Below are positions 1 through 22,660 of a stretch of DNA of 22,660 nucleotides, piece by piece; the stretch's first letter is position 1, and each line of letters begins with the position of its first letter. The notes under the pieces were generated by a model. It worked only from the letters and a program-made list of their open reading frames with translations, had not been told where the DNA came from and made no database searches. The stretch comes from an uncultured archaeon (lineage in GTDB: Archaea; Asgardarchaeota; Lokiarchaeia; Sigyniarchaeales; SOKP01). The DNA lies in assembly GCA_964447495.1 (NCBI GenBank), contig CAYUTF010000054.1, positions 1-22,660 of the forward strand, read 5' to 3'. A program made the translations under genes and the position numbers.

Positions 1-46
1 ACATGTTTTGCATGATCTTGATGCTTTTGCTCAAGAATGGGTCTAA
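1..46 (+). CDS. possible 3' end of an upstream gene (HVLHDLDAFAQEWV*)
   Basis: Frame 2 is open from the window edge to TAA at 44-46; too short to identify. Confidence 0.25.
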   Translation, partial: HVLHDLDAFAQEWV

Positions 47-150
47 ATTTCTTCATAAATTGCTTTGCTCTAGTTTTAAAAGTATCCTTCGATTCATATT
101 TTCTATCAGATGCGCAAAATATGTTAAAAGTTCGTGTAAACGGAGAGATA

Positions 151-354
151 ATGTATGCAAAACGTAATCTTTCAGGATTTGATTTTCTATATTTTCTTGC
201 GTTGTTAGGATCACTTATTGCAAATCCATTATGTTTAGTTGATATAATTTGAAATTTCTCATTTAGTGGAAGGAATTATTATATTTGCCCCGTCTGTAAA
301 ACCAAAGTAGACAAAAAAGAGGGAGTTTGCCCAAATTGTGGCAAGAAATTATAA
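151..354 (+). pseudogene. small membrane-anchored zinc-ribbon protein interrupted by an in-frame TGA
   Basis: GGAG at 142-145 precedes ATG 151. Hydrophobic segment FDFLYFLALLGSLIANPLCLVDII, TGA at 250-252, then the same frame reads NFSFSGRNYYICPVCKTKVDKKEGVCPNCGKKL to TAA 352-354 (two CxxC). Confidence 0.6.
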
Positions 355-381
355 TTAGCCCCCTTTAACAAACCAATTATT

Positions 382-3300
382 TTAATTTTCTTCAACTTGA
401 GGCTCAATATCTGGAAGCTCCAGCATACGTTTTGCCTCCTCCTTTAAATCAACACTGAAAATATCAGTAATGCCACTTTGCTGCATAGTAACTCCATAAA
501 TTCTATCCGCATTCACAATATTCTCCTCTCTATGACTTATAACTAAGAATTGTGCTTGAGCTGCAACCTCTTTAAGGAGCATAGAGACACGGTGTACATT
601 TGGACCATCCAATTGAGCATCTACCTCATCTAAAACGTAAAAAGGACTCGGAAGGAATTCCTGAACAGCAAAGATAAAGGAGAGCGCCACGAGGGTTTTC
701 TCACCACCACTGAGTATTTCCAAGCTTGAGATTTTTTTACCTCTTGGACGTGCTTCTATGCTTACTCCGCCCTCAAAAGGCTTATCAGGACGATCTAATA
801 TCATTTTGGCTGAGCCGCCAGGGGATAATTTTTGAAAGATTCGAGAAAATTCTCGATTAATTTCATGATATGCTTTCATAAAAGTACGAGTTTTTTCAAG
901 TTCAATTTTTTCAATAGCATCTAAGATGGATTTACGCTCGCGTTGTATGGTTTGTCGTCGCATATCTATCTCATCAAATCTCTCTTTAACCGTATCGAAT
1001 TGTTCTATTGCTTTTAAATTTACAGGCTCCAGTGCAGTTCTCTTTTTAGTTGCTTCAGAAATATCAGATTCGAGTCCTGTTTCAGATAAATCATCTGTTA
1101 CAGGGGGTAGGATGCCAAAATCCTTAGAGCGATGGTAGAGGGTTTCAATTTGATCCTTAGTAATAATGATTTTGGATTCATAGTTATTTAATTTCGAATT
1201 TTCCATAGAATGATCTGATTTTAAATCTGCTATTGCTTTCTGATATTTCTTTTGTTTGTTCCAAGATTCATCTTTTTGTTGGACATATCGATTTAACTCT
1301 TCTTGCTTTAGATTTTTATTTTCGTTTGCTTTCGATAAATCTTCTTCAATTTTTACTATTTCTTTTGAGATCGTGTCGATTTCCTTTTCTGTGTTAGTAA
1401 TATCTTGCCCTAACGAGAGAATTTTGTTTTCTCTTTCTTTATTTTTTCTCATATCGTTAAGGTTTCGTTGTAATTTTTGTAAATCGTTATTCAATTTATT
1501 TAAATTCTTTTGTGCTGTTTTTTGATCTTCTATTTCTTTAGTTTTCTCTTCTCCAAAGGCATCAATTTCTTTTTGTATTCCCTCAACCTCAACCTGAAAC
1601 GTCTCAATTTGCGTCTTATTTTCATCAATATTTTTCTTACATGCTTCAATGCTTACTGTTGCTTCCGAATTTTCATTTGACAATTCCTCGATAGAATTTA
1701 TAATCATCATAATATTATCCAAAGATCTCAATCTATTCATTGTTTCTTCTAGAATTTTATTTTGTTCGTCAATTTGAGCCCTTATAGTTTCAGTATTCTC
1801 CCAGAATTTTTCTTTTTTAGTTGTTAATTCGTTTATGTTCGAATTTATAGTATCTTGTTCAGTATTTAATGAATTTATCTTTTCATCAATATTACCTATA
1901 GTTTCCTTCTTTTTGTCTATTGATATGTTCAAATCATTAATCGTAGACTCAATCTCTATTATAGTTTCAAATAGGGATTGGATTCCTTGTAATTCTTGTA
2001 GATTGATTTGCAAATCATCTAATTCTTTTTGTTTCGAATCAATATTATCTTGGATGGTCTCAATATTTTCCCAATATTTAGATTTGAGCTCTTTTAATTC
2101 ATTAATATCTTTTGCATAGTTTTCTTTTTCTTTTTCATCAATTTGATTAGTTCTTTGGGTTATTTCTTCCTCAGATTTTCTGATTGTCTCATTTGCTTCT
2201 GAGATTCTTTTATTAATCTCTTCTAAACGTTTACTAAATACTGAAAAGTCTTCCGTATCGCGTTGTTTATTAATATTTATTTCGGTTAATTTATTTTCTA
2301 TACTATTTAAATCATCTGCTTGAGAGGTTAAATTAACTGAGATTTCTTCTAATTGTTTGTATAATTCTTGACTTTTTGACATAGTTAATTTTCTAAGAGA
2401 GATATAAACATTCTCAAGGATTTCCATAAGATCTTGAACAAAACTATCAAAGTTTGTAGTAGATTCTTGAATTTCAACATCAGCAGACTCTTTTACTTTT
2501 GAGATTAATTGATCTATTGTTGAATCAACATTATCAGTAAATAATGTTAAGGTTTGTAATATAGAATTAATTGTTTTGGAAGATTCAATTTCTTCTTCAG
2601 AACCAGTACTAACATCTTCAACAGTTTTCATAATATCAACGATATCTAATATAAATTTTCTAAAATCATCAGCAGAAGTTTCAATTGCTTCCGCATTAGA
2701 TTGTTGAATATTGCTTTTTATAGATTCTACACTAATATTGATATTTTGAGTTAACATATTTAGAATTTGAAGGATGCCAGTGATATCTTCGGTATTTCTC
2801 TCATATTCTTTTTCAGTTTTTTCGATCTTTGATAAGAACTCTTCTTTTTCTTTTGTTAATTCTTCTAATCTTCTCTGAATATTTTCTTTTTTAGAACTTA
2901 AATTATTTTCATCCTTATCTATTTTGTTTAAATTATTCTTTAAGCTGGTTATTTTTAGAGCAAGATCGCGTTTTTCACGGTCAAGAATAGTAAAGTCTCT
3001 TTTGACTAATTTTAATTTTGTATTTAAATTTTCAATTTTTGCTTTGTTGTCATATATTTCTGTTTCAATTGAATCTTGTTTCATTAGTAATAATTCAAGA
3101 TCTTGCTCATACTTTCTAAAAGTTGAATTTTCCTCCTTATACTCTTTCTTTAACTTACTTAATTCACTAAGGATTGTTGCTTTTTTATTGAGAATCTCTT
3201 TTAGAACAATTTCTGTATCTTTTCCCTCACTTAGTTCTTTAATTTTATTCTCAATAGAATTTTTTTTATCTTCCATCTCATTAATTCTGGAATTATTAAT

Positions 3301-4830
3301 TTTTATTTCTGTATTCAAGGATGATAGAGATGACTGTAAATTTAATTGAGTTGAGTTTAATTCATTTTGCTTATCTTGTAATTCTTTAATTTGATTTTCT
3401 AACTCTTTTTGATTTTGATTTTCAGTAGATATATTTAATTTTAATTCTTCTATTTTTTTTCTAATCTCTGTTTCCTCTTTTTTAGTAGCCTTTATAGCTT
3501 CTTCTATACTTTCTGCTTCTCCCTTAAGTTTTTTCAAATCATCTTCTAATTTTATCTTCTTTTCTTCATTTTTTTTTATATTTTCTTTAAGAATCTTGAT
3601 TTGAGTATTATCAGAGGATATATTTTGTTTAACCGTTGATATTTCAGATTTAAATGTAGATTGTTCTTTATTCTTTAACTTGATTTTATTATCCAAATCC
3701 GCTTGGTTTTGTTGCCTTATTTCGATTTCCTGCTTTGAATCTTCAATATGTTTTTCTGTTTCAGATATTTTATTATTAAAGTCTCCTATTAATGAATCAA
3801 ATGTTTGACCTTCTTCTAGTTTCACCTGTTGATTTTCTAAGGATACAATCTCTTTAGAATATTTGTCAATAGATTTCTTAGCGATTTCTAAACTAGTTTG
3901 ATTTGAAGATAGTTGAGTTTTTAATTGAGTTATATTCTCATTAATGGTTTCCCTTTCCTTTTCTTTGTCAATTATCGTTTTTTGGATGTTATCCATAAGG
4001 AGGGATTCTTGTTTTAATACTTCTTCTTGTCTATTTATTCTCTCTTCTAATTCTTCAATAACTTTAGTAGAATCCTCAACACTTTGTTGTAATTTCTCCT
4101 CTTCTTCTTTCAGTTTTGATATTTTTAATGCGATTAATTGAGCATTATAAAATTTTATTTTCTCATCCAATTCTTTCCAAGCTAAAGCGTCATTCTTTTC
4201 TTTCTCTACTTTTTTTAACTGTGATGAAACCTCTTTAAAAATCGCTTCGAACTGTCCTAAATCTCTTTCTGCTTTTTCTAATTCTTTCATTGTAGCATCT
4301 TTCATTTCATCATATTTCTGAAGCCCAATAAGTTCTTCGATAAACCTTCTGCGATCTTCTGGATTCATGTGTGTTAATTCAACAATTTTACCTTGCAGGA
4401 CAAATTGATTAGTCCCATCCGGATCTATATTTGCCGCCGCAAGAGCATTTAGAATTTGTTGACGTGTTGCTTTTTTACCATTTATTCTATATCCTCCTCC
4501 TCCGCCTCGTTTAATAGATCGAGATATTTCAAAAGTATCTCCAGGCGCTGGGAAAATTTGTTCAGAATTATCAAAATATAAAGTTACTTTTGCTCTTTGT
4601 GAAGGGTTTTTTCCTCTAGAACCAGCAAAGATCAAATCTTCTAAACTTTTAGCTCTCATCGTCTTTTTACTTAATCTTCCTAATGCAAACGTCAAGGCAT
4701 CTATTATATTGGATTTTCCCGCTCCATTTGGACCAACAATACACGTAAAACCACTTGAGAGTTTAATTGTTACGGTTCTATCCCCAAAACTTTTAAATCC
4801 TGACATAGAGATCTTTTTTATATGAGTCAT
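382..4830 (-). CDS. smc: SMC-family chromosome segregation ATPase, atypical (about 1482 aa, no canonical hinge)
   Basis: N-term GFKSF, Walker A GPNGAGKSN, Q-loop FVLQG, long coiled coils, PVNLKAI, signature LSGGEK, Walker B/D-loop FYVLDEVDAQLD, H-loop VISHR. ATG at 4830 preceded by GAGG is preferred over the TTG at 4845. Confidence 0.93.
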   Translation of the reverse strand: MTHIKKISMSGFKSFGDRTVTIKLSSGFTCIVGPNGAGKSNIIDALTFALGRLSKKTMRAKSLEDLIFAGSRGKNPSQRAKVTLYFDNSEQIFPAPGDTFEISRSIKRGGGGGYRINGKKATRQQILNALAAANIDPDGTNQFVLQGKIVELTHMNPEDRRRFIEELIGLQKYDEMKDATMKELEKAERDLGQFEAIFKEVSSQLKKVEKEKNDALAWKELDEKIKFYNAQLIALKISKLKEEEEKLQQSVEDSTKVIEELEERINRQEEVLKQESLLMDNIQKTIIDKEKERETINENITQLKTQLSSNQTSLEIAKKSIDKYSKEIVSLENQQVKLEEGQTFDSLIGDFNNKISETEKHIEDSKQEIEIRQQNQADLDNKIKLKNKEQSTFKSEISTVKQNISSDNTQIKILKENIKKNEEKKIKLEDDLKKLKGEAESIEEAIKATKKEETEIRKKIEELKLNISTENQNQKELENQIKELQDKQNELNSTQLNLQSSLSSLNTEIKINNSRINEMEDKKNSIENKIKELSEGKDTEIVLKEILNKKATILSELSKLKKEYKEENSTFRKYEQDLELLLMKQDSIETEIYDNKAKIENLNTKLKLVKRDFTILDREKRDLALKITSLKNNLNKIDKDENNLSSKKENIQRRLEELTKEKEEFLSKIEKTEKEYERNTEDITGILQILNMLTQNINISVESIKSNIQQSNAEAIETSADDFRKFILDIVDIMKTVEDVSTGSEEEIESSKTINSILQTLTLFTDNVDSTIDQLISKVKESADVEIQESTTNFDSFVQDLMEILENVYISLRKLTMSKSQELYKQLEEISVNLTSQADDLNSIENKLTEININKQRDTEDFSVFSKRLEEINKRISEANETIRKSEEEITQRTNQIDEKEKENYAKDINELKELKSKYWENIETIQDNIDSKQKELDDLQINLQELQGIQSLFETIIEIESTINDLNISIDKKKETIGNIDEKINSLNTEQDTINSNINELTTKKEKFWENTETIRAQIDEQNKILEETMNRLRSLDNIMMIINSIEELSNENSEATVSIEACKKNIDENKTQIETFQVEVEGIQKEIDAFGEEKTKEIEDQKTAQKNLNKLNNDLQKLQRNLNDMRKNKERENKILSLGQDITNTEKEIDTISKEIVKIEEDLSKANENKNLKQEELNRYVQQKDESWNKQKKYQKAIADLKSDHSMENSKLNNYESKIIITKDQIETLYHRSKDFGILPPVTDDLSETGLESDISEATKKRTALEPVNLKAIEQFDTVKERFDEIDMRRQTIQRERKSILDAIEKIELEKTRTFMKAYHEINREFSRIFQKLSPGGSAKMILDRPDKPFEGGVSIEARPRGKKISSLEILSGGEKTLVALSFIFAVQEFLPSPFYVLDEVDAQLDGPNVHRVSMLLKEVAAQAQFLVISHREENIVNADRIYGVTMQQSGITDIFSVDLKEEAKRMLELPDIEPQVEEN

Positions 4831-5030
4831 CACATTTTTCCTCAATTTAGTTTAGGTTTCACCTGAATAAGTTATTAATAAATGTGAAATAATTATTTTT
4901 TCCAAAAATTTTCTTATTTGAGTATAAAATTAAAGAATAATTATAACTATATATATAATCAGTATTTAATTTGTTAAGATTTCAGAGGATTTTATCTTAT
5001 AATTTGTTATTATCTTCTGTAGAAGAGTCC

Positions 5031-6224
5031 TTAATCTTTATCAAATATTGAATCTACTATTGTTTTAAGGTTTCTAGGATTTATAATTAAGTAGTAGCAG
5101 GAAGCGTCAGATAAATTATTATATCCAGAAGCTATTGTATTTCCTAGATTCTTTTTAGACAAGTTAATTATCCCAACACTCAACAAATTTCTAATAATGT
5201 TATGATATTGGGTTTTACTAACATCATATTCTATTGATTCGCATGAAATGACATATATTTCTTCTAATTTTTTATTAGTTATGTAATAATTTGAATGATG
5301 CAAGAAAAAGTTCGCTATATTATCGAGAAAGATAATTATTAGTAAGTCCTCTTCAGAGATATAAGTAAGTAATGAAAATTCATCTGTAACCTGAATTGTA
5401 TCAAATTGATTTTGGATAAGATCTACTAGATCTAGAAAGTGAATAGATTTTGGATTTTTAAGGAGGGGATATAGCTCTTTGAAGATTTCAATTCCTTTCC
5501 CAGGAACAGGTACATAATGTTCAAATATTAAATCTGTAATAAATTCGATCAATTCAGTGTCTATTTCGTGTAAAAAAGTCAACATAACTCTTTGCTTTAG
5601 AATGTCAAATAATTCCGAATATGAATAGAATTCTAATTTTTTTTTGTAATCAAACTCATTTAATATATCAAAGGTATTACTACGATTGACTCTATTTACT
5701 GTTGAGATGAGAGTTGTGTTTGTTTCTTTACTATATTTTAAGAATTTTTTAAAAAGTACAGGTTTTAAATCTTCAATGTTATTAAAAACTAAAATAAGTG
5801 GGTTCGTTAATTTGCTTGTAACTAATTTGAAAGTATTCCATAAATCGGATATACTTGAATTTAAAATTGATGTTATTTTTATCTCATAATTACCTATGAG
5901 AGAAACTTCTGCTAATAAACTAAACATTATTTCTTGCAGATCTTTATCTTTACAATCTACGCTAATTTCAGAGATAAATGTATTTTTTTGATTTTGAAAA
6001 GCTAAATCCTTTATGACTTTGTTAATTATTACTTTTTTACCGATTCCTTTTAATCCTTGATAAAGAACACTGCAAGAGAAATTATCTGAGAATGAATCAT
6101 TTAAAAGGGAATTTAAATTGTTCTCTTCTTTTATTCGGTGTAATATTTTTGGAGGGATATAATTCTGATCAAATAAGGCTCTTGGACCGATATAATCATT
6201 AAAATATTCGGACTTAACAATCAT
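5031..6224 (-). CDS. Cdc6/Orc1-like AAA+ protein with C-terminal winged helix and degenerate ATPase motifs
   Basis: N-term FDQNYIPPKILHR resembles the Cdc6 YxPxxLxHR start. Walker A-like GLKGIGKK, Walker B-like ILVFNNIE, YSYSELFDILKQR lid motif, C-terminal IY..SC...YHNIIRNLLSVGII winged-helix pattern. Confidence 0.8.
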   Translation of the reverse strand: MIVKSEYFNDYIGPRALFDQNYIPPKILHRIKEENNLNSLLNDSFSDNFSCSVLYQGLKGIGKKVIINKVIKDLAFQNQKNTFISEISVDCKDKDLQEIMFSLLAEVSLIGNYEIKITSILNSSISDLWNTFKLVTSKLTNPLILVFNNIEDLKPVLFKKFLKYSKETNTTLISTVNRVNRSNTFDILNEFDYKKKLEFYSYSELFDILKQRVMLTFLHEIDTELIEFITDLIFEHYVPVPGKGIEIFKELYPLLKNPKSIHFLDLVDLIQNQFDTIQVTDEFSLLTYISEEDLLIIIFLDNIANFFLHHSNYYITNKKLEEIYVISCESIEYDVSKTQYHNIIRNLLSVGIINLSKKNLGNTIASGYNNLSDASCYYLIINPRNLKTIVDSIFDKD

Positions 6225-6276
6225 TATATTTAATATTTATATTTTTAAAAATACTTTAAATATTAACTATTTAAAC

Positions 6277-6295
6277 TCCCCCAGAGAGTGGGGGG
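6277..6295. promoter_or_regulatory. GC-rich inverted repeat (TCCCCCA-GAGAG-TGGGGGG) upstream of the Cdc6-like gene
   Basis: 7-bp stem with 5-nt loop in an otherwise very AT-rich spacer; function unknown. Confidence 0.35.
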
Positions 6296-6359
6296 TGATT
6301 GAAAGTAAATTTAAAATTCTATAATGCAAATTTAGTAGTCAATTGAGATTGTTTAAGAT

Positions 6360-7178
6360 TTAGGTGGAGATATAGTGTATTTCAATTTCACTCTTTTCTA
6401 CTTTTTCACTTAATCTTTGCTTTCTTAACTTATTAGCAAAATCAATATCAATCTCATTATAAACATATCCCTTTGAATTATTAGCGCCTTCAATTATATT
6501 CAAAAGTGAAGGAGAATAATGTCCAGTAATGAAAGAGAGAATTTTACTATTACCTGAAAAGGTTCTATTAAAAATTTTACCATATGTATTACAAGCAACT
6601 ACTGGAATCCGATTTTCTAACGTACGAGCTTTTAAATAAATATCCCAATTATAAAGCCCTTCATCTCTTATTTGAGTTGGAGAAAATAAAATTTCTGCTC
6701 CACTTTCTGAAGCTAATCGGGGTGTTTCAAAAAACGCCATATCAAAACAAATTAAAATCGCAAAATTAAAAGTTTTTAACTTAAATATATTTAACTTTAA
6801 TGAAGGTTCAAACTCTTTTCTTTCATAAGAATAAAGATGAATTTTATCTTGGCGTCCAATTTCTTCCCCATTGGCATTAAAGAAATAGCATGTAATATAT
6901 GGTTTTTTATTCTCTGTTCGTTTCTCCCATATACCTCCTGAAATGATATTAATATTATATTCCTCAGCTAACTTTTTTATATATTGATAATCTTGGCCTC
7001 TTTCCTTTTGAAAATTAGCTGCTTTTTCTCTCGCATAGGGTACCCATCTTTCTGGTAAACATACAATTTCATATTTACTATGCTCTTTTAGTAAATCACT
7101 TAATATGGTCTCTATCTCCAGATAACATTTCTCTTTATTTTGAAGAATTTCTGGCTGAATACATGCAACATTTATCAT
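6360..7178 (-). CDS. carbon-nitrogen hydrolase (nitrilase superfamily)
   Basis: Glu-Lys-Cys triad motifs LPERW, DKIHL, ICFD; ARTLEN, FSGNS. Confidence 0.92.
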   Translation of the reverse strand: MINVACIQPEILQNKEKCYLEIETILSDLLKEHSKYEIVCLPERWVPYAREKAANFQKERGQDYQYIKKLAEEYNINIISGGIWEKRTENKKPYITCYFFNANGEEIGRQDKIHLYSYERKEFEPSLKLNIFKLKTFNFAILICFDMAFFETPRLASESGAEILFSPTQIRDEGLYNWDIYLKARTLENRIPVVACNTYGKIFNRTFSGNSKILSFITGHYSPSLLNIIEGANNSKGYVYNEIDIDFANKLRKQRLSEKVEKSEIEIHYIST

Positions 7179-7933
7179 TTTAATTCTCTGGAGGTGTTTA
7201 TCTTATTTAGATTAGTAATAATATCAAAAAGCTCATATAATTGAGATATTTCATAATCAGGAATATTATTTTCAGGTAAATTTAGTTTAGGTATTGGGAA
7301 ATCATATTTTCCACCCCTATGAATATATACACTATGTATCCTATTCATCTTCGCGGGAATGATATCTTTCTCAATATTATCTCCAACATATATAGTTTCA
7401 TATCCCTTAACTCCAAATTTCTTTAAAAAGTAATCAAAAAGAGTAGGATTAGGTTTCCTTATTCCAATCTCATCAGTTATTACGACTAAATCTATTAATT
7501 TATCAATCCCAAGTCTTAAGATTTTTTCATATTGCTTTATTGGAATTCCATCACTAATTATCGCAGATTTTATTCCCATAAGTCTTAACTTTTTAAGACA
7601 TGGTTTTACATCATCATATAATTTAATTGAATCTATTTTTTCTTGATGATATGCCATAACAGCGGCAGCAATATATTTATATTGTTCATTAAAAGAAATG
7701 GAAAATTTTTCTATTACATTCAATCTCCTAATGAAATAATCATAATGTTTTGATGAATTAGAGCCGTATTCTTTTACAATTTCTTGTAATAATAAAATTG
7801 CTTTTTCTCTATCTAATTTTAAGCCTAATTCAATCATTGCATCTATTCCCTTAATCCTTGCTCTTTCTGAAAGTCCTGTAGAATCAAAAAGGCAGTCATC
7901 TAAATCAAAACCTATAAGTTTTATTGGACACAT
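7175..7933 (-). CDS. HAD-superfamily hydrolase (archaeal TIGR02253-like)
   Basis: Motif I FDLDDCL, motif II ISDG, motif III KP, motif IV VGDNIEKD; ATGA overlap with the nitrilase start. Confidence 0.92.
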   Translation of the reverse strand: MCPIKLIGFDLDDCLFDSTGLSERARIKGIDAMIELGLKLDREKAILLLQEIVKEYGSNSSKHYDYFIRRLNVIEKFSISFNEQYKYIAAAVMAYHQEKIDSIKLYDDVKPCLKKLRLMGIKSAIISDGIPIKQYEKILRLGIDKLIDLVVITDEIGIRKPNPTLFDYFLKKFGVKGYETIYVGDNIEKDIIPAKMNRIHSVYIHRGGKYDFPIPKLNLPENNIPDYEISQLYELFDIITNLNKINTSRELK

Positions 7934-8148
7934 ACACTTTAAGACCGGAAACTTTAATTAATTAATTTTAAAATACCTATTGAATAATCAATTCATAAAA
8001 TCTCTACTAGAGCCTATAGGTATTTAGTTAAGTTAAATTTATTTATCTTTAAATATATATAATCTTTAAATATTAATTTAATATGCTTTAGACTATAAAT
8101 ATTTAATTCAGGTTATGAAACTTTAAAATATTTGTGGGGATTTAGTTA

Positions 8149-9270
8149 TTGAAAACCATTACTGCATTATCATATTTTCATAGAAAAATTGGACCAATAG
8201 TTTTTTATGCTTATCCTGAAAATTTATTAGATGAACAATTATCTTTAAGAATAGCAAATATAATGGATCAGACTGTTAGTGAAGGGTTCTTTACTCATTC
8301 TTTTGAAAATAGAAAATCAATGAATTATTATTTTGAAATCCGATCCGATTGGGCTCGTGGAAATAAGGAAATGCTAATGGTTTCAATAGTCTTTGAAAGA
8401 CAAATTTCTCCTGATTTGGAAGCAAATGTATTTACGTTATGTTCTGAATTTTCTGAAAAACTATTAACTAATGAAAATATATTCACTGCGTTTTATATTA
8501 ATGATATTAATAATTTTGATGAGAAGGATAAAGATCTTATTATAAGTAATAATTCTCTAATTAAGTTATGGGTAAAAGAATTATATTGGGCTGTTTTAGA
8601 AGAGACTCGTGAAAGAAGTGAAGAAGAAAAAATTGCAACCATGCTAAATAAGAAACATGTATTTTCTACCCTTAGAAAGTTATCAAAAGGACCAGTTACA
8701 TTAGAAGGCTTGAGAGAATGGTTTGATGATCATTTCCCTGAACTAAGTTTTAAAGAACTTATTGATACTCTAGTAGAAAAACAATTTATTTTTATTAATC
8801 AAATAGGAATTGTAGAAAAATACGTGCTATTGTTAAAAGAAGTAAACGCTGAGAGAATACCACCGGACAGTGTCATTGAATACATAGAAGAATCACCAGA
8901 ACAAGTAGAGAGGGAATTAATTGATCTGTTACTTCCTAAAGTTCAAGATTATTTTAGTATTTATGAAAATAACACTAAGGAAGAATTAGAAGACGATACC
9001 TATACTTTATTTCAAATTGTATCCGATCCTAAGAAATATAATGTACTTTCAGAGCTTAGGAATGGTTTAATTTCAAAAGATAATTTACCGAAATTAGTAT
9101 CAAAAAGAACATTGGAATATTTAAATACATCTTTAAATTTTCTTAAAAAGCATGATATTATCGAGGAGTTAAAGTTTAAAAATAAAAGATATATTGTGTT
9201 AAAAACAAATATACAAATAACTACTTCTTTTCCGGAATATCTGAGAAAATTATTACCTAAAGAAGGTTAA
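8149..9270 (+). CDS. longin/uDENN-like domain protein with C-terminal winged-helix-like repeats
   Basis: N-term LSYFHRKIGPIVFYAYP and FEIRSDWARGNKEMLMVSI match the F..xGP and RG patterns of uDENN/longin domains. C-term has two helix-helix-wing segments (IDTLVEKQFIFI..KYVLL; LNFLKKHDIIEE..RYIVL). Confidence 0.7.
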   Translation: MKTITALSYFHRKIGPIVFYAYPENLLDEQLSLRIANIMDQTVSEGFFTHSFENRKSMNYYFEIRSDWARGNKEMLMVSIVFERQISPDLEANVFTLCSEFSEKLLTNENIFTAFYINDINNFDEKDKDLIISNNSLIKLWVKELYWAVLEETRERSEEEKIATMLNKKHVFSTLRKLSKGPVTLEGLREWFDDHFPELSFKELIDTLVEKQFIFINQIGIVEKYVLLLKEVNAERIPPDSVIEYIEESPEQVERELIDLLLPKVQDYFSIYENNTKEELEDDTYTLFQIVSDPKKYNVLSELRNGLISKDNLPKLVSKRTLEYLNTSLNFLKKHDIIEELKFKNKRYIVLKTNIQITTSFPEYLRKLLPKEG

Positions 9271-9458
9271 ATTTATTTCTTAATTAAGAGAAAAGTGATT
9301 TACTCTGCAATTTTTTCAATCCTAAAGACTTATTTTGATTAAGAAGGTTTATTTACAAATACGATTTTATTTTAAATAATTTGGATTTATGATTTTTAAA
9401 TCAGACAATAATAAAGAAGTTACTTTATATTCTTTGAAGAATTAAACAAAGATTTAAT

Positions 9459-9719
9459 ATGGTGGAAGATGACGAATCTTTAGAAGATTTAAAGTATCTT
9501 TTAGGTAATATGGGAATTGATATTCTATTCGCAATAGGGGAGGGCGCCAGTGATTTTGAAACAATTAAAATTTTTTCAGGGTTACCCTTAATTTGTGTAA
9601 AAGGTAGAATACCTGTTTTACTTGAGCTAAACCTTGCCAATATGGATAATGAAAAGTATTATTTAACTGAAAAAGGGTTAAAATTAAAAAAAAAAATGAA
9701 TTCAAGTTCAAAGAAGTAA
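9459..9719 (+). CDS. small winged helix-turn-helix protein
   Basis: ILFAIGEG..FETIK..SGL..VKGRIPVLLELNL..KYYLTEKG, with the typical YxLTxKG wing. Confidence 0.75.
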   Translation: MVEDDESLEDLKYLLGNMGIDILFAIGEGASDFETIKIFSGLPLICVKGRIPVLLELNLANMDNEKYYLTEKGLKLKKKMNSSSKK

Positions 9720-9724
9720 TTTAA

Positions 9725-9797
9725 ATTTCAGATTGGGGCGACAACGTCATTGCTACGAGCAATAGCTCTAATCTTTTGTCATAAGTTCATCATCAAT
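9725..9797 (-). ncRNA. box C/D 2'-O-methylation guide sRNA (predicted target 23S rRNA Gm2251, E. coli numbering)
   Basis: Minus strand: box C ATGATGA (9793-9787), D'-like TAGA (9770-9767), stem GCTA/TAGC, C'-like ATGACG (9750-9745), guide TTGTCGCCCCAAT (9744-9732), box D CTGA (9731-9728). Confidence 0.75.
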
Positions 9798-10287
9798 CTA
9801 AATTATTATTATCTAAGTCATTTTTAGTTAAATATTTTTTGTAATATTTTTTTTGATAATACCCTGGTTCTTTATAGCCCCCAATTTTGTTGACTAGGTT
9901 ACTTAAACCTCCATCCTGAGAAATAATTGATTTTAGCATAGTATATAAATCTTTTGAGATTTCATTTCGTTTTAATAAATAATCTAAGATATCTAAAGCA
10001 TCGTTTAAAGTACTGCATCGCCGAATGAAGTCAAAAACTCCAGGATTTTTTAGATCTTCTTTATAATCTTTAAAAGGATCGGTTTTTTCTTTTTCTATAC
10101 TATCTTTTTTTACCCGTACAGCATTTATAGGGATTTTTTTTTTCCCTTGTATAATTTCTGATGTTAAATTTGGAAAATATTTTTTTAATTCTTCTTTATC
10201 ATAAAGAATTTTTAAGCCATCTTCTCTGTTTATTTCTGATTTTTTAATAACCTTTTTTCTATCTTTAAGATCTTCTTCTCTTTCCAT
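9793..10287 (-). CDS. DUF2095-family protein
   Basis: KKYFPNLTSEI, NPGVFDFIRRC, ALDILDYLLKRNEIS, KEPGYY pattern of archaeal DUF2095. Confidence 0.75.
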   Translation of the reverse strand: MEREEDLKDRKKVIKKSEINREDGLKILYDKEELKKYFPNLTSEIIQGKKKIPINAVRVKKDSIEKEKTDPFKDYKEDLKNPGVFDFIRRCSTLNDALDILDYLLKRNEISKDLYTMLKSIISQDGGLSNLVNKIGGYKEPGYYQKKYYKKYLTKNDLDNNNLD

Positions 10288-10490
10288 TATTGATGAACAT
10301 TTCTTTTAAAAGTACTCACTAAAGATTGTTTAACATAATTTGCTTAAAAATAAATAATTATGGATTAAAATTTATCAAGGAAAGATTCATAATGAAAAGA
10401 ATGAAAGTTAATTTAGAGTAGACAAAAAACAATAAAATTAATTAATTTTTCATTATTTTAAACATCTATATAAATTCGTTTGTGTATATT

Positions 10491-11075
10491 ATGAAGTCTG
10501 GATATGCTTATGTAAAGGAAACTTTTGAAAAACACGAAAAAGAATATCAATCAACGCAATGGAAAAGAGGGATAGAATACCGTAAAGGAAAAACAATTCA
10601 GAGAATTGAAAACCCTACTAATATCCCTCGCGCTAGAAATTTAGGATACAAAGCTAAGCAAGGATTTGTTACAGTAAGAGCGAGAGTCAGAAAAGGGGGC
10701 ATGCATAAAGTAAGACCAAAAAGGGGTAGAAAACCTCGTGCGCTAGGTGTCTCCAAGTATACTCCGGGTAAAAATTTACGTTGGATTGCTGAAGAACGAG
10801 CTCAGAGAAAATACCCAAACATGGAGGTACTTAATAGTTATAAAGTCTACTCTGATGGAAAAAATTGGTATTATGAAGTTATTTTAGTCGATCCTCATCA
10901 TCCCGTTATAAAAAGCGATCCAAAAATTAATTGGATTTGTGAAGCTCATCAAAAAAGGAGAGTTAACCGTGGTTTAACCTCAGCTGGAAAACATGCTCGA
11001 GGTCTAAATAAGAAAGGATGGGGCTCTGAGAGAACTCGCCCAAGCATTAGAGCAAATCAAGGAAGAGGTAAATAA
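10491..11075 (+). CDS. rpl15e: 50S ribosomal protein L15e
   Basis: ARNLGYKAKQG, RVRKGG, IAEERAQRKYPNMEVLNSY, YEVILVDPHHP, RGLTSAGK; ATG at 10491 preferred. Confidence 0.97.
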   Translation: MKSGYAYVKETFEKHEKEYQSTQWKRGIEYRKGKTIQRIENPTNIPRARNLGYKAKQGFVTVRARVRKGGMHKVRPKRGRKPRALGVSKYTPGKNLRWIAEERAQRKYPNMEVLNSYKVYSDGKNWYYEVILVDPHHPVIKSDPKINWICEAHQKRRVNRGLTSAGKHARGLNKKGWGSERTRPSIRANQGRGK

Positions 11076-11251
11076 ATTCATCTCTCTACTTATATTTCAT
11101 ATTTTATCAAATTTCTAATTTTAAATCTAGAAATAAAACCTTTTAGATTAAATCCAAAATTAGGTTCAAGATTGTCCAAAACACAAGAACACAGATGAAG
11201 ATTGGTTTTAATATTTAAAAATGGTAAAATATTCTTAAAAAAATAAAACGA

Positions 11252-12061
11252 TTATAATTTATTAATGCTGCAAGTCATTCCTCCATCTAAAATTATATTT
11301 TGGCCTGTAATATAATCTGCAGACGGAGAAGCTAAAAATAGAGCGACGTTAGCGACATCAATCGTTTCACCAACTCTATTTATTGGAAGAGAGACCTTTC
11401 TTAATTTCATCCATTCCTTAATAAATTCTCGACTTTCATATATAGGAGTAAAAAATATACCTGGACAAATCGCATTTACAGTAATGTTATTAGCACCTAG
11501 TTCAAGAGCCCATAGTTTAGTAAACATAATAAGTCCCGCCTTGCTTACACTATAGATACCAATATAAGGATTTGCTCCACAATCTGTGCCAGCGCAGGAT
11601 GTGATGTTAATGATTTTTCCAGCAATTGGTTGAAATGTTTGGTTTTTCATCTTTTTATGGAACACTTTGATCATATTCCATGCTCCTTTTAAGTTGACAT
11701 TCATAATTCTATCATATTCTTCTTCCTTTGATTTCAGTGAAAAGCTACTCGCCTTTTTTCCAATTCCTCGTACTCCTGCATTATTTACCAAGATAAACAC
11801 ATTATCAAATTGACTAAAAACTTGTTTGCTGATTTCTTTTACTTCTTCAAAATTAGATATATCCGCTTTTGCAATAATGATATCACATTTTACAGATCTA
11901 AGGATAATCTCTCGAGTTTCTTCAAGGCTCTCCAAGTTAATATCGTTGATAACTAAGTTTGCACCTTTATTTGCAAATGATTTTGCCATTTCACGTCCAA
12001 AACCACTCCCCGCACCAGTAACTAGAACTACCTTACCTTCTAAAAATTTATTATCACTCAT
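11252..12061 (-). CDS. short-chain dehydrogenase/reductase (FabG-like)
   Basis: TGAGSGFG, NNAG, catalytic YSVSK, VNAICPG, ITGQ..DGG. Confidence 0.93.
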   Translation of the reverse strand: MSDNKFLEGKVVLVTGAGSGFGREMAKSFANKGANLVINDINLESLEETREIILRSVKCDIIIAKADISNFEEVKEISKQVFSQFDNVFILVNNAGVRGIGKKASSFSLKSKEEEYDRIMNVNLKGAWNMIKVFHKKMKNQTFQPIAGKIINITSCAGTDCGANPYIGIYSVSKAGLIMFTKLWALELGANNITVNAICPGIFFTPIYESREFIKEWMKLRKVSLPINRVGETIDVANVALFLASPSADYITGQNIILDGGMTCSINKL

Positions 12062-12103
12062 TTTGTCTCACTTTTTATTTGTATTTATAAAAAATTATAG
12101 AAA

Positions 12104-13840
12104 TTATTTTCCAAATAAACCTTTACTTTTCTTATAAGTTGCTAAAAATTTTCCTGCTGTAGGGGATTCAAACGCAACATCTACATCTATAACACTAGGT
12201 TTCTTCGAGGTCATAGCTCGTTTTATTGCTGCAGCTATCTGCTCTGGCTTATCTACTTTTTCTGCGTAACACCCAAAACTTTTTGCTATTTCAGCATAAT
12301 TTATTTTAGGCAAATCTACATCACAATATCGTTTCTGCATGGCATTTTTTTGATTAGTCTTTAACATTCCCCATGCACAGTTATTAGCGATTATTATTAT
12401 TATTGGTAAGTTTAACCTTACAGCTGTTTCTAACTCTTGTACATTAAAGAGAAAACTTCCATCTCCATTTATACATACTACAGGTTTATCAGGTTTGGCA
12501 AGTTTCGATCCAATTGCATAACATACTCCTACACCTAAATGTCCCATCCCTAGTGAAGTAAAAGTGCTTCTTGGGAAGCGTTGAAAATTTGAGATAAGCC
12601 CATACGTGAAGAGTGCAATATCTCCACCGTCGACCACTAATAAAGTATCAGGAGGTATAGTTTGAAGTACTTCAGCTACAAATCTTTGAGGTTTCATTGG
12701 TTCTTTATTTGATTCAATTATTTTTTCTAGTATGGTATTATCATTCTTGCGAGCATCTTGTAAATAGTCATTCCACTGGCTCCATTCCGATACTTTTTCT
12801 TTTGGTAATTTCTCTTCTAAAGCTTTCAATAATTGATCCAGTACAGCTTTCACATCTGCGACTATTCCAACCTCAATTGGTCTATTTTTTCCAATTTCAT
12901 TTGGATCTATATCCACTTGAATGATTTTTTGCTTTTGATTCCAAATAGGTGCTGTGCCATAAAAAGTAGTATAATCCCATTTGCATCCTAAAGATAAAAT
13001 TACGTCTGCTTCTGAAGCAGCTCTTCGAAACGTACTTGCTATTGGATATGATCCTGCATATGTTTTTTGATTAATACTAATTGAGCCAAGCCCCATTAAA
13101 GTTGTTAAAGCTGGAATTTGATATGTTTCAGATAATTTAATTAAATCTACAGAGGCTTCTGAAGCTATTGTACCGCCTCCTGCAATTATTAAAGGTCTTT
13201 TTGCTTCTTTTAAAATATTTATAGATGCGTTTATAACGTCTGGATTGGCACTTGGTCTATAAAAGGATCTATATCTTTCAGGATCAATTATTTTATTTAT
13301 ATCTTCCTCATTAGCTTTCCTTACTAAAGCAGTTTCTCTTAACTCTAGATATACTGGTCCTCTCCTTCCCGTCATAGCTGCTTTGATGCATTTTTGAACT
13401 GCTTGTGGTATTTCATATGGATCCTCAACAGAAATTTGTAATTTAGTTATAGGTTTCATTAAACTCATCTGATCCAAACCACCTTGTAAAATCCCCGTAT
13501 CATCGAACATTCGAGCAATCTGAGCTCCAATAACAAGAACTGGAATAGAATCAGCATTTGCAGCTGCGACTGCGGGCACTAAATGTGATACTCCAGGTCC
13601 AGCTGTTCCAAGACATACCCCAATTTTTCCTGTTGCCCTAGCCCACACATCAGCCATATGACCGCCTGCTTGTTCATGTCTTACCATTACAGTGTCAATT
13701 CCTGCTTCTCTGCCCCATCTTACAATGGCATCATAAATTCTTACCAATTCACCACCAATAATACCAAAGATTTTTGTAATGCCCTCTTTTAGAAGGCATT
13801 TGATAAGTAAATCTCCACCATCAATATCTTGCTTAGACAT
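12104..13840 (-). CDS. thiamine pyrophosphate-dependent enzyme (acetolactate synthase / 2-hydroxyacyl-CoA lyase-like)
   Basis: RHEQAGGHMAD, TAGPG, GRRGPVYLE, QVDID, TPP-binding GDGSF...NN. Confidence 0.92.
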   Translation of the reverse strand: MSKQDIDGGDLLIKCLLKEGITKIFGIIGGELVRIYDAIVRWGREAGIDTVMVRHEQAGGHMADVWARATGKIGVCLGTAGPGVSHLVPAVAAANADSIPVLVIGAQIARMFDDTGILQGGLDQMSLMKPITKLQISVEDPYEIPQAVQKCIKAAMTGRRGPVYLELRETALVRKANEEDINKIIDPERYRSFYRPSANPDVINASINILKEAKRPLIIAGGGTIASEASVDLIKLSETYQIPALTTLMGLGSISINQKTYAGSYPIASTFRRAASEADVILSLGCKWDYTTFYGTAPIWNQKQKIIQVDIDPNEIGKNRPIEVGIVADVKAVLDQLLKALEEKLPKEKVSEWSQWNDYLQDARKNDNTILEKIIESNKEPMKPQRFVAEVLQTIPPDTLLVVDGGDIALFTYGLISNFQRFPRSTFTSLGMGHLGVGVCYAIGSKLAKPDKPVVCINGDGSFLFNVQELETAVRLNLPIIIIIANNCAWGMLKTNQKNAMQKRYCDVDLPKINYAEIAKSFGCYAEKVDKPEQIAAAIKRAMTSKKPSVIDVDVAFESPTAGKFLATYKKSKGLFGK

Positions 13841-13971
13841 AAAGTGGGGTTATTAAGAATAAAAGATAAATCTTGTCAATATGAAAAATAATCAATCAAT
13901 AAATAAATTGATTTAGTGAGTAAAAAACGGTAAATGTGTAAGTTAATTAATGTTATTATAAACTAATACTC

Positions 13972-15261
13972 TTATTTTATGGTTTCAGCGAAATCTAATT
14001 TTCCTGTTGGTTGTTTTATTGGAAATATTCCTTTAAGAATCATTGATTTTAATTCTTCAGCTAACTTTATTGCACCATGCCTATCAGATTGCCTTAAAAC
14101 GATGGGAATTTCTTTTCCTTCAAAATTGATTGTTTTTAGATCTAAATTGAATGCGTCTGGACAAATTTTAACACATGTTCCACAATTGAAACAACGAGTA
14201 CGATCAATTGCAACAACTCGATTATCTCTAATTTTGAAAGCGTTGGTAGGGCAAATATCAATAACATGACACTCATTACAATTTTTGCAAGCATTCGGAT
14301 TAAATTTCATAAGAAAATTTTTTTCCCATACATCTCCATATGTTATCTCACCAACTTTCTCTCTTCCAACTAAACTTAGAATCTGTAATGGGACAGTTTT
14401 ATCTGATTTTACGATATTTTTAAATATTTTTTCATTTAATATTGGAATGGGGACCGCTATACTACAGATTGGTTCTAGACCATAAGATGTCCTAAAAGCA
14501 CCCATATATTCTGGTTTCATTCTATCCATTCGTGCTATCGTCATCATATTAGGTTTTTCGATATAATTCCTAGTACCTGGTCCCATTAAATATCCTATAC
14601 TCCCATTAACTAAAATTGGCGAGCCTACACCTAAAGTATTAAAATCAGGATCATTTTGAAAAGGATTAAGGGCACCACATCCTGAAAAAGTAATTTCTGT
14701 CTTATTTGCTCCAAATGGAAGACTAGAAAATATTGTATTCACTTTGACGTCCTCACAATTAATCATAGCATTATAATTTTTAATTGCTTGTCTTGTACCC
14801 ATCATTTTTGCAAACTGCATTTGGTCAAGAGTAATTTCTTTATCGATAATAGTGCCTTCACTACTTTTTGCGATTATCTCTACTTTTTTACGTTCTACTA
14901 AATCTCTAAATAATAACCCTCCACAGTAACTCTTTTTTGTTTGACTTTGTGTTGTTCCGTACACAATAAGGTCAGCAATTCCCAAATATTCATTCGGACA
15001 AGGACCTGAAAATGCATTTATCCCATTTAGAGTAATTTCAGTGAATTTTCGTAGAGTTTTAGGTGGTGAGAGTCTTATAGAAAAAATCCCCATAATTCCA
15101 CTCATTAAGGCTTTAGTAGCAGTAGTAATGATATCTACATCTTCAAATTCAACTTTTTCACCATCAGCAATGTGATCAATAAACTCTTGAACAGTTAGAA
15201 TATTTACTGTGCCATTTTCAATCTTATTTTGTATATTTAGAAGACTCCTTTTATTAGACAT
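13972..15261 (-). CDS. DUF39 domain plus 2x[4Fe-4S] ferredoxin (methanogenesis marker 16 metalloprotein-like)
   Basis: DVDIITTAT, GPCPNE, FSGCGALNPFQNDP, PEYMGAF, CKNCNEC..CP and CFNCGTC...CP, LRQSDR; ATG at 15261 preferred over GTG 15270. Confidence 0.8.
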   Translation of the reverse strand: MSNKRSLLNIQNKIENGTVNILTVQEFIDHIADGEKVEFEDVDIITTATKALMSGIMGIFSIRLSPPKTLRKFTEITLNGINAFSGPCPNEYLGIADLIVYGTTQSQTKKSYCGGLLFRDLVERKKVEIIAKSSEGTIIDKEITLDQMQFAKMMGTRQAIKNYNAMINCEDVKVNTIFSSLPFGANKTEITFSGCGALNPFQNDPDFNTLGVGSPILVNGSIGYLMGPGTRNYIEKPNMMTIARMDRMKPEYMGAFRTSYGLEPICSIAVPIPILNEKIFKNIVKSDKTVPLQILSLVGREKVGEITYGDVWEKNFLMKFNPNACKNCNECHVIDICPTNAFKIRDNRVVAIDRTRCFNCGTCVKICPDAFNLDLKTINFEGKEIPIVLRQSDRHGAIKLAEELKSMILKGIFPIKQPTGKLDFAETIK

Positions 15262-15397
15262 GAATAGCACTTAAATTTTTAGAAACTTTATCAAATAAAA
15301 TGTTTATTTATAATAAAAATTTTTTATTATTCAATTACTTAGATTTCTTAAAGAAAGAATTAATTTTGCAGTATTCTATCTAGAGGTTTAACCATAA

Positions 15398-16117
15398 TTG
15401 CCATATTATGAACCCCGATTGAGTTTAGAATTAGAAAATTTCAGTAGTATGGAAAAATATTTTAAGTTATGTGAAATCCTTGGAATGAAAAATCTAATTG
15501 TCGAACTTAATAAAAGTCCCAAAAATTTAGAGCCCGATTTGATTGATAAAATTCGAATGCTTACAAAATTGAATCTGAATTTTAGATTCAATCTAAAGCC
15601 AGTAAATATGAACCAATTTAAAAAAGATTTGAAAATTTATAATAATTTTCCTTTTATACTTTCTATTGAAACTCCCGTTAAAGATATTCAGATTCAAGCT
15701 GCTAAAGACTCTAGAATAGATGTGTTATCTTATTCTAATCCCGATATTATGAAAACAATATCACCCGGAGTTATTTCTCTTATTAAACAGAGTGGAAGTT
15801 TTATTGAATTCTCAGTAGCGCCTATTATGGTGAATAATAGAACATATCAATCAAAAAATTTTCGCTTATTATATCGCTTTATACAGTTAATAATGAAGAT
15901 TAAACCAAATTATATTATCAGCGGAAATTTTGGAAATCCCTATGATTTAAGGCACCCTAGAAACTTGAGTAGTATTTGTCATACATTACTTGGGATGCCT
16001 TTAAGAAAGGCAAAAGAGGGATTTTCAAAAAATGTTGAATTATTATTAAATCAAGTGAAAATACGTTCCGAGAAAAATCATTTTCAATCAGGAGTTCGCT
16101 TAATTAGAGGTGAATAA
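15398..16117 (+). CDS. rnp3: ribonuclease P protein subunit Rpp30
   Basis: AAKDSRIDVLS, FIEFS, IISG...PYDLRHPRNL; directly upstream of pop5; GAGG before the TTG start. Confidence 0.85.
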   Translation: MPYYEPRLSLELENFSSMEKYFKLCEILGMKNLIVELNKSPKNLEPDLIDKIRMLTKLNLNFRFNLKPVNMNQFKKDLKIYNNFPFILSIETPVKDIQIQAAKDSRIDVLSYSNPDIMKTISPGVISLIKQSGSFIEFSVAPIMVNNRTYQSKNFRLLYRFIQLIMKIKPNYIISGNFGNPYDLRHPRNLSSICHTLLGMPLRKAKEGFSKNVELLLNQVKIRSEKNHFQSGVRLIRGE

Positions 16118-16445
16118 TGCATTAATGAAAGATGAAAGGCAAAGATATATTTTATTTAAAATTTTAATTGATGAAAATGAATTTCTAAACAAGAAAATAT
16201 TATTAAATTCAATATGGCATTCAATATGGAAATATTTTGGGATGAAGGAGGCTAATAAAATTGGTTTGTGGTTAGTTGAGTTTAATATTTCAGAAGGATA
16301 TGGAATAATTCGATGTTCTCACAAAACTAAAGAGATAGTTATATCTGCATTAACAATGATTAGTGAAATATTTGAAAAAAGAGTTATTTTATCTCCAATT
16401 AAAACAGCAGGAACTATTAATAAAATAAGACAATTTGTAATATAA
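16110..16445 (+). CDS. rnp2: ribonuclease P protein subunit Pop5/Rpp14
   Basis: RQRYILF, GIIRCSH, TAGTINK; overlaps the rpp30 stop. Confidence 0.9.
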   Translation: MNNALMKDERQRYILFKILIDENEFLNKKILLNSIWHSIWKYFGMKEANKIGLWLVEFNISEGYGIIRCSHKTKEIVISALTMISEIFEKRVILSPIKTAGTINKIRQFVI

Positions 16446-16463
16446 AAATTTGAAAGAGTTAAA

Positions 16464-16889
16464 ATGAGCAGAGAAATTCTTACAGATGCGATAATAAAAA
16501 AGAATGTAGGGTCTACAATAATTTTTCCAAATCTTTCGTTATCTGATGTTAAAATATTTCAAAATTATCCATATATCCTTATTATTCAACTATTTACAAA
16601 AAATTTTGCGAAATTAACTATTTATCCTCTAAGTAGAGAAACAGTTTTGAAAGTTATTTTTACAGGGTTTAATATTCAAAATAAAGAAATCGAAGAGATT
16701 ATTAAAAAATTACAAAATTTCAAAATTATTCATACTTCAGGGCTTACTTCGATAGATCATAAACGATATTATGAATGTTATTTAGACTTAAGTTTAGATG
16801 ATTTAAAATATAAAGATTTAAAAAGCGCTTTAGATAAAATTAAAAATATATTTGAAGATATAAAAATTGTAGAAATTTGTTTAAAATAA
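16464..16889 (+). CDS. hypothetical protein (possible C-terminal ACT/ferredoxin-like fold)
   Basis: 141-aa ORF 18 nt after pop5; IIHTSGL..YECYL beta-alpha pattern. Confidence 0.65.
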   Translation: MSREILTDAIIKKNVGSTIIFPNLSLSDVKIFQNYPYILIIQLFTKNFAKLTIYPLSRETVLKVIFTGFNIQNKEIEEIIKKLQNFKIIHTSGLTSIDHKRYYECYLDLSLDDLKYKDLKSALDKIKNIFEDIKIVEICLK

Positions 16890-16907
16890 AAGAACTATTT
16901 ATGAAAA

Positions 16908-17360
16908 ATGAAAACTTGGAATATTTCTCTTAATTACCCTGAACTTAATACCAAAGATTTGAAGTTATTTGATGTTTTTACCTTTTTCAATGGATATCTA
17001 AAGATTAAAAGAAGTTACTTTGAAAAATTGTCGAAAGCAATCAAAATGACTAAAAAATATATTATTGAAAAAGGCATTGCAAAAGTCATTAACCCAGAGA
17101 ATGAAGACTGGACAATGAATCCTTGGATGCTTTTACTGGTCAAAGATAATGAGAAGGAAAACCCTTTTTGGTTTTTAATAAAGAGAGAAAAGGATTTATC
17201 GGGAACTCTTGTAGCAATTGGACCAAAACCGTTTGTAGACTATAATTCAAGTTTAAATAATGAAGCTAAACGTGAATTAAAGAGATTGATTAATTTTATT
17301 GTAGTATATCTCAATAAATTTAATTGTATTATCCTTCTTCCAAATTATCTCACCTTTTAA
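16908..17360 (+). CDS. hypothetical protein
   Basis: 150-aa ORF in the same operon direction, followed by T-rich tracts. Confidence 0.7.
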   Translation: MKTWNISLNYPELNTKDLKLFDVFTFFNGYLKIKRSYFEKLSKAIKMTKKYIIEKGIAKVINPENEDWTMNPWMLLLVKDNEKENPFWFLIKREKDLSGTLVAIGPKPFVDYNSSLNNEAKRELKRLINFIVVYLNKFNCIILLPNYLTF

Positions 17361-17405
17361 TAATAGATATTACATTTTGGAGCGTTTTTTATAGAATACG
17401 AATAA

Positions 17406-17423
17406 TTTTTGTTTTTATTTTTT
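17406..17423 (+). terminator. oligo-T archaeal terminator candidate
   Basis: Dense T runs about 45 nt after the last gene of the rpp30 operon. Confidence 0.4.
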
Positions 17424-17490
17424 ACTACATCTTTTCTATTTGTTTAAATTGCATAAAAAAAAATTGATGTTTAAATAGTCTATAAGTAAA

Positions 17491-17735
17491 ATATTGTTAA
17501 CCGTTGGATAAAAAAGCGGTTAAGAATATATTATCAATTCAAAATTCATCAGAGTGAATAAAATGAATAAATTCAAAACGCTTTTAATATTGCTATCCGC
17601 ACTAAGCGTAATCTCATTTGGATTATTCATAACATCTTCAGGATTAGGGGGCTGGGGCCCTCCTGGAAGTGTTATGCCATAAATTTAAATGATGATTTAC
17701 AATAATAAAAAAGATGGCAATAAAACTAATATTTT
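17491..17735 (+). ncRNA. candidate structured non-coding RNA
   Basis: Several hairpins in a 438-nt gap between convergent genes, including a long GC-rich stem at 17628-17676; TATA-like TTTAAATA near 17470 and a T-tract at 17732-17762. Confidence 0.35.
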
Positions 17736-17798
17736 TTCTTTTTTTATTTTATTGATTTTTTCATCCTTATAATTTAAAACCAAATTATAAAAAACCAA

Positions 17799-18230
17799 TT
17801 ATACTATTTTTTCACATTCATTATTAATTGCTTTCATTGTGCTGTTAAAATCTTGCCACCAATCTTGCCCTTGTTGAGCTACTAACATAGCATCTATTTT
17901 ATGCGTATCTAAGCATCGAATTTCATTCTTTTGAGCTTTTATCTTCTCTTGCCAAAGTTGACTGAAAATATTTTGTAGATTGATTTTTACTTTTTTCACT
18001 AACTCCTCGTAGGTTACACTTACATCTTCCTTCTTTTGGAGTTTCTGAAGTTGTTCAAATTTAATTTTTTCTTTAGCTCTATTTAAATCGCTACAATTAA
18101 TTAGAACCGTAAAAGGTTCATTTTTACCGTACTTACAATATTTTTGAATCTCACAAGGGGAACAATACTTTTCAAAACTAATATTAAAATCCTCCAGACC
18201 TACTATCGAGTAATTTAATATATTTGGCAT
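17799..18230 (-). CDS. hypothetical cysteine-motif protein, possibly metal binding
   Basis: CSPCEIQKYC...NC cluster plus two further Cys; 143 aa. Confidence 0.75.
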   Translation of the reverse strand: MPNILNYSIVGLEDFNISFEKYCSPCEIQKYCKYGKNEPFTVLINCSDLNRAKEKIKFEQLQKLQKKEDVSVTYEELVKKVKINLQNIFSQLWQEKIKAQKNEIRCLDTHKIDAMLVAQQGQDWWQDFNSTMKAINNECEKIV

Positions 18231-18519
18231 AGAAATTATCTTTAAATTATTTTTATAAAAATTATAGCCTTTAAAATATTAATACTTAAGGCTAAAGAAG
18301 ACAAAAATTTTTTAACCATATTTTCGTTAATTCATGAGCGCCTTATGAAATTGTTATAACCTGGATTCAATATTTTAAAAACAATATGGGGAGCTTTTAG
18401 ATGAATTTCTAGCATTTTTTTTCCACTCTTAAGAATTTATAGTTTCCAATCAATTGTGATTCCAATCTGCTAATCCTTGGGACACTCCTCATTTAAAAGA
18501 GAAATTTATAAATCATATA

Positions 18520-19841
18520 TTGGAAAAGTATAAAGACATAAGGCAAGAAGAGATGTTCCAAGATAACCATAGTGGTCCAAATCTCAGTGAAATAAAAAAA
18601 CAATTCATCAGAAATTATGTAATGGATTTATTGGGGAATGATCCGATAAATTGTTATAAAGACATCATAAATGATAAGAAATTTGGATCCTTACGTTCTA
18701 TTTCAGAGCGTCTAAATATTTCAAGGCCAACACTTAGAATGTATATTTCGACTTGGTTGGAATTATTGTATGGGAAAAAAGCAGTAAATGATATTATGAA
18801 ATTATTTTGGCAAGAGAAATCTGCCAGACAAAGAGAGAAAATTAAATTTTATGAAATTATTCAAAAATATATTAGGCTGTTTCCTGAGAGAACTTCTTTG
18901 ATTCCAACGAGGAATGCCTTATTAAACGGTGAATTGCGAAGAATAATAAGCAAAAATATATTTAAACTATGGTTAATAGATTATCTCGTTCAAACTAAAT
19001 TATTTAGTCTTGATAAAGCAAATGCAATTTATGATGCAATTTGGGGTAAAAATTGTGCTAAACGAAGAAAGATTGAATACGAGGATATTAAAGACTTTAT
19101 TCATCAACGAAGTCGTGGAAAAGCGATTTTGCTGACTCCTAAAAAAAATTTGACTCTATGCTCGATTACCCTACAGAGAGGTATATTAAAATATCATGCA
19201 GAAAAGGGCATGCATTTACGATCCAAGTAAGAAAATTAATTTATGATTATCATTGGTGTCCATACTGCAATGAGTATTTCTGCGAAATTTTATTAAGATT
19301 TTATCTAGAACAGCTTTTTAAGAAAAATTTTGAAATTCAAGTCTCACTTAATAAGGCTTGTGGAATTGAAAGAGACAAAGTGACTGTCAAAACAATAGAA
19401 ATTGAAGACAACAAATACATTATTCGTGTATTTGCTGGACAATTGCGATACGATCATTTTTGTGCTAATATTTATTTGACTGGGAATAATGGAGTCACTT
19501 ATACATTTGTTGTCGCTGGAGAATATGATGGAATTTATCATGATGAAGAAGATATAAGTCAAAATCCTTTTTGTGATGATATGGGGGAGTTTGCTTCTAT
19601 AAAAGCAAGAGATTCCGTTAAAAATGATATCTCATATAGAAAAAAAGTAATTTTAATAAGATTAAAAGAAAAGGATGGTTTCAATCAAAAAAAATTATTA
19701 CATAACCAAAAAGAGGTATTTAAAGAAATTGCAAAGCAATTTAATAAGCAAGTTAAAGATTTATTTGGCTTTAATGATGTTCGAATAAAATATGACCCAT
19801 ATTTGAGATTTGATCCTTTTGGTGAAAAAAAATCATATTGA
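18520..19841 (+). pseudogene. HTH + zinc-ribbon + Vsr/DUF559-like endonuclease, split by a -1 frameshift
   Basis: ORF1 has HTH SLRSISERLNISRPTLRMYI. ORF2 (-1 frame) has CRKGH...WCPYC, LRYD, GEYDGIYH, RDSVKN..VILIRL. The frames join at the A8 run 19141-19148. Confidence 0.7.
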
Positions 19842-19973
19842 TTAAAGGGTTCATTAGATGAGTTCTTATAAATGTAATGTCTATTAGATTTTCAAAAAAT
19901 TTTTTAGCTATTCACTATAAAAATTAATTAATAAAACAATATTTAATAATAATTATTTCAAAAGCTAAAAATT

Positions 19974-19987
19974 AAAACTTATATATA
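19974..19987 (+). promoter_or_regulatory. BRE/TATA promoter of the tRNA gene
   Basis: AAAAC-TTATATA about 25 nt upstream of the tRNA 5' end. Confidence 0.55.
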
Positions 19988-20010
19988 CTAAAATCTTCTA
20001 TTCTTTGTAT

Positions 20011-20127
20011 GGGAAAGTGGCTTGGGAGAGAGGATGTTTTCTTTCGAAATTTCTCTTCAGTGGCTTAGCCTGGTATAGCGCACGGCTGATAACCGTGAGG
20101 TCGGGGGTTCGAAGCCCCCCTTTCCCA
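20011..20127 (+). tRNA. tRNA-Ile(GAT) with a 43-nt insertion in the acceptor/D-stem region
   Basis: Acceptor GGGAAAG (20011-17)/CTTTCCC (20120-26), discriminator A, D arm GCTTAGCCTGGTATAGC, anticodon arm CACGG-CTGATAA-CCGTG, T arm GGGGG-TTCGAAG-CCCCC; no encoded CCA. Confidence 0.9.
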
Positions 20128-20256
20128 TTATAAAAAAAATTGAAGAGCTTATAAAAGTTAATAAGCATTTTAAAATATTAAAGCAAATGATTAAATCTCA
20201 TTTTCTCCTTTCATGATTATTATTTGAGACAATAAAACTTTAAAATGTTGTTGTAA

Positions 20257-20850
20257 ATGAAATTTATAATAATTTCTGGAACGCCAGGAACTGGAAAAAC
20301 AACTATTTCAAATCATTTATGCAAATTCATTAATGCGAGTATAGTTTCACTTAACAAATTAATTATTGAAGAAAATTATATATTAGAGTATGATATTGAA
20401 AGAGAGACTTCTGTAATTGATGAAATAAAATTACTCGAAAATTTAGATTCAATTATAAATAAATACAAAAGTAGTTCAATTGAATATCTTATCATTGAGG
20501 GCCACTTTTCTGAAATAATTCCAGAAGACTATATTAATTATGTAATTATACTGAGATGTCATCCAGATGAGTTATTTAACCGATTATATACGAGAGGTTA
20601 TAAAAAAGAAAAAATAATTGAAAATGTTCAATCTGAAATTTTAGGTACTTGTGTTAGCTATTTTATTGAAAAGAAATTACAATTGCCTTTATATGAAATA
20701 GATACAACCGATTCCGATATAGATGATATTAGTAAAATAATCCTTAATATAATTAACGAGAATGAGAATATGAGTTATTTTTATGTAGGTAAAATTGACT
20801 GGCTTGAAAAATTATCAAATCAAGATCGATTAAATGAATTTTTTGAATAA
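20257..20850 (+). CDS. archaeal adenylate kinase family protein (AK6/Fap7 type)
   Basis: GTPGTGKTT, IIEGH motif, LRCHPDELFNRL..RGY..EKI.EN..SEILG. Confidence 0.9.
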   Translation: MKFIIISGTPGTGKTTISNHLCKFINASIVSLNKLIIEENYILEYDIERETSVIDEIKLLENLDSIINKYKSSSIEYLIIEGHFSEIIPEDYINYVIILRCHPDELFNRLYTRGYKKEKIIENVQSEILGTCVSYFIEKKLQLPLYEIDTTDSDIDDISKIILNIINENENMSYFYVGKIDWLEKLSNQDRLNEFFE

Positions 20851-20872
20851 TCTATTTAAATGAGATAATTTA

Positions 20873-22522
20873 ATGAAATTTGAAATAATTGATGTGGATG
20901 GGTTAGGTCGTTTAGGAAAAATTAGGGTAAATAATAGAGAAATGACAACTCCAAATTTATTTCCCGTAGTTCATCCGTTCAATAATTCTGTTTCTATATT
21001 AGAATTAGAAAAAATAGGTGCACAATGTATTTTCACTAATTCTTTTATTCTTTATCAAAATGAAAATCTAAGAGAAAAGGTCCGAAAAGAAGGAATTCAT
21101 AATCATCTTAATTTTAATGGAATTGTTGCTACTGATAGCGGAGCATTTCAACAATATTTCTATGATAATCAACAATTTAGTATAGATTCTGAAACAATTG
21201 AAAAATTCCAAGAAGATATAGAATCTGATTTTCCAGTTATATTAGATCTTCCTGTACAAATAAATGATGATTATTATACTGCAAAAGAAAAAGTCAATCT
21301 AACAATTAAAAGAGCTAAAGAAAACATAGTAAGAAGGAAAAGTGAAAAAGCGAATTGGATTGGTCCAATTCATGGCGGTATTTATACGGACTTATTAAGT
21401 AAAAGCGCAATTGAGATGAGCAAATTAGATTTTGCTATATATGCTTTAGGTGGGCTTGTAAAAATGTTTTTAGATTATAGATTCGAACTACCAGTTAAAA
21501 TGTTATTAACTGTTAAAAAAAATATCACTCCAAATAAGCCAATCCACATGTTTGGTTTAGGTTTACCTCAATTTTTTTCTCTTGCCGTTGCTTGTGGATG
21601 TGATCTTATGGATTCTGCTGCTTATATATTATATGCCAAGGAAAATCGGTATTTTACACTTTCAACAGGAACCAAAAATCTCAATGAATTAGAAGAATTT
21701 CCATGTAATTGTCCTATATGTTCAAATTATACGCCAAACGATTTGAAAGAATTTGATAAAGATTTAAGAATTAAATTATTAGCAAAACATAATTTGTATG
21801 TATCATTTTCAGAATTAAAAACTATACGCCAATCGATTAGGGAGGGAAATTTATGGGAATTAGTGGAGCAGAGAGTCCGTTGTCATCCAAATTTAGTTAA
21901 TGCGTTAAGAATGATTAAAGATGACAGATCTTTTTTTGAGAAATATGAAAAGGTATATAAAAATCATGGTAGATTATACTCCTCTGAAGAAAGTCTTTAT
22001 AGACCCCTTATTTTTAGATATCATAAGAAACTAATTAATACTTATCGTGTACCTAAAGAAGTGCTATATCTTTTAATATTACCTGAACTTGATTTAAAAG
22101 GCAAAAATTCACCATCAATAATAAATTGGCTAAACAAATTAGATAGGAATGCAATTATTAATAGACAAGAGATTCATATAGTTTTTAGTTCATATATTTA
22201 TGGAATTGTGCCAATTGAATTAATCGATACCTTTCCACTGGGTCAGTATGAATCTATTGAATTTAATAATTCAAATAGTCTATTAAATAATAATTATAAA
22301 TTGATTATCGAACAATATTTCAAAAAGAATTTTAGTAAGTATCATAAATGTGCTATTTTAATTCCAGATTTCTATTTAGACCAATATAAACAAAAAATAA
22401 AGTTTTCAGAGCATAATGTTATAAATTCACTCAAATCGATCATTAGTCCCTTTTATAAATCAAATCTCGCAGTTTTTAAGGAGATAGATTCAGTATTGAA
22501 TTTTTTTAAAGGGGATGAGTAA
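20873..22522 (+). CDS. tgtA: tRNA-guanine(15) transglycosylase (archaeosine TGT)
   Basis: TPNLFPV, TDSGAFQ, HMFGLG, GCDLMDSAAY, zinc site CNCPIC..HN, EGNLWELVEQR..HP. Confidence 0.95.
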   Translation: MKFEIIDVDGLGRLGKIRVNNREMTTPNLFPVVHPFNNSVSILELEKIGAQCIFTNSFILYQNENLREKVRKEGIHNHLNFNGIVATDSGAFQQYFYDNQQFSIDSETIEKFQEDIESDFPVILDLPVQINDDYYTAKEKVNLTIKRAKENIVRRKSEKANWIGPIHGGIYTDLLSKSAIEMSKLDFAIYALGGLVKMFLDYRFELPVKMLLTVKKNITPNKPIHMFGLGLPQFFSLAVACGCDLMDSAAYILYAKENRYFTLSTGTKNLNELEEFPCNCPICSNYTPNDLKEFDKDLRIKLLAKHNLYVSFSELKTIRQSIREGNLWELVEQRVRCHPNLVNALRMIKDDRSFFEKYEKVYKNHGRLYSSEESLYRPLIFRYHKKLINTYRVPKEVLYLLILPELDLKGKNSPSIINWLNKLDRNAIINRQEIHIVFSSYIYGIVPIELIDTFPLGQYESIEFNNSNSLLNNNYKLIIEQYFKKNFSKYHKCAILIPDFYLDQYKQKIKFSEHNVINSLKSIISPFYKSNLAVFKEIDSVLNFFKGDE

Positions 22523-22527
22523 TCCAT

Positions 22528-22660
22528 ATGATACTAGAAAAAATATTTGCTTATGGTCATGAAAATATTAGCTGCACTCATCATAGCACAATTGAAATAA
22601 CAAAGGAATCCTCTATTACACAAAAAGGAACATGTATTTTAGGAGTTAAAGCAACTAAAG
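22528..22660 (+). CDS. DUF371 family protein (runs off the window)
   Basis: MILEKIFAYGHENISCTHHSTIEITKESSITQKGTCILGVKA matches the GH.N..TH..T.EITKE...T..G.CI.GV pattern. Confidence 0.8.
   Translation, partial: MILEKIFAYGHENISCTHHSTIEITKESSITQKGTCILGVKATK

What the first reader, a model, noticed from the sequence alone, without database searches (positions are those of the whole stretch)
2407..2784. SMC with no hinge or zinc hook: apex is a duplicated helical module
Seen: all head ATPase motifs are intact and Smc-like, but the protein centre lacks the alpha/beta hinge with its glycine-rich GX6GX3GG motif, and there is no CxxC anywhere. The centre is two 55-aa segments offset by 71 aa that align without gaps (ITGILQILNMLTQNINISVESIKSNIQQSNAEAIETSADDFRKFILDIVDIMKTV vs INSILQTLTLFTDNVDSTIDQLISKVKESADVEIQESTTNFDSFVQDLMEILENV; 16 of 55 identical by my count). 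The acidic linker EDVSTGSEEEIESSK between them contains the gene midpoint (~2606). Known: Smc/cohesin/condensin dimerise via the hinge and Rad50 via a zinc hook. Inference: a distinct helical-bundle dimerisation apex, i.e. a possibly undescribed SMC class in an Asgard lineage.
Basis: partly seen in the sequence, partly recalled or inferred. Interest (0 to 1): 0.88.

Follow-up and report, generated by a model that had tools for sequence, protein, structure and literature searches.

The report
Hinge-less long-armed Smc of Lokiarchaea
A chromosome-organising SMC protein of Lokiarchaeal (Asgard) archaea keeps normal ATPase heads and its usual partner genes but carries, on unusually long arms, a conserved duplicated all-helical tip where every canonical SMC has its hinge.

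Summary
The gene (window 382-4845, minus strand, 1482-1487 aa) has intact Smc-type heads, no SMC_hinge match, no CxxC, and a centre made of two about 58-residue repeats. The repeats match profile-to-profile at P 7.6e-13; the best of 40 arm controls gives 0.0092.

AlphaFold2 models the centre as one long helical hairpin that turns in the acidic linker, so the two repeats are the two strands of the tip.

This is not an oddity of one genome. The apex was found in 130 of 153 other genomes of the same order (Promethearchaeales), including cultured Promethearchaeum syntrophicum MK-D1 and Ca. Lokiarchaeum ossiferum. Outside the order it turned up only on two probably mis-binned contig sets.

- Heads: they branch inside the canonical Asgard Smc clade.
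- Operon: in relatives the gene heads a conserved smc-kleisin-ScpB operon.
- Paralogues: some genera also keep a normal hinge-bearing Smc. The window's genus (0 of 41) and seven other genera do not, so there the hinge-less protein is the only canonical-type Smc.

Dimerisation through the tip is inferred only, from its extra hydrophobic residues and its conservation. The complex prediction gave no answer.

Verdict: a real, apparently undescribed variant of Smc-ScpAB.

The parts
382..4845 (-). Hinge-less smc gene. The ORF runs from a TTG (1487 aa). The likely start is the ATG at residue 6 (nt 4828-4830), giving 1482 aa as in many relatives.
   Evidence: Lengths of relatives are 1473-1487 aa. Pfam SMC_N 150.2 bits. 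TIGR02168 613.5 bits is above its cut-off of 567.35; TIGR02169 618.5 bits is below its cut-off of 729.4.
4321..4830 (-). N-terminal half of the ATPase head (residues 6-175), with Walker A at residues 38-46 (nt 4708-4734) and the Q-loop region at 147-153.
   Evidence: Best solved relative: archaeal Smc head 5xei_A, E 2.8e-120, query residues 6-302.
2785..4320 (-). N-terminal strand of the coiled-coil arm (residues 176-687, about 510 aa, against about 335 aa in the hinge-bearing paralogue).
   Evidence: K+E-rich composition with ILVMF 26%. Mean identity to 108 relatives is about 0.5. AF2 models residues 600-746 as one helix.
2620..2784 (-). Apex repeat 1 (residues 688-742).
   Evidence: ILVMF 40%, K+E 11%. 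Identity to relatives is 0.93 over residues 681-720.
2572..2619 (-). Acidic linker (residues 743-758). The predicted hairpin turn lies at residues 747-752.
   Evidence: AF2 non-helical stretch at local 148-153 and local 74-77. This is the least conserved part of the apex (0.58).
2407..2571 (-). Apex repeat 2 (residues 759-813).
   Evidence: ILVMF 38%, net charge -9. Identity to relatives is 0.78-0.85.
976..2406 (-). C-terminal strand of the coiled-coil arm (residues 814 to about 1290).
382..975 (-). C-terminal half of the ATPase head (residues about 1291-1487, plus the stop codon). It holds the signature motif at 1378-1385 (nt 691-714), Walker B/D-loop at 1402-1413 (nt 607-642) and the H-loop at 1435-1440.

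Best explanation
The gene encodes a lineage-specific paralogue of canonical archaeal Smc, confined to the order Promethearchaeales (Lokiarchaea).

Shown:
- The heads are of canonical Smc type.
- The arms are about 1.6 times the usual length.
- The globular hinge is absent. In its place is an all-helical hairpin tip made of an internal duplication of about 58 residues.
- The tip is conserved almost as well as the heads.
- In relatives the gene is the first of a conserved smc-kleisin(ScpA-like)-ScpB operon.
- In the window's genus and several others no hinge-bearing canonical Smc was found.

Inferred:
- The protein works as the motor of an Smc-ScpAB-type complex on the chromosome.
- Two subunits are held together at the far end by side-by-side packing of their two hairpin tips into a four-helix bundle. 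That bundle would do the job of the hinge, namely constitutive dimerisation.
- The tip is strongly acidic (net charge -17 over 126 residues), so it probably does not bind DNA itself. Any DNA contact lost with the hinge would then have to come from elsewhere, for example from the basic or HeH-like N-terminal add-ons of the dedicated kleisin.

The confidence of 0.6 is for the whole statement. The shown part alone I put at about 0.9 and the tip-to-tip dimerisation at about 0.5.
For: No hinge:
- No Pfam SMC_hinge match at E<=1.
- The apex profile against the hinge profile of 11 canonical Asgard Smc gives hhalign probability 0.5%.
- AF2 of residues 600-900 gives two helices and no strand, mean pLDDT 86.3. 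The apex alone gives the same topology at pLDDT 70.6.
- Foldseek finds only long helical hairpins: an MCP cytoplasmic domain (2ch7, E 7e-4, TM 0.36) and Smc/MukB arm pieces.

Canonical Smc identity:
- PDB best hits are archaeal Smc heads at 2.8e-120.
- TIGR02168 scores above its cut-off.
- In the head tree the hinge-less clade is supported 100/100. It sits inside the canonical Asgard Smc clade, which is separated 99.4/99 from the divergent second SMC and the Rad50-like outgroup.

Conservation and spread:
- 168 database relatives of the apex; the 120 listed are 73-90% identical to it.
- 34 clusters at the 50% identity level among 1.84 billion representatives.
- 133 of 400 genomes of the phylum carry it: families f1 113/134, f2 1/1, f3 14/14, f4 2/4.
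- Named carriers include P. syntrophicum MK-D1, Ca. L. ossiferum and Ca. Harpocratesius repetitus.
- Identity along the protein: heads above 0.9, arms about 0.5, apex 0.78-0.93.

Operon:
- smc, then a kleisin of 334-353 aa, then ScpB lie directly adjacent in six relatives whose ORFs were read: G147, MK-D1 (G143), L. ossiferum (G138), G239 (same genus), G188 and G205. In G135 a kleisin C-terminal piece and ScpB follow smc. In G149 ScpA- and ScpB-model hits lie just downstream by coordinates.
- The best-scoring ScpB of each of the 5 genomes searched (G143, G138, G135, G147, G149; E about 1e-34) is the one beside the hinge-less gene.

Sole canonical-type Smc in some genera:
- A strong hinge hit (E<=1e-20) is absent from 0/41 genomes of g1 and 0/54 of g12, by my reading of the table.
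- The window's own genome (98.4% complete) has only the window gene, a divergent 1157-aa SMC and a Rad50-like ORF.

Tip as an interaction surface:
- ILVMF content is 36-40% in the apex against 25-26% in the arms.
- Conserved polar residues are present.

Precedent that an unrelated dimeriser can replace the hinge:
- B. subtilis Smc with the P. furiosus Rad50 zinc hook supported normal growth (PMC5344682, passages read).
Against: - No direct evidence that the tip dimerises. Both monomer models are plain hairpins.
- The monomer models rest on shallow alignments (27 and 16 rows). pTM is low (0.49 and 0.37), as expected for rods.
- In the window's own assembly the operon is not contiguous. The contig ends 381 nt after smc, and scpA (cut at its 5' end) with scpB lie at the start of another contig.
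- The kleisin matches Pfam ScpA only below threshold (16.5-17.4 bits against a cut-off of 24.6).
- The position of the hinge-less clade within canonical Smc is unresolved (ultrafast bootstrap 36), so duplication within the order versus transfer is open.
- 21 of 134 genomes of the window's family gave no apex hit. Incompleteness or the first-look filter may explain this, but I did not check.
Confidence: 0.6

Rival explanations
1. The conserved tip is not a self-association site but a docking site for another factor. The two Smc subunits would then be joined only by ATP-engaged heads and the kleisin. Candidate partners for the acidic tip are basic ones: the K-rich N-terminal tail of the dedicated kleisin in Promethearchaeaceae, histones, or the head-less proteins that carry the same module twice plus an H1-like tail.
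For: - The tip is strongly acidic (net charge -17).
- The kleisins next to the gene have K-rich or HeH-like N-terminal extensions.
- Head-less paralogues with two such modules and K-rich tails exist in family f3.
- Conserved polar residues occur in the tip.
Against: - Head-less paralogues were found only in f3 genomes (second hits), not in the window's family. The kleisin add-ons also differ between lineages. No single partner is therefore conserved with the tip.
- The excess of large hydrophobic residues fits a buried helix-helix interface better than an electrostatic dock.
- All characterised Smc-kleisin complexes need a constitutive dimer (PMC5344682, passages read).
Confidence: 0.2
2. The hairpin tip folds back on itself at the polar middle of each repeat. 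This would give an intramolecular four-helix knob that merely caps a monomeric arm. The protein would then act as a monomer or as a head-engaged dimer, more like RecN or Rad50-type repair ATPases than like condensin.
For: - Each repeat has hydrophobic-rich ends and a polar middle (sequence read).
- The module also occurs near the N-terminus of head-less proteins, where it cannot be the tip of a long antiparallel arm.
Against: - Two AF2 runs give continuous helices with no break inside the repeats.
- The operon with kleisin and ScpB and the canonical Smc heads argue for a condensin-type complex.
- The RecN model scores 32.9 bits against a cut-off of 407.85, and the Rad50 models at most 114 bits against cut-offs of 700-1087.
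Confidence: 0.12
3. Artefact or decay: a mis-assembled gene, a pseudogene, or a hinge diverged beyond recognition.
For: The window's contig ends just downstream of the gene.
Against: - The frame is intact, and more than 100 full-length relatives of nearly constant length exist.
- The gene is present in closed genomes of cultured strains.
- Contigs of other runs bridge the centre.
- The apex is conserved above arm level.
- There are no strands in the models and no profile similarity to hinges.
Confidence: 0.02

Closest known systems
Canonical archaeal/bacterial Smc-ScpAB (e.g. Pyrococcus Smc heads 5xei/4i99, B. subtilis Smc)
   Same: - Head sequence and motifs (E 2.8e-120 to 5xei_A).
- TIGR02168 above its cut-off.
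- An intramolecular antiparallel arm.
- An operon with an ScpA-like kleisin and ScpB.
- Head phylogeny inside canonical Asgard Smc.
   Different: - No hinge domain.
- Arms of about 510-570 residues per strand against about 335.
- The tip is a duplicated helical hairpin.
- TIGR02169 is below its cut-off and matches in 5 separate stretches that skip the hinge part of the model.
- The hinge-bearing paralogue of MK-D1, by contrast, matches TIGR02169 end to end at 804 bits.
Engineered B. subtilis Smc(Zh): hinge replaced by the P. furiosus Rad50 zinc hook (PMC5344682, passages read; see also the title and abstract of PMC6969161 in the listing)
   Same: A canonical Smc whose hinge is replaced by a structurally unrelated element at the tip of the arms. 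The chimera supported growth, which shows that the hinge fold as such is dispensable.
   Different: That one is artificial and dimerises through zinc-binding CxxC. This one is natural, has no CxxC, and its dimerisation is untested.
RecN (recalled: it has no hinge and dimerises through the tips of short coiled coils; no paper read here)
   Same: An SMC-superfamily ATPase without a hinge or hook, with an all-helical far end.
   Different: - The RecN model scores 32.9 bits against a cut-off of 407.85.
- RecN is about 550 aa, bacterial, and has no kleisin or kite partners.
- The geometry of its dimer (end to end) is recalled, not tested.
'Hinge-less' SMC cluster from ocean metagenomes, assigned to Actinobacteria (PMC12153180, passages read)
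   Same: Described as SMC-like heads plus an antiparallel coiled coil without a hinge and, according to that paper, distinct from Rad50/SbcC.
   Different: It is bacterial and known only from predicted structures. No shared apex could be tested, because no sequences of that cluster were on hand. None of the 34 clusters that share the window's apex was shown to be bacterial. One contig labelled Bacillota (L027) is 57% identical to a Lokiarchaeal protein and is probably mislabelled.
Cytoplasmic signalling domain of methyl-accepting chemoreceptors (2ch7; structural analogy only)
   Same: A long antiparallel helical hairpin. It is the best Foldseek hit (E 7e-4). That it forms a four-helix bundle with a second chain and has a highly conserved tip is recalled.
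   Different: No sequence relationship: Pfam MCPsignal is not among the hits at E<=1. TM-score is only 0.36.

Membership tests
Canonical Smc (TIGR02168/TIGR02169; Pfam SMC_N + SMC_hinge) | ABC-type head split between the N- and C-terminus, with Walker A, Q-loop, signature motif, Walker B/D-loop and H-loop | tested here: met
   SMC_N 150.2 bits over residues 8-1460. Motifs located. 5xei_A at E 2.8e-120.
Canonical Smc (TIGR02168/TIGR02169; Pfam SMC_N + SMC_hinge) | Score above the curated equivalog cut-off | tested here: inconclusive
   TIGR02168 scores 613.5, above its cut-off of 567.35. TIGR02169 scores 618.5, below its cut-off of 729.4.
Canonical Smc (TIGR02168/TIGR02169; Pfam SMC_N + SMC_hinge) | Central globular hinge (PF06470) that dimerises | tested here: not met
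   No PF06470 match at E<=1. In the genome search the only hinge hit lies in another gene. Apex versus hinge profile gives probability 0.5%. The AF2 models are all-helical.
Canonical Smc (TIGR02168/TIGR02169; Pfam SMC_N + SMC_hinge) | Kleisin (ScpA) and kite (ScpB) partners | tested here: met
   An adjacent kleisin and ScpB were read as ORFs in 6 relatives. A kleisin piece plus ScpB were read in G135. Model hits lie downstream of smc in G149. ScpB scores 121.5 bits; the kleisin reaches only 16.5-17.4 bits against a cut-off of 24.6. In the window's own genome the pair lies on another contig. Physical binding was not tested.
Canonical Smc (TIGR02168/TIGR02169; Pfam SMC_N + SMC_hinge) | Heads group with canonical Smc in a phylogeny | tested here: met
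   IQ-TREE on 356 head columns of 28 sequences. The canonical plus hinge-less clade is supported 99.4/99 against the divergent SMC and the Rad50-like outgroup. Only Asgard sequences were sampled.
Rad50/SbcC | CxxC zinc hook at the apex | tested here: not met
   Only 2 Cys, at residues 35 and 1069. Rad50 models score at most 114 bits against cut-offs of 700-1087.
RecN | Match to TIGR00634 above its cut-off | tested here: not met
   32.9 bits against a cut-off of 407.85.
Archaea-specific SMC-related proteins (ASRP, NF045487) and arcadin-4 (NF053563) | Score above the curated cut-off | tested here: not met
   ASRP 165.4 bits against a cut-off of 300. Rkd4 26.3 bits against a cut-off of 860.
Second, divergent archaeal SMC (the 'SMC5/6-related aSMC' of PMC8665677) | Heads group with that clade | tested here: not met
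   The window protein is separated from the clade of the 1154-1188-aa divergent SMCs with 99.4/99 support. Whether that clade is truly SMC5/6-related was not tested here; PDB hits of the G000 copy are generic.
Defence SMC-likes (Wadjet JetC, Lamassu LmuB, and others in PADLOC) | Full-length match to a PADLOC model | tested here: not met
   Only head-level or partial matches (best mad3, 166.4 bits, residues 9-304). The apex gives none.
Ocean 'hinge-less SMC' cluster (PMC12153180) | Sequence or structural identity of the apex | not testable with these tools
   No sequences of that cluster were available. Only passages of the paper were read.

The most novel reading that the evidence does not exclude
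Promethearchaeales have evolved a natural Smc-ScpAB complex that does without the hinge. Its arms, about 85 nm long, would end in a new self-associating helical domain. In most genera of the window's family this complex would be the only condensin-type machine. The same domain would be reused, in two copies, in head-less coiled-coil proteins with histone-H1-like tails. That would make it a new chromosome-organising module, open to study in the cultured strains MK-D1 and L. ossiferum.
Probability: 0.45. Interest if true: 0.85.

Novelty: new variant of a known kind. Interest (0 to 1): 0.72.

Why it matters
The hinge is treated as a universal part of SMC-kleisin machines, serving as the dimerisation site and, in several models, as a DNA-binding or DNA-entry site.

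A natural lineage in which a canonical-type Smc with its own kleisin and kite has replaced the hinge by a helical hairpin is a ready-made test of which hinge functions are dispensable. The point is sharper where the hinge-bearing paralogue has been lost as well. So far this question has been addressed only with engineered chimeras (PMC5344682).

The constant but unusually long arms (1473-1487 aa total across about 100 proteins, although the arms are only about 50% identical) also bear on the idea of tuned arm lengths.

The protein is present in the two best-known cultured Asgard archaea, so biochemistry, imaging and chromosome-conformation work are feasible.

The feature is an order-specific innovation. 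It is not shared with the lineages usually placed closest to eukaryotes, so it says little about eukaryogenesis directly.

Tried and rejected
- Homodimer prediction of residues 640-860 in two copies: the verdict was 'no answer' (score 0.00, controls not run). It is neither for nor against binding.
- RNA evidence: no RNA holder listed, so nothing can be said about expression.
- ESM Atlas search with the apex: best scores 0.78-0.81, all unnamed or unrelated clusters. No lead.
- Pfam on the apex alone: nothing over a cut-off. The best was Apolipoprotein at 23.4 bits against 90.
- PDB profile search with the apex alignment: only designed helical bundles, at E 4.7e-4 or weaker. No natural relative.
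- PADLOC: head-level hits only.
- BLASTP of the protein against itself: no internal repeat at E<=0.01. The duplication needed profiles to show.
- The arm-internal similarities at offsets 90 and 98 were not confirmed. I leave them as unexplained.
- A hidden hinge was considered and rejected.
- Rad50, RecN, ASRP and defence SMC-likes were considered and rejected.
- The two carriers outside the order are probably mis-binned contigs, but this was not proven. G039 has three fragments 76-81% identical to the window's apex. G063 has an 8.6-kb contig whose head is nearly identical to those of G131 and G132 in the tree.
- Whether the hinge-less clade arose by duplication inside the order or came from another Asgard lineage could not be settled (bootstrap 36 at the relevant node). 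No sequences from outside the phylum were in the tree.
- Supplementary files of 10.1101/2024.01.07.573240 were not seen. Its main text mentions an additional duplication of a whole SMC complex in some Asgard archaea and refers to a 'Supplementary Text', which may already list this paralogue. The main text uses 'hinge' 3 times, 2 of which I saw, both as general description.
- Not-in-print claim: it rests on searches and on passages read.
Full report
WHAT IS THERE

The finding lies in the middle of the longest ORF of the window, 382-4845 on the minus strand. The ORF is 1487 aa from a TTG, or 1482 aa from the ATG at residue 6, which is the length of many relatives. Window 2407-2784 is residues 688-813.

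- Two 55-residue segments, offset by 71 and sharing 16 of 55 residues.
- An acidic linker between them that holds the gene midpoint.
- Only two cysteines, far apart, so no CxxC.
- No glycine-rich hinge motif.

Pfam finds SMC_N spanning residues 8-1460 and no SMC_hinge even at E<=1. NCBIfam's two Smc equivalogs score 613-618 bits, but in five separate stretches that leave out the hinge part of the models. All ATPase motifs are in place.

IS THE REPEAT MORE THAN CHANCE?

On the single sequence the case is weak.
- Shuffling never reaches the score (0 of 20,000).
- But windows inside the coiled-coil arms score as high.
- A composition-corrected BLASTP of the protein against itself reports no internal repeat.

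At family level it is clear.
- The repeat-1 and repeat-2 profiles of 109 full-length relatives align in register over 58 columns with P 7.6e-13.
- Forty comparisons with arm segments give at best P 0.0092.
- Repeat 2 of the window protein hits repeat 1 of distant orthologues.

The duplication is therefore real and specific to the apex.

STRUCTURE

AlphaFold2 on residues 600-900 with 27 aligned relatives gives two uninterrupted helices. They are joined by a short turn at residues 747-752, in the acidic linker (mean pLDDT 86.3). The apex alone (16 rows, including two head-less paralogues) gives the same hairpin at lower confidence (70.6).

The 'duplicated module' is thus the two strands of the tip of the intramolecular arm, packed antiparallel on each other. 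There is no strand, no hinge-like fold and no bundle in the monomer.
- Foldseek returns only long helical hairpins: a chemoreceptor signalling domain and Smc/MukB/Smc5-6 arm fragments.
- The apex profile has no similarity to the hinge profile of canonical Asgard Smc (probability 0.5%).
- It has no natural relative in the PDB.
- It matches no Pfam or PADLOC family.

Compared with the arms, the apex is poor in K and E (15% against 27-34%). It is rich in large hydrophobic residues (36-40% against 25-26%) and strongly acidic (net charge -17).

HOW WIDESPREAD IS IT?

- The word-indexed protein search with the apex found 168 proteins. The 120 listed are 73-90% identical to the apex, and the full-length ones among them are 1469-1487 aa; 16 shorter entries are partial or cut genes. 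Sources name them SMC or AAA ATPase of Promethearchaeota/Lokiarchaeia.
- The exhaustive search of 1.84 billion cluster representatives found only 34 clusters. They include full-length hinge-less proteins at 26-40% apex identity. None of the four full-length ones tested (P0126, P0129, P0137, P0139) has a Pfam hinge.
- Across 400 genomes of the phylum the apex occurs in 133. These are 113/134, 1/1, 14/14 and 2/4 genomes of the four families of the window's order, plus G000.
- Outside the order it occurs only in G039 and G063, whose hits look like mis-binned contigs.
- Named carriers include the cultured Promethearchaeum syntrophicum MK-D1 and Ca. Lokiarchaeum ossiferum, and Ca. Harpocratesius repetitus. 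MK-D1 and Harpocratesius were looked up and belong to Promethearchaeales, Promethearchaeaceae.
- Along the protein, mean identity to the window sequence is above 0.9 in the heads and about 0.5 in the arms. It is 0.93 in residues 681-720, 0.58 in 721-760 (which holds the linker) and 0.78-0.85 in 761-840.

WHAT KIND OF SMC IS IT?

- The best solved relatives are archaeal Smc heads (5xei_A, 2.8e-120). Bacterial Smc and eukaryotic SMC1-4 follow.
- A maximum-likelihood tree of 356 head columns was built from 28 Asgard sequences (LG+F+G4, rooted on a Rad50-like ORF of the same genome).
- In it the hinge-less proteins form a 100/100 clade inside the canonical Smc clade. That clade is separated with 99.4/99 support from a second, divergent SMC type of 1154-1188 aa.
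- The place of the hinge-less clade within canonical Smc is unresolved.
- The hinge-bearing Smc proteins of the same order form their own 100/100 clade. The MK-D1 copy matches TIGR02169 end to end at 804 bits.

The hinge-less protein is therefore a paralogue of canonical Smc. It is not Rad50, RecN, ASRP or a defence SMC-like.

PARTNERS

In six relatives whose ORFs were read, the hinge-less gene is followed directly by two genes. These relatives are G147, MK-D1 (G143), L. ossiferum (G138), same-genus G239, and G188 and G205 of the same family.
- The first is a 334-353-aa ORF with a sub-threshold ScpA match, including the typical C-terminal winged-helix end.
- The second is ScpB.
In Harpocratesius (G135) the locus fetched begins inside the kleisin, and ScpB follows. 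In G149 ScpA- and ScpB-model hits lie just downstream of the apex hit.

In each of the five genomes searched (G143, G138, G135, G147, G149) the best-scoring ScpB (E about 1e-34) is this one. The hinge-bearing Smc has its own weaker ScpB next to it. In Harpocratesius the divergent SMC has a third.

In the window's own assembly the contig ends 381 nt downstream of smc. The 5'-cut scpA and the scpB lie at the start of contig C110, next to the same glycosyltransferase gene as in G239. The operon is very probably the same, but it is broken by the assembly.

LOSS OF THE HINGE-BEARING PARALOGUE

A search for the hinge model in the same 400 genomes gave strong hits (E<=1e-20, ORFs of about 1200 aa) in the following genomes of the order, by my reading of the table:
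- g2 4 of 5, g3 1 of 1, g7 2 of 2, g10 1 of 1, g11 5 of 10;
- family f3 10 of 14, family f4 3 of 4.

It gave none in the window's genus (0 of 41), or in g12 (0 of 54), g13 (0 of 7), g5 (0 of 6), g6 (0 of 4), g4, g8 and g9 (0 of 1 each). Those genomes have only the weak hinge hit (E 1e-4 to 1e-11). In G000 that hit lies in the divergent 1157-aa SMC.

In G000 (98.4% complete) a whole-genome search with the Smc model finds only three SMC-superfamily genes: the window gene, that divergent SMC and a Rad50-like ORF. In these genera the hinge-less protein is therefore the only canonical-type Smc.

HOW IT MOST LIKELY WORKS

Shown: canonical heads; a dedicated kleisin and kite; a long antiparallel arm; a conserved, hydrophobic-rich, acidic helical tip; no hinge.

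Inferred:
- The complex is an Smc-ScpAB-type chromosome organiser.
- Its two Smc subunits are joined at the far end by packing of the two hairpin tips into a four-helix bundle. A side-by-side arrangement would keep both heads at the same end, as in the rod form of canonical Smc.

The hinge can be replaced by an unrelated dimeriser without loss of function. [quoted passage not shown] That paper also reports that natural arm lengths come in steps of about 100 residues. The arms here are roughly two such steps longer than in the hinge-bearing paralogue. This is my estimate from domain borders, not a test.

Because the tip is acidic, it is unlikely to bind DNA. The kleisins of this operon carry lineage-specific N-terminal add-ons that could supply DNA contacts:
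- a sub-threshold HeH/Rho_N-like motif in the window's family;
- a lysine-rich tail in MK-D1 and L. ossiferum;
- a C2H2-like motif in G147.
That is speculation.

The main rivals are that the tip docks another, basic partner rather than itself, or that it folds into an intramolecular knob. The single complex prediction allowed gave no answer and is not used as evidence.

COMPARISON WITH WHAT IS KNOWN, AND NOVELTY

The closest known system is canonical Smc-ScpAB, from which this differs by one defining feature, the hinge. It therefore cannot be filed as an ordinary member.
- Hinge-less relatives of the superfamily are known (Rad50 with a zinc hook; RecN). They are different families by every test made here.
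- A 'hinge-less SMC' cluster has been reported from ocean metagenomes and assigned to Actinobacteria (PMC12153180, passages read). The idea of a natural hinge-less SMC is thus not wholly new, but that cluster is bacterial and could not be compared.
- Two papers on archaeal and Asgard SMC evolution do not mention hinge loss in the passages I saw (10.1101/2024.01.07.573240 and PMC8665677; passages read). The supplements of the first were not available and may list this paralogue.
- Four full-text searches found no description of it.

I rate it a new variant of a known kind.

Noticed in passing
L052-L054 (G135:C1:3820000-3825500, G138:C1:4600500-4606000, G143:C1:978500-984000); proteins P0140, P0142, P0144-P0146, P0148: Head-less proteins of 921-1179 aa in Promethearchaeaceae. 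P0145 and P0146 carry the apex-type module twice (about residues 70-230 and 320-480 of P0145; the second copy was read by eye). A non-helical-looking middle part, a coiled coil and a lysine-rich H1-like tail follow. BLASTP of P0145 against the window protein gives E 1e-14, 26% identity, over 158 residues of the apex only. The module is therefore an independent domain.
   Followed up: partly
L065:2864-3871 (-), L066:533-1537 (+), L062:1774-2832 (-), L061:1415-2434 (-): The kleisin next to the hinge-less smc has lineage-specific N-terminal extensions. In the window's family it is a HeH/Rho_N/Ish1-like motif (22.3, 19.1 and 26.1 bits, all below cut-offs). In MK-D1 and L. ossiferum it is a lysine-rich tail. 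In G147 it is a C2H2-like motif.
   Followed up: partly
window 1-381 and G000 contig C110 (L010:1-1548): The window's contig ends 381 nt after smc. These 381 nt do not match the same-genus genome G239 downstream of its smc (blastn, E<=1e-3, no hit). The 5'-cut scpA and the scpB lie at the start of contig C110. A contig of run X2 runs 735 nt beyond the window's start.
   Followed up: partly
window about 270-345, + strand: A reading frame ending in a CPVC...CPNC zinc-ribbon-like motif, with no ATG, GTG or TTG start after the preceding stop. This was read by eye from the sequence and is not in the ORF list.
   Followed up: no
window 5031-6224 (-): Just upstream of smc lies a 397-aa ORF with weak, sub-threshold Orc1/Cdc6-like matches (Cdc6_C 19.7 bits against 25.1; AAA_7 16.3 against 25.8).
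   Followed up: no
G000:C4:29941-32664 (L060:342-3065): A 908-aa ORF whose best NCBIfam matches are Rad50 models, all below cut-off (175 bits against 700). It has no CxxC anywhere. It was used as the outgroup in the tree.
   Followed up: partly
G135 (Ca. Harpocratesius repetitus): C1:575283-575717, 1715865-1716347, 1243479-1243841: Three ScpB-type kite genes, each beside a different SMC paralogue (hinge-less, hinge-bearing, divergent). That makes three complete SMC-type gene sets in one genome.
   Followed up: partly
window residues 361-560 and 896-1075 of the smc product (nt about 3166-3765 and 1621-2160): Ungapped self-similarity in both arm strands at offsets of 98 and 90 residues (scores 88 and 101). 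BLASTP did not confirm it. It could be a trace of arm lengthening by tandem duplication, or just heptad composition.
   Followed up: partly
G039 (three contigs) and G063:C70; L027: Apex-bearing contigs sit in genomes binned to other families of the phylum, and one is in a record titled Bacillota. They are 57-81% identical to Lokiarchaeal proteins. These are probably binning or labelling errors.
   Followed up: no
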